Origin: Escherichia phage KK4
Sequence record: OR327750.1
Length of the DNA stretch: 64,000 nt
Strand: one strand, 5' to 3'
The notes under the pieces were generated by a model. That model did not search any database. It was not told where the DNA came from and was given only the letters and a program-made list of their open reading frames with translations. This document shows, one piece after another, positions 1 through 64,000 of this stretch. The position numbers were made by a program, and so were the translations under genes. How positions within the stretch are numbered: position 1 is the stretch's first letter; the number at the start of each line of letters is the position of its first letter.

Positions 1-1096
1 CAGTCGCTTTAACTCCTTTTAAGGAACTAATTCTACACATCAAGGCTTCAAAGCACAGATCCATTCGTTCATTAAATAGCTCAACAAATTTCTGTTCATT
101 GAACTGTGTTCCAATATAAGAATCTAACGCGATGCGAGGAAGATTCAGTGTTACAACACCGAGATTATTACGTCCATCAAGAATTTCATTACCAGTCGAA
201 TCTTTCCATACGCTCAAGAAACTACGGCAGCCCATCGGAGAAACAGGAATAGATGAACCAGTGATAGCTTTATTGTTCTTAGCTGAAATAATATCAGGAT
301 ACATCCTTTTGCTTGCACACTCTAGAGCAAGCTGCTTAATATTATAGTTCGGATCGTCTTTATAAAGATTAACACCTTCTTCAACGAACATAACAAGCTT
401 AGGGAAAATAGGAGTTATCCCATCACGACCGAGACCTTTAATACGATTTTTCAGAATTGCTTTCTGAATCATTCGTTCAGTCCAGTCAGTTCCCGTACCA
501 AATGTAATTGTTACAAAAGGCGTTTGTCCGTTTGAACTAAAGAGAGTATTTACTTCATATTCATAAGCTTGGAATGCATCGTATACGTCTTTTTCTGTTT
601 TAGATTGAGCATAATTTAACGCATCAGCGATTTGCCATTTTTCTGCATCCTCAATATGTTTTGCATAGGTGCGTTTAACATAAGGAGAAAGTACTTTATC
701 TACATTAGCAAAAGTCGTTCCGCCGTATTGGTGAGAAGCAACCTGTGCAGTAATTTGTGCCATAATTGCAGTAGCAACGCCAATTGATTTAGGAGTTTCA
801 ATCTGCGCATTACCTAGCTTAAATCCGTTCTCAAGCATTCCTTTTAAATCTACTAAACAGCAATTAGTAAATGGAAGAGCAGGGGAATAATCAATATCGT
901 GGAAATGGATAATTCCGCTTTCATGCGCTTTCATAATAAAAGACGGGACCATATTTTTGGCAATGTGTTTAGACACAATACCAGCCATAAGGTCCCGTTG
1001 AGTTGGAAAAACACGAGAATCTTTATTAGCATTCTCGTTTAAAAGGTCTTTATTAGTTTTATGAATCAATCCTTCAATTTCTTTTTCAATTGTCAT
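1..1096 (-). CDS. nrdD: anaerobic ribonucleoside-triphosphate reductase NrdD, N-terminal ~365 codons (gene continues beyond window start)
   Basis: Manual minus-strand translation from ATG at 1096-1094: MTIEKEIEGLIHKTNKDLLNENANKDSRVFPTQRDLMAGIVSKH...; absent from ORF track because open at window edge; sits next to gene 49 as in T4. Confidence 0.7.
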   Translation of the reverse strand, partial: MTIEKEIEGLIHKTNKDLLNENANKDSRVFPTQRDLMAGIVSKHIAKNMVPSFIMKAHESGIIHFHDIDYSPALPFTNCCLVDLKGMLENGFKLGNAQIETPKSIGVATAIMAQITAQVASHQYGGTTFANVDKVLSPYVKRTYAKHIEDAEKWQIADALNYAQSKTEKDVYDAFQAYEYEVNTLFSSNGQTPFVTITFGTGTDWTERMIQKAILKNRIKGLGRDGITPIFPKLVMFVEEGVNLYKDDPNYNIKQLALECASKRMYPDIISAKNNKAITGSSIPVSPMGCRSFLSVWKDSTGNEILDGRNNLGVVTLNLPRIALDSYIGTQFNEQKFVELFNERMDLCFEALMCRISSLKGVKAT

Positions 1097-1566
1097 TTTA
1101 AACTCTTTCTAAGCTGCTTCTTAAATGAAGCTATTAACTGTGTTTTGGTGTCAGATTCATTATATTCAAATCCTCTTTGAAGCATCTCGGCCATCATTTC
1201 CTCTTTTCCTAAACGAGAAAATTCCTTTGATTTATCTCCAACAAAGTTAGGGTGAATATTATTTTGGGTGTAATCGGATTTTAAATAAGTAAGTAAATTT
1301 TCTAACCATTCAAGATAATCAACACCTTGTCCCTTTAAGCCAGAACGATTAAATTTATGTTTCATTTGACCTTCTGCAGCATTGCATAGATTACAAAGCA
1401 ATCCACGTACCTTTCCTGCTTTTGGTCCATTTAATTCATGGTCATGGTCGAGGTGATTAGCTTGAACATCAGGATTTAGTTCTCGTTGGCAAATTAAGCA
1501 TTTACCGTTTTGTGCATCATAAAATTTCTGTTTTTCTTCTTTATATAATTTGCCAGTCAATAACAT
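1093..1566 (-). CDS. 49: endonuclease VII (Holliday junction resolvase)
   Basis: 157 aa; zinc-binding Cys/His cluster CLICQ..HLDHDH..CNLCN; matches T4 gp49 from memory. Confidence 0.9.
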   Translation of the reverse strand: MLLTGKLYKEEKQKFYDAQNGKCLICQRELNPDVQANHLDHDHELNGPKAGKVRGLLCNLCNAAEGQMKHKFNRSGLKGQGVDYLEWLENLLTYLKSDYTQNNIHPNFVGDKSKEFSRLGKEEMMAEMLQRGFEYNESDTKTQLIASFKKQLRKSLK

Positions 1567-1608
1567 AATAAAACCCTTACCTTAAATAGATAAGGGTATT
1601 TATTATTT

Positions 1609-2094
1609 TTAAGTATTGTAAAACATTTGATGCAATCGCTTATATTGCCGAATCATTTGGTCAGAAAAAGAAATTTGAGTTTCAAGCCATTCAATGTACT
1701 CTGCGGCAGCTTGCATTAAATTTCCTTCATAACCATCGTTATTTTCTTGTGCAGCTAATTTAGCTAATGCGTATGAAATACGTTCACCTTGAAAATCGGC
1801 TTTAGGCTTCTGAACAACTTGATTAGTTCGCTCTACAACTTCTTCAATTTCGCCATTTTCAACGGATTCAGTATTCCACAAACACCAATACGTAATTGGC
1901 TTATCATAGATGTTAATAATCTTTCCATCAGAAAGTTCAATTTCAATAATTCCAGTATCAGGTTCTATATCATCTTCACATTCTTTTGCAAGTTCACGAA
2001 CTTTAAAGACAGTACCTGCACTAAGTTCTGGCCAGTAATTACACAGCCCTGTATCAGCACGATTAATTCTAAACCACTTATCTACTGTAATCAT
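1609..2094 (-). CDS. hypothetical protein, 161 aa from first ATG (ORF-track start is TTG); Pin protease-inhibitor candidate by size and position only
   Basis: ATG at 2094 preceded by GGAG; same length as T4 Pin; no sequence recall. Confidence 0.4.
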   Translation of the reverse strand: MITVDKWFRINRADTGLCNYWPELSAGTVFKVRELAKECEDDIEPDTGIIEIELSDGKIINIYDKPITYWCLWNTESVENGEIEEVVERTNQVVQKPKADFQGERISYALAKLAAQENNDGYEGNLMQAAAEYIEWLETQISFSDQMIRQYKRLHQMFYNT

Positions 2095-2216
2095 GTCCCA
2101 TCTCCATGTCAATTAAGTCATTTATCGTTGGTTCATTATATACTGTTTCTTCATCAGTGTAAACCGGTTCTTCCGGCTCTGGCTCTACAGTTTCCCATCT
2201 AGCCGCCCACCAGGGT

Positions 2217-2387
2217 TTAACCCCGAAGCTTATTAAGTTCTTCATAATCAATCCAGGATTCTAATCCTGATGGCAAATCAGATTCAATTTCCCAAAGAAG
2301 CTCTTCAATTTTCTGAAGACGATCTAGTTCTTCAGCTGGAATAGTAACCATTGATGGAGTTCTTGATACACTAATATCGTAAATCAT
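2217..2387 (-). CDS. hypothetical small protein (56 aa from internal ATG)
   Basis: Minus ORF in operon context; ATG at 2387 abuts stop of upstream ORF. Confidence 0.35.
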   Translation of the reverse strand: MIYDISVSRTPSMVTIPAEELDRLQKIEELLWEIESDLPSGLESWIDYEELNKLRG

Positions 2388-2389
2388 AT

Positions 2390-2605
2390 TTACCCCAGTT
2401 TGACCATGCAATCACCGTATTTCCACTTAGAAATAGACTTTTCACCATTAGAATAACAAACTTCGAGTTTAGCACGATTATTTTTAATTTGAATAACCTT
2501 GGCTGTCATCAAAGTTCCATACCCATAATAAACTGCAACTTCATCACCTACATATACCGCGCTTCCGCGGTAATCATGGATATAATCAGTTCCTTCGAGC
2601 ATCAT
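2390..2605 (-). CDS. hypothetical protein, 71 aa
   Basis: Minus ORF; 4-nt overlap with nrdC stop (translational coupling). Confidence 0.45.
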   Translation of the reverse strand: MMLEGTDYIHDYRGSAVYVGDEVAVYYGYGTLMTAKVIQIKNNRAKLEVCYSNGEKSISKWKYGDCMVKLG

Positions 2606-2865
2606 TTAAAGTATTCCCGCAATTGGTCAAATCCACCAATATGACTTCCATCAGGAGCAAATACCTGAGGCATTGTTAAGCCGATTTGAGTATCACGACC
2701 TAGTTTAGTCAGAAGCTCAGCGATTTTCTCATCATCAAAAACACCTTTTTCCGGCATAATGTTGATAAATTCAAACGGCTGTTTCTTCACGGTCAAAAGA
2801 CGTTTTGCATTATCGCAATACACGCATTTGTGGATGTTGCTATCATAACCATATACTTTAAACAT
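2602..2865 (-). CDS. nrdC: glutaredoxin/thioredoxin NrdC
   Basis: 87 aa, CVYC redox motif, MFKVYGYDSNIHKCVYCDNAKRLL... matches T4 NrdC from memory. Confidence 0.9.
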   Translation of the reverse strand: MFKVYGYDSNIHKCVYCDNAKRLLTVKKQPFEFINIMPEKGVFDDEKIAELLTKLGRDTQIGLTMPQVFAPDGSHIGGFDQLREYFK

Positions 2866-2866
2866 A

Positions 2867-3109
2867 TTATTCCTTAATTCCTAATACTTGTTTAAAAGTC
2901 TCGTCGTAATCAAGACTTTGGCCTGTTTGTTCTTTATGTTTGTATATAATATCACTTACTTCTGATAGCATATTTTTATATGAACGAGTTAAAGCAGATT
3001 TAAGCACGCTGTATCTATCAGGAAATTTACCATGTTCATTATAATACGCTATTGCTAATTCACGGACTGCCTTTTCAGCAATCTCCATATATTCTTTACG
3101 CTTGGTCAT
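2867..3109 (-). CDS. hypothetical protein, 80 aa
   Basis: Minus ORF tightly packed after the next gene upstream. Confidence 0.5.
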
Positions 3110-3392
3110 TTTCTTCTCGGTTAAATCGGTGTTTGCAATGACGACATTTATAACGAAGAATACTAGTCTGCCAATGAACTAATTGTACCTGTTCAGTACC
3201 ACACTTTGGGCAGTTTGGAACATTCTTAGAAGATTGCTCACGACGACTAACCATAGCCATAATGGCATCCCATGCTGGAGGTTTAAAGTCTAAATCGTCG
3301 GTAACTAGCAGCCCTTTATCAAACCCAGCGCATGGAGTCCATTCAGGAAAATCTGAAGCTTCGGCAATATCTTCTAATAAGCGCTTTTTCAT
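3096..3392 (-). CDS. hypothetical zinc-ribbon protein, 98 aa
   Basis: CPKCG...CRHCKHRF Cys4 motif at C-terminus. Confidence 0.5.
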
Positions 3393-4318
3393 TTCAGTAC
3401 CTCAATAGCATTACGTAAACCATTTGCTTTTGCATTAAGAGCTTTTAACAATTTGGTGTGTTCGGCAATCTGGGCTTCAACTTCAACCAGTCGAGATTTG
3501 AGATATTCGCGTTCTTCACTCAGGTTATCAGCCTTTTCTGCTTTAGGTTCTTTTACAACTGGCTTATATGTATTAGGGTTCTTCAGTTTAATTAGAATGC
3601 GTGAACTGTACAGCATTGAACCATTATCTTCGGTTTCGTCATACATTTCTACTACGTCCATGATTTTTAACATCATGCGGAGTTTATAAGACAACGAACG
3701 AATAGTTTTGTTGTGCTTATTAATTTCTCTAGAGTTCATGGTGCCGAGATTACGTGAGTAATAATAAGGAACCTGGATATTAATTAATACTGATGAACCA
3801 CCTGGCTTGTGTGTTACTTCATCAGCAATAACCCAATCCTTAACATGAACTGTATTTGTACGGTCATCGCCCGTGGTAAATAGTTTACGAGCATGCTTAA
3901 AAAGCATATTCACTTGGTCATTGAATTGACAAGCGAATTTATCAGCAAATTTAGTTTCGGGAATGGTAGATAACCAATCAGCCAAATGGGTCTTTTTAAC
4001 ATCGTTAACAATAGTAAATTCAACCAAATCGGTTATAGATGTCTCAGATTTAATGAAGCTCGGCTTCATAAAGTTTTTAATGTTATCACTAGCTACAGTA
4101 GAAGATAACAGACGAGAACGTTTAAACCATTGAAGCAAATTGCCTAACGAATGAGAATAAGCGTTTTGAGTATCTTTACAGATATGATTTTCCTGGCCAA
4201 CATATTGAAGGAAATCACGAAGAATATTATTGATTACTGCCCTGTGTCCTATCTGATAATTACGATGTTTAGTAATAAGACTGTCAAAATAATCAATATA
4301 ATGTTTACGAGTTTTCAT
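3389..4318 (-). CDS. hypothetical protein, paralog family member 1 (309 aa, C-terminal coiled coil)
   Basis: ATG start; begins MKTR like member 3; heptad-rich C-terminus. Confidence 0.6.
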   Translation of the reverse strand: MKTRKHYIDYFDSLITKHRNYQIGHRAVINNILRDFLQYVGQENHICKDTQNAYSHSLGNLLQWFKRSRLLSSTVASDNIKNFMKPSFIKSETSITDLVEFTIVNDVKKTHLADWLSTIPETKFADKFACQFNDQVNMLFKHARKLFTTGDDRTNTVHVKDWVIADEVTHKPGGSSVLINIQVPYYYSRNLGTMNSREINKHNKTIRSLSYKLRMMLKIMDVVEMYDETEDNGSMLYSSRILIKLKNPNTYKPVVKEPKAEKADNLSEEREYLKSRLVEVEAQIAEHTKLLKALNAKANGLRNAIEVLK

Positions 4319-4370
4319 GTTCTTCTCACTTTGTTAATGATTTGTACTCCGAGCCATCCTTGGCTTTAAA

Positions 4371-5372
4371 TTACTTAATTAACTGTAAAGCTTGTTCAAG
4401 ACGATCCAAGCGATTAACAGATTCTTCCCAAATCCTTTTAGCCTGCTCATATTCTTTCTGTGCTTTATTAGAAATTTCTAGAACTTCTTTATAAGCTTTT
4501 TCTAGTGCAATAACTTCTGGACGAATTTCTACCGATTCAGGTGAATCATCAAGATTATCCATTAGTTCCTCAAGGGTAGTTTCTTCTTTAGGGGTATTCA
4601 CAATTTCTTCACATTTTTGTTGATAAATTTCTTTATTAGTAGGTGAGTACGCGCACTTTACTTCACGAAGACTAACTACAATTTTATATCCTTCCCAACC
4701 GCATATATTCTTAAAAGGATAAGTATGAATATTTTCTACTGTTTCCATACAAAGTAATGCGGTCTCTAACTGACGAGTTATATCGCTAGCAATTGAGAAA
4801 AATTTATTAATGTTCTTTTGATTAGCTTCTGGTGTAAAAAATTCATAATTCACAAAAATAGCTGCTTTATTTTTATCAAGCTCATATTCTTTTATGATAA
4901 TCATATCAGAAGCCCAAGGATGGATTTGACGATAATCACCATAGCATAATTTAGAAGCTGATTTTAGAATTTGCTTCTTGAAAAGTCTAAAATTACTAAT
5001 CCAACGACGAGTAAAAATATTCTCAGGGTCTTCTTTATTATTAAGATGATAAGAATTAACATCACCGAACCAACTGTATCCTACTACATCTTTAGTTCGT
5101 TTAATTTCTTTCCCAAATTTACCAAGAATATCTTGATTAACTAAATATGAAAGAAGACGAGAACCTTTAAAAGTTTCCTTAATATCATCTTTATATTCGC
5201 GACTAGAAATTTTATGAACTTCATGAATAAATTTGCTGGAAGAAACAATACTTGCATCAGTATTATTGAGCCATTGATTGATAATGGAAATAACACTATT
5301 CTGACTAAACACAGGTTTAACTTTATCATCAATAACGCTATTGAATGATTTGATATATTCGTTACGAGTCAT
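4371..5372 (-). CDS. hypothetical protein, paralog family member 2 (333 aa from ATG with GAGGAG Shine-Dalgarno)
   Basis: Shares RxW..F(R/K)KQ(I/L)..ASxL core and C-terminal coiled coil with neighbours. Confidence 0.6.
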   Translation of the reverse strand: MTRNEYIKSFNSVIDDKVKPVFSQNSVISIINQWLNNTDASIVSSSKFIHEVHKISSREYKDDIKETFKGSRLLSYLVNQDILGKFGKEIKRTKDVVGYSWFGDVNSYHLNNKEDPENIFTRRWISNFRLFKKQILKSASKLCYGDYRQIHPWASDMIIIKEYELDKNKAAIFVNYEFFTPEANQKNINKFFSIASDITRQLETALLCMETVENIHTYPFKNICGWEGYKIVVSLREVKCAYSPTNKEIYQQKCEEIVNTPKEETTLEELMDNLDDSPESVEIRPEVIALEKAYKEVLEISNKAQKEYEQAKRIWEESVNRLDRLEQALQLIK

Positions 5373-5429
5373 ATTAATCTCCTCAGTAGAAAGTAAGAAC
5401 ATTATACCACATCCTTGTGGCAAAGTAAA

Positions 5430-6449
5430 CTAGTTTAGTGCATTTAGTGCATTGTTCAGTTTAGAACGTTGCTTCGTAAGATTTTTGACTTTTTCTTGTG
5501 CTTTTTCTAGCATCTTTTCAGCTTCTAGCACTTCATTGGTCGCTTTAACGAGTTCATCATCTACTGTCTTAAGAGACTTCTCAATCGCATCCGCGTGCCA
5601 TTTTTCAACAGGTTTAAGACTCGGATTTTCAATAGGAAGAAAATTCACTTTATTAAATTTCCATGCATCTTTATTACCTGAGCTATACATCCAAAATTTA
5701 GGATCGTTTGATGAGCAATTAGATAAATTTAAGTTATCTTGCACTTCCTGCTTTTTCTCTTGCGGGACTTCGTCCTTTCTCAAAAAATCGTATTTAAATG
5801 AAACGATCATATCAAGTTCATACGTTGTTGTATGTTCCCAATTTCGCTCAAAATGAGGTAAAATCTTAGATTGAACAGCGGCAACAACATCCATATACTT
5901 AAATGCTTCTGTCAACTGTGATTTAAGGCATTCACAAATTGAAAGAGAATTTTTTGTATTAGGTTTAAAGCTAATTCGTGCAGTTCTGTTATTTTCTTTT
6001 AATGGTCTTACTTCCATCTGAAGAGTATAACCATCAAATTTCAGGTTCTTTAAGTTAATATCAGAACCTTTTAATCGACTAGCCGTCGACAAAATTTGCT
6101 TTAATTGTTTACGGAATAGAGCAATAAATCTCCATTCAATACGATAATGATTTGGATTAAAAAATCCAGATGATAAATTAACCTTACTCTGACCAACGCC
6201 TTGAACAAATAGAGGATTTTTATAATCAATAGTTTTACCGAAATCGGTGAGCTGCTCACGAGCAGTCATTTGTGTAATATACCCCGCTTTACTAAAATGA
6301 CGTAACCATTCACTGCTATTCATATATTTAAAGTGAATATCACGATTAACTTTATCAGGGTCTAAATTATTTTGGCACAAAAATGTCATAACATCACGAG
6401 TATAGCTGGCATTACGAACCATATCTTCAATTTGAGAACGAGTTTTCAT
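5430..6449 (-). CDS. hypothetical protein, paralog family member 3 (339 aa)
   Basis: ATG with AAGGAA Shine-Dalgarno; MKTR N-terminus; C-terminal coiled coil. Confidence 0.6.
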   Translation of the reverse strand: MKTRSQIEDMVRNASYTRDVMTFLCQNNLDPDKVNRDIHFKYMNSSEWLRHFSKAGYITQMTAREQLTDFGKTIDYKNPLFVQGVGQSKVNLSSGFFNPNHYRIEWRFIALFRKQLKQILSTASRLKGSDINLKNLKFDGYTLQMEVRPLKENNRTARISFKPNTKNSLSICECLKSQLTEAFKYMDVVAAVQSKILPHFERNWEHTTTYELDMIVSFKYDFLRKDEVPQEKKQEVQDNLNLSNCSSNDPKFWMYSSGNKDAWKFNKVNFLPIENPSLKPVEKWHADAIEKSLKTVDDELVKATNEVLEAEKMLEKAQEKVKNLTKQRSKLNNALNALN

Positions 6450-6457
6450 AGTGTTCC

Positions 6458-7345
6458 TTAAGATTTAAGTAAATCAACAATTTTAATTAACTTTTCACGC
6501 TCAGATTTAGCTTTACTACTCAGTCCAGATAGTCTGAAAATTTCATCATCATATTGCTGAATAGAAATATTCAGCTCTTCAATCTGCTTATTAAAATAAT
6601 CAATTTGTTCAGAATGTTTTTCGTTACTACGAACTGGTACAGGTTTTGTAGGTAATTTAGATGAACTGGATTCATCCTGGCGATAAATTAAAATACAACT
6701 TGAACCAATTGGACATTTTGCACCAGATGAATATTCTAATGTTCCAGCTTCTTTTAAAACTTCAAAAGCTAAACAGAGATGATGCCCCATATTGACATAA
6801 TCTGTAGAGCGAGCTCTGACGTAATAATCATCTCCGCGAATACTAAATTTAAAGCATTTAAGGTCTTCTGTATTATTGGTCTTAAAAATCATTTGTTTAT
6901 CTAGACCCTTAGCTAATCGAGCGCCTAATGCTAATAATCGTCGTTGATTTTCCCACAAATCCTCAATCATTTGATCGAATGATAATTTTGGCATTAGTCG
7001 ACCATAAAGGTCATATCCTTTATTATAATTACGAAGGATTTCACTCGCGTTAATACGAGACAACGCTCCAATTTTATTAAGGGCTTTCATGATGCGATTA
7101 GATAAACCCATTCCAGACCCGTTTGTTCGCTGTAAATGTTTTTCTAATCCAAATCCAATATCAACTTTAAACTTATCTAAAATTTCTGCATGAACATCTC
7201 TGTCAATAACATTTAAATTTAGTACTGGGTTAAATCTATGAAAAAATTTATCTGGCTCTCCACGACGAAGTACAGTCCATTCATTCAATTTTTTATTAAC
7301 TAAAGATTTAATTACTGCATTGACATTATTAATTACGACTGACAT
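6458..7345 (-). CDS. hypothetical protein, paralog family member 4 (295 aa from ATG; ORF-track start is TTG)
   Basis: ATG at 7345 preceded by GAGGAAAA; C-terminal coiled coil. Confidence 0.55.
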   Translation of the reverse strand: MSVVINNVNAVIKSLVNKKLNEWTVLRRGEPDKFFHRFNPVLNLNVIDRDVHAEILDKFKVDIGFGLEKHLQRTNGSGMGLSNRIMKALNKIGALSRINASEILRNYNKGYDLYGRLMPKLSFDQMIEDLWENQRRLLALGARLAKGLDKQMIFKTNNTEDLKCFKFSIRGDDYYVRARSTDYVNMGHHLCLAFEVLKEAGTLEYSSGAKCPIGSSCILIYRQDESSSSKLPTKPVPVRSNEKHSEQIDYFNKQIEELNISIQQYDDEIFRLSGLSSKAKSEREKLIKIVDLLKS

Positions 7346-7352
7346 ATTTTCC

Positions 7353-7760
7353 TCACTCAATTTCAATTTTACTAAATATACAGAATAAGATGGAACAGAC
7401 TATATAAGCACCGCATACAGATTGAACTAATACCATTCCAAAGAACCAAACAATATTATCAAACAATGTCTGTTTTACGTCGAAAGGACGTAAACTTACA
7501 GTAATATTATCACCTTTTTCTATTGAAGAATACATCTCTGGGGAAATATATTCACTAAATCTATAACCGTCTTTGAGTTCATATACGGCAATAAACGATA
7601 AACTAGACCCCTTTCCTTGTGTTCCTGTAATAGTATTAACTACAGTAACATCATAATCTTTATAATGCATATAATCATTAATTGCGTAATAACCATATGC
7701 AACTACTACACATAAACAACATATCAATAAATTCAATCTTTTAATTATCAACTGTTTCAT
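7353..7760 (-). CDS. predicted membrane protein, 135 aa (N- and C-terminal hydrophobic helices)
   Basis: Hydrophobic N-terminus LLICCLCVVVAYGYYAI and C-terminus FFGMVLVQSVCGAYIVCSILFCIF. Confidence 0.55.
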   Translation of the reverse strand: MKQLIIKRLNLLICCLCVVVAYGYYAINDYMHYKDYDVTVVNTITGTQGKGSSLSFIAVYELKDGYRFSEYISPEMYSSIEKGDNITVSLRPFDVKQTLFDNIVWFFGMVLVQSVCGAYIVCSILFCIFSKIEIE

Positions 7761-7815
7761 AATAATCTCAATTAAAAGGGCTTAGAACCATTATACCATC
7801 CTTGGTATAAAGCGG

Positions 7816-8343
7816 TTATGCGAGTACCGTCTTTAACCGTTCTTCAAACTTCCGAAGAGTATTTTGGCGTTCAGCTCTTTGCTTTTTGTAAGTTTCAATA
7901 CGCTCTGAAATGAGAGAGTATCGTTCATTTACTGATTCTTTCATAAAATCAGGAATTTCACGAGAAGCTTTAATCTCATCAAATTTATCAATAACAGCTT
8001 GCTCTTCAGCAATTAAGTTATCATACATTAAAATATCTTTCTTGATGAACTCAATATCTTCTTGAGTTACACGAGATAATTTAGATGCTTTATCCTTTTT
8101 GTACTGTTCGTTAGTATCACGAGACCAGTGTAATGTACGATTTTTATTCGTATTTTTGTAAATTTCTACAATACCAATCTCATCAATAATAACGATCCAA
8201 TTCCAGCGGGATTTGTAAATTTGTCCTCCATCAACTGTGATTTCACCTCCGATTGAGATGTCGTTAAAGAACTTGCTTTGTGCTTCAGATTTAAATTTAC
8301 CATCATTGTAATTTACCAGGTTGAAAATATCTTTAGCGTTCAT
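7816..8343 (-). CDS. hypothetical protein, 175 aa
   Basis: ATG with GGAGGA Shine-Dalgarno immediately downstream of early promoter cassette. Confidence 0.55.
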   Translation of the reverse strand: MNAKDIFNLVNYNDGKFKSEAQSKFFNDISIGGEITVDGGQIYKSRWNWIVIIDEIGIVEIYKNTNKNRTLHWSRDTNEQYKKDKASKLSRVTQEDIEFIKKDILMYDNLIAEEQAVIDKFDEIKASREIPDFMKESVNERYSLISERIETYKKQRAERQNTLRKFEERLKTVLA

Positions 8344-8372
8344 TTTGTGTTCCTCCGTAGTTGATAGTTGTA

Positions 8373-8401
8373 TAGTACCACAAAGGAACAGTCTTGTAAA
8401 C
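8373..8401 (-). promoter_or_regulatory. T4-type early promoter (-35 GTTTAC, 17-18 nt spacer, -10 TACTAT)
   Basis: Minus-strand GTTTACA...TACTATAC, ~25 nt upstream of ATG at 8343. Confidence 0.55.
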
Positions 8402-8403
8402 CA

Positions 8404-8706
8404 CTAAAAGAAACTTCTTTCACAATTTTTTCCACTGAACCACGCGCTCACCGCTTTCTTAGTCTCAGGAGCAGTGTTATCCATAAACCATTCAAAAGCA
8501 GCCTTTTTATGATTCTGGAGGGCTTCTCGGGCTTTAATCTGCTCACGGTCTATTAACACTAACATATGAGCCTTTCTTGTCACCATGGGCTTCTTATGAT
8601 TTTTTGAATACTCCCAATCATTTGTCCATCGCATCGTTGTTGCGAATTGAAGTACAGCTTCTTTAATTTTAGTTTCGTAAATTTCACGAGCCTTTGAGTA
8701 TAACAT
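8404..8706 (-). CDS. hypothetical protein, 100 aa (start moved to ATG after GGAGG)
   Basis: First ORF-track ATG lies inside the Shine-Dalgarno sequence. Confidence 0.45.
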   Translation of the reverse strand: MLYSKAREIYETKIKEAVLQFATTMRWTNDWEYSKNHKKPMVTRKAHMLVLIDREQIKAREALQNHKKAAFEWFMDNTAPETKKAVSAWFSGKNCERSFF

Positions 8707-8807
8707 CACTACCTCCATTTACCAGTTTAATTCTAGTCATCTTTTTGATGGCAGTCCATATAATCTATTTCTGAACTGCCTTTTTGTCATAGAAGTTCTC
8801 TTATGAA

Positions 8808-9776
8808 TTATTTCAGAAGAGTAACCTCAGCAATTTCTTCCCAACCGTTTTTGTCGGTCATAATAAAGTCAGCAAGATAAAGAGCAGTACGCAGTGAAAC
8901 ATTGCGTAAACGATTAACATTAACTTTCATCCATGATAATGCTTTATAAGTTTCTTCATCAGAAAGACCGCGCTTTTGCATCATGTCAGTTGAAAGAATA
9001 ACATCTTCAACCCTGACCATAATTTCTTCATTAGTGTGAACACCCAAATCCAAATAAACTGAGCGGGACACTAATGCTTGTAAGTGTGGAGCAAGTTTAG
9101 TACCACGGTCTAATTCGCGGTCAATGTCAACGTTTGTGATAAAAACAATCGTTCCTTTAAATTCAAACTCACGGTCAATGCCTTTTTCTTCTAAGTAAGA
9201 AGATGCAGTGCTCCAGCAGACTTTACGGGTCTCTCCAGTGTCCAGAGCAGCTTTCAGAAGATTAAGAATGTCCATATCAGAGAAAACATCCACATCATCA
9301 ATCAAAAGGACAGAATTCTCTTCACGATTATTCCAAAGCTGCTCATAAAGACCAATACCAGAGATTTTACCATTAATGCTTTTATATTCAATGTATCCAT
9401 TATCATTTGCTTTATTTAAAGCTTTATCTAAAGAATACGTTTTACCAATACCTGCTGCGCCAGAGATAATTAATGAACGAATATTTCCATTAATAATACC
9501 ATTCGTCATCATTCCCATAACATTAAATCTTTTATTAATGCGGGTTTTCATATCTTCATATGATTCTTTAACTTCTTCAACTTTTACACCATCATATGAA
9601 ATATCTGATTTGTAAACCCAAACACCGCGACGTTTACCGTCAATTTCAACAAAAACTTTACCATCTCCTTGTGCATCTACCGGAGCATTATCTGGGAACC
9701 ATTCGCCTAAGAGCTCAAAAGTTCCAGAGATTTCTTTACCGAAGTAGATACCCTTATTGATAGTTACAGTTTTCAT
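8808..9776 (-). CDS. P-loop (AAA-like) ATPase, 322 aa
   Basis: Walker A GAAGIGKT, Walker B LLIDDVD, TIVFITN sensor-like segment; start moved to ATG (MKTVTINKG) after GGAG because the longer ORF reads through the promoter. Confidence 0.65.
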   Translation of the reverse strand: MKTVTINKGIYFGKEISGTFELLGEWFPDNAPVDAQGDGKVFVEIDGKRRGVWVYKSDISYDGVKVEEVKESYEDMKTRINKRFNVMGMMTNGIINGNIRSLIISGAAGIGKTYSLDKALNKANDNGYIEYKSINGKISGIGLYEQLWNNREENSVLLIDDVDVFSDMDILNLLKAALDTGETRKVCWSTASSYLEEKGIDREFEFKGTIVFITNVDIDRELDRGTKLAPHLQALVSRSVYLDLGVHTNEEIMVRVEDVILSTDMMQKRGLSDEETYKALSWMKVNVNRLRNVSLRTALYLADFIMTDKNGWEEIAEVTLLK

Positions 9777-9800
9777 TTTATTCTCCAAATCCGTATCAGT

Positions 9801-9830
9801 TGATAGTTGTATAGTACCATAAAGCTTTAT
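9801..9830 (-). promoter_or_regulatory. T4-type early promoter cassette upstream of ATPase gene
   Basis: GTTTAC-N18-TACTAT; A/T-rich UP-like element; same 21-nt -10/leader segment as at 8360 and 24045. Confidence 0.55.
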
Positions 9831-9863
9831 GCTTGTAAACCGTTTTGTGAAAAAATTTTGAAA

Positions 9864-9891
9864 TAAAAAAAAAGGGAGCCCGAAGGCTCCC
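9864..9891 (-). terminator. rho-independent terminator after nucleotidyltransferase gene
   Basis: Hairpin GGGAGCC-ttcg-GGCTCCC then 9-nt U-run on minus strand. Confidence 0.7.
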
Positions 9892-9894
9892 TTA

Positions 9895-10908
9895 TCATTT
9901 ATAATAACTTCGGTGGTTTTCAAGATAAACCCTCTCAAGGAAGTCATCCCAAAAACCCATGTCTACTTTTTGCTGCATACCGTTCTTAGAAGCTTCAATG
10001 GATGCTGCTTCTACTTGATCGACCACATCTTCCAAAAACTCTTGAACAGTTTTAAATGGGTGTTTACCCAGCTTCACGTCGAGAATAAATGGAGCGTCTT
10101 GAAGTGGATAGACTAAGTCACCAGTTTTGTAAATTTCCAATAGTTGGAGTCCACCACGACAAGCATGACTCAGAGCTTTCCAGTCAATGCCCTCATTCGC
10201 TTCAGCCTTACGAGCACGTTCGCCGTATTCAGCATCTAATTTGTTCAGTGACTGCTTAAGCTCAATAAGAGAAAGTGTTGTCTGATATTTACGACCCAAC
10301 ACAGTGTAGAACGTTTGTGGACCGGTTTTCTCATGATTATGGAATACCCATTCACAGAATTCGTTCTCTGGAAGACGATGCTTAATATCTTCAACTTTAG
10401 TGCGACGCTGCTTAATGGAACCGTCTTCTTGATAATCAACCCACTGGTCAGGGATTTGATTAACTACTTTCAATACATCACGTAATGCGGCCAAACGAGA
10501 ACCCTTGACACCGTATTTAGAAGCTTGCTTGCGGACATATCCTAAATAGGATTTCATGTTAGTTGTATAAAACCGTGAACGATTGTCTTGGATAAATTTC
10601 CATACATCAGGTAAATCAGATTTAACCACTAGTTCAGGTGGAGTGTGGAGCATATCCAATGCTACAGTTTCACCATCTGCAGCTAATTTAAAGAAATACT
10701 TAAGACTGTATAGTTCATGGTCAATATCATCTTTAGTGTTTTTAGATGATGTGTTGTTCGTGTTTTTACTCATATGCTCTTTAACATTTCCGATAAGAAT
10801 ATCGCGAGCAGGAGGAACAAAGATTTCTTTAAAATCTACATCAGATTCTGGAGTAGAAGTTCCATAAAGATGACTACCAAAATAGCTTTTCATTACTGTT
10901 TTCATCAT
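9895..10908 (-). CDS. Pol-beta-superfamily nucleotidyltransferase-fold protein, 337 aa
   Basis: N-terminal FGSHLYGTSTPESDVDF fits hG[GS]x9-13DhDh; followed by minus-strand terminator. Confidence 0.55.
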   Translation of the reverse strand: MMKTVMKSYFGSHLYGTSTPESDVDFKEIFVPPARDILIGNVKEHMSKNTNNTSSKNTKDDIDHELYSLKYFFKLAADGETVALDMLHTPPELVVKSDLPDVWKFIQDNRSRFYTTNMKSYLGYVRKQASKYGVKGSRLAALRDVLKVVNQIPDQWVDYQEDGSIKQRRTKVEDIKHRLPENEFCEWVFHNHEKTGPQTFYTVLGRKYQTTLSLIELKQSLNKLDAEYGERARKAEANEGIDWKALSHACRGGLQLLEIYKTGDLVYPLQDAPFILDVKLGKHPFKTVQEFLEDVVDQVEAASIEASKNGMQQKVDMGFWDDFLERVYLENHRSYYK

Positions 10909-11366
10909 TCAGCCTTATATTCAATAACAGGACATACTTTAGCTTTACGCGCTTTTAAAAATTCGACGATAATAGATTTCTTTGGTTGAATAGGAGGTAA
11001 ACCTTTATACGCCCTATCAATATTTTCTACATGTAAAGCATAATCCTTTTTCCATTTATAATCTTTATATTTTTCATGCAGTTGTGCAGGAATAACAAAT
11101 GAACCAATAATAAGTAAAACAAGCAAAATAGCAAGTATAAATGCTGATGGAATAAGAGTCCATAAACTACCAAAAATAAGCCATTTCTGCATAATTTCTG
11201 CGCAGATGATAGTTAGACCTGCGAGTATAGTACATCCGAAAAAAGAAACGAAAAATGTAGGAATAACAATAGACCAAAAATACGCGCACAGTGTCTTAGG
11301 TCGTTTCCATTCATCATTAAACATTTTGAATAATTTATAGTGCCAAGAGCTTTCATTAATAATCAT
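10905..11366 (-). CDS. predicted multi-pass membrane protein, 153 aa
   Basis: Three hydrophobic segments; overlaps downstream gene start by 4 nt. Confidence 0.55.
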   Translation of the reverse strand: MIINESSWHYKLFKMFNDEWKRPKTLCAYFWSIVIPTFFVSFFGCTILAGLTIICAEIMQKWLIFGSLWTLIPSAFILAILLVLLIIGSFVIPAQLHEKYKDYKWKKDYALHVENIDRAYKGLPPIQPKKSIIVEFLKARKAKVCPVIEYKAE

Positions 11367-11368
11367 AA

Positions 11369-11890
11369 CTATCCTTTCATTGAAGGTGTAACAGTTGTTA
11401 AATACTTAATCATAGCTTCAGCTTCTGATTTTGATAATGAAATTTCTCCATTGTTTTGACGAATAGAAATAAAATCCGGATGACGATCACCACCAGCCTT
11501 TAAAACACACATATAAGTATCAGTTTCATCTTCAATATTTGAAATGATTGAAGCAGTTCCACATGAATGTGGTTTTTGATAAATCAATGCAGCTTTTCTT
11601 CCACCGTTTGACTGTTCATAAACTTTTAACACATCAAACAAATCACTTCTTTTATCAATAGCTAAGATGTTGTTTTCATCTTCAATGTTAAATCCTTCGG
11701 ATACTTCATAAAGTGTCACCCATAAATCACCTATATCGATAGTAGCATTTCCTTTTCCACGACTTTCAAGAATATGACAAATTTTCTTGATTTCGTCATA
11801 ACTCATTTTAATAATATCATCTCCTTGAATAAGGAAGATGTCATTTTTAAATTCAACACGAATTAAACCGCTTTCACTTGAAATAAACAT
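11369..11890 (-). CDS. hypothetical protein, 173 aa (paralog of next gene upstream)
   Basis: C-terminus ISLSKSEAEAMIKYLTTVTPSM resembles VTFTKDEAIALKTYLDSVIPTM of neighbour. Confidence 0.55.
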   Translation of the reverse strand: MFISSESGLIRVEFKNDIFLIQGDDIIKMSYDEIKKICHILESRGKGNATIDIGDLWVTLYEVSEGFNIEDENNILAIDKRSDLFDVLKVYEQSNGGRKAALIYQKPHSCGTASIISNIEDETDTYMCVLKAGGDRHPDFISIRQNNGEISLSKSEAEAMIKYLTTVTPSMKG

Positions 11891-11896
11891 ATTTCC

Positions 11897-12454
11897 TCAC
11901 TTTGAAATCATAGTTGGAATGACAGAATCAAGATAAGTCTTTAGCGCAATAGCTTCGTCTTTGGTAAATGTGACAATATGTGATCGAAAATCATCAATTT
12001 GACGAATAGTTAAGACATCTCCCTCTTCATAACATTTTGATACATTTAAAAGAGTTTCATCATTCTGATTGCAATCGTTAGTAATAATAGCATTGCAATT
12101 TTTGAGCCATTTTAAACTATGTTTTCTTTCATTAGAATAATAAAAATATTTAATCTTAGCTATAAAACTATCCCAATGAATAACTGATAAACACATTGAC
12201 TCACTTTTAATATTAAATCCTGGGCATGAAGAATAAAAATGAATTTTGTGCTCATCATTGATGCTTACTATTTTATCAGTATAAGGATATTCAATTTGGG
12301 TTAAATGAATGATTTCACTAGGCGTAAAATACAGCATATCGTCTTCTTGCGTCAAATGATACATGTTATTTACTTTTTCTATAGCCAATTCACCAAAAAG
12401 CGGACTAACTTCTAATACTAATCGTTTCATATTGATTCTCTTCGACTCACTCAC
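11897..12454 (-). CDS. hypothetical protein, 185 aa from GTG (177 aa from first ATG)
   Basis: GTG start preceded by AAAGGAG; paralog of 11369-11890. Confidence 0.5.
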   Translation of the reverse strand: MSESKRINMKRLVLEVSPLFGELAIEKVNNMYHLTQEDDMLYFTPSEIIHLTQIEYPYTDKIVSINDEHKIHFYSSCPGFNIKSESMCLSVIHWDSFIAKIKYFYYSNERKHSLKWLKNCNAIITNDCNQNDETLLNVSKCYEEGDVLTIRQIDDFRSHIVTFTKDEAIALKTYLDSVIPTMISK

Positions 12455-12456
12455 AA

Positions 12457-12561
12457 TTACATACTCCTTTGAATAATATCAATAATGTTGTTCACCAGAT
12501 TATAAGTAAACATTGGGTAATTATATTGAATCATCACATACACAACAAACAAAATTTTCAT
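12457..12561 (-). CDS. small hydrophobic peptide, 34 aa (below ORF-track cutoff)
   Basis: Manual translation MKILFVVYVMIQYNYPMFTYNLVNNIIDIIQRSM; AAGGAG then ATG directly after early promoter. Confidence 0.3.
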   Translation of the reverse strand: MKILFVVYVMIQYNYPMFTYNLVNNIIDIIQRSM

Positions 12562-12589
12562 TCTCTTCTCCTTGGCAGTTGACAAGATT

Positions 12590-12619
12590 ACTATACCATA
12601 ACCTTGCCAACTTGTAAAC
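12590..12619 (-). promoter_or_regulatory. T4-type early promoter
   Basis: GTTTAC-N18-TATAGT on minus strand, upstream of small ORF 12457-12561. Confidence 0.5.
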
Positions 12620-12621
12620 CA

Positions 12622-12795
12622 TTAAATGACGTTTTCAATAAAATTCTGAAGCTTTGTGTGAGCATCAACCATGATTTTCATTTCTTCCTTTGCGAAAGCT
12701 GTACCTCTTTCACGAGAAGAACACTCATAGTCAGAAACTGCATTAGCATATTCTTCAATTAGCTTCATTAAAAACATCTGCTTTTCAGTTTTCAT
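12622..12795 (-). CDS. hypothetical small protein, 57 aa (below ORF-track cutoff)
   Basis: Manual translation MKTEKQMFLMKLIEEYANAVSDYECSSRERGTAFAKEEMKIMVDAHTKLQNFIENVI; GGTGGA Shine-Dalgarno; coupled to upstream ORF. Confidence 0.35.
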   Translation of the reverse strand: MKTEKQMFLMKLIEEYANAVSDYECSSRERGTAFAKEEMKIMVDAHTKLQNFIENVI

Positions 12796-12979
12796 TATTC
12801 CACCTAATCATTTCAAGATATTGAACTAACTTAGCTTTGGATTTATCCAAATCCTTTTTAGCTGCTGCTATACCTTCGTATGAATATCCTTCGCAATGTT
12901 CAACTGCTAATTGATATGAATCTATTTCAACATCACGTGCTAATTTAATGATTTTTTCAAACTGTTCACGTGTCAGCAT
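12785..12979 (-). CDS. hypothetical protein, 64 aa
   Basis: Minus ORF, ATG start, tight spacing. Confidence 0.45.
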   Translation of the reverse strand: MLTREQFEKIIKLARDVEIDSYQLAVEHCEGYSYEGIAAAKKDLDKSKAKLVQYLEMIRWNNEN

Positions 12980-12981
12980 AC

Positions 12982-13185
12982 TTAAACTCTCGTATTGTGA
13001 TCGATAATTTCATCAAGAAACATATCTAAAGCTTCTACAGCATTATCAACTTTAGCTTCAAGTTCTTCAGCGCCTTTATTTGCAATGCCTGCCGAAAACC
13101 AAGCAAAGTCACTAAGTTCCTCGTCTGCTTTGCGAATTAAAGCTACCAATTCTTTAATTTTATCTGCTTGTTCGATACTAATCAT
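12982..13185 (-). CDS. hypothetical protein, 67 aa (start at MISIEQADK after GGTGGA)
   Basis: TAATG overlap with upstream stop. Confidence 0.45.
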   Translation of the reverse strand: MISIEQADKIKELVALIRKADEELSDFAWFSAGIANKGAEELEAKVDNAVEALDMFLDEIIDHNTRV

Positions 13186-13373
13186 TATTCCACCACATAT
13201 GAAAGAGAGAATATTGCACACGCCATATGAGTTGCAGCTTCATCACACATATCATAACGTTTCTTAAGAAGTTTTTCAAGTTCTTCACTGGTAACTTCAT
13301 CCATGTCGACGAAAAAATCACCATTAATGATGACGTAGATATTTCCTTCTTGATTAAGTGCTTCAATTTTCAT
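13185..13373 (-). CDS. hypothetical acidic protein, 62 aa (start at MKIEALNQ after GAGGAG)
   Basis: Longer ORF-track start lies inside the promoter cassette. Confidence 0.45.
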
Positions 13374-13400
13374 GATGTTCTCCTCTTTATCCGATGGTTG

Positions 13401-13430
13401 TATAGTATCACAGCTCAAATGGAAAGTAAA
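13401..13430 (-). promoter_or_regulatory. T4-type early promoter
   Basis: GTTTAC-N18-TACTAT, downstream of terminator 13442-13463. Confidence 0.5.
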
Positions 13431-13441
13431 CCGGTAAAATG

Positions 13442-13463
13442 AAAAAAGTCTCCCGAAGGAGAC
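13442..13463 (-). terminator. rho-independent terminator
   Basis: Hairpin GTCTCC-ttcg-GGAGAC then U-run on minus strand. Confidence 0.65.
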
Positions 13464-13468
13464 TAATG

Positions 13469-13855
13469 TTATTCGAGTGAAAGAAGATATTTACTTTGAT
13501 AAAACATCCCGGTAATATCATCTATCGTACTTTGAATGGCTGGAGGCATTTCTTTGTAAATGCTGTTAGATTGGTCTAGTATGCGATCAATCATTTTAAT
13601 TGTGTCGGTAGGAAGTTTACTAGCATCTGGAATTGAAGGTGTGTATTTTCTACCAGAATACCCCAAATATTGCTCACCAAATTTATCAATCAAATCTGGT
13701 AACTCAGAGAAAATAAAATCGTATGCTTTGTGTCTAGCATAACTTTTAGTTTCAAAATGCGCAGAATGAAAATAAGCTTGTGCAGCCATTAATAAACCTA
13801 AGTATTCATCTGCCTTTGAAGGTTTTCCACTTTGTGAAAAGTCGCTGAATTTCAT
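13469..13855 (-). CDS. hypothetical protein, rI.-1-like by position
   Basis: 128 aa ORF immediately downstream of rI. Confidence 0.5.
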
Positions 13856-14145
13856 TCAGTCTCCAATTTAATGTTCATAATTCTAGCGTATGATTGTGCC
13901 ATCTCCGCGCCTCGTTCTATACATTCAAAATCGGAAGAGCACGGGTCATTTTTATAGGTCGTTCGCATAAAACTATAGAACTGTTCAGATGATTCTACGC
14001 TTTTATTTTCAAAAAGCATATAAACATGTCTAATACCAGATTCCATAAATTTATCAAAATGAGGATCGACATTCGCTTCAATTGGCGGAGATAAAGCAAA
14101 CGCTAATCCTAGCATGGCAAATAGTGCCGTTGCTTTTAAGGCCAT
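13852..14145 (-). CDS. rI: lysis inhibition regulator RI (periplasmic antiholin)
   Basis: 97 aa with signal-anchor; MALKATALFAMLGL...NVDPHFDKFMESGIRHVYMLFENKS matches T4 RI from memory. Confidence 0.85.
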   Translation of the reverse strand: MALKATALFAMLGLAFALSPPIEANVDPHFDKFMESGIRHVYMLFENKSVESSEQFYSFMRTTYKNDPCSSDFECIERGAEMAQSYARIMNIKLETE

Positions 14146-14157
14146 AAAGGCCTCCTA

Positions 14158-14370
14158 TCATTTTTGTCCTGTATTTACTTTATGCCGATGCACGGCCTTA
14201 ACTTTATCAAGGTATTTTTCAAAATTTCGCAATCTAGTATAGTCTGCCGGAGATTGGTTGAGTGATACTTCTCGACGCAAAGCTGAAATGATATTTCCAA
14301 CTTCCCTACGAATTTCATCTAATTGAAGAACAGTAAGATTGCGAAGTTGCTTTTCAGTTAATTGTAGCAT
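14158..14370 (-). CDS. hypothetical protein, rI.1-like by position
   Basis: 70 aa; late-promoter motif upstream. Confidence 0.5.
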
Positions 14371-14395
14371 ATATACCCCTTTAGTTAGATAAACC

Positions 14396-14403
14396 TATTT
14401 ATA
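14396..14403 (-). promoter_or_regulatory. T4 late promoter motif TATAAATA
   Basis: Exact octamer on minus strand 26 nt upstream of the ATG at 14370. Confidence 0.4.
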
Positions 14404-14412
14404 ACTTTTGCA

Positions 14413-14994
14413 CTAACCGAGCTTTTTAGTTAATTCATTCCAATGTTTTCTACACAAAGAAACATAAATTTCATCACCAATACAGATTTGATTACCTTCT
14501 TTAACTGGTGTTCCATCTTCCATTAATCGAGCTGTCATAATCGCTTTTTTACCACAATGACAAACTGCTTTTAGTTCAATAAGTTTATCTGCAATTGCCA
14601 AAAGTTCTTTAGAACCTTCAAATAATTTTCCAGCGAAATCAGTCCTTAGTCCATAAGCCATAACAGGAACATTATATGTATCGACAATTCGGCTTAATTG
14701 ATGTACCTGTTCAGTTTTTAAAAACTGAGCTTCATCTACAAATACACAATGAATATCTTTTTGTGCTTCAGCCCATTTATAGAACTCAAAAATATCCATA
14801 TCATCCGTAATAATATTCGCTTCCTGTTTAATTCCAATGCGAGAAACGACTTCACAGACAGAATCGCGAGTATCAATAGCAGGCTTAAGAACTAATACAC
14901 TCATTCCGCGCTCTTTATAATTATGCGCAGCAGTCAAAAGAGAAGCAGATTTTCCAGCATTCATTGCTGCATAAGTAAAAATTAAACTCGCCAT
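14413..14994 (-). CDS. tk: thymidine kinase
   Basis: 193 aa; P-loop MNAGKS and CxxC...CxxH zinc motif typical of type II thymidine kinase. Confidence 0.9.
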   Translation of the reverse strand: MASLIFTYAAMNAGKSASLLTAAHNYKERGMSVLVLKPAIDTRDSVCEVVSRIGIKQEANIITDDMDIFEFYKWAEAQKDIHCVFVDEAQFLKTEQVHQLSRIVDTYNVPVMAYGLRTDFAGKLFEGSKELLAIADKLIELKAVCHCGKKAIMTARLMEDGTPVKEGNQICIGDEIYVSLCRKHWNELTKKLG

Positions 14995-15003
14995 ATCACC
15001 TTC

Positions 15004-15189
15004 TTAAAGCGTATTCACATAAGCTATTAATTCGTTTTCTTTCTTATCAAACCGGTCAGCAAATTCTTCTTGCTGATCGGGAGATAGCGGGCCATATTCA
15101 TCATAAAAGGTGTTTGCTTCTGTATGCTCATCTAGAAGTTCATGGATAAGCTCAAACAATTTATCTTTTTGTTCTTTACTCAGACTCAT
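15004..15189 (-). CDS. hypothetical acidic protein, 61 aa
   Basis: Minus ORF in tk-regB interval. Confidence 0.45.
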   Translation of the reverse strand: MSLSKEQKDKLFELIHELLDEHTEANTFYDEYGPLSPDQQEEFADRFDKKENELIAYVNTL

Positions 15190-15359
15190 ATATTAATTTC
15201 CAGAAGTTTTAAAATAATTCGCTTTTGCTTAAATATTTCCATAGTTAAATGATCAGTATCTTTTTGACCAATTCCGATGGCAAAACCTTTATTAACAGCG
15301 AGTTCAATTAAATTATCAAGCTCACGTAACACTTCATATTGTAACTCAGAACTATTCAT
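15186..15359 (-). CDS. hypothetical protein, 57 aa (below ORF-track cutoff)
   Basis: Manual translation MNSSELQYEVLRELDNLIELAVNKGFAIGIGQKDTDHLTMEIFKQKRIILKLLEINI; ATGA overlaps at both ends. Confidence 0.35.
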   Translation of the reverse strand: MNSSELQYEVLRELDNLIELAVNKGFAIGIGQKDTDHLTMEIFKQKRIILKLLEINI

Positions 15360-15562
15360 TTTGGTTTACCTTCTTTAACAAAATCGGGATAAGGATAAAA
15401 TCCTGAATAAAATCCTTCACCTTTATGATTAATGCATCCTTTATTAGAGCAATAGCACCAATAATCGAAATCACAAGCCATTTCATCATTGCATAAAGCA
15501 AAAACAACTGGCCATTTACACTTTTCACAATGTGCATTTTTAAGAATGCTAGTTTGGCTCAT
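15356..15562 (-). CDS. Cys-rich putative zinc-binding protein, 68 aa
   Basis: HCEKCKW...CNDEMACDFDYWCYCSNKGC; ATGA overlap with upstream stop. Confidence 0.45.
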   Translation of the reverse strand: MSQTSILKNAHCEKCKWPVVFALCNDEMACDFDYWCYCSNKGCINHKGEGFYSGFYPYPDFVKEGKPK

Positions 15563-15771
15563 AACCATGTAACCTTTAAGCAATATTCTTCTACATGCTG
15601 TTTACGACCTTTCTTATCAATAAAGGTATATTCAACGAATGTTCCAATATAGTCTTTATCTACATCATGTGGACTATTAATTGGGCATTTAGTACGGCAA
15701 ATGCGTTCCCATTGACGAATAATTTCTGCTTTGTTTTTAGGATCAAACGGATGCGGGTAATGTGCTTTCAT
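15559..15771 (-). CDS. hypothetical protein, 70 aa
   Basis: Overlaps 3-prime end of macro-domain gene by 29 nt in another frame. Confidence 0.4.
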   Translation of the reverse strand: MKAHYPHPFDPKNKAEIIRQWERICRTKCPINSPHDVDKDYIGTFVEYTFIDKKGRKQHVEEYCLKVTWL

Positions 15772-16222
15772 AATCCACCACTATTAAATCAATATCAGGA
15801 GTAAACATGTCGATTAATTTAGAAACCTTATCCCAATCACCGCCAGCAATACCACAACCTATGCGTGGAATGTAAATTACCGGTTTAAACAAAAGGGTTT
15901 CTGCCTGTAGATTTAATTCTATCATGCAGTTTACTAAAGCACCATAATCAAAATTAGGACCCGGTTCGTATTGCGTATACAAATTATAGCACATACTAAA
16001 TCCTGTAGGATTATGTTTAAAAACAATAGACATATCGCCTAATTTATCACGAGAACCGTACTCGGTAGTAGTTTTATCTATTTCTAAAATTTTGGGATAG
16101 GCTCTTGCTAATTGACCTGCTACGCCAGAGCCCATTGTGTGGAAGCAATTGCACCCGTGCGCAATAATATTACCTTGAAGAAATAGGGCGACAATATCGC
16201 CCTTGATATATTTTACAATCAT
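15743..16222 (-). CDS. macro-domain protein (ADP-ribose binding/processing fold)
   Basis: GDIVALFLQGNIIAHGCNCFHTMGSGVAGQLARAYP and PRIGCGIAGGDW resemble macrodomain glycine-rich phosphate-binding loops. Confidence 0.6.
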   Translation of the reverse strand: MIVKYIKGDIVALFLQGNIIAHGCNCFHTMGSGVAGQLARAYPKILEIDKTTTEYGSRDKLGDMSIVFKHNPTGFSMCYNLYTQYEPGPNFDYGALVNCMIELNLQAETLLFKPVIYIPRIGCGIAGGDWDKVSKLIDMFTPDIDLIVVDYESTLPASV

Positions 16223-16560
16223 CTAGTACTCAATCCTCGATTATAAGAATCTACTAAACGGTCAACCATTGAATGACAAGCGGCTTTATCTTTCTCCTCC
16301 GCAACTGAACATTCTAAGGTATTCCACTTTTTAGCATATCGTTTTAATAAAGTATCGTTCTTGTATCTGCTTGATTTATCTCTTTCTCCGTCTTTATATG
16401 CATATATTAATTTCTGCGCAAATTCAGCTTGGCATGCTTTATTTTTCCCGCAATAATCCGCGGCAGTACGGTTTACATACTCTCTAATTTCAGTATATGA
16501 TGTATTTGCTAACGCAGAAAATGAAATTAATCCTATACATAAAACCAAAATTTTAGTCAT
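16219..16560 (-). CDS. secreted small protein with signal peptide, 113 aa
   Basis: N-terminus MTKILVLCIGLISFSALANTS; four Cys. Confidence 0.5.
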   Translation of the reverse strand: MTKILVLCIGLISFSALANTSYTEIREYVNRTAADYCGKNKACQAEFAQKLIYAYKDGERDKSSRYKNDTLLKRYAKKWNTLECSVAEEKDKAACHSMVDRLVDSYNRGLSTR

Positions 16561-17098
16561 TTACTATTTCCAAAAGTTTATTATTTTTAAGGTAGTTAGC
16601 CTTTTCTAGGACTTCAGAAGCATATTTAGAACCTGCTTTAACATTCCATCCCGAATTATAAGAGGATATTGCCTTTCTTATATCACCCTTATGTATATTT
16701 AACCAATAAGAAAGTTCAATGTACGCCCAGGAAGCTGAATTGGACCGTTTATTCAACATTCTTTTTATTTCGGCATCGGTCATATTATAACCAAGTTCCT
16801 TAACTCTTGCTCGCATGGTCGGCAAATAATTTTGGAACATTCCGTAGGCATGATGCTTTGGTTTAGATTTTAAATTAACTCCAGCAGAGCTTTCTTGCCA
16901 TAAAATAGCAGCCATTATATGACCCAATCCGCTCTTATGGATATTTTTGTGTGTTTTATATTTTCCATCCTTAGAAAATTGTTCCCCGAATTGATACGCG
17001 TAACGCATGTTATCGAGTTGGACATTACTGAAAGTATGCTCGGAGCTATGTGCCATCATTGAAATGGCCAATAGACCAGCGAGTAGTGCTTTTCTCAT
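16553..17098 (-). CDS. secreted lytic-transglycosylase-like protein (SLT domain)
   Basis: Signal peptide MRKALLAGLLAISMMAHS; WQESSAG, YGMFQ and SSYNSGWN fit SLT catalytic-Glu and family motifs. Confidence 0.55.
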   Translation of the reverse strand: MRKALLAGLLAISMMAHSSEHTFSNVQLDNMRYAYQFGEQFSKDGKYKTHKNIHKSGLGHIMAAILWQESSAGVNLKSKPKHHAYGMFQNYLPTMRARVKELGYNMTDAEIKRMLNKRSNSASWAYIELSYWLNIHKGDIRKAISSYNSGWNVKAGSKYASEVLEKANYLKNNKLLEIVND

Positions 17099-17105
17099 GC
17101 TTACC

Positions 17106-17567
17106 TCATTGAGTTTTAATTACTGCTTTAGAAGCCTTTCCTGGTAAACGACGACTGTTGATAATTGCCATCCTGCATTGAAGTGACGGGTCTTTGAACT
17201 TCTCGTTAGGTTTACAAACTGTAAATCCAAGCCAAAGATTTCCATCTGTGATTTCTAAACGCCCAGGACGATATTCAATCCCATCAATAAAATCCTCATC
17301 AATATCAGGGCGTGGAGGCATACTCAAGAATTCATTAACTTCTAAAACATGGTCTTTTATTTTATGGAATAATTCAAAAACATATGTCTCATCAATCTCC
17401 CGTTGAATTGCACGATCAAGAAGATGCTGAGAATATTTTAGATGAAACGATGAGACCCCTGCTGCTTTTGATGCCTCACGAATCTCATTGTTAATTTGAC
17501 GAAACTCCGACTCAAAGTGACGACGGAGCTTATTTCGACGGATAAAAACTTCTGTGTTGATAGTCAT
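17106..17567 (-). CDS. regB: endoribonuclease RegB
   Basis: 153 aa, MTINTEVFIRRNKLRRHFESEFRQINNEIREASKAAG... matches T4 RegB from memory; consensus early promoter upstream. Confidence 0.9.
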   Translation of the reverse strand: MTINTEVFIRRNKLRRHFESEFRQINNEIREASKAAGVSSFHLKYSQHLLDRAIQREIDETYVFELFHKIKDHVLEVNEFLSMPPRPDIDEDFIDGIEYRPGRLEITDGNLWLGFTVCKPNEKFKDPSLQCRMAIINSRRLPGKASKAVIKTQ

Positions 17568-17594
17568 GTTATTCTCCTCTTAACTGATAGAAAA

Positions 17595-17624
17595 ATTATA
17601 CCACAGTCAAGAGGAAAAGTAAAC
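17595..17624 (-). promoter_or_regulatory. early promoter of regB
   Basis: GTTTAC-N18-TATAAT (consensus -10), ~28 nt upstream of regB ATG. Confidence 0.65.
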
Positions 17625-17626
17625 AG

Positions 17627-17905
17627 TTATTCTTTAAATCTAATCAATTTATTCATAGACTTTGAAACTTCTGCACGAACCTCATGTAGATTTTTGAGCT
17701 GTTCAAGACGCTGCTCATAGTAAGCAATTTCATCTTCTTCGAGACAGTCCTGTGAATCTTCTTTAAGATACCGTGCATAGTCCTGGAAAGCGTTACGGAC
17801 TACTTCCTGGAAGTCATCAAGACTTTGAATTTTCTTAGGAGCAGCAGACACACGACGAGGGGCAGTATAATACTCATAACCAAACCCTGCGCTTAATTGA
17901 GCCAT
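17627..17905 (-). CDS. hypothetical protein, 92 aa (vs.3 position)
   Basis: ATG after AGGA; TAATG overlap with upstream gene. Confidence 0.45.
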
Positions 17906-18171
17906 TAATATTTTTCCTCTGGTTGGAACACAGCACGACAAGCCCACATACTAGCTTCTTTGAGTTTCGTTTTAGCAATAGCTAACTGATCGAGGCTTTC
18001 AGCATAATTCTTCGCGAGTTCAAAGTCTTCGCAATTATCTAGTGCTTCCCAGAATTCATCATATAAAGCATCAAAGATAAGTCCTAAACGAACTTCAGCG
18101 TCTTTAATAGCATTTACTTTACCGATTTTTTCGTCGGTATGTGGCTTATAACCTTTAATATCTTCAATCAT
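17905..18171 (-). CDS. hypothetical protein, 88 aa (vs.4 position; candidate Acb2-like sponge by synteny only)
   Basis: Second ORF after regB; ATGATTGA overlap with upstream gene. Confidence 0.4.
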
Positions 18172-18385
18172 ATTTGACTTCCTCACCAGTACATAAATCG
18201 TATTCAACTAAACGAATAGGTTCATGAATGCCATATCCCTGAACAGAAATTTCTGTCGTAGGATAAATTCCACTAATATCACCCATATTCCACGCTTCAT
18301 TAAATTGCTGTTCGCCTGAATTACTAAACCATTCTGCGAAAGCATTTAACACATCTTTAGAACCTTCAATAATTATCTTTGCCAT
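18164..18385 (-). CDS. hypothetical protein, 73 aa
   Basis: Minus ORF, ATG start. Confidence 0.45.
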   Translation of the reverse strand: MAKIIIEGSKDVLNAFAEWFSNSGEQQFNEAWNMGDISGIYPTTEISVQGYGIHEPIRLVEYDLCTGEEVKYD

Positions 18386-18747
18386 TACAAGCTCTCAGTA
18401 AAGGTACGAGCGATAACGTCGCGCTGCTGTTCCGGAGTCAGAGAGTTAAAGCGAACTGCATAACCGGATACACGGATGGTCAGCTGCGGATATTTTTCCG
18501 GATGCTTAACTGCATCTTCCAGAGTTTCACGACGCAGAACGTTAACGTTCAGGTGTTGACCACCTTCAATTTTAACTGTAGGCTGTTGCTCAATTTCAAT
18601 TTCACGGGCATGCAAACCATAGAAAATTTCTGGGTCTACAAAAGAGTCCTCTTTAAAGGTTTTAGAGACAATAATTCGTGCTTGAATACCATCTTCAAAA
18701 TAAATAGTACCTTTATGTGTGCCTTCAAGAATTTGATATGCTTTCAT
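18385..18747 (-). CDS. autonomous glycyl-radical cofactor, GrcA/YfiD-like (T4 Y06I-like)
   Basis: C-terminal ~60 aa [63 protein letters not shown] matches E. coli GrcA glycyl-radical domain from memory; locally higher GC. Confidence 0.8.
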
Positions 18748-18753
18748 ATAACC

Positions 18754-19083
18754 TCAATTAGAAAATAATTTTATCCAAGATTGTTCTTTAATTAAAAATG
18801 GCTCAGAATCATATGCCATTAAACTTTGAGTAATTAATCCTTTAAATGGTCCATCAATAAATTCCATGGTAAAATATGGAATTTTATTCATTAATCTTGC
18901 ATTAGGAGCAGTGCACAAAACTCTGCATCCTTTGAATACACCTTTTTGTAATTTGTATTGCTTGGGATAAAATTCGCTCAAGACGTTGTTATTTGCCAAA
19001 ATTTCAAAATGATTCACCAATTTATTTTTAATAGTTTTTGGCGAAAAATAAAGATATTCGAAAAGTTGCGTATCTGTCATCAT
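18754..19083 (-). CDS. hypothetical protein, ~109 aa
   Basis: Start at tandem ATG ATG overlapping upstream stop. Confidence 0.45.
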   Translation of the reverse strand: MMTDTQLFEYLYFSPKTIKNKLVNHFEILANNNVLSEFYPKQYKLQKGVFKGCRVLCTAPNARLMNKIPYFTMEFIDGPFKGLITQSLMAYDSEPFLIKEQSWIKLFSN

Positions 19084-19619
19084 TGCATTCCAATTACGAA
19101 AAACTGCGGACGAGTAATACCGCCAATGCAGCATTTACTATTGCAGCAGTGTTGCACAGTTTCAATATGAATATCGTAAATCTTATCCATATCAGGAGAT
19201 TTGACAGGCTCATCAATTATATACAAAATTCGCGAAAGCGATAAACCTCTGAACTTGCTTCCTTTATTACCAATAAAACTGCGTACAGAATCAGTAAATA
19301 AACGAAAACGTATATCATCATTAGAATAACGTGAAAATTCCTTTTTAATGTTATTTGCAGAAATTTTAGCGTAAGCTGAAGTATTAGAAAGAACAATAAC
19401 TGTTCCGCCATCATACAACCAATTAGCAGCAAAGTTAGTCACAGCAATTGATTTACCAGATTGACGTCCACCGTCTAGTCGAAGTGTGCAATACTGTTTA
19501 AGCAAGTCTTCAAATGGCAGGATATATTCGTTTTTACAAATTTCTTCTACTCTAGCATCAGAATGGTGTGTAAAAGCATTCATCAGGGATAGATAAGGAC
19601 CAGTTAAAAATGTTCTCAT
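19080..19619 (-). CDS. small P-loop NTPase-like protein, 179 aa from ATG after AGAGAGAA
   Basis: Walker A GGRQSGKS and Walker-B-like ILYIIDEP. Confidence 0.5.
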   Translation of the reverse strand: MRTFLTGPYLSLMNAFTHHSDARVEEICKNEYILPFEDLLKQYCTLRLDGGRQSGKSIAVTNFAANWLYDGGTVIVLSNTSAYAKISANNIKKEFSRYSNDDIRFRLFTDSVRSFIGNKGSKFRGLSLSRILYIIDEPVKSPDMDKIYDIHIETVQHCCNSKCCIGGITRPQFFVIGMQ

Positions 19620-19764
19620 TTTATTCTCTCTAAATTTGGGCCATTCCATGGCGCATGAATTGTCCATTTCTGTATTTACCCATTACCGCACTTGGGCTCG
19701 ACCTTATTACAGGTTGGTGGGAATCCCTCACAGAATCATGAGGTCCAGGTTATTCCCATGTTAT

Positions 19765-20181
19765 TTAAATGTAAATATTTTTGCCGTAATACTTATACCA
19801 GTGTGGCTTCATTAAAATTTTTTCATCGAGTCGTTGTTGACTCAACTTAATAGCTGATTTGCATGGATTATAATCATTTTTCCATTCTACTGGAATATCG
19901 CTGATGTCAGGAACTTCAGTATCTTTTATACTGAACCCGCGTTTTAAGCATTCCGTTATAATGTCCGATTGACGCTTTCGCAAAAATTCTAACTTATCGT
20001 AAAAGAAAGTAACATGACCAGAACCTAAAATAAATTTAGAAGATATTTTAAAATCTTTAACGCGCTTACCGTTTGCCACATGCTTACGAACTATACCAAA
20101 AACACGCGGCAATTCACGGTATTCTGCGATTAAATGTTGATCAGCAAGTTCAGATACTAAAGTCAAATTAATACGAGTCAT
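19765..20181 (-). CDS. denV: endonuclease V (pyrimidine dimer DNA glycosylase)
   Basis: 138 aa; [37 protein letters not shown] matches T4 DenV from memory. Confidence 0.9.
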
Positions 20182-20206
20182 TTTATCCCTCCAAGTAACT
20201 GTGAAT

Positions 20207-20236
20207 ATACTATCACAATTCTAGGAGAAAGTAAAT
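20207..20236 (-). promoter_or_regulatory. early promoter of denV
   Basis: ATTTAC-N18-TAGTAT on minus strand. Confidence 0.5.
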
Positions 20237-20240
20237 AGCT

Positions 20241-20771
<531 letters not shown>

Positions 20772-21227
20772 TTAAAAGAGGCTGTTCATTATTCGGTAAA
20801 GTGAAGGACCCATCACATATTGCCACTGAGTACGAGGAATAAGAGCAAAAGCATCCATCTCTGGAATCATAACGCCATCTTTATTTTCAAAATAAGACTC
20901 GCAATGGCAATTTCTAAACATCTCATGCTTTACTGGAATCGTATAATAAAATAACTGTAAGTCTTTATTACTAGAATATTTAAATACACCTAAGTCTTCT
21001 AGAAGGTCTGGATTATAATCGATAAAACCAGTCTCTTCTGAGCATTCTCTTTTTGCAGCTTCCAGTGCATTCAAATCAGAACTTTCTACACGCCCCTTTG
21101 GAATATCCCAGCGATGTGCAATCATTCCAGGTTTACGAGAACCGGTAACTCGTCCCATAAATAAATCTTTATCTTCTGTCATAAAGATAATACCAGCTGA
21201 TAATGTTTTCATTTTAATTTCCTGCAT
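20772..21227 (-). CDS. nudE: Nudix hydrolase NudE
   Basis: 151 aa; Nudix box GRVESSDLNALEAAKRECSEETG. Confidence 0.85.
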   Translation of the reverse strand: MQEIKMKTLSAGIIFMTEDKDLFMGRVTGSRKPGMIAHRWDIPKGRVESSDLNALEAAKRECSEETGFIDYNPDLLEDLGVFKYSSNKDLQLFYYTIPVKHEMFRNCHCESYFENKDGVMIPEMDAFALIPRTQWQYVMGPSLYRIMNSLF

Positions 21228-21697
21228 TCAGTGATAAAATTATTTAATTTTTGAGCATATTTCTTTTCATCAAAAATCTTTTGTTGTCTGCGTAAACGCC
21301 ATGGCATTTCAATGAACATACGCCATATTCCTGATAATACTGCTGCTGTAAAAATATTAACAAGTATAGTTAAAAGAACCCAATCTCCTATTCTGTCCAT
21401 TGGATTTTTTATAAAAAAGTAAAATACGAACGATGATATAGGAAGACTAATGATATACCACAGAAGAACCTTCTTATCTGTGAACCAATCAGCATTCGTT
21501 AACTTAGCGCGACCGTTTTGAATACATACGAACTTATCATCTGTTACAGTAAATGGCTTAGCTGCTTGATATCCCATTCTAAACTCCCTAATTAATCGTT
21601 TCTTTGTATCTTCAGAACAGCCGCTCCAGTCAACTCTATCAACTGAAATGCCATCGTCCCCATCATCTAAATCATACCAGCGAGTTTTTAAAATCAT
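21209..21697 (-). CDS. small membrane protein, 162 aa (2 predicted TM helices)
   Basis: Hydrophobic segments LLWYIISLPISSFVFYFFI and WVLLTILVNIFTAAVLSGIW; C-terminal FITECRKLK. Confidence 0.5.
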   Translation of the reverse strand: MILKTRWYDLDDGDDGISVDRVDWSGCSEDTKKRLIREFRMGYQAAKPFTVTDDKFVCIQNGRAKLTNADWFTDKKVLLWYIISLPISSFVFYFFIKNPMDRIGDWVLLTILVNIFTAAVLSGIWRMFIEMPWRLRRQQKIFDEKKYAQKLNNFITECRKLK

Positions 21698-22056
21698 TTA
21701 ATTTTCCTACAATCACTCACAAACTCTTCCATTGATTCTTTTTCAATATAAGACATATAGCTATTATATTCCTTTAATTGTATTTTGTAATCCTTTTTTC
21801 TTTGCCAATTTATTTTAAAATTATCATAATGAAAATATAACATGGTACCAAAGAATGAAAATAATGAAATCGCTATAGTATAACAAAGCTCACTCCAAAC
21901 TTCTGTTATATTTACTGTGCCGTCGATGTTTAAAATAAGACAGTCAATCATTAATCCAATAAGACTACCTGCAAGAGCTGCAAATGCTGATATGGCAAGA
22001 ATTAATAGTGCCTCTGGAAACGAATATTTGACTTTATTTAGTTTTGGCTTTTGCAT
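21694..22056 (-). CDS. small membrane protein, 120 aa (2 predicted TM helices)
   Basis: Hydrophobic segments; C-terminal EEFVSDCRKIK; ATGA overlap. Confidence 0.5.
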   Translation of the reverse strand: MQKPKLNKVKYSFPEALLILAISAFAALAGSLIGLMIDCLILNIDGTVNITEVWSELCYTIAISLFSFFGTMLYFHYDNFKINWQRKKDYKIQLKEYNSYMSYIEKESMEEFVSDCRKIK

Positions 22057-22430
22057 CGTGATTCCTTAACAAATTTCATAATTTCATTAAATTCATACGC
22101 AGCAAGTTTAAGCTGATGTTCCTTTTTAATCTTTTTACACTGAGCTTTCCATTCGCGTACGCGTTTACGATAATGTCTTCCTTGATACCAGTATCCTACC
22201 CAATTTACAGGTACTAATAAAAATGGAACTACTAATGGAAGAATTAATACTAACAGAAATACTGCGTCTGATTCAATATCAGTAGTAACATCTATAACTA
22301 TTCCAATAATCATTAGGATTATAAATGATACAGCTGTCACAGGACCTACTAATACATCAGTAGGAATTAGCTGGCGCTTTAATTCATACTTCAACGGTTT
22401 ACTTGGAAGGTATAGTGATGGTTTTGACAT
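22038..22430 (-). CDS. small membrane protein, ~130 aa (2 predicted TM helices)
   Basis: Start at MSKPSLYLP; C-terminal KFVKESRCK. Confidence 0.45.
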   Translation of the reverse strand: MSKPSLYLPSKPLKYELKRQLIPTDVLVGPVTAVSFIILMIIGIVIDVTTDIESDAVFLLVLILPLVVPFLLVPVNWVGYWYQGRHYRKRVREWKAQCKKIKKEHQLKLAAYEFNEIMKFVKESRCKSQN

Positions 22431-23013
22431 ATTCTCTACATTCCTTAACAAATTTTTCTAGTAATAAATCGCTTTCAAAATTGGGATTTTCTACGAATTT
22501 ATCAAAAAGATCATCAACAATAGTTAAGATATTCTTTTTACTAAGAATACGTTTATTTTCATGCTTCGTTTCAGAATCAACTATAAGAGTAAAGAAATAT
22601 TTCTTGCCCTGAAATTTTACAGTAGTATCAATATAAAATAAATTTGACTTTTGTAAATTACGTTTAAACCATGCGTCACTTAAACTATAAACACCGAGAT
22701 AATCAAAATCGTCGTTTAAATAACAAACCGTCCATTCAGGAGAAATGAAATCAGTAAATTCAACATCAAAATCACACGTCAATGAATGAATTGATTCAAT
22801 ACTGTTAATGAGTATTCCAGGACGTATTAAAGACTTTTTACCTCTAGAAAATCTTCCGGAAAGGCTTTCATCAGTTTCATATGAAGACCCCCAATAGTAA
22901 TTACGTCCTTCTGCCATGCGTTTAAGAGCATTTAGTAATTGGTCTGGAACATCAACCTGTCTTTGGAACTCTTCAAACATTGAATTGAAATCACTTTGCA
23001 TTTTCATTTTCAT
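22399..23013 (-). CDS. hypothetical protein, 204 aa
   Basis: ATG after GGAG; C-terminal KFVKECREY encoded by the conserved junction sequence aaatttgttaaggaat. Confidence 0.5.
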   Translation of the reverse strand: MKMKMQSDFNSMFEEFQRQVDVPDQLLNALKRMAEGRNYYWGSSYETDESLSGRFSRGKKSLIRPGILINSIESIHSLTCDFDVEFTDFISPEWTVCYLNDDFDYLGVYSLSDAWFKRNLQKSNLFYIDTTVKFQGKKYFFTLIVDSETKHENKRILSKKNILTIVDDLFDKFVENPNFESDLLLEKFVKECREYVKTITIPSK

Positions 23014-23032
23014 TCCTATTTACTCCAAGTAT

Positions 23033-23050
23033 AAGGGGCCGAAGCCCCTT
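23033..23050 (-). terminator. stem-loop (possible terminator or RNA-stability element)
   Basis: AAGGGGC-cgaa-GCCCCTT hairpin right after stop; weak U-tract. Confidence 0.35.
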
Positions 23051-23054
23051 ATCA

Positions 23055-23648
23055 TTATTTCAGAGAATTAATGTATTCCTGAACATCGGCAGAGGTAGTT
23101 TCAACCCCAGAAATATTACCGTTAAAGGTTTCAACTCGAGCAAGGGTATCTTCAATATCAACCTTAGTCAGTGCTGCAATTTCAACTACATCATCAGCAG
23201 TACTAATTCCAAGGGCATTTGCTGCACGAGTTTCACGGATATATTCCAATTTAACCGCAAGTTCTTGACGAGCATCATCTAACTCAACTACTTTCTTGGC
23301 GATTTCAATTCGCATTTCAGCATAACCGTCAGCCTTAGTAGTCAACTGCTCAGCTGTTCGACGATATAGTAAACCGAGTTTAGCATGCATTGTTACATCT
23401 TGGCCTTCGGAAAGAAGTTTACGAATTTCACGCTCTTTTGATTCGGCCTGTCGATTCTTTTCGATAACAAGTTCACGAATACGTTTTTCTTCGTTAATAG
23501 ATTTAACAGAAGCAGTTTTTAGATCTTTAATTTTATCAAGTAGTTTTGCTGCTGCAGCAGTATACTGTTCTTCGACAGATAGATTTTTAGCCATAGCAGA
23601 ACCAAGTTTAGTGCGAATAAACTCAACAATTTTCTTCAGTGTGTTCAT
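23055..23648 (-). CDS. long alpha-helical coiled-coil protein, 197 aa (PspA/IM30-like architecture, tentative)
   Basis: Charged heptad-rich sequence throughout; own early promoter; stem-loop downstream. Confidence 0.5.
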
Positions 23649-23719
23649 AGTATTTCCTTAGGTTAATTGAGATTTAAAATCCGTAGGAGTATAATACTCT
23701 ATCGTCAAATTATAGGCTC

Positions 23720-23749
23720 ATAATATCTCAATCATGAGCCTGCGTAAAC
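23720..23749 (-). promoter_or_regulatory. T4-type early promoter upstream of coiled-coil protein gene
   Basis: GTTTAC-N18-TATTAT; overlaps 8-bp inverted repeat AGGCTCAT/ATGAGCCT. Confidence 0.5.
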
Positions 23750-24013
23750 TTATTTCATATTATTGAAATATTCTTCTGCGATTTCGTCGTTATCATGGTA
23801 AACTTTAGAAGACAGTTTAACATAACCTTCTGCTGTGAACATATTAATCACAACTTTTACAGTATACCACTGACCGTCTTCATTACCCATTACTGCGTAA
23901 GTTTCAAACATCGGATGATCAGGACCGATAACTTTAATATCATTCACTGTACGACCGAAATCTTCTGAAACGCATTTCATAAAGAAGTTGAACAGTTCGC
24001 CGTAATTATCCAT
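23750..24013 (-). CDS. hypothetical protein, 87 aa (start at MDNYGELF after GGAG)
   Basis: Longer ORF-track form reads through the promoter cassette. Confidence 0.45.
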   Translation of the reverse strand: MDNYGELFNFFMKCVSEDFGRTVNDIKVIGPDHPMFETYAVMGNEDGQWYTVKVVINMFTAEGYVKLSSKVYHDNDEIAEEYFNNMK

Positions 24014-24056
24014 TTCATTCTCCAAGTTGTTTTCTGTATCAGTAGTTGATAGTTGT

Positions 24057-24086
24057 ATAGTACCATGGAAGAACAGAGATGTAAAC
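24057..24086 (-). promoter_or_regulatory. T4-type early promoter cassette
   Basis: GTTTAC-N18-TACTAT with conserved 21-nt leader. Confidence 0.55.
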
Positions 24087-24209
24087 AGTTTTGTGAAAAA
24101 ATTTTTAGGGAATTCTAGGGCAGGGATGGGCAATTAAAGGATAGGATAATATATTATAAAGGGTATAAACTAAATGATGCCTAGAGAGGTCCAGAAAGGC
24201 CTAGATACC

Positions 24210-24234
24210 AAAAAGCCCTATCATTTAGATAGGG
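24210..24234 (-). terminator. rho-independent terminator after IPIII-like gene
   Basis: Hairpin CCCTATC-N5-GATAGGG then U-run on minus strand. Confidence 0.6.
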
Positions 24235-24242
24235 ATTTAAAA

Positions 24243-24806
24243 TTATTTACCTAGTTTACTTATTATAGCTTCTGCAGCAGCTTTTAGCTTAGATGCAGTG
24301 TTAATACGATTTTTAATTTCAGTATACGCATCGCCAAGAACATCAAGGCTATCAGAATAAACACTTACACTATTGCGTTCGCTATTTGAAATAGAACCTT
24401 TAGTTTTGCGGTCAAAATCGGTGTACACGTCTTGAAGATCGCGGGCTGCCTTCTTTGCATCATCCAATGCATCAAGAGCTTTATTCAAAGCATTAACGTA
24501 TTTTTTAGTGTCGAACATATTCTTAGAAATTTTAACAGGTGCGCGTTCAGGAGTAGCTAACACAGATTTAGGAACCTGAGCGCCAGATGCCAATTTCTTA
24601 GAAATTTTGAAAAATGCTTTATTGAATTTATTTTCTTGACTCATTGTAAAAGAACTATTATCGATGTTGTACATTTCAATAGCTTTAGCTTTCCACTTAA
24701 GAAAATCGCCGCGGTCTTTTGGGTCCAATTGGAAGAATACTTTAGTAAGATCTGCTTCAGATGGTAATTTTGCTGCTTCGGTTAAAAATTCGGCATAGGT
24801 TTTCAT
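24243..24806 (-). CDS. internal-protein-like head protein with capsid targeting sequence (IPIII-like), 187 aa
   Basis: N-terminus MKTYAEFLTE resembles T4 IP capsid targeting sequence MKTxxEF...E; Lys/Ala-rich; terminator downstream. Confidence 0.6.
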   Translation of the reverse strand: MKTYAEFLTEAAKLPSEADLTKVFFQLDPKDRGDFLKWKAKAIEMYNIDNSSFTMSQENKFNKAFFKISKKLASGAQVPKSVLATPERAPVKISKNMFDTKKYVNALNKALDALDDAKKAARDLQDVYTDFDRKTKGSISNSERNSVSVYSDSLDVLGDAYTEIKNRINTASKLKAAAEAIISKLGK

Positions 24807-24896
24807 TTAAAATCCTTGAAATAATTTATCGGTTGGTTATTAATTATTTATTACTTTGTTACTATCCGTAACAGCGTTATCCGAGTGATTCAAACT

Positions 24897-24923
24897 AAAA
24901 AGCCCCAACCTTTCGGTCGGGGC
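24897..24923 (-). terminator. rho-independent terminator after IPII-like gene
   Basis: Hairpin GCCCCGACC-gaaa-GGTTGGGGC then UUUUU; identical copy at 25454-25480. Confidence 0.7.
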
Positions 24924-24931
24924 TAAGAATG

Positions 24932-25405
24932 TCATTTGATTTGTTTAGCAGACCAAATGCGGTCTTTAATAATTTTTTGGATGTCTTCAACATACTCAAG
25001 AGAGTGAACATGTGGATTATCTTTGAAACTATAAGCACGGGCTAACTTTTGGCCTTCGGTTTTGATTACTAAAAGCTCTTTAAGGATAGCTTCATATTTA
25101 GCGATAATTCCTTTAACGATATTTTTTTCTTGTGCCGCTTTAGGATCTGCTTTAGGAGCAGGTTTACCCGAAGCCTTTGCAAAAGCAGCGCCAGTAGCAA
25201 CTAAACTTTTCCAGGCCATACTAACTGCATTTCCCGTAAATCCTTCCGCTTTCATGTCGCGTGCAAACTGGAATCGCGATTCATCAGAAGCATCTTTATA
25301 GGAATATTTACCCGCGGCAATGGCAGCTTTTGCAACAGCTTGAATTTCGGTGCTAGATGCTTCATTTAACACCGCTTCATTTAAAAATTGAGTATATGAT
25401 TTCAT
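24932..25405 (-). CDS. internal-protein-like head protein with capsid targeting sequence (IPII-like), 157 aa
   Basis: Starts MKSYTQFLNE; TATAAATA late promoter upstream; ORF-track N-terminal extension rejected because it reads through terminator and promoter. Confidence 0.55.
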   Translation of the reverse strand: MKSYTQFLNEAVLNEASSTEIQAVAKAAIAAGKYSYKDASDESRFQFARDMKAEGFTGNAVSMAWKSLVATGAAFAKASGKPAPKADPKAAQEKNIVKGIIAKYEAILKELLVIKTEGQKLARAYSFKDNPHVHSLEYVEDIQKIIKDRIWSAKQIK

Positions 25406-25443
25406 CTTATTTCCTGTTTTAATTTGTAGATTTAATATACTAA

Positions 25444-25451
25444 TATTTATA
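25444..25451 (-). promoter_or_regulatory. T4 late promoter motif TATAAATA upstream of IPII-like gene
   Basis: Exact octamer on minus strand ~39 nt upstream of ATG at 25405. Confidence 0.5.
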
Positions 25452-25453
25452 CC

Positions 25454-25480
25454 AAAAAGCCCCAACCTTTCGGTCGGGGC
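25454..25480 (-). terminator. rho-independent terminator at end of tRNA/small-RNA transcription unit
   Basis: Same hairpin and U-run as 24897-24923. Confidence 0.7.
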
Positions 25481-25487
25481 TAAGCCT

Positions 25488-25788
25488 TGCGGCAACCTTG
25501 TCGGGGTTCCACCTGCTAAGGCAAGTGTTTGTACGAAACGCCGGGATTCGAACCCGGTTATTAAGTAGTTGACGCTACTCAATATTTTTAAAAGGCCATA
25601 TCTCGACCATATCCGAACGTTCCGTCAAAAACGCTACTCGGCTTACGGCAAAGATATTTCCTCGAATCGATAATTCGGTGCGCCGTTTCTGCTGTGATAG
25701 TAAAGAGCCAGAACACAGTAAAACTGTGGGAGGAAACTATACTCCAGGGAACATCAGTCCGACGACTTACCGGTAGCGACCCGGTTTC
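25488..25788 (-). ncRNA. structured non-coding region distal to the tRNA cluster; possible small stable RNA(s) with a tRNA-like T-arm
   Basis: No credible ORF; several hairpins; CCGGGTTCGAATCCCGG T-arm-like element at 25541-25557; position equals that of T4 species 1/2 RNAs from memory. Confidence 0.3.
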
Positions 25789-26139
25789 TTAATATTCTTT
25801 TAAAGAATCAATATATTCACGGCGTTTACGCCACAAATCAATTGCTTCATACGCGGATTCAGCATTTCGAATTAGCCGGCATTTATGTAAAGACTTATGA
25901 TTTTGATATTGTGTAGATAACGGAATTGTATCTAAAAGGTCTTTACGATCAAAATATTCGTAACCATCTAAACCAAATGAACGATTTTTGAGAAATTGCC
26001 AATGACCAAATTCGTTTTGAATATAAATATAATCCGCGTGTTGATAAAGTAAATTAATTTCACGAAATGAGATATGTTTTTCATATTCATTGAAGTAAAA
26101 TGTTAAATCATGAACTACTAAATAAACATTACCTTTCAT
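25789..26139 (-). CDS. hypothetical protein, 116 aa, embedded in the tRNA operon
   Basis: ATG after GAGGAAAA, 19 nt downstream of tRNA-Arg. Confidence 0.45.
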   Translation of the reverse strand: MKGNVYLVVHDLTFYFNEYEKHISFREINLLYQHADYIYIQNEFGHWQFLKNRSFGLDGYEYFDRKDLLDTIPLSTQYQNHKSLHKCRLIRNAESAYEAIDLWRKRREYIDSLKEY

Positions 26140-26157
26140 ATTTTCCTCACTTATAAT

Positions 26158-26233
26158 TGGTCGAGGCAGTAGGGATCGAACCTACGACCTAGGACTTAGA
26201 AGGTCCTTGCTCTTCCTTCTGAGCTATGCCCCG
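26158..26233 (-). tRNA. tRNA-Arg (anticodon UCU)
   Basis: Manual cloverleaf: 7-bp acceptor, T-loop TTCGATC, anticodon loop CTTCTAA, encoded CCA. Confidence 0.8.
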
Positions 26234-26237
26234 TAAT

Positions 26238-26313
26238 TGGGGTGACCGATGGGAGTCGAACCCATGACTACGAGAATCACAATCTCGAGTTCTACCAACT
26301 GAACTACGGCCAC
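26238..26313 (-). tRNA. tRNA-His (anticodon GUG)
   Basis: Manual cloverleaf: anticodon loop TTGTGAT, discriminator C73, encoded CCA; position -1 is not G. Confidence 0.7.
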
Positions 26314-26426
26314 ATTAATACCTACTCCAACAATCAAGATGTCTTCACACGAAATTAAGAGAAGAGTGATCAGTTCAACCCTATAATCGCGTCAAGTAGA
26401 TATTAATGTGACAGTTGTCACAAATT

Positions 26427-26501
26427 TGGCGGACGTGATAGGATTCGAACCTATAACCAATCGCTTAACAGGCGATCGCTCTGCCATTGAGCTACACATC
26501 C
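26427..26501 (-). tRNA. tRNA-Asn (anticodon GUU)
   Basis: Manual cloverleaf: anticodon loop CTGTTAA, T-loop TTCGAAT, encoded CCA. Confidence 0.75.
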
Positions 26502-26505
26502 AAAT

Positions 26506-26592
26506 TGGTGGGGAGTGATGGAGTCGAACCACCCGAGTCGCAATGACAATGGATTTACAGTCCACACCGCTACCTCTACGGGATAACTCCCC
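26506..26592 (-). tRNA. tRNA-Tyr (anticodon GUA), type II with long variable arm
   Basis: Manual cloverleaf: anticodon loop CTGTAAA, 87 nt, encoded CCA. Confidence 0.7.
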
Positions 26593-26605
26593 TTAATTCT
26601 TAATT

Positions 26606-26680
26606 TGGTGGCCCTGGGTGGAATTGAACCACCATCTGGCGATTATGAGTCGCTTGCTTGAACCTTCCAGCTACAGGGCC
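26606..26680 (-). tRNA. tRNA with CAU anticodon (Met, or Ile2-type AUA reader)
   Basis: Manual cloverleaf: anticodon loop CTCATAA, T-loop TTCAATT, encoded CCA. Confidence 0.7.
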
Positions 26681-26681
26681 T

Positions 26682-26757
26682 TGGTGCTGATTGACGGAAT
26701 CGAACCGCCGACCTTCTCATTACAAGTGAGTTGCTCTACCTACTAAGCTAAATCAGC
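26682..26757 (-). tRNA. tRNA-Thr (anticodon UGU)
   Basis: Manual cloverleaf: anticodon loop CTTGTAA, perfect 7-bp acceptor, encoded CCA. Confidence 0.8.
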
Positions 26758-26762
26758 AAAAC

Positions 26763-26852
26763 TGGCGGAGGCGATAGGATTTGAACCTATGAGTCGCCGG
26801 AGCGACTGCCGGTTTTCAAGACCGGTGCATTAAACCACTCTGCCACGCCTCC
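26763..26852 (-). tRNA. tRNA-Ser (anticodon UGA), type II
   Basis: Manual cloverleaf: anticodon loop CTTGAAA, long variable arm, encoded CCA. Confidence 0.8.
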
Positions 26853-26854
26853 AG

Positions 26855-26928
26855 TCTCCATACAAGGATTTGAACCTTGGACCTCCTGATCCCAAATCAG
26901 GCGCTCTACCAAACTGAGCTACACGGAG
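26855..26928 (-). tRNA. tRNA-Pro (anticodon UGG), CCA not encoded
   Basis: Manual cloverleaf: anticodon loop TTTGGGA; 3-prime end abuts tRNA-Ser by 2 nt (dimeric precursor arrangement as in T4). Confidence 0.8.
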
Positions 26929-26938
26929 TAAATTAAAT

Positions 26939-27012
<74 letters not shown>

Positions 27013-27017
27013 AAATT

Positions 27018-27104
27018 TGGTGCGAGAAGTGGGACTCGAACCCACAAGGAAATCATTCCGCAGCATTTTAAGTGCTGTGCCTTTACCAATTTGACCATTC
27101 TCGC
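27018..27104 (-). tRNA. tRNA-Leu (anticodon UAA), type II
   Basis: Manual cloverleaf: anticodon loop CTTAAAA, long variable arm, encoded CCA. Confidence 0.8.
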
Positions 27105-27105
27105 G

Positions 27106-27178
27106 CTGGGAATAAAGGACTCGAACCTTTGCATCCTGGAATCAAAATCCAGTGCCTTACCAACTTGGCTAATTCCCA
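27106..27178 (-). tRNA. tRNA-Gln (anticodon UUG), CCA not encoded
   Basis: Manual cloverleaf: anticodon loop TTTTGAT; abuts tRNA-Leu (Gln-Leu dimeric arrangement as in T4). Confidence 0.8.
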
Positions 27179-27275
27179 ATTATTAACAAAGGCTCTCAAG
27201 CAAGAACCCTTGATGATAGAGGGTATTAATCAGTGCGATATGAGTTAATAATAACAAATAATTCTTAAAGCATAT

Positions 27276-27563
27276 TTACCATTTATGATAATACATATTT
27301 ACGATGCATTCAAGACCCAAAGGATTCTTGAAAATATCATATTCAAGAGGACCTTTTTCCGTTTCAATAAAGAAATCAAAATTTACTGTATTAAATTTAC
27401 GGTCTTCCTTCACTAATTTAACTTGAGAAGATGAACGATCAATGTAAACCTTTTCAACTTCAAAACATGTTAAAATGCCATAATCATCAATCAAGGCTTT
27501 AGCTGCTTCTTGATCATATTTATATCCATTTTCAATGGATGATACTTTCGCATAAAGAATCAT
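27276..27563 (-). CDS. hypothetical protein, 95 aa
   Basis: Minus ORF upstream of tRNA cluster. Confidence 0.5.
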   Translation of the reverse strand: MILYAKVSSIENGYKYDQEAAKALIDDYGILTCFEVEKVYIDRSSSQVKLVKEDRKFNTVNFDFFIETEKGPLEYDIFKNPLGLECIVNMYYHKW

Positions 27564-27565
27564 TA

Positions 27566-27970
27566 TTAACCTTTATCAACAATAGTATGTGTATGGGCAT
27601 TTACGATTTGCCACCAGTCAAAACTATCGCCAAATCGTTTTGATTTATTGTCTTCAATAATTTGGCGTAATTCATCTTCTGTTTCAGCATACGCAATCAA
27701 ATCATCATATCCACCGCAAGGATAGTAATTATCGCCTGCGAACAAAAGAAAATTTACTTTAGATGGGTCTACATAATAATGCTCTTTAGGATATTTAGTT
27801 CCTTTCCAATCAGTTACTTCAACATAACGATAAGAAAATCCATTTTTACTTTCAACCCAACTCCACGCTTCAAAAGGAGTATTAAAAACTCTATCAGGTA
27901 TTAAATTACCTTCAAAATGAGAAGGATTTGCATAATCCCCAGCATAAACATAATATTCGTTAATATTCAT
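27566..27970 (-). CDS. hypothetical protein, 134 aa (aromatic-rich)
   Basis: ATG start; stop-start coupling to upstream ORF. Confidence 0.5.
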   Translation of the reverse strand: MNINEYYVYAGDYANPSHFEGNLIPDRVFNTPFEAWSWVESKNGFSYRYVEVTDWKGTKYPKEHYYVDPSKVNFLLFAGDNYYPCGGYDDLIAYAETEDELRQIIEDNKSKRFGDSFDWWQIVNAHTHTIVDKG

Positions 27971-28156
27971 TTATTCACCTTTAGAAATTTTATCCATAAC
28001 AATAGCGATTAAACCAATTAAAAATGCTACTACAAGTGAAAAAACATTTTCTGCTGTAGTCAATAATCCGCATATAAATCCAACAAACATTGAAAAACTA
28101 AAAGCGGAAGCAGAAATTGCAATAGCAACATTTCGAATTAATTCACAACGTTTCAT
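27971..28156 (-). CDS. small membrane protein, 61 aa
   Basis: Two hydrophobic segments; GGAG then ATG directly downstream of early promoter cassette. Confidence 0.5.
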   Translation of the reverse strand: MKRCELIRNVAIAISASAFSFSMFVGFICGLLTTAENVFSLVVAFLIGLIAIVMDKISKGE

Positions 28157-28184
28157 TTTATTCTCCTCGGTAGTTGATAGGGTA

Positions 28185-28214
28185 ATAGTATCACAACTAA
28201 AACCCTATGTAAAC
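28185..28214 (-). promoter_or_regulatory. T4-type early promoter cassette
   Basis: GTTTAC-N18-TACTAT upstream of 61-aa membrane protein ORF. Confidence 0.55.
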
Positions 28215-28232
28215 AACTTTGTGAAATATTTA

Positions 28233-28520
28233 TTACAAAAGATTTTTAGCAATAATCTTGAGATGTGCCGCAGAAATGTGTTTAGCTTTAAACAACGCAG
28301 TTTCTTCAGCAGGAGAGATAATGATTGTAGCACCATCCTTTTTAGCAGACCACCCATCACCTAGGTAAACAGTACCTTTGATTTCTTCGCCATCAACCAA
28401 ACTAATCATTGGTTTACCTTCTCGTCCTTTATTTGCTTTAATAACTTCAGAAGTAAGAGTAGCTTCAGTAATAGTAGAAACCGGGGTAGTTGTAGAAGTA
28501 AATTCTTTGAAAGTTTTCAT
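28233..28520 (-). CDS. ipI: internal protein I (capsid-packaged, injected)
   Basis: 95 aa; MKTFKEF... capsid targeting sequence; matches T4 IPI from memory. Confidence 0.85.
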   Translation of the reverse strand: MKTFKEFTSTTTPVSTITEATLTSEVIKANKGREGKPMISLVDGEEIKGTVYLGDGWSAKKDGATIIISPAEETALFKAKHISAAHLKIIAKNLL

Positions 28521-28550
28521 TTTATTTTCCTAATTAATTTTGATGAGATA

Positions 28551-28580
28551 ATAGTATCACTACCTCATCAACGTGTAAAC
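28551..28580 (-). promoter_or_regulatory. early promoter of ipI
   Basis: GTTTAC-N18-TACTAT ~30 nt upstream of ipI ATG. Confidence 0.55.
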
Positions 28581-28592
28581 AACTTTGTGAAA

Positions 28593-29289
<697 letters not shown>

Positions 29290-29290
<1 letters not shown>

Positions 29291-30003
29291 TATAGTACCT
29301 TTAGTGTATTTTTAATTTTAGAAAAAAGTTCTTCAAGAGAACCATCGTTTGTAATTACTAAATCGCCATCACGAATTGGCAATCCAGCTTCTGTAATATG
29401 AGTATCATTGGATTTTTGACCAGGACGAACTACATGAATTACTGTAGCACCCATCGCCCTAGCCGCATCCATTTCATGATCTTGACGAGTATCAGGAACG
29501 ATATAATAATCATAACCTGAGTTAAATTTATCAAGATAATCTAAAGCAAATAATTTTACCCAATACATGCGGTCGAAGTTATTAACAATCAAATCCGTAC
29601 CTAGGGCTTGCATCAGACGACGGACTGACCATTGATCTTCAATATTATTTATAACGTCAGCAATCTTGTTAAATGCTACGAAATTAACTGCGTCATCAAA
29701 AACAAACACACCTTTAATTGGGCTTTTACTATTAAGATAGCAAAATGCTTGTTCCATAATCGTAATTACTTCTAATTTAGTCAGATTTAAATTAGTCTCA
29801 CGATCATAGTCAATTCCTTCAAACTCTTTACGAGTTAAGCAAGGATAGTCAGTGTTTGCTGCAAATACACCCCATGCATAAGCCAATGCATCCTTAATAG
29901 GACCAGCAAGTTGATATTTAACTGCAGAATAATTATTCATGATAAAATCTGCAGTAGTATCTTTTCCACTACGCTTTACACCACTTAAAAAGATTAGTTT
30001 CAT
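29290..30003 (-). CDS. 1: deoxynucleoside monophosphate kinase
   Basis: 237 aa; P-loop GVKRSGKDT; matches T4 gp1 from memory. Confidence 0.9.
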
Positions 30004-30052
30004 ATGTTTCTCCTCAAATTTAGTTAAGATTATAACACATGAAACTGAAGCA

Positions 30053-30583
30053 TTAAACTTCTGCTATAATTTTGCCATCTTTTTCTACTTGAAAATACGT
30101 ATAAGGAATCGTTGCTGTACATACTAAAGCTGGGTCTGAATCTTCCGTGTAGCTAAATTCTACTTCAGACAGGTCAGAAACCCAAGGCTTATAAAAATTT
30201 ATTGACATCACGATTTCAGTTTTACTGTTGTCTAAAATGTAAAGCGTAATGTATTCGGGACCAGTTTTTTGGGCAGTATTTTCGCCTGTAAGATAGTTAC
30301 TAGTTCCTAGCATCCATTCATACATTCCTATCCACGACTTAAGCTCTTCATCAACTATAAATCTCACGATGAGTGGGTCGTACTCAAATGTAACACCTGG
30401 ACGTTGTGCTCGGCCCAGTCCAAACGGCCCAGTCACGGTATCAGTAACAGGTATCCTAATTCCCGGAATAGGAACTGACTGAGCATTTAAAGTAAAAGCA
30501 GATGTAGTATTACTATGTGGTATTGATACTACAAAGTTAGTTGTATTTGCTTGGTTAAAAATTTGTTGCAGTGCTTGCGACAT
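30053..30583 (-). CDS. 3: tail completion / sheath stabilizer protein gp3
   Basis: 176 aa from first ATG (MSQALQQ); ORF-track start is TTG. Confidence 0.75.
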   Translation of the reverse strand: MSQALQQIFNQANTTNFVVSIPHSNTTSAFTLNAQSVPIPGIRIPVTDTVTGPFGLGRAQRPGVTFEYDPLIVRFIVDEELKSWIGMYEWMLGTSNYLTGENTAQKTGPEYITLYILDNSKTEIVMSINFYKPWVSDLSEVEFSYTEDSDPALVCTATIPYTYFQVEKDGKIIAEV

Positions 30584-30689
30584 ATATTCCTCATAATGCT
30601 TTATAACTGTTGGTGGTATAATGGGTCTAAGTCCCTTCCATTCAATTCCATTTAGAACAAACAACAGAAAAGAATGGAAGATAATAGAA

Positions 30690-31514
30690 TTAGATATTTG
30701 ACCAGACTTTGTTTGCAGAGAAACGTTTTCCTTTTGAAACGAACTGCTGAAGTGGCATTAACACAACGTTCGCCCAGTCTTTCGGGGCGATTTCAACAAG
30801 GCTACCCATAATATTACCAGGTATATATGCCTTAATCATTTGGTCTGCACCCCTAAATCCTTTCACTTGACTCCAATCAATTTTTAATTTCGTTTTATTA
30901 GTAATAGTAGGTGTATTTGAATATTGCTTTAAAAGCTCTTCTAGGAATTGCTGGCGAGCTTTAGGTGGAATATAGTGCAAGTTCAATCCGTACATTAAAT
31001 TATGCTTACCTAAACCAAGGTAAATTATCAAAGGAAATTTATCCCAGTAAGGAAGAGTTTCCTTGTGTTTAGCATCATAAGCAAAAGCATATATTCGTCC
31101 CGGCTGCGGGCGAACAACTTTATGTCCTTTTACTTGCTTAATAGTTTCAGCAAACCACTTTCTGGTTTTATTATTAATTGCTGCGCCTTCATTACGAATT
31201 TTATCGCGCAATGTTTGTCTGAATGAATTTATCATAAGCAGTTGTCTTTCTTGCTTATTGAGTTTATTCATTGGTTTTGATTCAAGCTTTTGAATCTTTT
31301 CAGCCGTTTTAATTCCTGAAGCATATTTTGACATTGCTGAAGTAAACGTAGAGTATTTGATTCCTCTTTCTTCAGCAAATTGCTTTCCGGTCATTCCTTT
31401 TGCTTTGGCCTTTTTATATTCAAGACCTATCTGAATCCATTTCTTTTCGTTTAATGATTGCTTAACCTTTGGAACTTGGGGAGTGCTTTCATTAATTATT
31501 TGAAAAATAGCCAT
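30690..31514 (-). CDS. 2: DNA end protector protein gp2
   Basis: 274 aa, same length and position as T4 gp2. Confidence 0.8.
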
Positions 31515-31966
31515 TATGCCCCCTTAAAGCCAAGAGCTCGTAATCCATCTTCTGTTAAAATTCTAAATTTTATTCCACGCTTTTCAGCTAAAGCTTGAGC
31601 TGCTTTCCATTTGTCAGTATTAACGGAATATGTATAAATTTCATTCATAAATCTTTTCTTCGCTGCAGTTGTTAGATGTGCTGGTTTAACTGGTGGTTGT
31701 GTTTCTTTTTTAGGTTTTATTTCAATAAAAAATTCTTGTCCAGAAGAATCTTTCATCCAAATATCCATGAAGTATCTACGTTTTTTCCCTTCTGCATTAC
31801 AAAAATAAGGAATTACTGCTGTTTCACTACCCCATGCAATAATTTCTGGATTTTTATCTAACCATTCAAAAAAGAATTTTTCCCAATTTGATCTATACGT
31901 AATTTTTTTAGGGTCACCTCTATACTTTGATATATTTTTAGGAACCCATTTTCCAGAATATGCCAT
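31514..31966 (-). CDS. 4: head completion protein gp4
   Basis: 150 aa; divergent from gene 53 with late promoter upstream. Confidence 0.85.
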
Positions 31967-31977
31967 TGGATTCTCCT

Positions 31978-32000
31978 TATAAATAGATAATATATTTATA
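31978..32000. promoter_or_regulatory. divergent overlapping late promoters for gene 53 (plus) and gene 4 (minus)
   Basis: Plus TATAAATA 31978-31985 and minus TATAAATA 31993-32000 in the 47-bp intergenic region. Confidence 0.65.
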
Positions 32001-32013
32001 AACAGGAGGGCCC

Positions 32014-32604
32014 ATGCTCTTTACATTTTTTGATCCGATTGAATATGCGGCCAAAACGGTGAATAAAAACGCGCCGACTATTCCTATGACAGATATTTTT
32101 AGAAACTATAAAGACTATTTTAAACGCGCTCTTGCGGGATACCGCTTACGTACTTATTATATCAAAGGTTCACCACGCCCGGAAGAATTAGCAAATACTA
32201 TATATGGAAATCCACAGTTGTATTGGGTTTTATTGATGTGTAATGATAATTATGACCCGTATTATGGATGGATTACTTCACAAGAAGCTGCTTATCAAGC
32301 ATCTATACAAAAATACAAAAATGTGGGTGGAGACCAAATAGTATATCATGTGAATGAGAACGGTGAAAAATTTTATAATTTAATATCATATGATGATAAT
32401 CCATATGTTTGGTATGATAAAGGCGATAAAGCTAGAAAATATCCTCAATATGAAGGAGCACTTGCTGCGGTAGATACGTATGAAGCGGCTGTTCTTGAAA
32501 ATGAAAAACTTCGTCAAATAAAAATAATAGCAAAATCAGACATCAATTCATTTATGAACGACCTTATACGTATAATGGAGAAATCTTATGGAAATGATAA
32601 GTAA
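32014..32604 (+). CDS. 53: baseplate wedge protein gp53
   Basis: 196 aa; late promoter and Shine-Dalgarno upstream. Confidence 0.9.
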   Translation: MLFTFFDPIEYAAKTVNKNAPTIPMTDIFRNYKDYFKRALAGYRLRTYYIKGSPRPEELANTIYGNPQLYWVLLMCNDNYDPYYGWITSQEAAYQASIQKYKNVGGDQIVYHVNENGEKFYNLISYDDNPYVWYDKGDKARKYPQYEGALAAVDTYEAAVLENEKLRQIKIIAKSDINSFMNDLIRIMEKSYGNDK

Positions 32605-34318
32605 TAACCTTAATTGGTTTGTCGGTGTTGTTGAAGATAGAATGGACCCATTAAAATTAGGTCGTGTTCGCGTTCGTGTGGTTGGTCTGCATCCACCTCA
32701 AAGAGCACAAGGTGATGTAATGGGTATTCCAACTGAAAAATTACCATGGATGTCAGTTATTCAACCTATAACTTCTGCAGCAATGTCAGGAATTGGAGGT
32801 TCTGTTACTGGACCGGTAGAAGGAACTAGAGTTTATGGTCATTTTTTAGACAAATGGAAAACTAACGGAATTGTCCTTGGCACGTATGGCGGAATAGTTC
32901 GCGAAAAACCGAATAGACTTGAAGGATTTTCTGACCCAACTGGGCAATATCCTAGACGTCTAGGAAATGATACTAACGTATTAAACCAAGGCGGAGAAGT
33001 AGGATATGATTCCTCTTCTAACGTTATTCAAGATAGTAACTTAGACACCGCAATAAATCCCGATGATAGACCACTATCAGAGATTCCAACCGATGATAAT
33101 CCAAATATGTCAATGGCTGAAATGCTTCGCCGTGATGAAGGATTAAGATTAAAAGTTTATTGGGATACTGAAGGATATCCGACAATTGGCATTGGCCATC
33201 TTATCATGAAGCAGCCAGTTCGTGATATGACTCAAATTAATAAAGTTTTATCAAAACAAGTTGGTCGTGAAATTACCGGAAATCCAGGTTCTATTACAAT
33301 GGAAGAAGCGGTAACTTTATTTGAACGTGATTTAGCTGATATGCAACGCGACATTAAATCGCATTCTAAAGTTGGCCCAGTTTGGCAGGCAGTTAATCGT
33401 TCTCGTCAAATGGCATTAGAAAATATGGCATTTCAGATGGGTGTTGGCGGTGTAGCTAAATTTAACACAATGTTAACTGCTATGTTAGCCGGAGATTGGG
33501 AAAAAGCATATAAAGCTGGTCGTGATTCATTGTGGTATCAACAAACAAAAGGCCGTGCATCCCGTGTTACCATGATTATTCTTACAGGGAATTTGGAATC
33601 ATACGGTATTGAAGTGAAAACACCGGCTAGGTCTTTGTCAGCAATGGCTGCTACTGTGGCAAAGTCTTCTGATCCAGCTGACCCTCCTATTCCGAATGAT
33701 TCGAGAATTTTATTTAAAGAACCTGTTTCTTCATATAAAGGTGAATATCCGTATGTTCACACAATGGAAACTGAAAGCGGTCATATTCAGGAATTTGACG
33801 ATACCCCGGGACAAGAACGATACAGATTAGTTCATCCGACTGGAACATATGAGGAAGTATCACCGTCAGGAAGAAGAACAAGAAAAACTGTTGATAATTT
33901 GTATGATATAACAAATGCTGATGGTAATTTTTTGGTAGCTGGCGATAAAAAGACTAACGTCGGTGGGTCAGAAATTTATTACAACATGGATAATCGTCTC
34001 CACCAAATAGATGGAAGCAATACAATATTTGTACGTGGCGATGAAACTAAGACAGTTGAAGGTAATGGAACTATCCTAGTCAAAGGTAATGTTACTATTG
34101 TAGTTGAAGGTAATGCTGACATTACAGTTAAAGGAGATGCTACCACTTTAGTTGAAGGAAATCAAACTAACACAGTAAATGGAAATCTTTCTTGGAAAGT
34201 TGCTGGGACAGTTGATTGGGACGTTGGTGGTGATTGGACAGAAAAAATGGCATCTATGAGTTCTATTTCATCTGGTCAATACACAATTGATGGTAGCCGT
34301 ATAGACGTAGGTTTATAA
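32588..34318 (+). CDS. 5: baseplate hub subunit and tail lysozyme gp5
   Basis: 576 aa; OB-fold N-terminus, internal lysozyme domain MAEMLRRDEGLRLKVYWDTEGYPTIGIGHL, C-terminal VxGxxxxx beta-helix repeats. Confidence 0.95.
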   Translation: MEMISNNLNWFVGVVEDRMDPLKLGRVRVRVVGLHPPQRAQGDVMGIPTEKLPWMSVIQPITSAAMSGIGGSVTGPVEGTRVYGHFLDKWKTNGIVLGTYGGIVREKPNRLEGFSDPTGQYPRRLGNDTNVLNQGGEVGYDSSSNVIQDSNLDTAINPDDRPLSEIPTDDNPNMSMAEMLRRDEGLRLKVYWDTEGYPTIGIGHLIMKQPVRDMTQINKVLSKQVGREITGNPGSITMEEAVTLFERDLADMQRDIKSHSKVGPVWQAVNRSRQMALENMAFQMGVGGVAKFNTMLTAMLAGDWEKAYKAGRDSLWYQQTKGRASRVTMIILTGNLESYGIEVKTPARSLSAMAATVAKSSDPADPPIPNDSRILFKEPVSSYKGEYPYVHTMETESGHIQEFDDTPGQERYRLVHPTGTYEEVSPSGRRTRKTVDNLYDITNADGNFLVAGDKKTNVGGSEIYYNMDNRLHQIDGSNTIFVRGDETKTVEGNGTILVKGNVTIVVEGNADITVKGDATTLVEGNQTNTVNGNLSWKVAGTVDWDVGGDWTEKMASMSSISSGQYTIDGSRIDVGL

Positions 34319-34336
34319 ATAATTCAGAGGTGAATT

Positions 34337-35203
34337 ATGAAAAAATCTAACACAGTTCAATTTAGATACATATATAAAACAACCGTTACTAATCCGAAAG
34401 GATTAGTACGTGTTTATATTGGTAAACATGAATCTAGATATTTTGATTTAGAAAATGACAAGTATATAGGTTCCGGTGATTATATTAAAAAGATACGCAA
34501 TAAACCTGGTTATAAAATAGATTTTGAAATAATTGAATTTGTTTCTACTTATGAAATTCTTAATTTAAGAGAAAGGTATTGGATTTCGAAATATAAATCA
34601 TCTGACATTCTATGTACCAATATAAAATCCGGCGGTGATGGTTTTTCATCCGAAGATTTGAAGAGAATGTGGTCTAATCCTGAATATAGGAAAGCTCAAT
34701 TGAAGGCATTAGCTAAATCAACGTCAACTAAAGAATTTTCAGAGAAAATATCTAAAATAAACAAAGAAAGATGCGCATCACCAGAATATCGAAAGAAAAT
34801 GAGTAATGCGATGAAAACTGCTTTTGAAAATGATCCAACATTAAAAATTCGTATTTCTAATACTGTTAAATCTTTATGGAAATCCGATGAATACAGAAAC
34901 AAATTAATCAATCATCCAGGAAAAATAGAAGGAACTAAACAATCATGGAATGATCCTTTGATAAGAAAATCGAGATTAGATGCTAGAAATAAAAAACTAA
35001 GATCAGTTGAACCTTGGATTAGTATAGAAAAAGTCAAAAAACTTTGGGAGGATTTGGGAAAACCACATCCGCAGAAATACAAATGGTTTAGAGAAAAAGC
35101 AATTGAACGTGATCTCCCGGATGTAAGTTATAACGCAATTTTAAAAGCGTTGAAAAAATGTGATTATAAATTTACATCATTAGAGAATTCAACAATTGGC
35201 TAA
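34337..35203 (+). CDS. GIY-YIG family homing endonuclease (Seg-like), 288 aa
   Basis: N-terminal FRYIYKTTV...VYIGK...RERYWISKY GIY-YIG module; repeated W.NPEYR-type motifs; between gene 5 and gene 6. Confidence 0.75.
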   Translation: MKKSNTVQFRYIYKTTVTNPKGLVRVYIGKHESRYFDLENDKYIGSGDYIKKIRNKPGYKIDFEIIEFVSTYEILNLRERYWISKYKSSDILCTNIKSGGDGFSSEDLKRMWSNPEYRKAQLKALAKSTSTKEFSEKISKINKERCASPEYRKKMSNAMKTAFENDPTLKIRISNTVKSLWKSDEYRNKLINHPGKIEGTKQSWNDPLIRKSRLDARNKKLRSVEPWISIEKVKKLWEDLGKPHPQKYKWFREKAIERDLPDVSYNAILKALKKCDYKFTSLENSTIG

Positions 35204-35213
35204 TATACTTCCA

Positions 35214-35732
35214 ATGAGCGCTGATTTAGGAGAATCCATGGAAGGTTCTTCTATCGACGTCACCTTTACCGCTCAATTAGAAACAGGTGAAACGTTAGTA
35301 TCTATAAATATAACTAGTTACGAAGAAACTCCTGGGGTTTTAGTAGAAGAAAATCGCTTATATGGAACATATGAATCTGTGTTTGGATTTGGAAATGACG
35401 CGTTGAAATATCGTTTAGGCGATGAATTTAAAACTGCTGCTTCATGGGAAGAACTTCCTACTGATTCTGATACTCAGTTGTATTTGTGGAAAGCTCCTCA
35501 AAATCTCCAGAAGACATTCACTTACGAAGTAACATTAATATATGACTACCAAGAACAAAGTGAATCTGGAGGTTCTGGCAGTAATTCTAGATCATCTTCT
35601 GATACTACTGAACCGACAGATCCTCCTGCTCCAGTAAGAAAAACTCTAGTTAAAAATTACACAAAAACTATAGTTGGAAATTGGAGTCGTTGGGCTAATA
35701 AATTAAGAAGCTATGTGTATGAGAGGCAATAA
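35214..35732 (+). CDS. hypothetical protein (gene 5.1 position), ~172 aa from first ATG
   Basis: ORF-track start is TTG; acidic Ser/Gly-rich C-terminal half. Confidence 0.5.
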
Positions 35733-36026
35733 ATGTCAGGATTGAGTTATGATAAGTGTGTTACTGCTGGCCATGAAGCGTGGCCTCCAACAGTTGTGAA
35801 TGCTACGCAAAGTAAAGTATTCACTGGAGGAATTGCTGTTCTAGTAGCAGGCGATCCAATTACAGAACATACAGAAATTAAAAAGCCATATGAAACACAT
35901 GGCGGAGTGACACAACCTAGAACTTCTAAGGTATATGTCACTGGAAAGAAAGCTGTTCAAATGGCTGATCCAATATCATGTGGTGATACTGTGGCTCAGG
36001 CATCATCTAAAGTATTCATTAAATAG
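35733..36026 (+). CDS. 5.4: PAAR-repeat spike-tip protein gp5.4
   Basis: 97 aa; position directly upstream of gene 6. Confidence 0.75.
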
Positions 36027-36034
36027 GATTTAAA

Positions 36035-38017
36035 ATGGCAAATACCCCTGTAAATTATCAATTAACAAGAACAGCAAATGCTATTCCCGAGATATTCGTC
36101 GGGGGTACGTTTGCTGAAATAAAACAAAACCTCATTGAATGGCTTAATGGCCAAAATGAATTTTTGGATTATGATTTTGAAGGCTCAAGATTAAACGTTC
36201 TGTGTGACCTTTTGGCTTATAATACGCTGTACATTCAGCAGTTTGGTAATGCTGCTGTATATGAAAGCTTTATGCGTACTGCTAACTTACGAAGCTCAGT
36301 TGTTCAAGCTGCACAAGATAACGGATATTTACCTACTTCAAAATCCGCTGCGCAAACCGAAATTATGTTAACATGCACCGACGCATTGAATAGGAATTAC
36401 ATTACAATTCCTCGCGGAACTCGCTTTTTAGCATATGCAAAAGATACTTCTGTTAATCCATATAACTTCGTTTCTACCGAAGACGTTATTGCTATTCGTG
36501 ATAAAAATAACCAATATTTTCCACGTTTAAAATTGGCCCAGGGACGTATAGTAAGAACTGAAATCATTTATGATAAATTAACACCTATTATCATTTATGA
36601 TAAAAATATTGATAGAAACCAGGTTAAATTATATGTTGATGGAGCGGAATGGATTAACTGGACGAGAAAGTCAATGGTTCATGCTGGTTCAACATCAACG
36701 ATTTACTATATGCGTGAAACTATTGATGGAAACACTGAATTCTATTTTGGTGAAGGTGAAATTTCTGTTAATGCTTCTGAAGGAGCTTTGACTGCCAATT
36801 ATATCGGAGGTCTTAAACCTACTCAGAACTCTACGATTGTTATTGAGTACATCAGTACTAATGGTGCTGACGCGAACGGAGCAGTAGGATTTTCATACGC
36901 AGATACATTAACAAATATAACTGTCATCAATATTAATGAAAATCCAAACGGTGACCCAGATTTTGTTGGGGCAGATGGAGGCGGTGATCCAGAAGATATT
37001 GAGCGTATTCGCGAATTGGGTACTATTAAACGCGAAACACAGCAACGATGCGTAACTGCGACTGATTATGATACATTCGTTTCAGAGAGATTCGGTTCTA
37101 TTATTCAGGCAGTTCAGACTTTCACTGATTCTACTAAACCTGGGTATGCATTTATTGCTGCTAAACCTAAATCAGGTCTGTATTTAACTACCGTACAGCG
37201 TGAAGATATTAAAAATTATCTCAAAGACTATAATTTAGCTCCTATTACGCCATCAATTATTTCTCCTAATTATCTTTTTATTAAGACTAATTTAAAAGTC
37301 ACATATGCTTTAAATAAACTGCAAGAATCCGAACAGTGGCTTGAAGGTCAAATAATTGATAAAATTGATCGCTATTATACCGAAGATGTAGAAATTTTTA
37401 ACTCATCTTTCGCTAAATCTAAGATGTTAACTTATGTAGATGATGCAGATCATTCTGTCATCGGTTCATCAGCGACTATTCAAATGGTTCGTGAAGTACA
37501 AAACTTCTATAAAACACCTGAAGCAGGTATTAAATACAATAATCAAATAAAAGATCGTTCTATGGAATCTAATACGTTTTCATTTAATTCTGGACGAAAG
37601 GTTGTAAATCCTGATACTGGTTTAGAAGAAGATGTATTATATGACGTTCGTATAGTATCAACAGACCGAGATTCTAAAGGAATTGGTAAAGTTATTATTG
37701 GTCCATTTGCTTCTGGCGATGTTACAGAAAATGAAAACATTCAGCCGTATACAGGCAACGATTTTAACAAATTAGCAAATTCTGATGGACGCGACAAATA
37801 CTATGTTATCGGTGAAATAAATTATCCGGCTGACATGATTTATTGGAATATCGCTAAAATTAATTTAACATCTGAAAAATTTGAGGTTCAGACTATTGAA
37901 TTATATTCTGACCCAACCGATGATGTTATCTTTACCCGTGATGGTTCACTGATTGTATTTGAAAATGATTTACGTCCGCAATACTTAACTATCGATTTGG
38001 AGCCTATATCACAATGA
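36035..38017 (+). CDS. 6: baseplate wedge protein gp6
   Basis: 660 aa; position and size as T4. Confidence 0.9.
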   Translation: MANTPVNYQLTRTANAIPEIFVGGTFAEIKQNLIEWLNGQNEFLDYDFEGSRLNVLCDLLAYNTLYIQQFGNAAVYESFMRTANLRSSVVQAAQDNGYLPTSKSAAQTEIMLTCTDALNRNYITIPRGTRFLAYAKDTSVNPYNFVSTEDVIAIRDKNNQYFPRLKLAQGRIVRTEIIYDKLTPIIIYDKNIDRNQVKLYVDGAEWINWTRKSMVHAGSTSTIYYMRETIDGNTEFYFGEGEISVNASEGALTANYIGGLKPTQNSTIVIEYISTNGADANGAVGFSYADTLTNITVININENPNGDPDFVGADGGGDPEDIERIRELGTIKRETQQRCVTATDYDTFVSERFGSIIQAVQTFTDSTKPGYAFIAAKPKSGLYLTTVQREDIKNYLKDYNLAPITPSIISPNYLFIKTNLKVTYALNKLQESEQWLEGQIIDKIDRYYTEDVEIFNSSFAKSKMLTYVDDADHSVIGSSATIQMVREVQNFYKTPEAGIKYNNQIKDRSMESNTFSFNSGRKVVNPDTGLEEDVLYDVRIVSTDRDSKGIGKVIIGPFASGDVTENENIQPYTGNDFNKLANSDGRDKYYVIGEINYPADMIYWNIAKINLTSEKFEVQTIELYSDPTDDVIFTRDGSLIVFENDLRPQYLTIDLEPISQ

Positions 38018-41000
38018 CAGTAAAAGCACCTTCAGTCACTAGTCTCAGAATTTCCAAGTTATCCGCAAATCAGGTGCAAGTACGCTGGGATGACGTTGGT
38101 GCTAATTTCTACTATTTTGTAGAAATCGCTGAGACAAAAACGGACTCGGGGGAAAATCTCCCGAGCGATCAATATCGTTGGATTAATTTAGGATATACTG
38201 CAAATAACAGCTTCTTTTTTGATGATGCTGATCCATTAACAACGTACATTATTAGAGTAGCCACAGCTGCGCAAGATTTTGAGCAGTCTGATTGGATTTA
38301 TACTGAAGAGTTTGAAACTTTTGCTACGAATGCTTACACATTTCAAAACATGATTGAAATGCAATTAGCCAATAAATTCATTCAGGAAAAATTTACTCTT
38401 AACAATTCTAATTATGTCAATTTTAATAATGACACTATAATGGCTGCATTGATGAATGAATCGTTTCAATTCAGCCCATCATATGCTGATGTTTCTTCAA
38501 TTAGTAATTTTATTATTGGTGAAAATGAATACCATGAAATACAGGGTTCTATTCAACAAGTATGTAAGGATATTAATCGAGTTTATTTGATGGAATCAGA
38601 AGGGATTCTGCATCTTTTTGAGCGCTATCAACCCGTAGTTAAAGTATCTAATGATAAAGGACAAACCTGGAAAGCTGTAAAGCTCTTCAATGACCGTGTA
38701 GGATATCCTTTATCTAAGACAGTATATTACCAATCTGCAAACACAACATACGTTCTAGGATACGACAAGATTTTCTACGGCCGTAAATCTACTGATGTTA
38801 GATGGTCAGCTGATGATGTCAGATTTAGTTCGCAGGATATAACATTCGCTAAACTTGGCGACCAATTACATCTAGGATTTGATGTAGAAATTTTTGCCAC
38901 TTACGCGACTTTACCAGCGAATGTATACCGCATTGCAGAAGCTATTACTTGCACCGATGATTACATTTACGTTGTCGCAAGAGACAAAGTTAGATACATA
39001 AAAACGAGTAATGCACCTATAGATTCTGATCCATTATCTCCGACATATTCGGAAAGACTTTTTGAACCTGATACAATGACTATAACTGGAAATCCTAAAG
39101 CAGTATGCTATAAAATGGATTCTATCGGTGATAAAGTTTTTGCTCTTATTATTGGCGAAGTTGAAACATTAAATGCCAATCCAAGAACATCAAAAATAAT
39201 TGATTCTGTTGATAAAGGAATATATGTTTTAAATCATGACGAAAAAACATGGAAAAGAGTTTTCGGTAATACCGAAGAAGAAAGAAGACGTATTCAACCC
39301 GGATATGCGAATATGTCAACTGACGGTAAATTAGTTTCTCTATCTTCGAGTAATTTTAAATTTTTAAGTGATAACATTGTTAATGACCCTGAAACTGTGG
39401 TGAAATATCAGTTAATCGGTGCTGTTAAATATGAATTTCCCCGTGAATGGTTAGCTGATAAGCATTATCATATGATGGCATTTATAGCGGATGAAAAATC
39501 TGATTGGGAGACTTTTACTCCTCAACCAATGAAATACTACGCAGAACCGTTCTTTAACTGGTCTAAAAAATCTAACACACGCTGTTGGATAAACAACTCT
39601 AATAGAGCTGTAGTAGTTTATGCTGATTTAAAATACACTAAAGTTATAGAAAATATTCCGGAAACATCACCAGATAGATTAGTTCATGAATACTGGGATG
39701 ATGGTGATTGCACTATAGTAATGCCAAATGTTAAATTCACCGGATTTAAAAAATATGCATCTGGGATGCTTTTCTATAAAGCCTCCGGTGAAATAATTTC
39801 TTACTATGATTTTAACTATCGTGTGAGAGATACAGTAGAAATTATTTGGAAGCCGACTGGAGTATTTTTAAAAGCATTTTTACAAAACCAAGAGCATGAT
39901 ACTCCTTGGTCACCAGAAGAAGAGCATGGATTAGCTGATCCTGATTTAAGACCATTAATTGGCACAATGATGCCTGATTCTTATTTGTTACAGGATTCGA
40001 ATTTTGAGGCATTTTGCGAAGCATATATTCAGTATCTTTCTGATGGATATGGAACTCAGTATAACAATTTACGAAATTTAATTCGTAATCAGTATCCACG
40101 AGAAGAGCATGCATGGGAATATTTGTGGTCAGAGATATATAAAAGAAACATTTATTTGAACGCGGATAAGCGAGATGCTGTAGCAAGATTTTTTGAATCA
40201 CGTAGTTATGATTTTTATTCTACTAAAGGAATTGAAGCATCATACAAATTTCTTTTTAAAGTTCTTTATAATGAAGAAGTTGAAATTGAAATTGAATCTG
40301 GAGCTGGTACTGAATATGATATAATCGTTCAATCTGATTCTTTGACTGAAGATTTAGTAGGACAAACGATTTATACGGCAACAGGAAGATGTAATGTTAC
40401 TTATATAGAAAGAAGCTATTCTAATGGTAAATTGCAATGGACCGTAACTATTCATAATCTTTTGGGACGATTAATTGCTGGTCAAGAAGTTAAAGCAGAA
40501 AGACTCCCTAGTTTTGAAGGCGAAATTATTCGTGGAGTTAAAGGAAAGGATTTGCTTCAAAACAATATAGACTATATTAATAGAAGTAGATCATACTATG
40601 TAATGAAAATTAAATCCAATTTACCTTCTTCCCGCTGGAAATCTGACGTTATTCGTTTTGTTCATCCAGTAGGATTTGGATTTATAGCAATTACTCTTTT
40701 AGCAATGTTTATTAATGTCGGTTTAACTCTTAAACACACAGAGACTATAATTAATAAATACAAAAACTATAAATGGGATTCTGGATTGCCTACTGAATAT
40801 GCTGATAGAGTAGCTAAATTGACTCCAACTGGTGAAATTGAGCATGATTCAGTAACAGGCGAAGCAATTTATGAGCCTGGCCCAATGGCTGGTGTAGAAT
40901 ATCCTCTTCCTGATGACTATAATGCTGAAAATAATAATTCAATATTTCAAGGTCAATTGCCGTCTGAACGACGTAAATTAATGAGTCCTTTATTTGATGC

Positions 41001-41112
41001 ATCTGGAACAACATTTGCGCAATTTAGAGATTTAGTTAATAAACGTCTAAAAGACAATATAGGAAATCCAAGAGACCCTGAAAATCCAACACAGGTTAAA
41101 ATAGATGAATGA
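38014..41112 (+). CDS. 7: baseplate wedge initiator gp7
   Basis: 1032 aa; position and size as T4. Confidence 0.9.
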   Translation: MTVKAPSVTSLRISKLSANQVQVRWDDVGANFYYFVEIAETKTDSGENLPSDQYRWINLGYTANNSFFFDDADPLTTYIIRVATAAQDFEQSDWIYTEEFETFATNAYTFQNMIEMQLANKFIQEKFTLNNSNYVNFNNDTIMAALMNESFQFSPSYADVSSISNFIIGENEYHEIQGSIQQVCKDINRVYLMESEGILHLFERYQPVVKVSNDKGQTWKAVKLFNDRVGYPLSKTVYYQSANTTYVLGYDKIFYGRKSTDVRWSADDVRFSSQDITFAKLGDQLHLGFDVEIFATYATLPANVYRIAEAITCTDDYIYVVARDKVRYIKTSNAPIDSDPLSPTYSERLFEPDTMTITGNPKAVCYKMDSIGDKVFALIIGEVETLNANPRTSKIIDSVDKGIYVLNHDEKTWKRVFGNTEEERRRIQPGYANMSTDGKLVSLSSSNFKFLSDNIVNDPETVVKYQLIGAVKYEFPREWLADKHYHMMAFIADEKSDWETFTPQPMKYYAEPFFNWSKKSNTRCWINNSNRAVVVYADLKYTKVIENIPETSPDRLVHEYWDDGDCTIVMPNVKFTGFKKYASGMLFYKASGEIISYYDFNYRVRDTVEIIWKPTGVFLKAFLQNQEHDTPWSPEEEHGLADPDLRPLIGTMMPDSYLLQDSNFEAFCEAYIQYLSDGYGTQYNNLRNLIRNQYPREEHAWEYLWSEIYKRNIYLNADKRDAVARFFESRSYDFYSTKGIEASYKFLFKVLYNEEVEIEIESGAGTEYDIIVQSDSLTEDLVGQTIYTATGRCNVTYIERSYSNGKLQWTVTIHNLLGRLIAGQEVKAERLPSFEGEIIRGVKGKDLLQNNIDYINRSRSYYVMKIKSNLPSSRWKSDVIRFVHPVGFGFIAITLLAMFINVGLTLKHTETIINKYKNYKWDSGLPTEYADRVAKLTPTGEIEHDSVTGEAIYEPGPMAGVEYPLPDDYNAENNNSIFQGQLPSERRKLMSPLFDASGTTFAQFRDLVNKRLKDNIGNPRDPENPTQVKIDE

Positions 41113-42109
41113 TTCAAGTGTTATCTATCGTGCGATAGTTACTTCAAAATTTAGAACAGAAAAAATGTTGAATTTTTATAATTCAATTGGAAGTGGTCCG
41201 GATAAAAACACTATCTTTATCACATTTGGAAGATCAGAACCGTGGTCATCAAATGAAAATGAGGTGGGCTTTGCCCCACCTTATCCAACCGATTCTGTAT
41301 TAGGAGTAACTGACATGTGGACGCATATGATGGGAACAGTAAAAGTTCTTCCATCAATGCTTGATGCAGTTATTCCTCGTCGAGATTGGGGAGATACTAG
41401 ATATCCGGATCCGTATACATTTAGAATTAACGATATTGTAGTGTGTAACTCAGCTCCTTACAACGCTACTGAATCAGGCGCAGGCTGGTTAGTATATCGT
41501 TGTTTAGATGTTCCTGATACCGGAATGTGTTCAATCGCATCTTTAACTGATAAGGATGAATGCCTTAAATTAGGCGGAAAATGGACACCTTCTGTTAGGT
41601 CAATGACTCCTCCTGAAGGTCGAGGAGATGCTGAAGGAACAATTGAACCTGGGGACGGGTATGTATGGGAATATCTATTTGAGATTCCACCCGATGTATC
41701 TATAAATAGATGCACGAATGAATATATCGTGGTTCCTTGGCCTGAGGAATTAAAAGAAGACCCGACTAGATGGGGATATGAAGATAATCTCACTTGGCAG
41801 CAAGATGATTTTGGATTAATTTACCGGGTTAAGGCAAATACTATCCGTTTTAAAGCATATTTAGATTCAGTTTACTTTCCTGATGCTGCATTGCCAGGAA
41901 ATAAAGGATTTAGACAAATATCAATAATCACGAATCCTCTTGAAGCTAAAGCTCATCCAAATGACCCAAACGTTAAAGCTGAAAAGGATTATTATGATCC
42001 AGAAGATTTAATGAGGCATTCGGGCGAAATGATTTATATGGAAAATAGGCCACCTATTATCATGGCAATGGATCAAACAGAAGAAATCAATATTCTGTTT
42101 ACATTTTAA
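41105..42109 (+). CDS. 8: baseplate wedge protein gp8
   Basis: 334 aa; followed by terminator. Confidence 0.9.
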   Translation: MNDSSVIYRAIVTSKFRTEKMLNFYNSIGSGPDKNTIFITFGRSEPWSSNENEVGFAPPYPTDSVLGVTDMWTHMMGTVKVLPSMLDAVIPRRDWGDTRYPDPYTFRINDIVVCNSAPYNATESGAGWLVYRCLDVPDTGMCSIASLTDKDECLKLGGKWTPSVRSMTPPEGRGDAEGTIEPGDGYVWEYLFEIPPDVSINRCTNEYIVVPWPEELKEDPTRWGYEDNLTWQQDDFGLIYRVKANTIRFKAYLDSVYFPDAALPGNKGFRQISIITNPLEAKAHPNDPNVKAEKDYYDPEDLMRHSGEMIYMENRPPIIMAMDQTEEINILFTF

Positions 42110-42114
42110 ATTAA

Positions 42115-42140
42115 GGGAGCCCATGGGCTCCCTTTTTCTT
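42115..42140 (+). terminator. rho-independent terminator after gene 8
   Basis: Hairpin GGGAGCCC/GGGCTCCC then TTTTTCTT. Confidence 0.7.
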
Positions 42141-42148
42141 TATAAATA
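42141..42148 (+). promoter_or_regulatory. late promoter of gene 9
   Basis: TATAAATA ~25 nt upstream of ATG, just after terminator. Confidence 0.6.
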
Positions 42149-42172
42149 CTATAAACTCATAAGGAAACCGCT

Positions 42173-43039
42173 ATGTTCATTCAAGAACCAAAGAAATTGA
42201 TTGATACCGGCGAAATTGGTAACGCTTCTACTGGTGATATCTTATTCGACGGTGGTAATAAAATTAATAGTGATTTTAACGCAATTTATAATGCGTTTGG
42301 CGATCAGCGTAAAATGGCAGTAGCAAATGGCACTGGAGCAGATGGTCAAATTATCCATGCTACTGGGTATTATCAAAAACACTCTATTACAGAGTACGCA
42401 ACTCCAGTGAAAGTTGGCACTAGACATGATATTGATACCTCTACTGTAGGTGTTAAAGTTATTATTGAAAGAGGCGAACTCGGCGATTGTGTTGAATTCA
42501 TTAACTCTAATGGATCAATATCAGTTACTAATCCTTTAACAATTCAAGCTATTGATTCAATTAAAGGTGTTTCAGGTAATTTAGTAGTAACTAGCCCATA
42601 TAGTAAAGTTACTTTACGCTGTATTTCATCTGATAATTCTACGTCGGTTTGGAATTATTCTATTGAAAGTATGTTTGGACAAAAGGAATCACCAGCTGAA
42701 GGCACATGGAATATTTCTACATCCGGATCAGTTGATATTCCACTATTTCATCGCACTGAATACAATATGGCTAAATTGTTAGTTACGTGCCAATCGGTAG
42801 ATGGAAGAAAAATTAAAACGGCAGAAATAAATATTCTTGTGGATATTGTTAATTCAGAGGTCATTTCTTCTGAATATGCTGTCATGCGAGTTGGGAATGA
42901 AACCGAAGAAGACGAAATCGCTAATATTGCATTCAGTATTAAAGAAAATTATGTAACGGCGACTATAAGTTCTTCAACTGTCGGTATGAGAGCAGCAGTT
43001 AAAGTTATCGCTACGCAGAAAATCGAGGTGGCTCAATAA
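42173..43039 (+). CDS. 9: baseplate wedge / long-tail-fiber socket protein gp9
   Basis: 288 aa; late promoter upstream. Confidence 0.9.
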   Translation: MFIQEPKKLIDTGEIGNASTGDILFDGGNKINSDFNAIYNAFGDQRKMAVANGTGADGQIIHATGYYQKHSITEYATPVKVGTRHDIDTSTVGVKVIIERGELGDCVEFINSNGSISVTNPLTIQAIDSIKGVSGNLVVTSPYSKVTLRCISSDNSTSVWNYSIESMFGQKESPAEGTWNISTSGSVDIPLFHRTEYNMAKLLVTCQSVDGRKIKTAEINILVDIVNSEVISSEYAVMRVGNETEEDEIANIAFSIKENYVTATISSSTVGMRAAVKVIATQKIEVAQ

Positions 43040-44844
43040 TGAAACAAAATATTAATATCGGTAATGTTGTAGATGATGGTACCGGTGACTACCTGCGTAA
43101 AGGTGGTATAAAAATAAATGAAAACTTTGATGAGCTTTATTACGAGCTTGGTGACGGTGATGTTCCATATTCAGCTGGTGCCTGGAAAACTTATAATGCT
43201 TCATCAGGACAAACACTAACAGCAGAATGGGGAAAATCATATGCCATTAACACTTCATCTGGAAGAGTAACTCTACAACTTCCTAAAGGAACCGTTAATG
43301 ATTATAATAAAGTAATTAAAGCTAGGGATGTATTTGCAACATGGAATGTTAATCCAGTTACTCTAGTAGCCGCTTCTGGTGATACTATTAAAGGATCATC
43401 GTCATCAGTTGAAATTAATGTTCAATTTAGCGATTTAGAATTAGTTTATTGTGCTCCAGGACGTTGGGAATATGTCAAAAACAAACAAATTGACAAAATT
43501 GTTAGTTCAGATATTAGTAATGTAGCTCGCAAAGAATTTTTAGTTGAAGTTCAAGGACAAACTGACTTTTTAGATGTTTTCAATGGAACTAGTTATAATG
43601 TTAATAACATAAGAGTGAAGCATCGTGGTAACGAATTATATTACGGTGATGTATTTAGTGAAAATAGCGACTTTGGCTCTCCAGGGGAAAATGAAGGAGA
43701 ACTAATTCCTCTCGATGGATTTAATATTCGATTAAGACAGCCTTGTAATATTGGTGACACTGTTCAAATTGAAACATTCATGGATGGTGTATCACAATGG
43801 AGAAGTTCATATACAAGACGCCAAATAAAAGTATTAGATTCAAAATTAACGTCAAAAACTTCTTTAGAAGGAAGTATTTACGTTACTGATTTATCAACAA
43901 TGAAATCAATTCCATTCTCTGCATTTGGATTAATTCCCGGAGAACCTATTAATCCTAATTCTCTTGAAGTTCGTTTTAATGGAATTTTACAACAACAAGC
44001 TGGAACAGCCGGATATCCTCTGTTTTTGTGTGAAGGTGCTAATTCAGATACGCAAGCAGGATGTATATCTCTTGGTGGTGAATGGAAAGAATCGAACACA
44101 GATTATTCTATAGAATATGAAGATGGAAAACCTGTCAGTCTTTTATTTGATAGAAAATTTGAATCAGGAGATATAATCGTTATAACATGGTTCAATAATG
44201 ATTTAGGAACTCTTTTAGAAAAAGATGACATTATTGAATTAACTGATGACCGTTATGTTAGTAAAGGATCATCTACTGAAGTTACTGGTGATGTAGCCTT
44301 AACAGATTTTGATAAAATCGGTTGGCCAAATGTTGAAAAAGTTGATTCTTATACTAGAACGTATAATTCAATATCATCTATTTTCGACAGCATTTATCCT
44401 GTTGGTTCAATTTATGAAAATGCTATAAACCCAAATAATCCGGTGACTTATATGGGATTTGGTTCATGGAAATTATTTGGTAAAGGGCAGGTTTTAGTAG
44501 GATGGAATGATGATGTTACGGATCCAAACTTTGCTTTAAACAATAATGATTTAGATTCTAGCGGAAATCCTTCACATACTGCCGGTGGAACAGTTGGTAC
44601 AACATCAGTAACGCTTGAAAACGCAAATCTTCCTGCGACTAAAACTGATGAAAGAGTTTTAATTGAAGACGAAAATGGATCGGTTATTATTGGAGGTTGC
44701 CAATATGACCCAGACGAAACTGGTCCTATATATACAAAATATCGTGAAGACTACGCAACAACAAACTCTTCACATACTCCTCCTGCTAATATTAGTAATA
44801 TTCAACCGTCTATTACTGTATACCGTTGGATAAGGATTGCATAA
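43039..44844 (+). CDS. 10: baseplate wedge / short-tail-fiber attachment protein gp10
   Basis: 601 aa. Confidence 0.9.
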
Positions 44845-45503
44845 TGAGTTTACTTAATAATAAAGCGGGAGTTATTTCCCGCTTAGCAGATTTTCTTGGT
44901 TTTAGAACTAAGAAAAATGATATTTCGGTTATGAATAATCAGCCGGTAGGCGCTGTAACAATTTCACAAATAGCAAAAGGTTTTTATGACTCAAATGTAG
45001 AATCTGCTATCAATGATGTTAGAAATATGGCAGAGCAACAGGTTGGAGCTGTATTAATTAATATAAGCGGCGTATCTCCTACTGGCGTGCAGCAAACAGA
45101 CTATTGGTCATTTGAAGGAACTGTTACTGATACTTCAGCCAAACCAGGTGACCCAGTTATTGTTAACATGTTTGGTATTCCAGTTAAAGCTACTAATGGA
45201 ATGACTTCAATTGAATTTACTAGTGCTGTTAGAACAGCTCTACAGGAAATGGTTGTAAAATTTATTGCAATTGATTCATTTGAAGACCATCCTACAATAG
45301 GAAATAAAATACAAGTTAAGTATTTAGATAACCAAGAACATATCTTAGAACAATACTCTGATAAAGGAATTACTTTCAAACAGGAAATAATTTCTCCTTC
45401 TAAACCTGGATACGGAACTTGGCAATTATTAGGTGCGCAAACTGTCACGCTAGATAGTCACACACAACCTACAGTATTTTATTATTTTGAGAGAATAGCA
45501 TGA
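44844..45503 (+). CDS. 11: baseplate wedge protein gp11
   Basis: 219 aa from ATG overlapping gp10 stop (ATAATG). Confidence 0.85.
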
Positions 45504-47050
45504 GTAACAATACATATCAGCACGTATCAAATGAATCAAAATATGTTAAATTCGATCCAGTAGGATCGAATTTTCCTGACACTGTCACGACAGTGCAGTC
45601 TGCATTATCAAAAATAAGTAATATCGGCGTAAATGGTATTCCTGATGCAACTATGGAAGTTAAAGGAATAGCAATGATCGCGTCAGAGCAAGAGGTTTTA
45701 GATGGAACAAATAATTCTAAAATCGTTACACCAGCTACATTAGCAACAAGATTATTGTATCCAAACGCTACTGAAACTAAATATGGTTTAACGCGTTATT
45801 CAACAAATGAAGAAACATTACAAGGCTCAGATAATAATTCATCAATAACGCCGCAAAAACTGAAATACCACACTGACGATGTGTTCCAAAATAGATATTC
45901 GTCTGAGTCATCAAACGGGGTTATTAAAATATCATCTACACCTGCAGCTTTAGCTGGAGTTGATGATACTACGGCAATGACTCCATTAAAAACACAAAAA
46001 CTTGCAATAAAATTAATTTCACAAATAGCTCCTTCCGAAGATACTGCATCAGAATCTGTGAGAGGTGTAGTTCAATTATCTACTGTTGCGCAAACTCGTC
46101 AAGGAACTCTCCGCGAAGGATATGCAATTTCTCCGTATACCTTTATGAATTCTGTTGCAACACAAGAATATAAGGGTGTTATACGTTTAGGAACACAATC
46201 GGAAATTAACAGTAATTTAGGAGATGTTGCAGTAACAGGTGAAACACTAAATGGTCGAGGAGCTACTGGTTCTATGCGCGGAGTAGTTAAATTAACGACG
46301 CAAGCCGGTATTGCCCCTGAAGGTGATAGTTCTGGAGCATTAGCATGGAACGCAGATGTAATTAATACTCGTGGTGGACAAACTATTAATGGTTCTTTAA
46401 ATTTAGACCATCTTACAGCAAACGGAATTTGGTCGCGCGGCGGAATGTGGAAAAATGGCGATCAACCTGTTGCCACTGAAAGATACGCGTCCGAAAGAAT
46501 TCCAGTTGGGACTATTATGATGTTTGCAGGTGATTCAGCACCTCCTGGTTGGCTTATGTGCCATGGTGGAACCGTGTCAGGTGACCAATTTCCTGATTAT
46601 AGAAACGTAGTTGGAGGAAGATTTGGTGGGGATTGGAATAATCCAGGGATTCCTGATATGCGAGGTCTTTTCGTCAGAGGAGCCGGCACAGGCGGTCATA
46701 TTTTAAATCAACGTGGACAAGATGGCTATGGAAAGGATAGACTGGGCGTAGGATGTGACGGAATGCATGTTGGTGGTGTTCAGACACAACAAATGTCATA
46801 CCATAAACACGCTGGTGGTTGGGGAGAATACCAAAGACATGAAGCTCCATTTGGCGCGTCCGTTTATCAAGGATATCTTGGAACTAGAAAATATTCCGAC
46901 TGGGATAATGCTTCATACTTCACTAATGATGGATTTGAATTAGGTGGACCGAGAGATGCTCTCGGTACACTTAATCGTGAAGGATTAATTGGTTATGAAA
47001 CTAGACCATGGAATATATCATTAAACTATATTATTAAAGTTCATTACTAA
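45500..47050 (+). CDS. 12: short tail fiber protein gp12
   Basis: 516 aa; Gly-rich C-terminal receptor-binding region. Confidence 0.9.
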
Positions 47051-48517
<1,467 letters not shown>

Positions 48518-48520
48518 CAT

Positions 48521-48536
48521 GGGGCCGCAAGGCCCC
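48521..48536 (+). terminator. GC-rich stem-loop after wac (weak terminator)
   Basis: GGGGCC-gcaa-GGCCCC; no strong U-run. Confidence 0.35.
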
Positions 48537-48548
48537 AAAGGATTTTAA

Positions 48549-50250
<1,702 letters not shown>

Positions 50251-50291
50251 TAAATATTATAAACTAATTAAAGCCCAGATTAGGAGAAATC

Positions 50292-53432
<3,141 letters not shown>

Positions 53433-53460
53433 TATTAAAGCATATTAAAGAGGATTAAAA

Positions 53461-55440
53461 ATGACTTTATTATCTCCGGGCATTGAGCTCAAAGAAACTA
53501 CGGTTCAAAGCACCGTGGTTAATAACTCTACTGGTACAGCAGCTTTGGCCGGTAAATTCCAGTGGGGTCCTGCTTTTCAGATTAAACAGGTTACAAATGA
53601 AGTAGATTTAGTTAATACTTTTGGTCAACCAACCGCTGAAACTGCTGACTATTTTATGTCTGCGATGAATTTCTTGCAGTACGGAAATGACTTACGAGTA
53701 GTTCGTGCTGTTGATAGAGATACCGCTAAAAACTCATCGCCAATTGCTGGTAATATTGAATACACAATTTCTACCCCAGGTAGTAACTACGCGGTTGGAG
53801 ATAAAATCACTGTCAAATATGTTTCAGATGATATTGAAACTGAAGGTAAAATTACTGAAGTAGACGCAGATGGAAAAATTAAGAAAATTAATATTCCTAC
53901 TGCAAAAATTATCGCTAAAGCTAAAGAAGTCGGTGAATACCCGGAATTAGGTTCTAACTGGACTGCGGAAATTTCTTCGTCTTCCTCTGGTTTAGCTGCA
54001 GTAATAACTCTTGGAAAAATTATTACTGATTCTGGTATTTTATTAGCTGAAATTGAAAATGCTGAAGCTGCTATGACAGCGGTTGACTTTCAAGCAAATC
54101 TTAAAAAATACGGAATTCCGGGAGTAGTAGCGCTTTATCCAGGCGAATTAGGCGATAAAATTGAAATTGAAATCGTATCTAAAGCTGACTATGCAAAAGG
54201 AGCTTCTGCATTACTCCCAATTTATCCGGGCGGTGGTACTCGTGCATCTACTGCTAAAGCAGTGTTTGGGTATGGACCACAAACTGATTCACAGTACGCT
54301 ATTATAGTTCGTCGCAATGATGCTATTGTTCAAAGCGTTGTTCTTTCAACTAAGCGTGGTGAAAAAGATATTTACGATAGTAACATCTATATCGATGACT
54401 TTTTCGCAAAAGGTGGTTCAGAATATATTTTTGCAACTGCACAAAACTGGCCAGAAGGCTTCTCTGGAATTTTAACTCTGTCTGGTGGATTATCATCAAA
54501 TGCTGAAGTAACAGCAGGAGATTTGATGGAAGCTTGGGACTTCTTTGCTGACCGCGAATCTGTTGATGTTCAGTTGTTTATTGCGGGTTCTTGTGCCGGT
54601 GAATCTTTAGAAACAGCATCTACTGTCCAAAAACACGTCGTTTCAATTGGGGATGCTCGCCAAGATTGCTTAGTATTGTGCTCTCCTCCGCGTGAAACTG
54701 TAGTTGGAATTCCTGTAACTCGTGCTGTTGATAACTTAGTCAATTGGAGAACTGCAGCAGGTTCATACACTGATAATAACTTTAATATCAGTTCAACCTA
54801 CGCAGCAATTGATGGTAACTACAAGTATCAGTATGACAAATATAATGATGTGAATCGTTGGGTTCCATTAGCAGCTGATATTGCTGGTTTATGCGCAAGA
54901 ACTGATAACGTATCTCAGACTTGGATGTCTCCAGCTGGTTATAATCGTGGCCAAATTTTGAACGTTATTAAACTGGCTATTGAAACTCGCCAGGCTCAGC
55001 GCGACCGTTTATACCAAGAAGCTATCAACCCAGTAACTGGTACAGGTGGTGATGGTTACGTATTGTATGGTGATAAAACAGCTACTTCTGTTCCTTCTCC
55101 ATTTGATCGTATTAACGTTCGTCGTCTGTTTAACATGTTGAAAACGAACATCGGACGTAGTTCAAAATATCGTTTGTTCGAATTAAACAACGCGTTTACT
55201 CGTTCATCATTCCGCACAGAAACTGCCCAGTACTTACAGGGAATTAAAGCTCTCGGTGGAATTTATGAATATCGTGTAGTTTGCGATACAACAAATAACA
55301 CTCCGTCAGTAATTGATAGAAATGAGTTTGTTGCAACATTCTACATCCAACCGGCTAGAAGCATTAACTACATTACCTTAAACTTCGTAGCAACTGCTAC
55401 TGGTGCAGATTTCGATGAGTTAACTGGTCTTGCAGGTTAA
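53461..55440 (+). CDS. 18: tail sheath protein gp18
   Basis: 659 aa; late promoter upstream. Confidence 0.95.
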   Translation: MTLLSPGIELKETTVQSTVVNNSTGTAALAGKFQWGPAFQIKQVTNEVDLVNTFGQPTAETADYFMSAMNFLQYGNDLRVVRAVDRDTAKNSSPIAGNIEYTISTPGSNYAVGDKITVKYVSDDIETEGKITEVDADGKIKKINIPTAKIIAKAKEVGEYPELGSNWTAEISSSSSGLAAVITLGKIITDSGILLAEIENAEAAMTAVDFQANLKKYGIPGVVALYPGELGDKIEIEIVSKADYAKGASALLPIYPGGGTRASTAKAVFGYGPQTDSQYAIIVRRNDAIVQSVVLSTKRGEKDIYDSNIYIDDFFAKGGSEYIFATAQNWPEGFSGILTLSGGLSSNAEVTAGDLMEAWDFFADRESVDVQLFIAGSCAGESLETASTVQKHVVSIGDARQDCLVLCSPPRETVVGIPVTRAVDNLVNWRTAAGSYTDNNFNISSTYAAIDGNYKYQYDKYNDVNRWVPLAADIAGLCARTDNVSQTWMSPAGYNRGQILNVIKLAIETRQAQRDRLYQEAINPVTGTGGDGYVLYGDKTATSVPSPFDRINVRRLFNMLKTNIGRSSKYRLFELNNAFTRSSFRTETAQYLQGIKALGGIYEYRVVCDTTNNTPSVIDRNEFVATFYIQPARSINYITLNFVATATGADFDELTGLAG

Positions 55441-55475
55441 TACGGTGCATTCTAAAGGCCTGTTTCGGCAGGCCA

Positions 55476-55542
55476 TATAAATACACTATATCCTTAATTC
55501 TTTAATTCTATATGCCCTAGGTTAAACATAGGGATATAAATA
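55476..55542 (+). promoter_or_regulatory. two late promoters upstream of gene 19
   Basis: TATAAATA at 55476-55483 and 55535-55542, separated by a stem-loop. Confidence 0.6.
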
Positions 55543-55556
55543 CTACAGAGGCTAAT

Positions 55557-56048
55557 ATGTTTGTAGATGATGTAACACGAGCGTTTGAATCTGGTGATTT
55601 TGCTCGACCTAACTTATTCCAAGTAGAAATTTCTTATCTTGGACAAAATTTTACGTTTCAATGTAAAGCCACTGCTTTACCAGCTGGTATTGTAGAAAAA
55701 ATTCCAGTCGGATTTATGAACCGTAAAATTAACGTAGCAGGCGATCGTACATTCGATGACTGGACTGTTACAGTAATGAACGATGAAGCTCATGATGCTC
55801 GCCAGAAGTTTGTTGATTGGCAAAGCATTGCTGCTGGTCAAGGAAACGAAATTACTGGTGGAAAACCTGCAGAGTATAAAAAGAGCGCTATCGTTCGTCA
55901 ATATGCTCGTGACGCTAAAACAGTAACAAAAGAAATTGAAATTAAAGGTCTGTGGCCTACTAACGTAGGTGAACTTCAGTTAGATTGGGATTCAAACAAT
56001 GAAATCCAAACCTTTGAAGTAACTCTTGCTCTCGATTATTGGGAATAA
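55557..56048 (+). CDS. 19: tail tube protein gp19
   Basis: 163 aa; two late promoters upstream. Confidence 0.95.
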   Translation: MFVDDVTRAFESGDFARPNLFQVEISYLGQNFTFQCKATALPAGIVEKIPVGFMNRKINVAGDRTFDDWTVTVMNDEAHDARQKFVDWQSIAAGQGNEITGGKPAEYKKSAIVRQYARDAKTVTKEIEIKGLWPTNVGELQLDWDSNNEIQTFEVTLALDYWE

Positions 56049-56080
56049 AATGAATGGGGAGAAATCCCCATCCTGCTTAA

Positions 56081-57705
<1,625 letters not shown>

Positions 57706-57706
<1 letters not shown>

Positions 57707-57945
57707 TGGAAGGTTTAATTGAAGCTATTAAATCAAACGACCTCGTAGCCGCTCGTAAATTATTTGCTGAAGCCATGGCTGCAAGAACGATTGATTTAAT
57801 TAAAGAAGAAAAAATCGCTATCGCTCGTAATTTCTTAATCGAAGGTGAAGAACCTGAAGACGAGGATGAAGATGATGACAAAGATAGCGATGATAAAGAC
57901 GACAAAAAAGACAAAGACTCTGACGAAGACGAGGATGATGAATAA
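57706..57945 (+). CDS. 67: prohead core protein gp67
   Basis: 79 aa with strongly acidic D/E-rich C-terminus. Confidence 0.85.
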
Positions 57946-58370
57946 TGCTTCTGATCCCTGAAACTCATGAATTAGTTCTCGAGAATGTCGAAGCACTTAT
58001 TCCTGAAGCACAGGGTCGCTTTGACGAATTGTCTTCTGCTTTAAATAAAGACGATATAAATACAATTGTCGAGAATATGCTTGATGATGAAACTGATTTA
58101 GCGGTTGCATTAGCTTCTATTAATGAAAATATGCCGTTAAATGAATTCATCGTTAAACATGTTTCCGCTCGTGGTGAAATTACTCGCACTAAAGACCGCA
58201 AAACGCGTGAACGTAATGCATTTCAAACCACTGGGCTGTCTAAAGCAAAACGTAGACAAATTGCTCGTAAAGCTACCAAAACGAAGATTGCCAATCCAGC
58301 AGGTCAATCTCGTGCTCAGCGTAAGCGTAAAAAAGCTCTTAAACGCCGTAAAGCATTAGGATTAAGCTAA
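57945..58370 (+). CDS. 68: prohead core protein gp68
   Basis: 141 aa; basic C-terminus. Confidence 0.85.
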
Positions 58371-59008
58371 TGAATGAACCCCAATTACTAATTGAAACTT
58401 GGGGTCAACCTGGCGAAATTATTGATGGCGTGCCAATGCTTGAATCTCATGATGGAAAAGACTTAGGTTTAAAACCGGGTTTATACATCGAAGGAATATT
58501 CATGCAAGCGGAAGTCGTCAATAGAAATAAACGTCTTTATCCAAAACGCATATTAGAAAAAGCGGTAAAAGACTATATTAATGAGCAAGTTTTAACTAAA
58601 CAAGCTCTCGGAGAATTAAATCATCCTCCACGCGCTAATGTTGACCCGATGCAAGCCGCTATCATTATAGAAGATATGTGGTGGAAAGGAAATGACGTAT
58701 ACGGACGAGCTCGTGTTATTGAAGGTGACCATGGTCCTGGAGATAAATTAGCAGCTAATATTCGTGCCGGATGGATTCCAGGAGTTTCTTCTCGTGGATT
58801 AGGTTCATTGACTGACACAAATAAAGGTTATCGTATCGTAAACGAAGGATTCAAATTAACTGTAGGTGTTGATGCAGTATGGGGTCCAAGTGCTCCAGAT
58901 GCATGGGTAACTCCTAAGGAAATTACAGAATCACAGACGGCGGAAGCCGATACAAGTGCCGATGACGCCTATATGGCTCTCGCAGAGGCCATGAAAAAAG
59001 CGTTATAA
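58370..59008 (+). CDS. 21: prohead core scaffold protein and protease gp21
   Basis: 212 aa. Confidence 0.9.
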   Translation: MNEPQLLIETWGQPGEIIDGVPMLESHDGKDLGLKPGLYIEGIFMQAEVVNRNKRLYPKRILEKAVKDYINEQVLTKQALGELNHPPRANVDPMQAAIIIEDMWWKGNDVYGRARVIEGDHGPGDKLAANIRAGWIPGVSSRGLGSLTDTNKGYRIVNEGFKLTVGVDAVWGPSAPDAWVTPKEITESQTAEADTSADDAYMALAEAMKKAL

Positions 59009-59038
59009 ATATTATTATCTAAACAACAGGACTACAAA

Positions 59039-59848
59039 ATGCTTAAAGAACAACTGATTGCCGAAGCGCAGAAAATTGATGCTTCCGTTGCTCTTGATAG
59101 TATTTTCGAATCAGTTAATATTTCTCCGGAAGCAAAAGAAACTTTCGGCACTGTATTCGAAGCTACCGTCAAGCAGCACGCCGTTAAATTAGCTGAATCT
59201 CATATCGCTAAAATTGCTGAAAAAGCAGAAGAAGAAGTAGAAAAAAATAAAGAAGAAGCCGAAGAAAAAGCTGAGAAGAAAATCGCTGAGCAAGCTTCTA
59301 AATTCATTGACCATCTTGCAAAAGAATGGCTCGCTGAAAATAAATTAGCAGTTGATAAAGGCATCAAAGCCGAACTGTTTGAATCCATGCTTGGTGGATT
59401 GAAAGAGCTCTTCGTTGAACACAACGTTGTTGTTCCAGAAGAATCAGTTGATGTTGTAGCTGAAATGGAAGAAGAACTGCAAGAACATAAAGAAGAATCA
59501 GCTCGTCTGTTCGAAGAACTCAATAAGCGTGACGCATATATCAATTATGTGCAGCGTGAAGTGGCATTGAGCGAAAGTACTAAAGATCTGACTGAGTCTC
59601 AAAAAGAAAAAGTCTCTGCTCTGGTCGAAGGTATGGATTATTCAGATGCATTCTCAAGTAAATTGAGTGCAATCGTAGAAATGGTGAAGAAATCTAATAA
59701 AGATGAAAGCACTATTACTGAGAGTATAAATACTCCTGATACTGAAGCAGCCGGACTGAATTTCGTCACTGAAGCTGTAGAAGATAAATCTGCACAAGGT
59801 GCAGAAGATATTGTAAGTGTATATGCGAAAGTCGCATCTCGTTTCTAA
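59039..59848 (+). CDS. 22: prohead core scaffolding protein gp22
   Basis: 269 aa, acidic coiled coil. Confidence 0.9.
   Translation: MLKEQLIAEAQKIDASVALDSIFESVNISPEAKETFGTVFEATVKQHAVKLAESHIAKIAEKAEEEVEKNKEEAEEKAEKKIAEQASKFIDHLAKEWLAENKLAVDKGIKAELFESMLGGLKELFVEHNVVVPEESVDVVAEMEEELQEHKEESARLFEELNKRDAYINYVQREVALSESTKDLTESQKEKVSALVEGMDYSDAFSSKLSAIVEMVKKSNKDESTITESINTPDTEAAGLNFVTEAVEDKSAQGAEDIVSVYAKVASRF
59725..59732 (+). promoter_or_regulatory. candidate late promoter of gene 23, inside gene 22
   Basis: TATAAATA ~135 nt upstream of gene 23 ATG. Confidence 0.4.
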
Positions 59849-59866
59849 TTTTAAAGGTTAACACAA

Positions 59867-61432
59867 ATGACTATCAAAACTAAAGCTGAACTTTTGAACA
59901 AATGGAAGCCATTACTGGAAGGTGAAGGTTTACCGGAAATTGCTAATAGCAAACAAGCGATTATCGCTAAAATCTTTGAAAACCAGGAAAAAGATTTCCA
60001 GACAGCTCCGGAATATAAAGACGAAAAAATTGCTCAGGCATTCGGTTCTTTCTTAACAGAAGCTGAAATCGGTGGTGACCACGGTTACAATGCTACCAAC
60101 ATCGCTGCTGGTCAGACTTCTGGCGCAGTAACTCAGATTGGCCCAGCTGTTATGGGTATGGTACGTCGTGCTATTCCTAACCTGATTGCTTTCGATATTT
60201 GTGGTGTTCAGCCAATGAACAGCCCGACTGGCCAGGTATTCGCGCTGCGCGCAGTATATGGTAAAGATCCAATCGCTTCCGGCGCTAAAGAAGCATTCCA
60301 CCCAATGTATGGTCCAGATGCAATGTTCTCTGGTCAGGGTGCTGCTAAGAAATTCGCTGCTTTGAAAGCAAGTGATACTCTTGAAGTCGGAACTATTTAC
60401 ACTCACTTCTTCCAGGAAACTGGTACAGTATATCTGCAAGCTACAGCAGCTAAACAAATTGATTCAGGCGCATCTGACGCAGACAAATTAGATGCTGAAA
60501 TTAAGAAACAAATGGAAGCTGGTGTACTGGTAGAAATCGCTGAAGGTATGGCTACTTCTATCGCTGAACTTCAGGAAGGTTTCAACGGTTCTACCGATAA
60601 CCCATGGAATGAAATGGGCTTCCGTATCGATAAACAAGTTATCGAAGCTAAATCTCGTCAGCTGAAAGCTGCTTACTCTATTGAATTAGCACAAGACCTC
60701 CGCGCTGTTCATGGTATGGATGCTGATGCTGAACTGTCTGGTATTCTGGCTACAGAAATTATGCTGGAAATCAACCGCGAAGTTGTTGATTGGATTAACT
60801 ACTCCGCTCAGGTTGGTAAATCTGGTATGACCCTGACTCCGGGTTCTAAAGCTGGTGTATTTGACTTCCAGGACCCAATCGATATTCGTGGTGCTCGCTG
60901 GGCAGGTGAATCCTTTAAAGCTCTGTTGTTCCAGATTGACAAAGAAGCAGTTGAAATTGCTCGTCAGACTGGTCGCGGCGAAGGTAACTTCATTATCGCT
61001 TCCCGTAACGTAGTTAACGTTCTGGCTTCAGTTGATACCGGCATTTCTTATGCTGCACAGGGTCTGGCTACCGGCTTTAACACTGATACTACCAAGTCAG
61101 TATTTGCTGGTGTTCTGGGTGGTAAATACCGTGTATATATCGACCAGTATGCTAAACAGGATTATTTCACTGTAGGTTATAAAGGTCCGAACGAAATGGA
61201 TGCTGGTATTTACTACGCTCCATATGTAGCTCTGACTCCGCTGCGTGGTTCCGATCCGAAGAACTTCCAACCGGTAATGGGATTCAAAACTCGTTACGGT
61301 ATCGGTATCAACCCATTTGCAGAATCCGCTGCTCAGGCTCCGGCTTCTCGCATCCAGAGCGGTATGCCTTCTATTCTGAATAGCCTTGGTAAAAATGCTT
61401 ACTTCCGCCGTGTATATGTTAAAGGTATCTAA
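59867..61432 (+). CDS. 23: major capsid protein gp23
   Basis: 521 aa; MTIKTKAELLNKWKPLLEGEGLPEIANSKQAIIAKIFENQEKDFQTAPEYKDEKIAQAF matches T4 gp23 from memory; higher GC and biased codons; terminator downstream. Confidence 0.97.
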   Translation: MTIKTKAELLNKWKPLLEGEGLPEIANSKQAIIAKIFENQEKDFQTAPEYKDEKIAQAFGSFLTEAEIGGDHGYNATNIAAGQTSGAVTQIGPAVMGMVRRAIPNLIAFDICGVQPMNSPTGQVFALRAVYGKDPIASGAKEAFHPMYGPDAMFSGQGAAKKFAALKASDTLEVGTIYTHFFQETGTVYLQATAAKQIDSGASDADKLDAEIKKQMEAGVLVEIAEGMATSIAELQEGFNGSTDNPWNEMGFRIDKQVIEAKSRQLKAAYSIELAQDLRAVHGMDADAELSGILATEIMLEINREVVDWINYSAQVGKSGMTLTPGSKAGVFDFQDPIDIRGARWAGESFKALLFQIDKEAVEIARQTGRGEGNFIIASRNVVNVLASVDTGISYAAQGLATGFNTDTTKSVFAGVLGGKYRVYIDQYAKQDYFTVGYKGPNEMDAGIYYAPYVALTPLRGSDPKNFQPVMGFKTRYGIGINPFAESAAQAPASRIQSGMPSILNSLGKNAYFRRVYVKGI

Positions 61433-61447
61433 TCTTTGACGATTTAA

Positions 61448-61476
61448 GGGACCTTCGGGTCCCTTTAGTTGTTTTT
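61448..61476 (+). terminator. rho-independent terminator after gene 23
   Basis: Hairpin GGGACC-ttcg-GGTCCC then U-rich tract. Confidence 0.7.
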
Positions 61477-61480
61477 ATGG

Positions 61481-61488
61481 TATAAATA
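61481..61488 (+). promoter_or_regulatory. late promoter of gene 24
   Basis: TATAAATA between gene 23 terminator and gene 24. Confidence 0.6.
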
Positions 61489-61515
61489 AATCATATAAAC
61501 CAAAAGGAAAGCGCA

Positions 61516-62799
61516 ATGGCTAAAATCAACGAACTTCTGCGCGAATCAACCACAACGAATAGCAACTCAATCGGTCGCCCAAATCTCGTTGCTTTGACTC
61601 GCGCTACCACTAAATTAATATATTCTGACATTGTAGCAACGCAAAGAACTAATCAACCTGTTGCTGCTTTTTATGGTATCAAATACCTTAACCCAGACAA
61701 TGAATTTACATTTAAAACTGGTGCTACTTATGCTGGCGAAGCTGGATATGTAGACCGAGAACAAATCACAGAATTAACAGAAGAGTCTAAATTAACTCTC
61801 AATAAAGGCGATTTATTCAAATATAATAATATCGTTTATAAAGTATTAGAAGATACTCCATTTGCTGATATTGAAGAAAGCGACTTAGAGTTAGCTCTTC
61901 AGATTGCAATTGTTCTTTTAAAGGTTCGTCTATTTTCTGACGCAGCGTCAACAAGCAAATTTGAAAGCTCTGATAGTGAAATTGCGGATGCTAGATTCCA
62001 GATTAATAAATGGCAAACCGCAGTTAAATCTCGTAAACTTAAAACTGGTATCACAGTTGAATTAGCACAAGATTTAGAAGCAAATGGATTCGATGCTCCT
62101 AATTTCTTGGAAGATTTGCTTGCAACTGAAATGGCAGATGAAATCAATAAAGATATTCTGCAGTCTTTGATTACAGTGTCAAAACGCTATAAAGTTACAG
62201 GAATTACTGATACTGGATTCATCGATTTGAGTTATGCATCTGCACCTGAAGCTGGTCGTTCATTATACCGAATGGTATGTGAAATGGTTTCGCATATCCA
62301 AAAAGAATCAACTTATACAGCAACGTTCTGTGTTGCTTCAGCTCGTGCTGCTGCGATTCTTGCTGCATCAGGTTGGTTAAAACATAAACCAGAAGATGAT
62401 AAATATCTTTCACAAAATGCCTATGGGTTCTTAGCTAATGGTTTACCGCTTTATTGCGATACTAACAGCCCATTAGATTATGTAATCGTTGGTGTAGTAG
62501 AAAATATTGGTGAAAAAGAAATTGTTGGATCAATTTTCTATGCTCCGTATACAGAAGGTCTTGACTTAGATGATCCTGAACATGTAGGTGCATTTAAAGT
62601 TGTGGTTGATCCAGAAAGCTTACAACCATCTATCGGTTTATTAGTTAGATATGCTTTATCAGCAAATCCTTATACTGTAGCAAAAGATGAAAAAGAAGCA
62701 AGAGTAATTGACGGTGGAGACATGGATAAAATGGCGGGTCGTTCAGATTTGTCTGTTTTATTAGGTGTTAAACTACCAAAAATTATCATTGATGAATAA
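61516..62799 (+). CDS. 24: capsid vertex protein gp24
   Basis: 427 aa; late promoter upstream, bidirectional terminator downstream. Confidence 0.95.
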   Translation: MAKINELLRESTTTNSNSIGRPNLVALTRATTKLIYSDIVATQRTNQPVAAFYGIKYLNPDNEFTFKTGATYAGEAGYVDREQITELTEESKLTLNKGDLFKYNNIVYKVLEDTPFADIEESDLELALQIAIVLLKVRLFSDAASTSKFESSDSEIADARFQINKWQTAVKSRKLKTGITVELAQDLEANGFDAPNFLEDLLATEMADEINKDILQSLITVSKRYKVTGITDTGFIDLSYASAPEAGRSLYRMVCEMVSHIQKESTYTATFCVASARAAAILAASGWLKHKPEDDKYLSQNAYGFLANGLPLYCDTNSPLDYVIVGVVENIGEKEIVGSIFYAPYTEGLDLDDPEHVGAFKVVVDPESLQPSIGLLVRYALSANPYTVAKDEKEARVIDGGDMDKMAGRSDLSVLLGVKLPKIIIDE

Positions 62800-62805
62800 A
62801 ACAAA

Positions 62806-62830
62806 GGGACCTTTCGGTCCCTTTTTATTT
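62806..62830. terminator. bidirectional terminator between gene 24 (plus) and rnlB (minus)
   Basis: Hairpin GGGACC-tttc-GGTCCC flanked by T-run on plus and A-run on minus side. Confidence 0.7.
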
Positions 62831-63833
62831 AACTTACCAATTCAATCCAAGCCGGACGAAGTACATCTTGTACCATTTTAACTAATTCCTTTTTAATCAA
62901 AGAAGGATTATCTGCTTGAGTTAGAGTAATACCTTCACGAGAAGTTTCTTCCAAAATATCTTGAACAGTTAGCCCCATCACCTTTCCAAAATCCTTTGGA
63001 CCAATTTCGCCAATTTTAGAAATAACGTTATTTACTCGGTTCAGTGTAACGTAACAAGCTAAAATTCCCACCAATTTGTTATCAGCTTCTGATAGTTCAA
63101 CTTTAGCTTTAATAGGCTTATCAGACTTTTTCTTTTCACTAAATTTGGAATTCTTGCATTTAATTGCTACACGATTTCCATTACGAAGCCAAGAAGGATA
63201 ACAAGGTTTCAATACATATCCTTCAGCGGTAAATACTTCGCCTTTTGCTTCGGCATTCCAAATGCATTTATTTGCATCAACTAATCCGGCATGGTCTACT
63301 GTAAAATTATAATCTTGGACGACAGAATCTAAATCATTTGGCAATTTAATAAGCTCTTCAAATTTACCACGACCTAAAAGTGGAGCCATTTTAAATTTAA
63401 ATGTATTACAGAATGATTCCATCATATAATCGTCGACATAAGTCACATCACCACTTTCTGTAGTGACAATAATGTCAAATACATAAAAATCTTTATCGCC
63501 ATAATCAACATTCTTCTGAATGCCAGGTCCAGCGAATTCGCCAAAGACTTGATAAGATACAACCGCTGAGGTTTCCATAATATCTTGTACTGCTTTAATG
63601 GAATCAGCGTAATTCTTTAGAATAATTTCATACCCAAAGAAATCTTCAGCAGGAAGAATAGGACCAGTGCGTTTAGCGCAAGTTACTTTATCACGCTCAA
63701 TAATCAATGAGAAATTTGTACCATGAATCTTTTCACGAGCTACCCACTCCCCACCAGTCAATCCCAAGCTATAAAGTTTTTCAATAAATTTAGAGTTGTA
63801 ATGATTTTCAAGACTGCTATACTTTTTAAACAT
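62829..63833 (-). CDS. rnlB: RNA ligase 2
   Basis: 334 aa; nucleotidyltransferase motif I KIHG (adenylated Lys); matches T4 Rnl2 from memory. Confidence 0.9.
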
Positions 63834-63842
63834 AATTAATCC

Positions 63843-64000
63843 TCAAAATGTAATTTCCAACCAATCACCATCACGCTGATCACTATTGACTTTAAAGCTA
63901 AATCCTTCTTTTCTCAGCCAATCACCAATTTCTTCAGTAATCAATTTATCGCGAGCAGTACAATAATAACTAAAATATGTTTTACCTTGTTCAGCTGCTT
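63843..64000 (-). CDS. hypothetical protein, C-terminal fragment (gene runs off window end; 24.2 position)
   Basis: Manual minus-strand translation ...ARDKLITEEIGDWLRKEGFSFKVNSDQRDGDWLEITF then stop; GAGGA follows ahead of rnlB ATG. Confidence 0.4.
   Translation of the reverse strand, partial: AAEQGKTYFSYYCTARDKLITEEIGDWLRKEGFSFKVNSDQRDGDWLEITF

Follow-up and report, generated by a model that had tools for sequence, protein, structure and literature searches.

The locus analysed here raises the question of why several consecutive genes of a T-even phage, coding for proteins that are barely homologous or not homologous, should end in the same short sequence, and whether this repeat reflects their duplication, serves translation or recombination, or encodes a peptide that is itself maintained. 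It is located in a stretch of 64,000 nucleotides of Escherichia phage KK4 (OR327750.1), the whole of which is hereafter called the window. A preliminary description, made from the letters alone, had reported three tandem genes for small two-helix membrane proteins, proposed that they were duplicated by recombination at a conserved junction, and considered a role in superinfection exclusion or lysis timing. Our preferred reading, to which we give a probability of about 0.6 as a whole, is that of a translationally coupled run of accessory genes in which membrane hairpins carry a tail that could serve for docking, the DNA of each junction being constrained twice, by the peptide that it encodes and by the initiation of the next gene.

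The three consecutive genes (162, 120 and 130 aa) are indeed present, on the minus strand, and are part of a longer run with the following components:

20772..21212, minus strand: nudE, Nudix hydrolase (Pfam NUDIX, E 5e-13; T4 annotation)
21209..21697, minus strand: e.2 orthologue, 162 aa, intact (PHROG 2203, E 6.3e-77, residues 1-160), ending in ...LNNFITECRKLK and with an ATGA overlap with nudE
21694..22056, minus strand: e.3 orthologue, 120 aa (PHROG 2330, E 2.5e-58, residues 1-118), ending in ...SMEEFVSDCRKIK and with an ATGA overlap with e.2
22038..22430, minus strand: e.4 orthologue, 130 aa (PHROG 2604, E 5.5e-70, residues 1-130 of 130), ending in ...IMKFVKESRCKSQN
22399..23013, minus strand: e.5 orthologue, 204 aa, soluble (PHROG 2607, E 9e-110; T4 annotation), ending in ...LLLEKFVKECREYVKTITIPSK
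23031..23052, minus strand: GC-rich RNA hairpin with a UUCG loop, between e.6 and e.5
23055-23648: e.6, upstream of this RNA hairpin
23748-23720, minus strand: promoter-like site, upstream of the same RNA hairpin

The KK4 locus, 100% identical at the nucleotide level to Tequatrovirus genomes including that of phage Paracelsus, is the e.5-e.4-e.3-e.2-nudE run of T-even phages, a series of overlapping and translationally coupled accessory genes. The comparison with e.2-e.5 of T4, already recommended in the preliminary description, identified direct orthologues: the gene order is the same as in T4 from e.5 to nudE, with e.2-e.4 sitting between these two genes, the overlaps are the same, and the e.2-e.5 proteins share 81-96% identity with their T4 counterparts (81.7% for e.3 and T4 e.3/msp6). 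The assignments combine a full-length match to the family profile with the position of the gene, e.4 between e.5 and e.3, e.3 between e.4 and e.2/nudE, and e.2 upstream of nudE. Homologues of e.4 and e.2 carry, in precomputed annotations, Pfam PF26873 and PF26896, respectively. The start of e.4 is the ATG at 22430 and not the TTG at 22451, and the N-terminus that it gives, MSKPSL, is conserved and agrees with that of T4 e.4. The genes e.2-e.5 are already known, having been listed among the ORFs of T4 since the 1990s, and e.2, e.3 and e.4 are annotated in T4 as “conserved hypothetical, predicted membrane protein”. The old designations of T4 e.2, e.3, e.4 and e.5 are msp7, msp6, msp5 and msp4. 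KK4 differs from T4 in two respects: e.2, frameshifted to 102 aa in the T4 reference, is intact in KK4 (162 aa), and the window lacks ipII and ipIII in the interval from denV to e. The RNA hairpin at 23031..23052 is probably an RNA-stabilising or processing element and not a terminator, since on the coding strand it is not followed by a U-tract. The old T4 record L13089 places a stem-loop behind msp3 (= e.6) and early promoters ahead of msp1-msp3.

The description of two hydrophobic helices followed by a basic tail was borne out for each of the three proteins. Two Kyte-Doolittle segments of transmembrane (TM) length were found in e.2, e.3 and e.4, followed by a tail with a net charge of +10, +2 and +6, respectively; the N-termini have a net charge of +4, the loops of -3 and the C-terminal tails of +2 to +10, the short loop being acidic in e.4 and e.3. 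In e.2, the two-helix hairpin and its tail are preceded by a soluble N-terminal domain of 75 aa. In the AlphaFold2 model of e.4 (pLDDT 74), residues 30-49 form one helix and, beyond a loop of 4 residues, residues 54-129 form an uninterrupted second one, TM2 continuing into a helix that reaches residue 129. It is thus well supported that all three proteins form helical hairpins in the inner membrane, their N- and C-termini being predicted to face the cytoplasm. The predicted cytoplasmic tails, 35-52 aa long, are the conserved part of these proteins: the TM1-loop-TM2 region has 3- to 8-fold the entropy of the stretch after TM2 and the tail, and dN/dS is 0.06-0.17 for the cytoplasmic parts as against 0.43-0.65 for the hairpins. 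These values lend good support to a membrane hairpin that would act as a fast-evolving anchor, the constrained portion being the cytoplasmic juxtamembrane stretch and the C-terminal helix. The dN/dS of the hairpins, raised but below 1, fits relaxed constraint and diversifying selection alike. The constrained C-terminal helix closes with the peptide [LIM]-x-x-F-[VI]-x-[ED]-C-R, and the same ending is present in the soluble e.5, for which the hydrophobicity scan identified no TM-like or hydrophobic segment and the single-sequence AlphaFold2 model reached a pLDDT of 38.

The DNA encoding these endings occupies four positions in the run:

22440..22455, minus strand: first copy of the 16-mer AAATTTGTTAAGGAAT, e.5 codons K-F-V-K-E-(C), directly upstream of the e.4 start codon
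22061..22076, minus strand: second copy of the 16-mer AAATTTGTTAAGGAAT, e.4 codons K-F-V-K-E-(S)
21706..21723, minus strand: e.3 tail codons F-V-S-D-C-R (TTT GTG AGT GAT TGT AGG), with AGGAAA as Shine-Dalgarno for e.2; one crossover arm of the natural e.2 deletion
21221..21238, minus strand: e.2 tail codons F-I-T-E-C-R (TTT ATC ACT GAA TGC AGG), with AGGAAA as Shine-Dalgarno for nudE; the other crossover arm of the natural e.2 deletion

One and the same motif had been reported at each junction, which holds for the peptide, common to all four, but not for the exact 16-mer, of which there are only two copies, at the e.5/e.4 and e.4/e.3 junctions, 379 nt apart; degenerate versions are found at e.3/e.2 (GAGTTTGTGAGTGATTGTAGG) and e.2/nudE (AATTTTATCACTGAATGCAGG). 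The likeness of the junctions exceeds the background at both levels: an exact 16-mer pair less than 1 kb apart is expected 0.05 times per window under a second-order Markov simulation, and when the 64-kb window is translated in six frames, the regular expression F[VIL]x[ED][CS]R has five matches, four of which are the four gene ends. The gene of 204 aa, e.5, carries the motif as had been stated. The motif was likewise confirmed to serve twice, encoding the C-terminus of a gene and providing the ribosome-binding site of its successor, the successive overlaps measuring 32 nt (e.5/e.4, where the final 32 nt of e.5 cover the start of e.4), 19 nt (e.4/e.3), 4 nt (e.3/e.2) and 4 nt (e.2/nudE). Translation of the overlapping gene is in this way initiated within the junction DNA. 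In the second 16-mer copy, AAGGAA is the Shine-Dalgarno, 6 nt ahead of the ATG of e.3, and nudE, the final translationally coupled gene of the run, has its ribosome-binding site (AGGAAA) within the tail codons of e.2.

This arrangement could also be read as an RNA element only, in which a U/A-rich enhancer, a Shine-Dalgarno and an overlapping start ensure coupling and the peptide is incidental. A distance of 0-10 nt always separates the end of the motif from the start codon that follows, and this holds for e.5 as well, whose motif stands 11 codons ahead of its own stop and still close to the e.4 start. Each of the four junctions is an overlap of the kind usual in coupling. Moreover, as an RNA-only role would predict, no synonymous variation was observed in or around the two 16-mers among 14 distinct Tequatrovirus sequences, in which 20% of columns vary overall and the invariant block extends over about 38 nt around the first copy and about 45 nt around the second. 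However, the codons of the tail vary among copies (AGA, AGG, CGA and CGT for Arg, TTT and TTC for Phe, AAG and AAA for Lys), and the Shine-Dalgarno is supplied by different motif codons at different junctions: K-E at one, R-K at others, R-G-K or E-E elsewhere. The e.3 tail has a pS of 0.26 with a dN/dS of 0.16, and folding of the four junction RNAs revealed a structure neither common nor significant (z of +0.9, 0.0, -2.0 and +0.6). We consider it quite unlikely that the junction acts through its RNA alone.

The tails of e.5, e.4, e.3 and e.2 all fit F-[VI]-x-[ED]-[C/S]-R, or F-[VI]-x-[ED]-[C/S/I]-R in its wider definition, at most 12 residues from the stop and with retention in orthologues of other genera, and the strict form F[VI]x[ED]CR has three matches in the complete T4 genome against about 0.3 expected, all of them the tails of e.5, e.3 and e.2; over the whole T4 genome the tail motif is unique to the e.2-e.5 cluster. 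In Mosigvirus, e.5, e.4 and e.3 keep the tail despite an overall identity of 38-59%. An additional Mosigvirus gene, coding for a 101-aa protein with two TM segments, ends in ENFIKECR, the very peptide of Mosigvirus e.3; the tail is the sole significant similarity between these two proteins, and their codons for it differ at four synonymous positions and at no non-synonymous one. In Dhakavirus, the e.2 orthologue (42% identity) has the ending NLNEFIEECRK, with CGT as the Arg codon. This retention in Mosigvirus and Dhakavirus through synonymous codon changes, with four Arg codons in use, indicates that the tail peptide is itself under selection; judging by the codon usage, it is this selection that maintains the sequence shared by the copies, which a leftover duplication history does not explain. 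The motif is not rigid: e.4 reads FVKE-S/I-R-C, in which the Cys is shifted two positions from the consensus, and D/E is replaced by N in one e.3 variant. By its hydrophobic moment, only the e.2 tail reaches significance as an amphipathic helix (p ~0.03), the other three tails falling short of it. The common tail is genuine and conserved, and its codons coincide with the ribosome-binding site of the gene that follows; a limited literature search, by gene name, retrieved no prior description of a peptide common to four consecutive proteins and a fifth one in Mosigvirus.

The reading of the preliminary description was that e.4, e.3 and e.2 are tandem duplicates, produced by unequal recombination between junction repeats and forming a paralogous family. 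These three genes have the same architecture and orientation, the N-termini of e.4 and e.3 are alike (MSKPSL and MQKPKL), and an alignment of the e.4 and e.3 profiles with hhalign extends from end to end (E 7e-5, probability 62%). Conversely, HMM-versus-sequence searches between the families were not significant (E 0.3-0.7), pairwise BLASTP among e.2-e.4 gave E values of 0.008-0.15, the match between the e.3 and e.2 profiles is limited to the last 13 aa, and e.2 and the additional Mosigvirus member have the tail only in common. The tail alone is no evidence of a whole-gene duplication, because the soluble e.5 has the same one. An hhalign match between e.4 and e.2 was an artefact of a natural e.4::e.2 hybrid, P0101, included in the e.2 alignment. 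An exhaustive profile search over 1.84 billion representatives returned 11 matches, all of them close variants, and no distant relatives. Judged on their sequences, e.3 and e.4 are plausible paralogues, short of proof, and the evidence for one origin of all three membrane proteins is no more than suggestive.

Recombination at the junctions has nevertheless left traces. In T2 and in the IMG/VR contig L006, e.2 is precisely lost, the switch from the e.3-type to the e.2/nudE-type sequence occurring inside TGCAGGAAA, and, of about 502 Tequatrovirus records, about 441 contain the N-terminal domain of e.2. By these breakpoints, the junction motifs are real crossover sites, and this part of the duplication proposal stands. 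As for duplication, e.5 and e.4 occur once each in exactly 643 phage records, with neither loss nor duplication of e.4, a constancy of copy number observed despite the perfect 16-mers on either side. An exact-pattern scan for e.4-deletion or e.4-duplication junctions gave zero matches in metagenome contigs and IMG/VR, a scan of low power in which the normal junction was met in only 8 metagenome contigs. Tail DNA of Mosigvirus e.3 matches the Tequatrovirus e.5 tail at 19 of 21 nt and its own orthologue at 13 of 21 (sequences read by eye), which hints at a possible exchange between junctions.

It could be argued from such events that the junction is a dedicated recombination linker, kept for the modular shuffling of accessory genes in the manner of the PeSL cassettes of T4-type phages, which consist of an intergenic early promoter and a terminator-like hairpin and occur genome-wide (PMC2839356, PMC4122927). 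The breakpoints of the e.2 indel are in the motif, the Mosigvirus e.3 tail DNA has the likeness to Tequatrovirus e.5 noted above, and the locus is situated in a variable region, the kind of setting in which PeSLs operate (PMC2839356, PMC4122927). The motif is however inside coding sequence, with neither promoter nor stem-loop, promoter-like sites not being enriched over shuffles (23 vs 21.6), and is confined to one cluster per genome; the 16-mer pair, its best repeat, has no recombinants in the 643 genomes or in the small metagenome sample. Other rearrangements also break outside the motif, in TM1 in UFV11 and within e.3 in phiE142, and an in-frame e.4::e.2 hybrid is found in UFV05 and UFV11. 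We regard a dedicated linker as highly improbable. Under the doubly constrained junction that we favour, purifying selection on the tail peptide would be the first constraint, and the second would come from the same bases providing the Shine-Dalgarno, the start codon and the overlapping first codons of the next gene. The resulting identities of 9-16 nt would, as a by-product, offer microhomology for the precise loss of a gene cassette, as that of e.2 in T2 and other phages, and past gains or tail exchanges may have used the same microhomology. The locus would then be a clean natural case in which a selected boundary peptide creates the microhomology for the precise excision of an accessory gene, complementing the PeSL model of modular shuffling.

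Regarding function, the RNAs of T4 e.2-e.5 are early and their proteins detected, those of e.4 and e.5 appearing early, according to the supplement of PMC9697503, and knockdowns of these genes gave no laboratory phenotype, the genes being dispensable in the laboratory, according to the supplement of PMC11879866. A search of the literature by gene name found mentions only in the supplementary tables of these two omics papers. The roles in superinfection exclusion or lysis timing, attributed to the presumed duplicate family, draw on real resemblances: e.2-e.4 are small, early and inner-membrane as T4 Imm, and a hairpin with its termini inside and a basic tail recalls class II holins, the endolysin gene e being two genes downstream. 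No match supports them. Sequence and profile searches against Pfam, NCBIfam and PDB and Foldseek against BFVD identified no functional relatives of e.2-e.6; the Imm family gave no Pfam, PHROG or NCBIfam match at E <= 0.1, the holin family no Pfam or PHROG match for e.2-e.4, and Foldseek of the e.4 model against viral models only the e.4 family itself. For the duplicate family as a whole, matches to Imm, Sp, RI, holins or other functional families are lacking in Pfam, PHROG, NCBIfam and fold comparisons, the RNAs are early and holins late, T4 already possesses a holin, the product of gene t, encoded elsewhere in its genome, and the knockdowns are silent in the laboratory. Neither of the two roles is sustained, and we consider the duplicate family with such functions unlikely. 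The name sulfurtransferase, given to e.3 and e.4 in some NCBI records, is a source label only, with no sulfurtransferase or rhodanese match in Pfam and NCBIfam at E <= 0.1.

Within our preferred reading of a coupled run with a selected tail, we tentatively propose that the common tail may be a docking or assembly peptide, by which, early in infection, one soluble and up to three membrane-tethered proteins would engage one and the same cytoplasmic partner at the inner membrane. Such a module would have an accessory, condition-dependent role; the occurrence of e.2 alone in Dhakavirus and the individual losses of members argue against an obligate e.2-e.5 complex. More speculatively, the portable tail could define an unrecognised early module of T-even phages, in which e.5 and the hairpins e.4, e.3, e.2 and that of the additional Mosigvirus protein would be recruited to a single host or phage partner, the fast-evolving hairpins tuning the place or target and the one Cys conserved in each tail possibly forming an intermolecular metal or redox site. 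Its targets might be, for example, the exclusion of competitors or the evasion of membrane-associated defence. If the tail is a docking signal, it would provide a handle of 6-8 residues for assigning a function to this block of T4 “dark matter” genes.

Each of the known systems to which the locus can be compared shares some of these features. T4 Imm and other small early inner-membrane proteins of T4 are, like e.2-e.4, small, early-expressed and non-essential, but Imm has no sequence, profile or fold similarity with e.2-e.4 and lacks both their long conserved cytoplasmic helix and the F-x-x-E-C-R tail. Class II holins, such as S21 of phage 21, have in common with e.2-e.4 the two TM helices, the termini predicted inside and the basic C-terminal tail, to which the proximity of the locus to the endolysin gene adds a further likeness; they differ by their late expression, the RNAs of e.2-e.4 being early, and the cytoplasmic tails of e.2-e.4, of 35-52 aa, are long and conserved. 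PeSLs resemble the junction motif as short conserved boundary sequences of variable regions located at insertion/deletion breakpoints, but the junctions are coding overlaps and not an intergenic early promoter with a stem-loop, and the motif consists of coding sequence and a ribosome-binding site, with neither hairpin nor promoter, in one cluster only. A parallel in organization is with ATGA-type coupled phage operons, which have, like e.5-nudE, successive overlaps and a Shine-Dalgarno inside the final codons of the preceding gene; ordinary coupling, however, needs no common peptide, whereas in the e.5-nudE run a C-terminal peptide is conserved across proteins with little or no homology.

The gene run was assigned by listing ORFs, matching them to PHROGs and consulting the curated T4 record, and every gene of this region lies on the minus strand. 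Over 2 kb, the region matches several Tequatrovirus genomes at 100% identity, Escherichia phage Paracelsus and GADU22 among them, and about 500 others at 90-99%.

Genes of the region, with the shared C-terminal tail peptide where one occurs
23055-23648, minus strand: e.6
22399-23013, minus strand: e.5, tail FVKECR
22038-22430, minus strand: e.4, tail FVKESR
21694-22056, minus strand: e.3, tail FVSDCR
21209-21697, minus strand: e.2, tail FITECR
20772-21212, minus strand: nudE
20241-20735, minus strand: e lysozyme
after e lysozyme in the run, minus strand: denV

Comparison with the T4 e.2-e.5 ORFs, by PHROG and T4 record, identified the same genes in the same run. Since e.2, e.3 and e.4 are already annotated in T4 as “conserved hypothetical, predicted membrane protein” (msp7, msp6 and msp5, respectively, in an older T4 record), the genes singled out in the preliminary description are known genes of unknown function. 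The start codon of e.4 is the ATG at 22430 rather than the TTG at 22451; the resulting N-terminus, MSKPSLY, is conserved and the same in T4.

As first described, e.2, e.3 and e.4 each display two Kyte-Doolittle hydrophobic segments of transmembrane (TM) length followed by a basic tail, with C-terminal net charges of +10, +2 and +6. The N-termini are net +4 and the inter-helix loops net -3 in e.4 and e.3, a charge distribution which predicts, with good support, that both termini of e.2-e.4 are cytoplasmic. An AlphaFold2 model of e.4 (family alignment as input; pLDDT 74) presents one helix at 30-49 and a single one at 54-129, separated by a four-residue turn, suggesting that TM2 runs on into a cytoplasmic helix of about 50 residues. 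In alignments of 38-92 family members, the variability of TM1-loop-TM2 is 3-8 times that of the juxtamembrane stretch after TM2 and the tail; for the hairpins of e.4, e.3 and e.2, dN/dS reaches 0.65, 0.43 and 0.64, compared with 0.06-0.17 for the cytoplasmic parts of these proteins and 0.06 for e.5. The hairpin could be a loosely constrained anchor or hold some diversifying sites, a dN/dS below 1 fitting either, and the conserved business end is the cytoplasmic helix and tail. The three proteins are thus well supported as putative hairpins anchored by variable TM helices, with the conserved helix and tail facing the cytoplasm.

The junctions were initially described as carrying one repeated sequence. 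The exact 16-mer AAATTTGTTAAGGAAT occurs in only two copies, 379 nt apart, at the e.5/e.4 and e.4/e.3 junctions, while e.3/e.2 and e.2/nudE bear merely related sequences. With 0.05 exact 16-mer pairs expected within 1 kb per window, this similarity is above background and the repeat is beyond chance. The regularity is stronger at the protein than at the DNA level: the motif F-[VI]-x-[ED]-[C/S]-R has five matches in the six-frame translation of the window, four of them being the ends of e.5 (204 aa, as also claimed initially), e.4, e.3 and e.2, and the complete T4 genome (168,903 bp) has three instances of its strict form (about 0.3 expected), each in the e.2-e.5 cluster. Neighbouring genes share 32, 19, 4 and 4 nt, and the Shine-Dalgarno sequence of each following gene does lie in the tail codons.

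Several lines of evidence show that the tail peptide itself is under selection. Mosigvirus orthologues, with only 38-59% overall identity, retain it (e.5 FIMECR, e.4 FVKEIR, e.3 FIKECR), and the Dhakavirus e.2 orthologue (42% identical) ends in NLNEFIEECRK. An extra two-helix protein of 101 aa, located about 2.4 kb off in 150 Mosigvirus records, ends in ENFIKECR exactly as Mosigvirus e.3, with four synonymous and no non-synonymous differences, the tail being their sole significant similarity. The tail Arg codon is AGA, AGG, CGA or CGT depending on the copy (CGT in Dhakavirus), and the Shine-Dalgarno sequence derives from K-E codons (AAGGAA) at e.4/e.3, R-K codons (AGGAAA) at e.3/e.2 and e.2/nudE, R-G-K codons in the extra Mosigvirus gene and E-E codons in Dhakavirus. 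Synonymous diversity of the e.3 tail is normal among Tequatroviruses (pS 0.26), with a dN/dS of 0.16. A nucleotide-level constraint acts too: both 16-mers lie inside blocks of 38-45 nt without a variable column among 14 distinct Tequatrovirus sequences, against a background of 20% variable columns and only 10% invariant 16-nt windows, and these blocks include the tail codons together with the next gene's Shine-Dalgarno sequence, start codon and first dual-coded codons. No common secondary structure was found among the junction RNAs. The junction is thus a composite, in which a selected peptide is overlaid on a translation-initiation region, and its identity can be explained without a dedicated “recombination element”.

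The duplication origin is a plausible proposal. The e.4 and e.3 proteins resemble each other in architecture, tail and N-terminus (MSKPSL and MQKPKL), and profile alignment covers their full length, but only with an E of 7e-5 and a probability of 62%, and HMM-versus-sequence searches over all window ORFs gave no e.4-e.3 link (E 0.3-0.7). The e.2 protein possesses an additional N-terminal domain of 75 aa and matches e.3 over its last 13 residues only; e.5 is soluble and related to the others by its tail alone. The hairpins may plausibly share an ancestor, given that rapid evolution of the TM segments erases signal, and the tail has no value as evidence on this point.

The e.2-e.5 array is remodelled in nature. 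In phage T2 and the IMG/VR contig IMGVR_UViG_2974787500, e.3 adjoins nudE and the change from e.3-type to e.2/nudE-type sequence falls within GATTG|CAGGAAATTAAAATG, which marks a precise 485-bp loss of e.2 by crossover inside the motif. The same contig (2417-3032) has e.5 split into ORFs of 145 and 92 aa, by frameshift or sequencing error. The e.2 N-domain is found in ~441 of ~502 Tequatrovirus records (~12% without). The intact 162-aa e.2 is present in all eight metagenome loci and most phages; the T4 reference (AF158101 67491-67960, corresponding to window 21209-21697) has 102 aa through a frameshift in an A/T run (…TTTTTTATAAAAATCC…), its C-terminal half, including NFITECRKLK, being intact in another frame. 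PHROGs holds the e.2 halves as two families, 35263 and 35580. In UFV05 and UFV11 (OP555982.1, locus positions 2501-2821), deletion of the rest of e.4, all of e.3 and the e.2 N-domain left an in-frame hybrid e.4(1-32)::e.2(89-162), joined within TM1, whose product retains a two-helix hairpin and the e.2 tail. An internal deletion in phiE142 (locus positions 3393-3492) takes most of e.3 and keeps its last ~100 nt with the next gene's ribosome-binding site, and a metagenomic e.4 variant of 69 aa lost both TM helices in frame, N-terminus and cytoplasmic tail remaining. Recombination at the junctions, as first proposed, thus holds in kind, the motifs being crossover sites in the e.2 loss, with no case found for the 16-mer pair: e.5 and e.4 are present in one copy each in exactly 643 records, e.4 being never lost or duplicated, and a search of low power for the recombinant junctions predicted from the 16-mer pair found none.

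Other repeats and tandem genes were observed. In Mosigvirus (MZ234025.1, locus positions 4231-5025, also phiE142 and a further comparison locus, L009), three tandem genes of 101, 90 and 65 aa stand in place of e.2/nudE downstream of e.3 and all end W-[VI]-[SA]-S-S-x-x-C followed by TGCTAAGGAA, forming a second tandem family with a conserved C-terminus on the next gene's ribosome-binding site. A 228-aa gene starting MNSSKVFNSQARAV (MZ234025.1, locus positions 6650-7390; Dhakavirus E33, locus positions 1722-3001) directly follows the extra tail-bearing gene in Mosigvirus and directly precedes the e.2 orthologue in E33; this recurring neighbour might be functionally linked to the tail-motif genes. 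In the window, a 32-nt exact direct repeat (AAAAAGCCCCAACCTTTCGGTCGGGGCTAAG, plus strand) at 24897-24928 and 25454-25485 forms, on the minus strand, terminator-like hairpins, one after each of two paralogous genes:

24243-24806, minus strand: gene product starting MKTYAEFLTEA…
~24932-25400, minus strand: gene product starting MKSYTQFLNEA…

Both N-termini resemble the start of T4 internal proteins IpII/IpIII (MKTYQEFIAEA); ipII and ipIII are absent between denV and e in the window. Exact direct repeats of 19-21 nt with copies less than 400 nt apart, at 28208-28228/28574-28594 and 56707-56725/56797-56815, likewise exceed by far the 0.05 per window expected by chance.

Among 1.84 billion representative proteins, an exhaustive profile search returned only 11 matches, all close variants, and the families are limited to Tequatrovirus and Mosigvirus, plus Dhakavirus for e.2. 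No functional-family match was found in Pfam, PHROGs, NCBIfam, PDB or BFVD. The names “sulfurtransferase” and “DNA primase” for e.3, “sulfurtransferase” for e.4 and “host specificity protein” for e.6, given in some NCBI records, are unsupported by Pfam, NCBIfam and PHROG scans and look like propagated mis-annotations. A published T4 supplement (PMC9697503) assigns the RNAs of nudE and e.2 to e.6 to the early class and records detection of all the proteins. In another (PMC11879866), dCas13d knockdown of each gene has no laboratory fitness effect, in a screen of limited sensitivity since gene e received the same score.

Altogether, e.2-e.5 are accessory genes, early, coupled and dispensable, whose products carry a conserved cytoplasmic tail peptide; the junction is used as a crossover site. 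The occurrence of e.2 without e.3 to e.5 in Dhakavirus and the loss of single members argue against an obligate hetero-complex. Tentatively (probability of about 0.3), the shared tail could be a docking or assembly peptide bringing e.5 and the membrane-tethered proteins, early in infection, to one partner at the inner membrane. We found no description of this shared peptide and its crossover use, and the peptide offers a practical handle for experiments. As for the two roles initially envisaged, superinfection exclusion might take place in an Imm-like manner, but nothing supports it, and early expression argues against lysis timing by a holin-like activity. The feature is real, lies in known genes and is ordinary in kind.

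Follow-up and report, generated by a model that had tools for sequence, protein, structure and literature searches.

The internal proteins that T-even phages inject along with their DNA come into contact with host immunity before any other phage molecule, and the three encoded by T4 were matched to targets only recently. Each of Ip1, Ip2, and Ip3 inhibits its own GmrSD type IV restriction enzyme, and the three have the leader alone in common (PMC12373910). IPI* acts on the GmrSD of E. coli CT596, IPII on that of ECOR21, and IPIII on that of ECOR17 (PMC12373910). When ip1-10 were set against five additional active GmrSD groups, no new inhibitor–target pair was found (PMC12373910), indicating that an internal protein need not have a GmrSD target. 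The leader of T4 IPII and IPIII is ten residues long, follows the form MKTY.EF..E ending in L/I-x-E|A, and is annotated as cleaved (residues -10 to -1) for both proteins in the T4 record X04567. In T4, a 10-residue leader of this kind is described as allowing the packaging of foreign proteins, GFP among them (review PMC3012670).

[quoted passage not shown] 2007. Members such as Ip4–Ip10 and the PST proteins IpIV–IpVI are unrelated reading frames with only the leader in common, bracketed by conserved regulatory blocks that are thought to mediate shuffling. In the accessible portion of the literature, two IP loci are described, 57B–trna.4 and denV–e, with early-promoter stem-loop blocks, and Ip4–Ip10 are placed there. 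The locus examined here lies outside both. It falls within the window, a stretch of 64,000 nucleotides from Escherichia phage KK4 (OR327750.1) that belongs to a Tequatrovirus (T4-like) genome and is read here on the minus strand.

Two reading frames, ORF1 and ORF2, lie between rnaC and e.8, with their gene order running from high to low coordinates (Table 1). Comparison with T4 indicates that together they form an insertion of about 1.24 kb placed exactly at the rnaC terminator, which is single copy in T4 and represents the empty state of the insertion site. The downstream neighbor is 99% identical to T4 e.8 and matches phrog_2678 over residues 41–127 of a longer TTG-started ORF. The upstream neighbor aligns with T4 rnaC and has no Rfam family match. 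The start of ORF2 was set at the ATG at 25405, which has an AGGAAA ribosome-binding site; a 216-aa TTG-started version, whose reading frame would span the terminator and rnaC, was rejected. On the plus strand inside ORF1 and ORF2, only short ORFs of at most 79 aa are found.

At the classical IP site, denV (19765–20181) adjoins e (20241–20735) in place of the T4 order denV–ipII–ipIII–e, and neither ipII nor ipIII is found between them in the window. The preliminary description of this DNA had reported that denV abuts e, that IPI is present, and that two frames begin with MKTYAEFLTE and MKSYTQFLNE; all three statements hold, the IPI homologue being 99% identical to the T4 protein. That description also regarded the two proteins as extra, a misleading word, as the phage has three leader-bearing proteins just as T4 does, with the ORF1/ORF2 pair standing in for IPII and IPIII. 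The head assembly genes gp21, gp22, gp67, and gp23 are found at 57.7–61.4 kb of the window, and the 141-aa ORF that occupies the place of gp68 has no Pfam match.

Table 1. Features of the ORF1/ORF2 locus and of related genes, with positions in the window
Feature	Position	Strand	Basis
Empty classical IP site, 59-nt gap denV/e (ipII and ipIII in T4)	20182..20240	.	T4 comparison
e.8 homologue, downstream neighbor of insertion	23750..24013	-	phrog_2678 match; T4 e.8 identity
Terminator C, past ORF1, different weaker stem	24216..24234	-	fold, -10.5 kcal/mol
ORF1, candidate internal protein, 187 aa	24243..24806	-	open reading frame, leader
Predicted ORF1 capsid-targeting leader MKTYAEFLTE, codons 1-10	24777..24806	-	7/10 identical to T4 IPII/IPIII leader MKTYQEFIAE
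AATAAATA, one-base variant of late-promoter box, 38 nt upstream of ORF1 ATG	24845..24852	-	motif match
Terminator copy B, identical to A, 4 nt past ORF2 stop, separates ORF2 from ORF1	24897..24927	-	repeat, fold
ORF2, candidate internal protein, 157 aa	24932..25405	-	open reading frame, leader
Predicted ORF2 capsid-targeting leader MKSYTQFLNE-AVLNE, codons 1-15, second L-x-E site	25361..25405	-	5/10 identical to T4
T4 late-promoter box TATAAATA, 38 nt upstream of ORF2 ATG	25444..25451	-	motif match
Terminator copy A, rnaC intrinsic terminator of T4, upstream boundary of insertion, upstream of ORF2	25454..25484	-	repeat, fold, T4 alignment
rnaC homologue, upstream neighbor of insertion, ends approximate	25485..25623	-	T4 rnaC alignment
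ipI, third leader-bearing protein, classical ipI site	28233..28520	-	PF11634, 2e-53; 99% identical to T4 IPI
gp21 prohead serine protease, expected leader-removing enzyme	58370..59008	+	PF03420, 1.5e-111
gp22 scaffolding core protein, expected recruiter of leader-bearing proteins	59039..59848	+	PF25623, 1.3e-89

The leader sets ORF1 and ORF2 apart from the other frames of the window. Of 578 Met-starts across all six frames of the 64-kb window, the strict pattern MK[TS][YF]x[EQ]F[LIT]xE picks out 2, those of ORF1 and ORF2, and it has no match in 200 shuffles. A looser pattern adds IPI only, the start of which matches the T4 leader at 5 of 10 residues, the same as ORF2, and is followed by a longer pro-piece. 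Motif matches predict gp21 cleavage of ORF1 after E10 (LTE|A, residues 8–10) and give ORF2 two L-x-E|A sites, with LNE|A at residues 8–10 and again at 13–15 (E10 and E15). The leader is kept in homologues of 24–56% identity, which begin, for example, MKTYNEFLMTE, MKFKEFLAE, MLEYSEFLKE, or MITFNEFLNE; the L-x-E motif is kept along with it, and at these identities the DNA itself has ceased to match. Between ORF1 and ORF2 themselves, the leader DNA with the ribosome-binding region (repeat D2) is 74% identical over 42 nt.

A second set of features concerns transcription. A 28-nt hairpin is repeated exactly at 24897–24924 and 25454–25481, with identity reaching 31 nt; it had 0 matches in 100 shuffles, and the window holds no third copy even when 3 mismatches are allowed. 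Each copy forms a 10-bp stem with a GAAA loop, followed by a U5 tail, at a folding energy of -20.3 kcal/mol. The preliminary description was right that an exact repeat exists but had it following each gene, whereas the pair brackets ORF2 and the separate terminator C follows ORF1. Terminator C shares its 3' part, GGGCUUUUUGGUAU, with the 3' part of copy A, and this stretch runs on into the T4-like flank.

The late-promoter box of ORF2, TATAAATA, starts 2 nt past the U-run of the rnaC terminator. The annotation of phage fPS-90 also marks it as a predicted late promoter, and among related loci (L003–L012) it is kept upstream of the ORF2 homologues in L003–L007 and L010. ORF1 lacks the canonical box and has the AATAAATA variant at the same spacing instead. 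Only three AATAAATA sites occur on the minus strand in 64 kb, and the variant replaces TATAAATA upstream of the ORF2 homologues in L008 and L009. To judge by motif and spacing, AATAAATA is likely the own late promoter of ORF1.

The related loci hold many different leader-bearing ORFs. Genomes with ORF2 only (L005 and L006) read terminator–TATAAATA–ORF2–terminator and then continue into the T4-like flank, which makes this unit the minimal cassette. The alleles are mosaic. In L006, the flanking genes are 99–100% identical to those of the window while ORF2 is only 79% identical, and in L009, ORF1 is 97% identical and ORF2 75% identical.

The predicted mature forms of both proteins are small, basic, and lysine-rich. 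They come to 177 aa, 19.6 kDa, and pI 9.54 for ORF1 and to ~142 aa, 15.5 kDa, and pI 9.59 for ORF2. Values computed for comparison are 20.4 kDa and pI 9.65 for T4 IPIII, close to ORF1 in mass and pI, and 9.8 kDa and pI 9.56 for T4 IPII. Both ORF1 and ORF2 fall in phrog_2280, and searches of Pfam, NCBIfam, and PDB sequences returned nothing above threshold for either. The AF2 models are helical (mean pLDDT 64 for ORF1 and 72.6 for ORF2) and, at pLDDT 64–73, hold little fold information; they predict a common architecture of leader, small helical domain, disordered Pro/Lys/Ala linker, and long helical hairpin. Foldseek gave no PDB match below E = 0.5 for these models. In BFVD it found mainly their own relatives (RB69ORF149c, an fHe-Yen9-01 protein, and, weakly, a Serratia PS2 protein), and matches beyond those relatives were not significant.

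ORF1 and ORF2 may be paralogues. Alignment by hhalign gives a probability of 91.5% with the leader and 8.6% without it. In phage fHe-Yen9-01, relatives of ORF1 and ORF2 are adjacent, downstream of one TATAAATA box.

The alignment to IPII and IPIII suggested in the preliminary description succeeds for the leader, where BLASTP aligns the first 11–12 residues, and fails for the rest of both proteins, which is unrelated; homology to IPII/IPIII was rejected on this basis. Identity of ORF2 with PST IpIV was likewise rejected, the two having the same length (157 aa) and unrelated sequences. Beyond the leader, ORF1 and ORF2 have no sequence or fold similarity to IPI* (PF11634), IPII, or IPIII. This is no argument against an inhibitor function because the known inhibitors are themselves mutually unrelated. 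At the same time, given that neither protein resembles IPI*, IPII, IPIII, or solved structures in sequence or fold, an anti-restriction role is plausible purely by analogy.

Both families are widespread. In 50,697 phage records, ORF2 is found in 511 and ORF1 in 164, as against 285 for IPI, 261 for IPIII, and 198 for IPII; the ORF2 count comes from a looser E-value cutoff than the IP searches, and 485 of the 511 records are at or above 60% identity. These counts run against the idea that the arrangement is unusual. The ORF1 family is confined to T4-like phages, and ORF2 relatives also occur in Klebsiella and Yersinia phages. Carriers include the therapeutic or reference coliphages RB14, RB32, AR1, wV7, PP01, HP3, and BASEL phages. 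GADU22, Paracelsus, RB14, and HP3 are examples of phages with both genes. Among the records listed, every annotated one labels the products "hypothetical". Truncated alleles exist; on laboratory hosts, at least, the genes can therefore be dispensed with.

A homologue of ORF2 has been found in virions. LC-MS/MS of purified virions of phage fD1 placed protein g140, which shares 98% identity with ORF2, among the particle-associated proteins, on the strength of 2 or more peptides and a mean spectral count of 2 or higher (PMC8309999, Table S3). The fD1 list of particle-associated proteins runs to 113 and includes nonstructural ones (PMC8309999), so g140 could be carry-over. Cleavage at the predicted sites would leave fD1 g140 with an N-terminus at Ala11 or Ala16, detectable as the peptide AVLNEASSTEIQAVAK or ASSTEIQAVAK.

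Taken together, ORF1 and ORF2 are best explained, with good but incomplete confidence, as T-even-type internal head proteins that are expressed late, packaged, processed, and injected, and that may act against host defense. The leader with its L-x-E motif, the late boxes, the size and charge of the proteins, and the fD1 homologue in virions all agree with the original proposal of capsid-targeted internal proteins at a non-T4 site. The parts of this explanation are not equally firm. Packaging of both proteins is probable, with the virion detection bearing on ORF2 only, a role as anti-defense effectors is, by analogy with the T4 proteins, an evenly balanced proposition, and a GmrSD-type enzyme as the target is a tentative suggestion drawn from the same analogy.

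The proposed mechanism would run as follows. Each gene would be transcribed late from its own promoter box, and the N-terminal leader would direct its protein to the scaffolding core that gp22 forms in the prohead. The gp21 protease would then remove the leader after Glu10 in ORF1 (LTE|A) and after Glu10 or Glu15 in ORF2 (LNE|A). The basic, lysine-rich mature protein would stay with the DNA in the head and be injected along with it, the pair substituting for IPII and IPIII, neither of which is present at its usual site. After injection, the most likely job would be to block a host defense acting on the incoming glucosyl-hmC DNA, most plausibly a GmrSD type IV restriction variant, as with T4 Ip1, Ip2, and Ip3. 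The genes themselves may be regarded as self-contained promoter–gene–terminator cassettes for which the rnaC terminator is the insertion site. Such cassettes would be inserted, exchanged, or deleted when the repeated terminators recombine, with T4 representing the empty state.

One alternative, which overlaps with the preferred explanation, accepts packaging and makes the role physical, with the proteins serving as lysine-rich counter-ions that condense, organize, or eject DNA without a specific host target. The predicted mature pI of about 9.5, the high lysine content, and the disordered Pro/Lys/Ala linkers between helical domains would suit such a role, as would the fact that the pair replaces IPII and IPIII, which are basic, abundant, and comparable in size and charge. 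In T4, moreover, contact between internal proteins and DNA phosphates was seen for lysines only (review PMC3012670). However, IPII and IPIII were themselves long held to be basic fillers until each was shown to inhibit a specific GmrSD (PMC12373910), and both proteins of the pair are predicted to have folded helical domains besides the linker. The replacement of alleles amid near-identical flanks also suggests selection on specificity and not on bulk charge. A purely physical role is considered unlikely.

It is about equally improbable that ORF1 and ORF2 are injected effectors with a target other than type IV restriction, such as another early-acting defense, superinfecting phages, or host physiology. 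The failure of ip1-10 to yield a pair with the additional GmrSD groups leans this way, as do the predicted two-domain helical architecture unlike that of IPI* and the reach of ORF2 relatives into Klebsiella and Yersinia phages, but every T-even internal protein of known target acts on GmrSD, and nothing in the analysis of ORF1 and ORF2 points elsewhere. It is highly unlikely that the leader similarity merely arose as a side effect of recombination where gene starts are shared, in ordinary, unpackaged late cytoplasmic proteins: the partly matching leader DNA and ribosome-binding region of repeat D2 could be a recombination linker, the listed annotations all read "hypothetical protein", and the fD1 particle list is long and includes nonstructural proteins, but the leader outlasts the DNA match in divergent homologues, keeps its L-x-E motif, and is of a kind described as allowing GFP to be packaged in T4, and an ORF2 homologue was detected in virions.

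With the internal-protein explanation preferred, ORF1 and ORF2 are probably new additions to the injected internal proteins, a known family that is highly variable. Neither the protein type nor its logic is new, and the pair is a useful lead and not a surprise. Its value lies in offering two unrelated, widespread candidates with corrected annotation that can be taken directly to orphan defense systems. A more ambitious reading, possible though doubtful, is that the rnaC/e.8 junction is a third IP locus, unrecognized in the literature examined, with a shuffling element of its own that couples the rnaC terminator to a late promoter, and that ORF1 and ORF2 are injected inhibitors of defenses that have no known phage countermeasure. 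The ORF2 family that resides at this junction is already recorded in a larger number of sequenced phages than any of IPI, IPII, and IPIII. On this reading, one set of candidate targets would be the five T-even-restricting GmrSD groups that resisted ip1-10 (PMC12373910). The published two IP loci would become three, the third flanked by a recombination element of another type.

The comparison with the described systems brings out both sides. Like T4 IPII and IPIII, ORF1 and ORF2 have the cleavable type of leader, are predicted to mature to small basic proteins, and are nonessential accessory genes that vary between related phages; T4 IPII and IPIII are missing from the phage that carries the pair. 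Their site differs (denV/e for IPII and IPIII, rnaC/e.8 for ORF1 and ORF2), as does their regulation. The ipII and ipIII genes have blocks of early-type promoter and AT-rich stem-loop upstream and no TATAAATA within 120 nt, whereas ORF2 is preceded by a late box and bracketed by intrinsic terminators that are rich in GC. IPI and IPI* (PF11634) are leader-bearing as well, and IPI, itself packaged and injected, serves as the model for how an injected internal protein acts. Its pro-piece spans 19 residues, though, and its fold is a compact beta-sheet, unlike the all-helical, two-domain proteins predicted here, which have no PF11634 match.

The polymorphic T-even IP genes are similar in organization, as unrelated frames that share a leader within conserved regulatory blocks. 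Their blocks combine an early promoter with an AT-rich stem-loop, in contrast to the late box and strong GC-rich terminator of the ORF1/ORF2 site. Going by the cited description of Ip4–Ip10 (Repoila et al. 1994), which puts them in the two classical loci, ORF1 and ORF2 are set apart from those genes by location, though either could in principle correspond to one of them. The two-locus feature describes the known members and does not define the family, so the site of ORF1 and ORF2 is a difference and not grounds for exclusion.

The PeSL cassettes (Arbiol et al. 2010; Comeau et al. 2014) offer a parallel for how such a site could work. They also consist of a single gene between direct repeats of a promoter/terminator block, leave a solo repeat at the empty site of a sister genome, and exchange alleles independently of their flanks. 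At the present locus, the 31-nt repeat brackets ORF2, and T4 is the sister genome with the solo copy. The PeSL repeat joins a sigma-70-like early promoter to a stem-loop, while the repeat found here joins the rnaC intrinsic terminator to a late promoter. Going by the makeup of these sequences, the rnaC terminator/late-box repeat is an analogue of PeSL and not a member of it.

The window is a Tequatrovirus (T4-like) genome with its gene set on the minus strand. Around ORF1 and ORF2, two candidate T4-type internal proteins encoded between rnaC and e.8, a 9.8-kb stretch matches Escherichia phage GADU22 at 99.7% identity; about 200 records span at least 80% of this stretch. The T4 reference order is denV-ipII-ipIII-e-nudE-e.2...e.8-rnaC-rnaD-tRNAs-trna.2-4-ipI-57B-57A-1. 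In the window, e comes straight after denV, and ipII and ipIII are therefore absent from their T4 site. The preliminary description had placed two leader-bearing ORFs at 24243-25405, assigned IPI, and noted that denV abuts e; all of this holds, and in the main points the feature exists as described.

Features of the internal-protein region and its surroundings in the window
Feature	Position	Strand	Remarks
denV	19765-20181		adjoins e
e	20241-20735		adjoins denV
e.6	23055-23648		
e.6/e.8 interval	23649-23749		T4 gene e.7 absent
e.8	23750-24013		
Terminator C	24216-24234		
ORF1	24243-24806	-	187 aa, N-terminus MKTYAEFLTEAAKL
Terminator B	24897-24927		
ORF2	24932-25405	-	157 aa, N-terminus MKSYTQFLNEAVLNEASS
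Terminator A	25454-25484		
rnaC/rnaD homologues	~25485-25790	-	T4 stable RNAs; rnaC part nearly identical to T4
116-aa ORF	25789-26139	-	between rnaD and tRNA-Arg; no gene there in T4
tRNA cluster	26158-27178	-	11 genes (Arg, His, Asn, Tyr, Met, Thr, Ser, Pro, Gly, Leu, Gln)
trna.3-like protein	27566-27970		
ipI direct repeat	28160-28232	-	
ipI	28233-28520	-	PF11634 match 2e-53; 99% identical to T4 IPI
ipI direct repeat	28521-28600	-	

The neighborhood has further peculiarities. In the mechanical ORF list, e.8 reaches back to a TTG start (127 aa), and its family match starts only at Met41. The 116-aa ORF has no Pfam match; homologues 70-91% identical occur in four of the IMG/VR loci around ORF2 homologues (L003, L005, L006, and L009). 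Compared with the eight tRNA genes of T4, the cluster has His, Asn, Tyr, and Met in addition but no Ile, and segB, a homing endonuclease gene, is missing. An Rfam search with the rnaC/rnaD homologues gave no family match, even at E = 0.01.

Both ORFs begin with the capsid-targeting leader of T4 internal proteins, as had been claimed. Among 578 Met-starts in the six frames of the window, the strict pattern MK[TS][YF]x[EQ]F[LIT]xE finds ORF1 and ORF2 only, with no matches in 200 shuffles, and a looser pattern adds just IPI. Identity to the T4 IPII/IPIII leader MKTYQEFIAE is 7/10 for ORF1 and 5/10 for both ORF2 and IPI; in T4 record X04567, these ten residues are annotated as the pro-piece that is cleaved from IpII and IpIII. 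The motif of the prohead protease gp21, L-x-E then Ala, closes the leader in both ORFs, with a second copy at residues 13-15 of ORF2. Leader and cleavage motif are kept in relatives at only 24-56% identity (MKTYNEFLMTE, MKSYAEFLTE, MKFKEFLAE, MLEYSEFLKE, MLQYNEFLKE, MITFNEFLNE), where the DNA no longer matches, so leader conservation acts at the protein level.

The window also encodes the head-assembly proteins gp21 (protease), gp22 (scaffold), gp67, and gp23; a 141-aa ORF without a match occupies the position of gp68. The predicted mature proteins (ORF1, 19.6 kDa, pI 9.54; ORF2, 15.5 kDa, pI 9.59) compare with T4 IPIII (20.4 kDa, pI 9.65) and IPII (9.8 kDa, pI 9.56). Yersinia phage fD1 (phiD1) has a cassette of the ORF2-only type, and its g140, 98% identical to ORF2, is among the particle-associated proteins by proteomics, under a filter passed by 113 fD1 proteins, nonstructural ones included.

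Alignment with T4 reveals about 1.24 kb of extra DNA inserted precisely at the rnaC terminator. In T4, the interval between e.8 and rnaC holds the e.8 promoter region and a single terminator copy and is otherwise empty. On the coding strand, the window reads rnaC, terminator A, GG, TATAAATA, 38 nt, ORF2, terminator B, 44 nt, AATAAATA, 38 nt, ORF1, terminator C, T4-like flank, and e.8. Terminators A and B are exact copies (28 nt by pattern search, 31 nt by repeat search), each predicted to fold at -20.3 kcal/mol into a 10-bp stem capped by a GAAA loop and trailed by a U5 tail; no further copy of this hairpin exists in the window with up to 3 mismatches allowed. Each gene had been thought to be followed by the same hairpin. 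The identical pair exists, but it flanks ORF2: because the genes are transcribed toward lower coordinates, terminator A, which matches T4's post-rnaC terminator, lies upstream of ORF2, and terminator B lies 4 nt past its stop codon. ORF1 ends in a different, weaker hairpin (-10.5 kcal/mol). This terminator C shares its 3' part, GGGCTTTTTGGTAT, with terminator A, so short direct repeats bound the whole block.

The ORF2 box TATAAATA is a canonical late promoter box, likewise annotated in fPS-90. ORF1 needs its own promoter because a -20 kcal/mol terminator parts it from ORF2. Its candidate box, AATAAATA, has exactly the same spacing to the ATG, octamers of this kind occur only three times on that strand in 64 kb, and the variant replaces TATAAATA upstream of the ORF2 homologues in L008 and L009.

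In L005 and L006 (IMG/VR), a terminator-TATAAATA-ORF2-terminator unit is followed at once by the T4-like flank, and ORF1 is absent. Given this intermediate and the single terminator of T4, T4 appears to represent a state with one terminator alone, empty or deleted; the minimal cassette is present in ORF2-only genomes, and the window has two cassettes. L006 matches the window at 99-100% identity in 57B, trna.4, e.8, and e.6 but at just 79% in ORF2; L009 matches at 97% in ORF1 and 75% in ORF2. Judged by these sequence comparisons, the alleles are swapped independently of the surrounding genes.

Across L003-L012, at least 12 different leader-bearing ORFs (52-189 aa) occupy the ipI, rnaC/e.8, and e/denV sites in varying combinations. 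For example, L003 has ORF1 and ORF2 identical to those of the window, but its ipI site holds another protein and one more follows e. Protein P0042 (94 aa, from a 2.9-kb Logan contig) is a chimera in which a short 'DN' match joins an N-terminal half like the trna.3-like protein to the final ~30 residues of ORF2; either natural recombination or faulty assembly could have produced it.

Some phages have ORF1 or ORF2 alleles that are truncated or frameshifted (P0013, P0021, and P0053, with products of 106, 97, and 86 aa), and phage records OE5505 and G4500 give two-piece tblastn matches. Loss therefore does not kill the phage, and these alleles show that laboratory hosts can be infected without the genes, as would be the case for accessory counter-defence genes.

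The number of phage records with a relative is 511 for ORF2 (485 of them at ≥60% identity) and 164 for ORF1, against 285 for IPI, 261 for IPIII, and 198 for IPII, counts that are only roughly comparable given the thresholds (E <= 1e-3 for ORF1/ORF2, E <= 1e-10 for the classical proteins). All annotated records listed, including the curated BASEL genomes, RB14, and RB32, call them 'hypothetical protein'. The UFV13 genome paper reported IpII missing and did not recognise the ORF1/ORF2 genes.

No relatives were found in Pfam, NCBIfam, or the PDB; PHROGs places both proteins in phrog_2280 (function unknown). Both families are restricted to T4-like phages. At 90% identity, ORF2 yields 13 clusters from 5.8 billion proteins; for ORF1, a set of 1.84 billion representatives contains essentially one full-length cluster and one relative at 31% identity. 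AlphaFold models (mean pLDDT 72.6 for ORF2, 64.3 for ORF1) predict a common plan of disordered leader, small helical domain, disordered Pro/Lys/Ala-rich linker, and long C-terminal helical hairpin; fold searches with them returned only the proteins' own relatives. The two families may be paralogues; the hhalign probability between them is 91.5% when the leader is included and 8.6% when it is left out. ORF2 relatives in Klebsiella and Yersinia phages conserve the N-domain and have the C-terminal part swapped for another. Yersinia phage fHe-Yen9-01 has neighbouring genes like ORF1 (24% identity, E = 1e-4) and ORF2, in reversed order relative to the window, with one TATAAATA box upstream of both.

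The sequence features suggest that each cassette would be transcribed late, that the leader would recruit the protein into the scaffolding core, and that gp21 would then remove it. Lysine-rich regions may hold the protein with the DNA, consistent with the single proteomic detection, of ORF2 only. By analogy with T4, the protein would be co-injected and would neutralise a host defence attacking the incoming modified DNA. The role could also be purely physical, as DNA counter-ions, and this could coexist with a defence role.

High polymorphism is a known trait of the T-even internal proteins, a class in which the leader is the sole common part (PMC12373910, PMC2839356), with variants put at 'at least 10' (Repoila et al. 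1994, as quoted in PMC12373910) or 'more than 30' (Comeau et al. 2007, as quoted in PMC2839356). T4 Ip1, Ip2, and Ip3 each inhibit a distinct GmrSD type IV restriction enzyme without cross-protection, and a test of ten ip genes (ip1-10) on five further active GmrSD groups yielded no reproducible hit (PMC12373910). The two described loci are flanked by early-promoter and AT-rich stem-loop blocks. In the window, ipI is bracketed by direct repeats carrying such a block, TTTCACAAAGTTGTTTACA ... GATACTAT with a stem-loop, like the promoter-early stem-loop (PeSL) element of classical loci; in L003-L012 and phage PST, the same blocks lie on either side of many different ORFs with a leader. The T4 and PST ip genes have early-type flanking blocks, and TATAAATA is absent within 120 nt of them. 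What sets ORF1 and ORF2 apart is thus their site, rnaC/e.8, and their flanking element, a late box and GC-rich intrinsic terminator rather than an early-promoter stem-loop; their protein logic is that of ordinary class members. They probably extend the known class, although one may coincide with an already-named Ip4-Ip10, and they mark both an annotation gap and a probable third internal-protein locus beyond the two described.

Follow-up and report, generated by a model that had tools for sequence, protein, structure and literature searches.

The T2-type trna.2-rnaD-rnaC module at the distal end of a Tequatrovirus tRNA operon and the comparative fold of rnaC

Gene order at the distal end of the operon

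The window, that is, the whole stretch of 64,000 nucleotides analysed here, is derived from a Tequatrovirus (T4/T2-like phage). Its minus strand carries 11 tRNA genes from 27178 down to 26158, and the region described below represents the distal end of the T-even phage tRNA operon in its T2-type form, in which tRNA-Arg, trna.2, rnaD, rnaC, a trailer, and a terminator follow one another in this order (Table 1). The trna.2-rnaD-rnaC module of T-even phages was already known, and the same order is given for T2L in GenBank record AJ880101. We assigned a probability of about 0.85 to this identification of the region, including the statements on processing made below. The RNA region was matched in 770 phage records by megablast, nearly all of them from Tequatrovirus and its relatives, and in 770-805 records of T4-like phages across the blastn-type searches.

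Table 1 Features of the distal tRNA operon in the coordinates of the window.
Feature	Position	Strand	Basis
tRNA operon, 11 tRNAs	26158-27178	-	ARAGORN, Rfam
tRNA-Arg(UCU), final tRNA of the 11	26158-26233	-	ARAGORN; Rfam tRNA model, 66.1 bits
116-aa ATG ORF, homologue of T2L trna.2 (phrog_3355, function unknown)	25789-26139	-	ORF listing, PHROG, tblastn
rnaD (species 2 RNA) homologue with T2-type centre	25677-25792	-	alignment to T4 rnaD; same placement relative to the ORF as in AJ880101
6-nt spacer GAAUUA between rnaD and rnaC	25671-25676	-	alignment to the T4 annotation
rnaC (species 1 RNA) homologue, 139-nt tRNA-like RNA	25532-25670	-	138/139 identity to T4 rnaC; covariance model R1, 160.5 bits
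rnaC acceptor-like stem, 5' strand CGAUUCG (partner CGUUUCG at 25534-25540, two U.U)	25663-25669	-	covariation
rnaC long-arm apical loop UUGACG	25623-25628	-	same in 23 variants though the stem beneath is replaced
rnaC hairpin-5 loop CGUCAA, candidate kissing partner	25569-25574	-	full complementarity to the long-arm loop
rnaC T arm CCGGG-UUCGAAU-CCCGG (CCGGGTTCGAATCCCGG)	25541-25557	-	third stem pair G-C, U-A, or A-U, depending on the phage
Conserved operon trailer with small hairpins	25486-25531	-	alignments; with the terminator included, fold z = -4.0
Intrinsic terminator of the tRNA operon (10-bp stem, GAAA loop, U tract)	25453-25481 (hairpin 25458-25481)	-	terminator scan

The operon would be transcribed as a single RNA of ~1.8 kb, from a MotA-type middle promoter near 27274 as the probable start to the terminator hairpin at 25458-25481, and this transcript would carry the 11 tRNAs, the small protein gene trna.2, rnaD, and rnaC. 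A MotA-box-like sequence, TATGCTTTA, was found upstream of tRNA-Gln at 27274 on the minus strand. In T4, the tRNA cluster gives a single primary transcript of ~1.75 kb, which starts at a middle promoter and ends after species I RNA (PMC2330249).

Two further observations were made on the tRNA genes. The 3' CCA is encoded in nine of them and is absent from tRNA-Pro (26854-26928) and tRNA-Gln (27105-27178), both on the minus strand, so these two need CCA addition by the host. A 113-nt spacer between tRNA-Asn and tRNA-His (26314-26426, minus strand) is unannotated; it gave neither a tRNA call nor an Rfam match, and it folded better than its shuffles (z = -2.95).

On the downstream side, the terminator hairpin AGCCCCGACCGAAAGGTTGGGGCT occurs twice in identical form on the minus strand, at the end of the operon and at 24901-24924. 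The two copies flank the gene 24932-25405, which has a paralogous next gene (24243-24806); both belong to phrog_2280, a family of unknown function. A late-promoter sequence, TATAAATA, lies at 25451 on the minus strand, directly past the operon terminator and ahead of the next gene.

The earlier note, which had been made from the sequence alone, described a 116-aa ORF with a good Shine-Dalgarno sequence starting 19 nt after tRNA-Arg. This was confirmed: the CCA of tRNA-Arg is followed by 18 nt (ATTATAAGTGAGGAAAAT), the ATG begins at the 19th base, and GAGGA is located at 26146-26150, with GTGAGGAAAATATG as the upstream sequence and GTGAGGAAAAT in the 18-nt gap. The ORF product matched phrog_3355 over residues 1-115, that is, at full length (E=8.5e-51), and was 87% identical by tblastn to the product of the 116-aa trna.2 CDS of T2L in AJ880101. 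In T2L, trna.1 and trna.2 are both ORFs without known function (PMC2330249). Homologues of trna.2 were detected by tblastn in 425 phage records. The family is limited to T4-like phages, because an exhaustive profile search of 1.84 billion proteins returned just 8 cluster representatives. In Erwinia and Pectobacterium phages, remote homologues with 30-36% identity likewise lie directly behind a run of tRNA genes in the cluster. The AlphaFold model, of mediocre confidence (pLDDT 66.5), predicted a beta/alpha unit at the N terminus and, at the C terminus, a long helix that includes WRKRRE. The ORF product matched no Pfam entry and no PADLOC family, and a PDB sequence profile search gave nothing meaningful.

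Homologues of rnaD and rnaC downstream of trna.2

The stretch beyond the ORF (25488-25788) had been read in the earlier note as free of ORFs and rich in hairpins, and both observations held. No ORF of at least 60 aa was found in it save a 5' TTG extension (24932-25582) of the downstream gene, whose ATG is at 25405; this extension crosses the terminator and is purely mechanical. The only other ORFs were of 32-42 aa. The 346 nt after the ORF folded to -124.9 kcal/mol, as compared with -99.1 +/- 5.1 kcal/mol for shuffled sequences (z = -5.0). When the parts were folded separately, the z-score was -4.6 for rnaC and -0.2 for rnaD alone, and that of the trailer is given in Table 1.

The small ORFs were considered as candidate genes and rejected, their homologues carrying frame-breaking insertions and deletions. 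It has nevertheless to be asked whether the stretch codes for small proteins, for example through the 42-aa GTG ORF at 25588-25716, since 'hypothetical protein' CDSs are annotated here in many GenBank records of T4-like phages. However, insertions and deletions of 1 nt occur inside the 42-aa ORF among homologues, the substitutions track base-pairing and not codon positions, and the ORF spans the junction of rnaD and rnaC, a junction that is missing from phages lacking one or the other RNA. We consider a coding role of this stretch to be extremely improbable.

As a further possibility, the earlier note had suggested that the stretch might correspond to the species 1/2 RNAs of T4, whose boundaries it left undefined. 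Alignment to the T4 reference (NC_000866; rnaD 71053-71171, rnaC 70908-71046) bore this out. Only one of the 139 positions of rnaC differed, and for rnaD ~45 nt at the 5' end and ~25 nt at the 3' end were shared with T4, the centre being of different sequence. The limits of both RNAs, rnaD from 25792 to 25677 and rnaC from 25670 to 25532, were set by homology and are thus putative boundaries transferred from T4 and T2L. The position of rnaC also agreed with this assignment, since it follows rnaD and precedes the terminator where the operon ends.

The searches with tRNA and Rfam models showed that the stretch is not a canonical tRNA that had been misfolded. ARAGORN reported neither a tRNA nor a tmRNA after the ORF. 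In the Rfam scans, run with gathering and with E-value thresholds, no family covered rnaC or rnaD, and the matches were tRNAs and chance-level matches. No match to RF00005 was obtained in 25486-25795, where the best related model was tRNA-Sec (17 bits versus a cutoff of 47). A tmRNA was likewise not reported by Rfam for the stretch, and rnaC holds no tag reading frame. The sole match of YrlA (RF02553), at 17.7 bits versus a cutoff of 69, fell on tRNA-His/Arg and not on rnaC.

The 5' end of rnaD overlaps the stop codon of the 116-aa ORF. The rnaD of T2L is annotated in AJ880101 as 'predicted by 5'- and 3'-end homology', and the same criterion fits here. By their central sequence, the 15 rnaD variants form three or four types, of which the window carries the T2 type. 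In their consensus, 97% of the cells were paired, as compared with 32-50% in slid controls, and five pairs had changed on both sides. The 5' hairpin is CCGG-GUCGCUA-CCGG. A short helix shows an exchange between U-A and A-U (8 versus 6 sequences, with 1 exception), and the variable apical hairpin has four covarying pairs at its base. The closing helix, in which GUCGUCG pairs with the 3' strand CGGCGCAC, was invariant in the variants compared, and the comparison therefore neither supports nor refutes it. The structural support for rnaD is weaker than that for rnaC.

A 9-nt direct repeat, GAGUAGCGU, was noticed in rnaC at its positions 32-40 and 91-99 (25631-25639 and 25572-25580), where the copies form the 5' strands of two helices. 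The sequence GUAGCG is also complementary to the rnaD 5' hairpin, at its loop GUCGCUA and the adjoining first base of the stem. The first copy of GAGUAGCGU is not kept in divergent clades, and the repeat may be due to chance.

We then compiled rnaC homologues, which are 138-141 nt in length. In phages of Enterobacter and Kosakonia (Karamvirus, Kanagawavirus, and Winklervirus), blastn in its distant mode located rnaC between ordinary tRNA genes; in these genera and in Mosugukvirus, rnaC occurs between tRNAs without rnaD. The family was widened by pattern scans of IMG/VR and metagenomes, followed by searches with a covariance model built here (R1), which added a divergent group in Marfa-type Klebsiella phages and, between tRNA-Ser and tRNA-Trp of Pectobacterium phage PM2, a further homologue (L159, 2029-2171). 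The PM2 homologue and those of the Marfa-like Klebsiella phages (L031-L033, L036, L046), all with a U-CCA end, were previously unannotated. Conversely, a clean deletion of rnaC, with rnaD and the trailer kept, was found at five loci (L024, L026-L029), where GCGCACCGA is joined directly to ACACTTGCC. Since rnaD occurs without rnaC and rnaC without rnaD, the two RNAs are not mutually dependent. In this, rnaC behaves as one more gene of the tRNA array, gained and lost like a tRNA gene. The family thus extends beyond Escherichia phages to those of Enterobacter, Kosakonia, Klebsiella, and Pectobacterium.

Outside these lineages, the searches for rnaC gave nothing beyond chance. A pattern scan of bacterial contigs returned 104 loci against an estimated ~130 chance matches, and the covariance model accepted none of the 80 loci of these on which it was run. 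The rnaC region had no blastn match in 5,426 E. coli genomes, and looser viral pattern scans gave only chance matches beyond the known lineages and PM2. Two neighbouring elements were also seen. In a VR20-like phage (L023), the place of rnaC just downstream of rnaD is taken by two GC-rich hairpin repeats in tandem, GAGCGGGCGGTGCGCCCGGTAGTATG and GAGCGGATGGTGCATCCGGTACTATG. In Kosakonia phage Kc304 (L004, 1345-1505), a segment of ~155 nt separates tRNA-Ile from the rnaC homologue. It closes with a T-arm-like hairpin and, behind this, AGCTCCCACCA; the segment resembles a degenerate tRNA, and ARAGORN did not call it.

The distribution bears on whether the RNAs act in cis. As a 3' UTR and terminator module, the region could make the transcript of the operon or the mRNA of trna.2 more stable, or adjust the read-through into the genes that follow. 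In favour of such a module, the region is flanked by the last coding gene and the terminator, and rnaD starts at the ORF stop codon; a regulatory role was speculated on in PMC12685909, and the trailer is retained even in phages without rnaC. However, in other genera rnaC is found in the middle of the tRNA array, far from any terminator and without rnaD; in T4, rnaD comes after a tRNA and not after an ORF, and both T4 RNAs are discrete and stable (PMC3014915, PMC9697503). The presence or absence of rnaC by itself, and its location between tRNA genes elsewhere, suggest a free-standing RNA rather than a cis element, and we regard an action in cis as improbable.

Comparative fold of rnaC and a candidate loop-loop contact

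The fold of rnaC was derived from 28 variants of several phage genera, after an earlier pass with 20 sequences, and is strongly supported. With 20 sequences, 98.1% of the cells of the consensus were paired, as compared with ~40% for slid partners, and 24 of the 45 pairs showed two-sided change, which none of 500 shuffles reached. With 28 sequences, 97.3% of the cells were paired versus ~40% when the partners were slid by 1-3 columns, and 28 of the 50 pairs had changed on both sides; again, no shuffle attained such values. The minimum-energy fold of the single sequence was the same as the comparative fold.

The two ends of the RNA form an acceptor-like stem of 7 bp with two U.U mismatches. Its third pair is A-U in 13 sequences and G-C in 15. 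PM2 has A-U where the first pair is otherwise C-G, and U-A at the two positions of the U.U mismatches. Directly after the 5' acceptor strand begins a long irregular arm, followed by an A-rich single-stranded linker and a 10-bp hairpin. The 3' part consists of one base and a 5-bp T stem, capped by a 7-nt loop, which continues without a break into the 3' acceptor strand. The stem is followed by an unpaired U (position 73) and then by ACA in the T4-type and Karamvirus-type sequences or by CCA in those of the Klebsiella phages and PM2; in the window, the UA of the tail is at 25532-25533. This ending has the layout of a tRNA 3' end.

A T-arm-like element without a recognisable anticodon arm had been pointed out in the earlier note; this element is CCGGGTTCGAATCCCGG, which we now place as the T arm of the tRNA-like rnaC. 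The long arm stands in for both the D and the anticodon arms, and the 10-bp hairpin occupies the place of the variable arm. In the homologues of Kc304 and IME523 the T loop is non-canonical, and full tRNA mimicry is thus not universal.

Two other pairings of the 3' acceptor strand were considered. The minimum-energy fold of the whole region paired GAAACG of rnaD with CGUUUC at the 3' end of rnaC. This pairing was rejected because the rnaC homologues of other genera, which have no rnaD, use their own 5' end as the partner of that strand and show compensatory change. The other concerns the record of phage KKP_3262 (L003), where the rnaC homologue is annotated as 'tRNA-Phe(gaa)' over its last 96 nt (1547-1642), a call that ARAGORN reproduced. 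Such a tRNA needs an internal ACGAAAC to pair with the 3' strand. It was rejected since the variable position is G.U in the T4-type and A.C in the Karamvirus-type sequences, and since EnC15, L016, and the Klebsiella clade have another sequence in place of this segment.

In most of the ~800 records of T4-like phages, rnaC and rnaD are unannotated or lie under spurious 'hypothetical protein' or 'tRNA-Phe' features, a 'hypothetical protein' CDS of phage GADU22 (L002, 3025-3153) being one example. These features look like annotation artefacts that arise from the absence of an Rfam family.

The apical loop of the long arm, UUGACG, and the loop of hairpin 5, CGUCAA, are complementary at all six positions. 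Both loops were constant in 23 variants, including EnC15, L016, and L034, in which one stem below the loops is rewritten. The five remaining sequences, all from Klebsiella phages, have UUGGCG and CGCCAA, a double change from A-U to G-C, and CGCCAA was found exactly in the sequences that have UUGGCG. Consequently, all six pairs can form in 28/28 sequences (100% paired). In PM2, 4/6 of the pairs are kept. These findings are suggestive, though not conclusive, of a kissing contact between the two loops, the alignment offering one compensatory event in one clade. The contact could also be intermolecular, since the intramolecular form needs the long arm of ~25 bp to bend back.

The same two motifs can be read at the DNA level as an inverted repeat, with TTGACG on each strand, which might provide half-sites for a dimeric protein or -35-like boxes. 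TTGACG does resemble the sigma-70 -35 hexamer, and symmetric half-sites would also change together, giving TTGGCG on both strands. However, the half-sites would be ~54 bp apart from first base to first base, and a promoter scan gave no promoter-like site with either motif. Furthermore, both motifs coincide exactly with apical loops of hairpins that covariation supports, which makes the DNA-level reading very unlikely.

Proposed maturation, possible roles, and relation to known systems

The host enzymes of tRNA maturation would excise rnaC by way of its acceptor/T minihelix, with RNase P acting at the 5' end and an exonuclease at the 3' end. The cut by RNase P would also free rnaD, which would then be trimmed by an exonuclease to one base past the GUCGUCG/CGGCGCAC helix. 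The annotated 3' end of rnaD lies one base past this closing helix, as would be expected from such trimming. The 5' end of rnaD in this phage cannot be taken from T4, because rnaD follows an ORF here and not a tRNA, and rnaD may stay attached to the trna.2 mRNA.

Reviews as well as recent omics work describe RNAC and RNAD as RNAs of unknown role (PMC3014915, PMC9697503). RNAC of T4 has been confirmed by northern blot, and both RNAs were classed as late (PMC9697503). Among the papers covered by our literature search, none was a functional study of rnaC or rnaD.

One assumption would be that both RNAs are remnants of tRNA genes that have decayed, or pieces of spacer, which have no function and accumulate only as structured by-products of tRNA processing. 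Their location in the tRNA operon, the T arm and acceptor stem retained in rnaC, and the lack of rnaC in some phages are in line with this assumption; so is the dispensability of the T4 tRNA region for growth on laboratory hosts. However, rnaC has kept 138/139 identity between T4 and this phage, though the centre of rnaD and the ORF content differ. Moreover, 24-28 pairs have been kept by compensatory change across genera, and the loops are fixed over replaced stems, from which we infer purifying selection on the folded rnaC. As for rnaD, when a T4-like phage was evolved on a semi-permissive host, each of the three lines convergently acquired the same SNP in this gene (PMC12685909). Mere by-products are unlikely in our view. 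Taken together, the comparative data, as we read the alignments, argue against processing by-products, an action in cis, DNA half-sites, and small peptides.

The role that we favour for rnaC, though it is doubtful, is that of a mimic of the tRNA acceptor end. It would tie up a factor, of the host or of the phage, by which tRNA 3' ends are recognised, and its locked body would bar it from translation. A more specific proposal, which is rather unlikely in all its parts, is that rnaC, as an acceptor-end mimic matured like a tRNA, would serve as a decoy or sponge for a factor of this kind, such as a host defence toxin, that the loop-loop lock would bar its entry into the ribosome, and that rnaD would be a second, host-specific counter-measure. 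Nothing examined here points to a particular binding partner. If the decoy proposal were true, it would give a function to the 50-year-old species 1/2 RNAs and establish RNA anti-defence factors as a class encoded in phage tRNA arrays. The comparative fold of rnaC, with its U-(A/C)CA tail and co-varying loops, makes the function of species 1 RNA experimentally addressable.

Among known systems, rnaC and rnaD of T4 (NC_000866) are the direct homologues of the RNAs described here, the 5' and 3' thirds of rnaD being identical or nearly so. T4 has the same order of rnaD, a 6-nt spacer, rnaC, the trailer, and the terminator at the same place, the end of the tRNA operon. In T4, however, rnaD begins 1-2 nt past tRNA-Arg, whereas the 116-aa ORF intervenes here, and the central ~45 nt of T4 rnaD differ in sequence from the T2-type centre. 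T2L (AJ880101; Brok-Volchanskaya et al. 2008, PMC2330249) is closer in this respect, with the same tRNA-Arg, trna.2, rnaD over the stop codon, and rnaC, and with the same rnaD centre. The T2L cluster differs in that tRNA-Asn is directly followed by tRNA-Arg, without tRNA-His and the 113-nt spacer; the window has both of these as well as tRNA-Thr, and lacks the trna.1 ORF of T2L.

The comparative fold of rnaC resembles class II tRNAs and the tRNA-like domain of tmRNA in that a 7-bp acceptor stem is continuous with a 5-bp T stem. The likeness to class II tRNAs further includes the T loop, which is mostly the canonical UUCGAAU, the hairpin at the place of the variable arm, the discriminator-like U followed by CCA or ACA, and the location among tRNA genes. 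In contrast to these RNAs, rnaC has neither a D arm nor a 7-nt anticodon loop, and the acceptor stem of most members contains two U.U mismatches. The Rfam models of tRNA, tRNA-Sec, and tmRNA and ARAGORN do not accept rnaC; as a tRNA, it is rejected by ARAGORN and Rfam because the D arm and the anticodon loop are absent.

For the candidate loop-loop contact, fully paired kissing complexes of 6-nt loops are known, for example HIV TAR-TAR*. The likeness to rnaC consists of two 6-nt hairpin loops with six complementary positions. The two cases differ in that both loops of rnaC lie in a single RNA of 139 nt, whose putative contact may form within one molecule or between two.

Follow-up and report, generated by a model that had tools for sequence, protein, structure and literature searches.

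Organisation of the tRNA gene cluster

Escherichia phage KK4 (OR327750.1) is a Tequatrovirus, a T4-like coliphage. In the window, by which is meant the whole stretch of 64,000 nucleotides that was analysed, the tRNA-His gene considered here lies inside a tRNA array, upstream of rnaD and rnaC and on the same strand (Table 1). Over 25900-27400 the window shares 100% identity with Escherichia phage GADU22 and about 98% with the wV7/slur group, and this interval has matches in 1,075 phage records. ARAGORN identified eleven tRNA genes on the minus strand, ten of which, tRNA-His included, reach the Rfam tRNA threshold; the sole Rfam match of tRNA-Tyr is to the tRNA-Sec model and falls below threshold. 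Within the cluster, an encoded CCA is absent only from tRNA-Gln (27105-27178) and tRNA-Pro (26854-26928), and tRNA-Gln abuts tRNA-Leu with zero spacer. The tRNA-Arg(UCU) which follows tRNA-His is its likely partner in a dimeric precursor.

The order Gln-Leu-Gly-Pro-Ser-Thr is common to the window and T4, as are the downstream rnaD and rnaC. In T4, by contrast, Thr-Ile is followed by the homing endonuclease segB and then by tRNA-Arg, rnaD and rnaC, with segB standing where the window has its Met-Tyr-Asn-His segment. By blastn (E <= 0.01), neither the CAU-anticodon tRNA (26606-26680) nor the tRNA-Arg(UCU) of the window matched T4 tRNA-Ile or T4 tRNA-Arg, and these positions appear to hold tRNAs which are non-orthologous to those of T4. 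The cluster of phage T2L resembles that of the window in having tRNA-Met, Tyr, Asn and Arg, but is reported to be without tRNA-His (PMC2330249). In the window, an open reading frame of 116 aa (25789-26139, minus strand) lies between tRNA-Arg and rnaD, which are adjacent in T4, and a strong terminator-like hairpin is found at 25458-25481, after the rnaC and rnaD homologues. Compared with T4, the window has tRNA-Tyr(GUA), tRNA-Asn(GUU) and tRNA-His(GUG) in addition (26238-26592). These are three of the four GUN, or queuosine-family, tRNAs, the substrate set of colicin E5-type anticodon nucleases.

Table 1. Features of the tRNA-His locus of phage KK4, with positions in the window
Feature	Position	Strand	Basis and remarks
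T4-type tRNA cluster	26158..27178	minus	Order Gln, Leu, Gly, Pro, Ser, Thr, Met(CAU), Tyr, Asn, spacer, His, Arg
Spacer RNA, 113 nt	26314..26426	minus	Between tRNA-Asn and tRNA-His; MFE -30.4 kcal/mol, z = -2.95
Position -1 = T (U in RNA)	26314	minus	Sequence; -2 = A; G in bacterial tRNA-His genes
tRNA-His(GUG), 76 nt	26238..26313	minus	ARAGORN; Rfam; covariation; 7-bp acceptor stem, 8-nt D-loop, 5-nt variable loop
G1	26313	minus	Sequence; pairs with C72
Anticodon GUG	26278..26280	minus	ARAGORN; loop UUGUGAU identical to E. coli tRNA-His loop
Discriminator C73	26241	minus	Retained histidine identity element; column invariant in 13-sequence alignment
Encoded 3' CCA	26238..26240	minus	Sequence
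tRNA-Arg(UCU)	26158..26233	minus	ARAGORN, Rfam; 4 nt (AUUA) downstream of tRNA-His
rnaD homologue	25677-25789	minus	79% identity to T4 rnaD; downstream of tRNA cluster
rnaC homologue	25532-25670	minus	99% identity to T4 rnaC; downstream of tRNA cluster

A tRNA-His gene without an encoded G-1

The tRNA-His gene scores 65.1 bits (E = 2.7e-13) with Rfam family RF00005, for which the gathering score is 29, and many GenBank records already annotate it as tRNA-His. The minus-strand sequence runs from the leader ...GGUAUUAAU into GUGGCCG UA GUUC AGUUGGUA GAAC U CGAGA UUGUGAU UCUCG UAGUC AUGGG UUCGACU CCCAU CGGUCAC C CCA, followed by AUUA. The original prediction had described a tRNA with a GUG anticodon, C73 and T at position -1, and this description, read directly from the sequence, is correct; pairing between U-1 and C73 is impossible. 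An isotype other than histidine is ruled out both by ARAGORN, which called a tRNA-His (anticodon gtg) with the boundaries given in Table 1, and by the match to E. coli. In 5,426 complete E. coli genomes the 76-nt sequence matches hisR only, at 80.3% identity over all 76 nt and with one copy per genome.

The original prediction had also allowed that the acceptor stem might have been assigned one position out of register. This is contradicted by an alignment of 13 sequences, comprising the window gene, eleven phage homologues and E. coli hisR. On this alignment 98.5% of cells of the cloverleaf are paired and compensatory changes are found in 14 of 21 pairs, values which were matched by none of 500 shuffles, whilst sliding the 3' partners by one to three columns lowers the pairing to 34-51%. 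The covariation and the slide controls thus fix the register of the stems, and the acceptor stem is therefore not off by one. Reading G26313 as G-1 would furthermore give a CCCA tail and a 4-bp T stem.

Distribution of the trait among phages

A blastn search with a query of 103 nt, covering tRNA-His and both flanks, gave matches in 613 GenBank phage records, at least 187 of which show 99% identity or above. The phages compared in the alignment were PG7 (Karamvirus), KPV15 (Jiaodavirus), Klebsiella phage RCIP0032, a Proteus Gelderlandvirus, Moon, an Erwinia Winklervirus, Aeh1, the two Vequintavirinae Kashira and CR8, mycobacteriophage Daffodil (Bixzunavirus) and T5. U at -1 together with C73 is found in 12 of 12 phage homologues, and U-1, G1:C72, U2:A71, G3:C70 and C73 are present in all these phages. 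Acceptor pairs 4-7 and the D, anticodon and T stems vary with compensation, and the compensatory changes span Tevenvirinae, Aeh1, Vequintavirinae, Bixzunavirus and T5. Such compensation in the stems across phage families, while U-1, C73 and the top three pairs are unchanged, points to long-term selection on the tRNA. Judged by this comparison, the lack of G-1 is a real trait and not an annotation slip, because the same feature is conserved in many large lytic phages.

Only one homologue with G-1 was found, on contig CAKLQF020000034.1 ('Acinetobacter phage MD-2021a'). Besides a host-type tRNA-His with G-1, this contig encodes nadA and adenosine deaminase (add), and it looks like bacterial sequence filed as phage. 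In the copy of Citrobacter phage Moon (L125:608-683) the T-loop, UUAGAAU, is aberrant and the T stem contains an A-C mismatch. This copy lacks a tRNA annotation, is overlapped by a 'hypothetical protein' CDS and may be a decaying copy.

In IMG/VR contigs carrying the tRNA-His family of the window, the base at -1 is other than G in 11 and G in none. A pattern scan of IMG/VR for viral tRNA-His genes of any kind gave 120 loci. In this sample G-1 is present in 47 of 50 singleton genes, most of them host genes located at the ends of prophages, and missing from three, whereas of 69 genes inside clusters 51 have it and 18 do not (Fisher p = 0.006 for the difference in loss); U-1 and C73 occur together in 15 of these 18. 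Three of the contigs (L001, L100 and L116) have a tRNA order which fits Karamvirus PG7 and not T5. In the same phage tRNA clusters, G is found at -1 in 17 of 766 non-His tRNAs (2%) as against 41 of 68 tRNA-His genes, and T in 63% of the non-His tRNAs. Since G-1 is rare in non-His tRNAs and usual in tRNA-His, the deviation at -1 is more than chance. The background frequencies of T and G imply that a tRNA-His gene without G-1 has an ordinary tRNA leader. Counted by gene, T exceeds this background (25 of 27 non-G tRNA-His genes, p = 6e-4 versus 63%), but a tally by lineage (14 of 16, p = 0.03) makes the excess of U a weak one.

A second class of G-1-less phage tRNA-His is found in tightly packed arrays, where the gene begins one nucleotide (T) after the preceding tRNA. 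This gap of one nucleotide occurs in nine loci (L030, L036, L051, L055, L075, L084, L108, L112 and L131), and the Glu-His pair of mycobacteriophage Bixzunavirus is one example of the class.

A structured RNA upstream of tRNA-His

A terminal helix of 14 bp (26407-26394 with 26327-26314) closes the spacer which precedes tRNA-His; its 3' strand ends exactly at -1. In RNAalifold analysis of nine Straboviridae none of the 14 helix pairs is broken and several covary, and in nine of nine U-1 belongs to the closing A-U pair. When spacer and tRNA are folded together, the leader helix extends 3 bp into G1-G3 (CAC/GUG); the CAC is not conserved in all relatives. A helix-closed spacer of about 100 nt recurs before tRNA-His in relatives including CR8 and T5, and the T5 interval is annotated as 'rnaIII, stable RNA with unknown functions'. 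The window spacer has no match in Rfam. Homology to T5 rnaIII or to T4 rnaC and rnaD was considered and rejected, as no sequence similarity was detected and the architecture alone is common. An automatic 'leader helix' score over all loci was also discarded, being confounded because the acceptor stem of the upstream tRNA itself scores as a helix.

Processing of the 5' end

Cleavage of pre-tRNA-His between -2 and -1 depends on U-2, G-1 and the G-1:C73 pair (PMC5499578). All three are absent from the window tRNA-His, in which -2 is A. A-2 U-1 next to G1:C72 constitutes the canonical E. coli RNase P substrate of the cryo-EM structure, and U-1 is found in some 60% of E. coli pre-tRNAs (PMC11143913). 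Ordinary cleavage is expected because the A-2 U-1 leader is canonical and the determinants which would redirect the enzyme are absent, and the product would most likely be a tRNA-His with a 7-bp stem and without G-1. Atypical 5' processing and poor charging had both been put forward in the original prediction; ordinary cleavage at -1/+1, giving a G-1-less tRNA, appears the better bet and would favour poor charging, in a mild form.

A different outcome would follow if RNase P, or the release of the spacer RNA, cut between -2 and -1. The mature tRNA would then keep U-1, with its 5' phosphate where that of G-1 would sit, and HisRS would charge it reasonably despite the U-C mismatch. The near invariance of U at -1 is in keeping with this. 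However, in Straboviridae U-1 has another reason to be kept, since it belongs to the closing A-U pair of the spacer helix; in other lineages it is the one nucleotide between tRNA-His and the tRNA before it, as in the nine loci noted above; and, counted by lineage, U exceeds the background only weakly. In the T5 record, rnaIII and tRNA-His meet at -2/-1, the tRNA-His entry (30206-30283, 78 nt) extending one base further 5' than the cloverleaf so as to include U-1. This entry opposes ordinary cleavage in that it may reflect knowledge of a 5'-extended mature form, but it may merely follow the rule that tRNA-His has an extra 5' base. The same record notes that a CUA-anticodon version of the tRNA is an effective amber suppressor. 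C73 is described as a negative determinant of cleavage at the canonical site (PMC5499578). A review of tRNA identity states that the base of G-1 serves chiefly to position the critical 5'-monophosphate, and that the HisRS of A. pernix also accepts A-1 and C-1 (PMC9976931). Against these points stand the optimal canonical leader and the lack of every published redirecting determinant, and the retention of U-1, though the chief competing explanation, is considered unlikely.

Charging and proposed role

The HisRS of E. coli is of the G-1 type (PMC3064791), and its efficiency drops more than 100-fold in vitro without G-1 (PMC3064791; PMC5499578); poor charging per molecule is therefore expected. 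C73, the three acceptor pairs at the top of the stem and the anticodon loop found in the host tRNA-His are all retained in the window tRNA, a pattern which fits continued recognition by HisRS. Histidine-accepting tRNAs coded by T5 were reported in charging and hybridisation work of 1976-80, tabulated in PMC4810235, and the T5 tRNA-His also combines U-1 with C73.

The explanation favoured here, held with about even confidence, is that the gene encodes a functional tRNA-His(GUG) which undergoes ordinary 5' cleavage, carries no G-1, is weakly charged by the host HisRS and serves to top up or replace the host tRNA. The gene is transcribed as part of the T4-type tRNA cluster. The precursor would probably include the upstream spacer RNA and the adjoining tRNA-Arg, and the A-2 U-1 leader, with no base at -1 able to pair with C73, would lead host RNase P to cut at the usual -1/+1 position. 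The mature tRNA would begin at G1, with a normal 7-bp acceptor stem and no G-1; no G-1-adding enzyme is detectable in the phage. The host HisRS would recognise C73, the invariant pairs G1:C72, U2:A71 and G3:C70 and the GUG anticodon, with a catalytic efficiency much below that for the host tRNA-His, and high expression during infection may make this weak charging sufficient. The tRNA could then add to, or stand in for, what the single tRNA-His gene of the host produces, for instance when anticodon-directed defence nucleases cleave host tRNAs. The replacement of cleaved host tRNAs by phage tRNAs is documented, and the probable cleavage products listed for AriB, the PARIS nuclease, include tRNA-His(GUG) as well as tRNA-Asn. 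By analogy with other phage tRNAs, for which such a purpose is documented, the tRNA-His probably supplements or replaces host tRNAs. Against the favoured explanation, it seems odd that so poor a tRNA should be conserved in at least four phage lineages.

The RNA might instead not be mainly a substrate for translation. It would then be largely uncharged, acting as a decoy or sponge for a host nuclease which targets tRNAs, or else contributing to the processing or stability of the cluster transcript. Its predicted poor performance as a HisRS substrate would suit such a function, as would the documented existence of tRNA-targeting defence nucleases and of phage tRNAs which counter them. In the one case examined, however, phage tRNAs supplemented the tRNA pool and did not inhibit the nuclease. 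Moreover, the features invariant in the alignment are those of decoding and charging (the loop UUGUGAU, C73, CCA, the T-loop and G18G19), and the histidine-accepting T5 tRNAs cited above also weigh against a decoy, so that a role of this kind is held to be distinctly improbable.

Possible addition of G-1 after transcription

In eukaryotes and some archaea, G-1 is added opposite position 73 after transcription by a 3'-5' nucleotidyl transferase. The retention of C73 in the phage tRNA would make the templated addition of G chemically possible, and phages are known which carry candidate enzymes. When 50,697 phage genomes were searched by tblastn with yeast Thg1 (scoring 173 bits in Pfam) and two phage Thg1-like proteins, matches were obtained in 123-164 phage records, mainly from Bacillus, Caulobacter, Mycobacterium and jumbo phages. 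The yeast query also matches PHROG 4717, which is annotated as tRNA-His guanylyltransferase. Among the matches listed, however, there is no T4-like or T5-like enterobacterial phage, although these groups contribute many hundreds of records, and a Thg1 profile search of all open reading frames of the window found nothing, the best score being 7 bits. E. coli is not known to have a Thg1 family member.

A link between a Thg1-like gene and a missing G-1 was also considered. Of 80 IMG/VR loci carrying a Thg1-like gene, only five have a tRNA-His gene within 10 kb. The presence of a Thg1-like gene and the loss of G-1 are not simply correlated, because two of the four distinct tRNA-His genes in these neighbourhoods clearly encode G-1, which itself tells against addition. 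On the IMG/VR contigs L149 (9523-9597) and L153 (9524-9598), a G-1-encoding tRNA-His stands about 400 nt upstream of the Thg1-like gene. Addition of G-1 to the phage tRNA opposite C73 is regarded as highly improbable.

Least probable of all is that the gene is a decaying or neutral copy on its way to becoming a pseudogene, its G-1 lost by a 1-nt deletion: the T4 tRNA region is dispensable in laboratory hosts (PMC2330249), tRNA-His is absent from T4 and T2L and the Moon copy looks degenerate, but the proportion of paired stem cells and the 14 compensatory pairs given above, at identities down to about 76% across phage families, speak against decay, as does the conservation of the gene with both flanks in at least 187 records.

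Comparison with known types of tRNA-His

With E. coli hisR, the window gene shares the GUG anticodon in an identical loop, C73, G1:C72, U2:A71, G3:C70, an encoded CCA, the 8-nt D-loop and the 5-nt variable loop, in addition to the overall identity noted above. It differs in its leader. In hisR, where the sequence is ...GUAGU G GUGGCUA..., G-1 follows U-2 and the stem after RNase P cleavage has 8 bp, whereas the window has A-2 U-1 and no -1:73 pair. Furthermore, pair 4:69 is G:U in the window and not G:C, and the anticodon and T stems differ.

The tRNA-His of T5 (T5t07) is also that of a lytic coliphage, and has U-1, G1:C72, C73 and an encoded CCA. As in the window, a long terminal helix closes the RNA of about 100 nt which precedes it, here rnaIII, directly upstream. 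Its sequence has, however, diverged strongly: the D-loop has 9 nt, the D stem is different, and three unpaired nucleotides stand between the helix and G1, whilst the window helix ends at -1.

The tRNA-His of some alpha-proteobacteria, the Caulobacter type, likewise has no G-1 in the gene and a 7-bp acceptor stem, and its mature form is also without G-1, as is predicted for the window tRNA. This class has A73, G1:U72 and a 9-nt D-loop with U20a, and is charged by a co-evolved, anticodon-reading HisRS (PMC3064791). The window tRNA, by contrast, combines C73 and C72 with an 8-nt D-loop, and has to rely on the G-1-type HisRS of E. coli. The Thg1-matured tRNA-His of eukaryotes and archaea resembles it in that G-1 is not encoded and RNase P is expected to cut at +1. 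These systems, however, add G-1 with Thg1, and no Thg1 family gene is detectable in the lineage of the window phage. On these sequence features, the phage tRNA is neither of the alpha-proteobacterial G-1-less class nor of the Thg1-dependent kind. It is best described as a bacterial-type tRNA-His which has lost the encoded G-1 and kept C73, in phages of hosts with a G-1-dependent enzyme.

Implications for histidine identity in phages

For bacterial HisRS, G-1 counts as the dominant identity element, and the one exception accepted in bacteria involves a co-evolved synthetase. Here, a G-1-less, C73-bearing tRNA-His is under purifying selection in several unrelated phage families, the hosts of which (E. 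coli and its relatives, and Mycobacterium) use the standard G-1 system. A full-text search of the literature found no statement on phage tRNA-His lacking G-1. One reading is that charging 100-fold worse may still pay, for example in the emergency replacement of cleaved host tRNAs. The other is that identity rules established in vitro may not fully describe infected cells. It is attractive to consider, in this connection, that the U-1/C73 tRNA-His genes of Straboviridae, Vequintavirinae, Demerecviridae (T5) and Bixzunavirus form a distinct class, which the unmodified host HisRS histidylates efficiently, either without a nucleotide at -1 or with U-1 retained. This proposal is tentative and more probably wrong than right. 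If true, it would represent a natural and widespread bypass of the main bacterial histidine identity element. The finding bears on the annotation of phage tRNA-His genes and on their use, for example as orthogonal tRNA scaffolds, and presents, in model phages, a conserved and previously unreported exception to a textbook identity rule.

Follow-up and report, generated by a model that had tools for sequence, protein, structure and literature searches.

A probable SegF-like GIY-YIG homing endonuclease gene, carried by a 901-nt cassette between genes 5 and 5.1 of a T6-like Tequatrovirus

T-even phages are a model system for intron-less homing. In T4, segF lies between 56 and soc, is described as promoter-less, and forms a strong hairpin about 50 nt into its ORF that is known as an internal terminator (PMC2988022). 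T4 segC occupies the gene 5-6 interval, between 5.1 and 5.3/5.4, and the product of I-TevI combines an N-terminal nuclease with C-terminal DNA-binding modules. Here we describe a 288-aa ORF (34337-35203, + strand) of the window, i.e., of the whole 64,000-nt stretch of DNA that was analyzed, whose product resembles these enzymes. When the full set of 15 Seg, Mob, and I-Tev proteins of T4 served as tblastn queries, the best T4 match to the ORF was SegF (32% identity over 167 aa, E 4e-8), followed by SegA (26% identity, full length, E 1e-7) and SegB (26% identity over 192 aa, E 3e-7); MobD matched the repeat region (29% identity over 136 aa, E 5e-5), and SegC gave no significant match. Judged by these alignments, SegF is the closest characterized relative of the ORF product.

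The likeness to SegF goes beyond overall identity. Extra residues in the GIY-YIG loop (TPKGV in SegF, NPKGL here) and a GKHES...DKY.GSG pattern are shared with SegF alone, and the two proteins also have in common a C-terminal W..LW..LGKP...P..SY domain, which SegA and MobD have too. The strong hairpin about 50 nt into segF also has a counterpart at this distance in the ORF. On the other hand, the gene described here sits at 5/5.1, its product exceeds SegF by 64 aa and contains additional repeat units, a good U-tract is missing from its hairpin, and the gene is preceded by a late-promoter-like box, whereas segF is promoter-less. Given the different site and the identity of 32%, we rejected a SegF orthologue in favor of a paralogue.

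SegC shares another trait with the candidate. Both are Seg-type GIY-YIG genes of the gene 5-6 interval, and both target the baseplate hub gene cluster, the target being putative in our case. However, the insertion points differ (5.1 to 5.3/5.4 for segC, 5/5.1 here), segC is absent from the window, where 5.1 abuts 5.4, and phage T4_ev151 has both segC and the gene 5/5.1 endonuclease. The latter coexistence, along with the lack of a significant SegC match to the ORF, led us to reject a displaced segC. The gene thus marks a second, independent insertion site of the gene 5-6 baseplate module, beside segC. With I-TevI, the product shares the nuclease fold and motifs as well as the modular layout, but the gene lies outside an intron, and the protein has no zinc finger, a His at the Arg27 position, and a helix six residues shorter there. 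MobD differs by its HNH nuclease domain, which is not GIY-YIG, and SegA, SegB, and MobD are all encoded at loci other than 5/5.1. In a full-library search, related cluster representatives numbered 2,056 at E ≤ 1e-3, with just two at E ≤ 1e-30, namely, the ORF's own cluster and P0014 (233 aa, 45% identity, same architecture), which places the gene on a rather isolated branch within a very large family. A protein search of IMG/VR returned one locus, in phage ZN18. Our sample of diversity consists of GenBank phages plus one Logan contig (L012, 78% amino acid identity).

A 2-kb query around the ORF matched Escherichia phage GADU22 (OQ944321.1, Tequatrovirus) at 100% and T6 plus about 30 further phages at 97-98%; the copy called GADU22 in the comparisons below is this allele, identical to that of the window, from a T6-like Tequatrovirus. 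The ORF starts with ATG, 6 nt downstream of a GAGG Shine-Dalgarno sequence, and its limits and length agree with the initial annotation. The gene order is 53, gene 5 (32588-34318), the endonuclease ORF, 5.1 (35196-35732), 5.4/PAAR (35733-36026), and gene 6 (36035-38017). Placement between genes 5 and 6, as first annotated, is therefore accurate as to gene 5, which lies directly upstream, and less so as to gene 6, which follows only after 5.1 and 5.4. The ORF is free-standing, on the same strand as the flanking genes 5 and 5.1 and outside any intron or intein. It runs uninterrupted through about 30 phage genomes, and this intactness, together with a dN/dS near that of gene 5, argues against a chance ORF. 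Elements of this sort are ordinary in T4-like phages, and some records already annotate the gene loosely: the product is a "hypothetical protein" in the GADU22 GenBank entry (WIL00164.1), a "seg-like hypothetical protein; T6ncORF142" in the T6 record, and a "Seg-like homing endonuclease, GIY-YIG family" in Shigella phage vB_SsoM_113. In the literature searched, we found neither a name nor an experiment for the gene 5/5.1 endonuclease, nor a description of the gene 5/5.1 insertion site. The "hypothetical protein" annotations of the gene can now be corrected.

Comparison with relatives, which the initial annotation had proposed as a check, revealed a clean presence/absence cassette. Aligning the carriers GADU22 and T6 with the empty Shfl2 and T4 set its boundaries to the base. 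The whole insert is 901 nt long (34294-35194) and replaces the 13 nt ATCGAGGATTGAC of the T2/T4-type empty allele, which reads ...CAATTGATGG ATCGAGGATTGAC ATTGGCTAATATACTTCC...; it is the sole stretch of this region without a blastn match to T4. In the empty allele, the gene 5 product ends in I-D-G-S-R-I-D-I-G, followed by the stop, and ATTGGCTAA contains the TTG start of 5.1. The cassette provides the last eight codons and the stop for gene 5, the TATAAATA box, and a ribosome-binding site. The gene 5 3' end that it carries (34292-34318) is recoded, reading GGT AGC CGT ATA GAC GTA GGT TTA TAA here versus GGA TCG AGG ATT GAC ATT GGC TAA in the empty allele, i.e., 10 of 21 nt are changed, including a TCG-to-AGC serine switch, for an I-to-V replacement plus an extra Leu in the protein. 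At the other end, the original final two codons and stop of gene 5 (ATTGGCTAA, 35195-35203) now close the endonuclease ORF and overlap the TTG start of 5.1 (35196). Because the ORF runs out through the original ATT GGC TAA, the endonuclease keeps the old stop of gene 5 and an 8-nt overlap with the 5.1 start. In the L012 lineage, this overlap is AATGGCTAA, and 5.1 starts with ATG.

The flanks were compared in 10 alleles (five carriers, one scar, and four empty sites; a second scar, that of LF73P1, contributed almost no columns). In these, the junction is flanked by 69 invariant nt on its upstream side and 88 on its downstream side, and within about 900 nt on each side no SNP links to the carrier or the empty state besides the recoded block. 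Such a block could be taken for immunity evolved on purpose, a reading that we set aside as less simple than a donor flank. In two Gelderlandvirus-like loci (L018 and L019), gene 5 ends ...CGTGTGGACATTGGTTTATAAATATT without an endonuclease gene, and over 26 nt this end is identical to the L012 carrier junction. Most simply, the recoded block would be flanking sequence from a divergent donor lineage, moving along with the cassette. With this block in place, carriers no longer have the empty-site sequence, wherever the block came from. At the sequence level, the sole hint of the target is this recoded and split junction.

Among 509 related phage records, about 32 carry the gene (29 of T6 type and 3 of F2 type, with F2 at 85% amino acid and 77% nucleotide identity), about 460 have an empty site, T2, T4, RB51, and Shfl2 included, and 4 bear a scar. 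Carriers thus account for only about 6% of relatives, and the classical phage T6 has the gene, which T2 and T4 lack. The scar of ESh36, 215Ecol030PP, and LF73P3 results from the deletion of 851 nt between two TTATAAAT microhomology copies (left, 34313-34320; right, 35164-35171); what remains is the recoded gene 5 end and the final 34 nt of the ORF. In LF73P1, the deletion has identical end-points and the left junction is of F2 type. The occurrence of scars of both T6 and F2 types suggests that the gene was lost at least twice. Between GADU22 and F2, dN/dS is 0.10 for the endonuclease, 0.11 for gene 5, 0.20 for 5.1, and 0.03 for 5.4, and the GADU22 and T6 endonuclease genes differ at 14 synonymous and 3 non-synonymous positions. 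The gene appears genuine, intact, and selectively maintained.

Taken together, the locus most probably harbors a free-standing SegF-like GIY-YIG homing endonuclease gene, borne by the 901-nt cassette and homing at the gene 5/5.1 junction. Read from sequence comparisons, cleavage, target site, and preferential inheritance would combine as follows. The enzyme would be made late in infection and in small quantity. Upon mixed infection with an empty T2/T4-type relative, the gene 5/5.1 junction, which is highly conserved, would be bound by the C-terminal modules and cut, there or nearby, by the nuclease domain. Recombinational repair off the endonuclease-carrying genome would then copy the cassette in. 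The carrier site would be immune, as the insert interrupts it and 10 of 21 nt are recoded. Once spread stops, the gene might be lost by deletion between the TTATAAAT copies, and the scar left behind would be resistant. Sequenced phages would thus display all stages of the homing cycle at a single locus: empty, occupied, scarred (putatively resistant), and a mosaic that crosses lineages. The cassette also explains the recurrent 0.9-kb indel among therapeutic T4-like phages.

Characterized Seg enzymes often cut hundreds of base pairs from their insertion site, and the target could thus be elsewhere. Accordingly, the product might be an active site-specific nuclease whose principal role or target lies elsewhere than in homing at 5/5.1, for instance, in marker exclusion or in trans-acting recombination/amplification. 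Free-standing Seg enzymes are indeed able to cut far away, SegB acting on loci tens of kb off (PMC13096335), and purifying selection as strong as that on the neighboring essential gene would be in keeping with a benefit to the phage. Apart from the 25-nt recoded block, the surroundings of the insert show no co-conversion tract, which also favors a role other than local homing. Nonetheless, the recoded and split junction is the only fixed difference between carriers and empty alleles, as predicted for immunity at a local target, and the cassette boundaries and scars fit a homing cycle. We therefore regard a main role away from the 5/5.1 junction as unlikely.

The N-terminal GIY-YIG domain spans aa 1-105 (34337-34651), with key residues Y11-I-Y13, Y27-I-G29, H31, Y43-x-GSG47, E79, and N95; the motif strings given in the initial annotation were recovered at F9-RYIYK, V26-YIGK, and R78-ERYWISKY. 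The initial annotation had also proposed a Pfam GIY-YIG/NUMOD search and named the lack of a GIY-YIG profile hit as grounds for rejecting its own assignment, and PF01541, PF19835, and NUMOD3 all failed to match the ORF; for the first two, nothing appeared even at E ≤ 10. TIGR01453 scored 17.2 bits, below its cut-off of 56, and a phmmer search of PDB sequences with the single ORF sequence yielded no match. The GerD and GBP_repeat Pfam matches were below threshold, fell on the helical repeats, and were treated as spurious.

More sensitive comparisons told otherwise. An HMM built from the nuclease domains of T4 SegA-G, I-TevI, and I-TevII only, with the query family left out, was searched against the 523 six-frame ORFs of the window; it matched residues 9-106 of the ORF at E = 1.1e-11 (HMM positions 4-96 of 101), the next-best window ORF scoring 0.44. 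A family profile of 14 members, i.e., the ORF aligned with 13 homologues found, matched the I-TevI catalytic domain 1LN0 at E = 1.8e-6 over residues 5-93 of 97. PF19835 is matched by 9 of the 14 members and PF01541 by 5, and the ORF itself matches PHROG 314 "homing endonuclease" at E = 6.9e-26. The Seg/I-Tev and family profiles, the Pfam matches of homologues, and PHROG 314 together indicate that the Pfam miss is a failure of sensitivity, not a refutation. The Seg-type reading of the initial annotation is thus upheld by the T4 Seg/I-Tev profile, the 1LN0 match, and PHROG 314, and membership of the ORF product in the GIY-YIG nuclease family is supported at the sequence level.

Within the family, Y11, Y13, Y27, G29, E79, and N95 are invariant in all 14 members, and the GIY-YIG tyrosines, E79, and N95 of the ORF align with Y6, Y17, E75, and N90 of I-TevI. 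The spacing from GIY to YIG exceeds that of most family members by 4 residues, as in SegF. Where I-TevI has its catalytic Arg27, the ORF product has His31, within a segment that is shortened and has no conserved Arg. T4 SegA-F show a G-x-H pattern at this position too, and several of them are given as active in PMC2988022. We therefore tend to see in His31 a Seg-subfamily trait rather than a sign of inactivity. This bears on the possibility that the gene is a catalytically dead or domesticated relic, encoding a DNA-binding protein (e.g., a repressor) or a passenger that no longer cuts. The missing Arg and the failure of the curated GIY-YIG profiles would suit such a relic, as would a nuclease half that is far more diverged between lineages than the DNA-binding half; moreover, I-TevI is known to act also as a repressor (PMC2988022). 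However, the invariance of the GIY, YIG, Glu79, and Asn95 positions across the family, the occurrence of the same His-for-Arg pattern in Seg enzymes listed as active, and a low pN in the N-terminal domain despite saturated synonymous sites all speak against a relic, which we consider quite improbable.

Structural evidence for the nuclease fold is supportive rather than strong. An AlphaFold2 model from the family alignment reached an overall pLDDT of 68, with block means of about 65-86 over residues 11-90, and it appears to adopt the GIY-YIG alpha/beta fold; its structure matches include T4 EndoII, UvrC, Eco29kI, and SLX1, lower down among the best 30. The caution stems from Foldseek, which with the same full-length model retrieved nothing from the PDB below E = 0.9. 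A model of the N-terminal domain made without an alignment had a pLDDT of 49 and was unusable.

Downstream of the nuclease domain, a helical repeat region covers aa 106-224 (34652-35008). Four W/C-x-(N/S)-P-E-Y-R-like repeats had been noted in the initial annotation, and we located four copies, WSNPEYR at aa 112, CASPEYR at aa 146, WKSDEYR at aa 181, and WNDPLIR at aa 204. Weaker units in between (e.g., TSTKEFSEKI at aa 129) suggest a repeat unit of about 17 aa. The W-x-x-P-E-Y-R motif is also found in SegB and MobD, and P0015 and P0017 contain many tandem copies. Pfam NUMOD3 (PF07460) did not match the ORF; it matches 4 of the 14 homologues, whose NUMOD3 units align with the ORF repeats, and by this alignment the repeats resemble NUMOD3. 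The region presumably contacts DNA. The remainder of the protein (aa 225-288; 35009-35203) is a three-helix domain common to SegF, SegA, and MobD (W..i..lW..lGKP ... lP..sY..il) and presumed to bind DNA in HTH fashion.

The two halves of the gene have had different histories. In a sliding window, GADU22 and F2 are about 70% identical in gene 5, 5.1, and the 5' half of the ORF, then 92-97% identical over 34750-35215 (the DNA-binding half), and again about 71% at the right junction; L012 presents the opposite pattern, with a 5' half nearer to that of GADU22. The 3' half has moved between lineages independently of the flanks, an indirect sign of preferential inheritance. This mosaic, with a 3' half 92-97% identical between lineages whose flanks are at about 70%, joins the roughly 460 empty alleles with a seamless gene 5/5.1 overlap and no remnant, and the 17 intact loci sampled from other Tevenvirinae genera (L026 and L036 were uninformative), none of which has an insert at the 5/5.1 site, in making it very improbable that the gene is an ancestral resident of the gene 5-6 module lost in most lineages, even if the scars prove that loss occurs and the divergent F2 lineage has the gene at the same site.

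As first annotated, this is the sole homing endonuclease gene of the window. The 15 T4 proteins and the profiles matched just the ORF at 34337-35203, and none of the GIY-YIG or Mob-type HNH profiles hit any other of the 523 six-frame window ORFs. A Pfam scan of the ORFs of four of the six other stretches unmatched in T4 (the other two being 2219-2600 and 46363-46737) showed no nuclease domains. Of the T4 elements, the nrdD intron (with I-TevII), mobD, segB, segC, and segD are missing from the window. The initial annotation also stands in that the tRNA cluster is without segB, its 11 tRNAs having no ORF among them, and that no segD lies between 23 and 24, where about 60 nt take the place of the T4 segD.

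Upstream of the endonuclease ORF, the TATAAATA box (34314-34321) fits the late-promoter consensus of T4; it shares bases with the gene 5 stop codon, and 15 nt separate its end from the ATG. The box is kept in F2 and L012, and the fPS-2 record annotates a "predicted late promoter." The window holds 22 such boxes against 10 expected, and a single match is therefore weak evidence. A sigma-70 promoter scan found no enrichment (5 versus 8 expected). A hairpin, AUAAUUCA-GAGG-UGAAUUAU (34319-34338; z = -3.3 in a 51-nt context), places the Shine-Dalgarno sequence in the loop, includes the AU of the AUG in its stem, and overlaps the promoter box with its 5' arm; it is only partly conserved in T6, F2, and L012. 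A transcript begun at the TATAAATA promoter would be devoid of this 5' arm. With a late promoter directly upstream and a hairpin over the ribosome-binding site, the arrangement is like that described for I-TevI, and also for I-TevII, I-TevIII, segB, and mobE (PMC2988022).

The second hairpin (34387-34408), within the coding region, has 9 bp and a GAAA loop (TACTAATCC-GAAA-GGATTAGTA) and spans the codons (V)-T-N-P-K-G-L-V. Its F2 counterpart, AACCAACCC-AAAG-GGGTTGGTT, encodes the same amino acids with three stem pairs altered on both sides, all at third codon positions, so that compensatory synonymous changes preserve the stem, and that of L012 is ACCAACCC-GAAA-GGGTTGGT. Hairpins also form at homologous codons in T4 segF (GGACGCC-GAAA-GGCGTC-TTTT, the internal terminator; PMC2988022) and VR7 segF (AAAACGCC-GAAA-GGCGTTTT-TT), and a Klebsiella phage gene of 28% identity forms a 10-bp hairpin equally far from its start, over different amino acids. 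In the lineage of the gene described here, the hairpin is without a good U-tract. In six genes, the native fold was better than those of 98-100% of 1,000 synonymous recodings, with 21, 12, 11, 6, 3, and 0 recodings folding as well. Since native codons outfold synonymous recodings in all six, the structure is under selection. Both hairpins, at 34319-34338 and 34387-34408, may play a regulatory role.

A bolder reading, which we advance tentatively and hold to be somewhat less probable than its alternatives, is that the coding-region hairpin is a cis-regulatory RNA conserved throughout the SegF-like clade (an attenuator, terminator, or processing site) that limits the endonuclease and that RNA structure shaped the insertion in the GIY-YIG loop; the palindrome encodes the additional loop residues that join the GIY strand to the YIG strand, through which the RNA would have shaped the protein. 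If so, the hairpin, the replacement gene 5 end, and the reused stop and 5.1 start would make up a compact design for harmless insertion in the end of an essential gene.

The endonuclease gene of the window allele, GADU22, is a mosaic when set against that of phage F2 (L009). Its 3' half, which encodes the DNA-binding half of the protein, is 92-97% identical to the F2 counterpart (window 34750-35215), whereas identity is only about 70% in the 5' half and in the genes on either side; the right end of the cassette is the point at which GADU22/F2 identity falls. The Gelderlandvirus-like loci L018 and L019 lack an endonuclease gene at gene 5/5.1. Their gene 5 ends in VDIGL-stop and TATAAATA (about 2150-2240), followed by a 29-nt spacer to gene 5.1, and its terminal 26 nt match without a difference the left junction in the carrier contig of the third lineage (L012). 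As judged from sequence, this gene 5 end may represent the cassette's donor-type flank.

A scar allele is present in four phages. In it, the endonuclease gene has been deleted between two copies of TTATAAAT, and what is left is the recoded end of gene 5 together with 34 nt from the 3' end of the ORF; scars map to 1990-2047 of the ESh36 locus (L005) and 1501-1671 of the LF73P1 locus (L014). Because the LF73P1 scar has an F2-type left junction, sequence comparison suggests that the gene was lost independently at least twice.

The SegF-like clade shares a conserved strong hairpin that lies ~50 nt inside the ORF (window 34387-34408; L009, about 2061-2082; L012, about 124-143; T4 segF on the minus strand of L006, about nt 47-63 of the ORF; L097; L096). 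Compensatory synonymous changes maintain this structure, and in six genes the native hairpin codons performed better than 98-100% of synonymous recodings. The segF counterpart is a known internal terminator (PMC2988022), and the hairpin of the window lacks a good U-tract.

The roughly 17-aa W-x-D-P-E-Y-R unit, found at window 34652-35008 and in the related cluster representatives P0015, P0017, and P0014, is a tandem repeat widespread among GIY-YIG endonuclease-like proteins, some of which contain many copies. No Pfam family captures it; the sole matches, to GerD, were sub-threshold and are probably spurious.

In T4_ev151 and four other phages, the SegF-like gene occurs together with a segC-like gene. 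Sequence comparison of the single 196-aa SegC ORF of T4_ev151 (L004, 3421-4011) with T4 (80196-80791; L007) revealed that it equals segC (140 aa) and gene 5.3 (56 aa) joined together, save for a 1-nt deletion in T4. Therefore, T4 gp5.3 seems to be the C-terminal DNA-binding domain of SegC in detached form.

The tRNA cluster of the window (26158-27178), in which segB was not found, specifies 11 tRNAs (Arg, His, Asn, Tyr, Met/CAT, Thr, Ser, Pro, Gly, Leu, and Gln) versus 8 in T4; the one with the CAT anticodon may correspond to tRNA-Ile of T4. Other differences from T4 include an nrdD gene devoid of intron and I-TevII, two unrelated ORFs at the mobD position, one for a predicted membrane protein and the other for a y05I-like protein, two stretches near the tRNA region without T4 counterpart, and replacement of segD by about 60 nt (window 1-560, 10910-11871, 24235-25448, 25790-26660, and 61443-61504).
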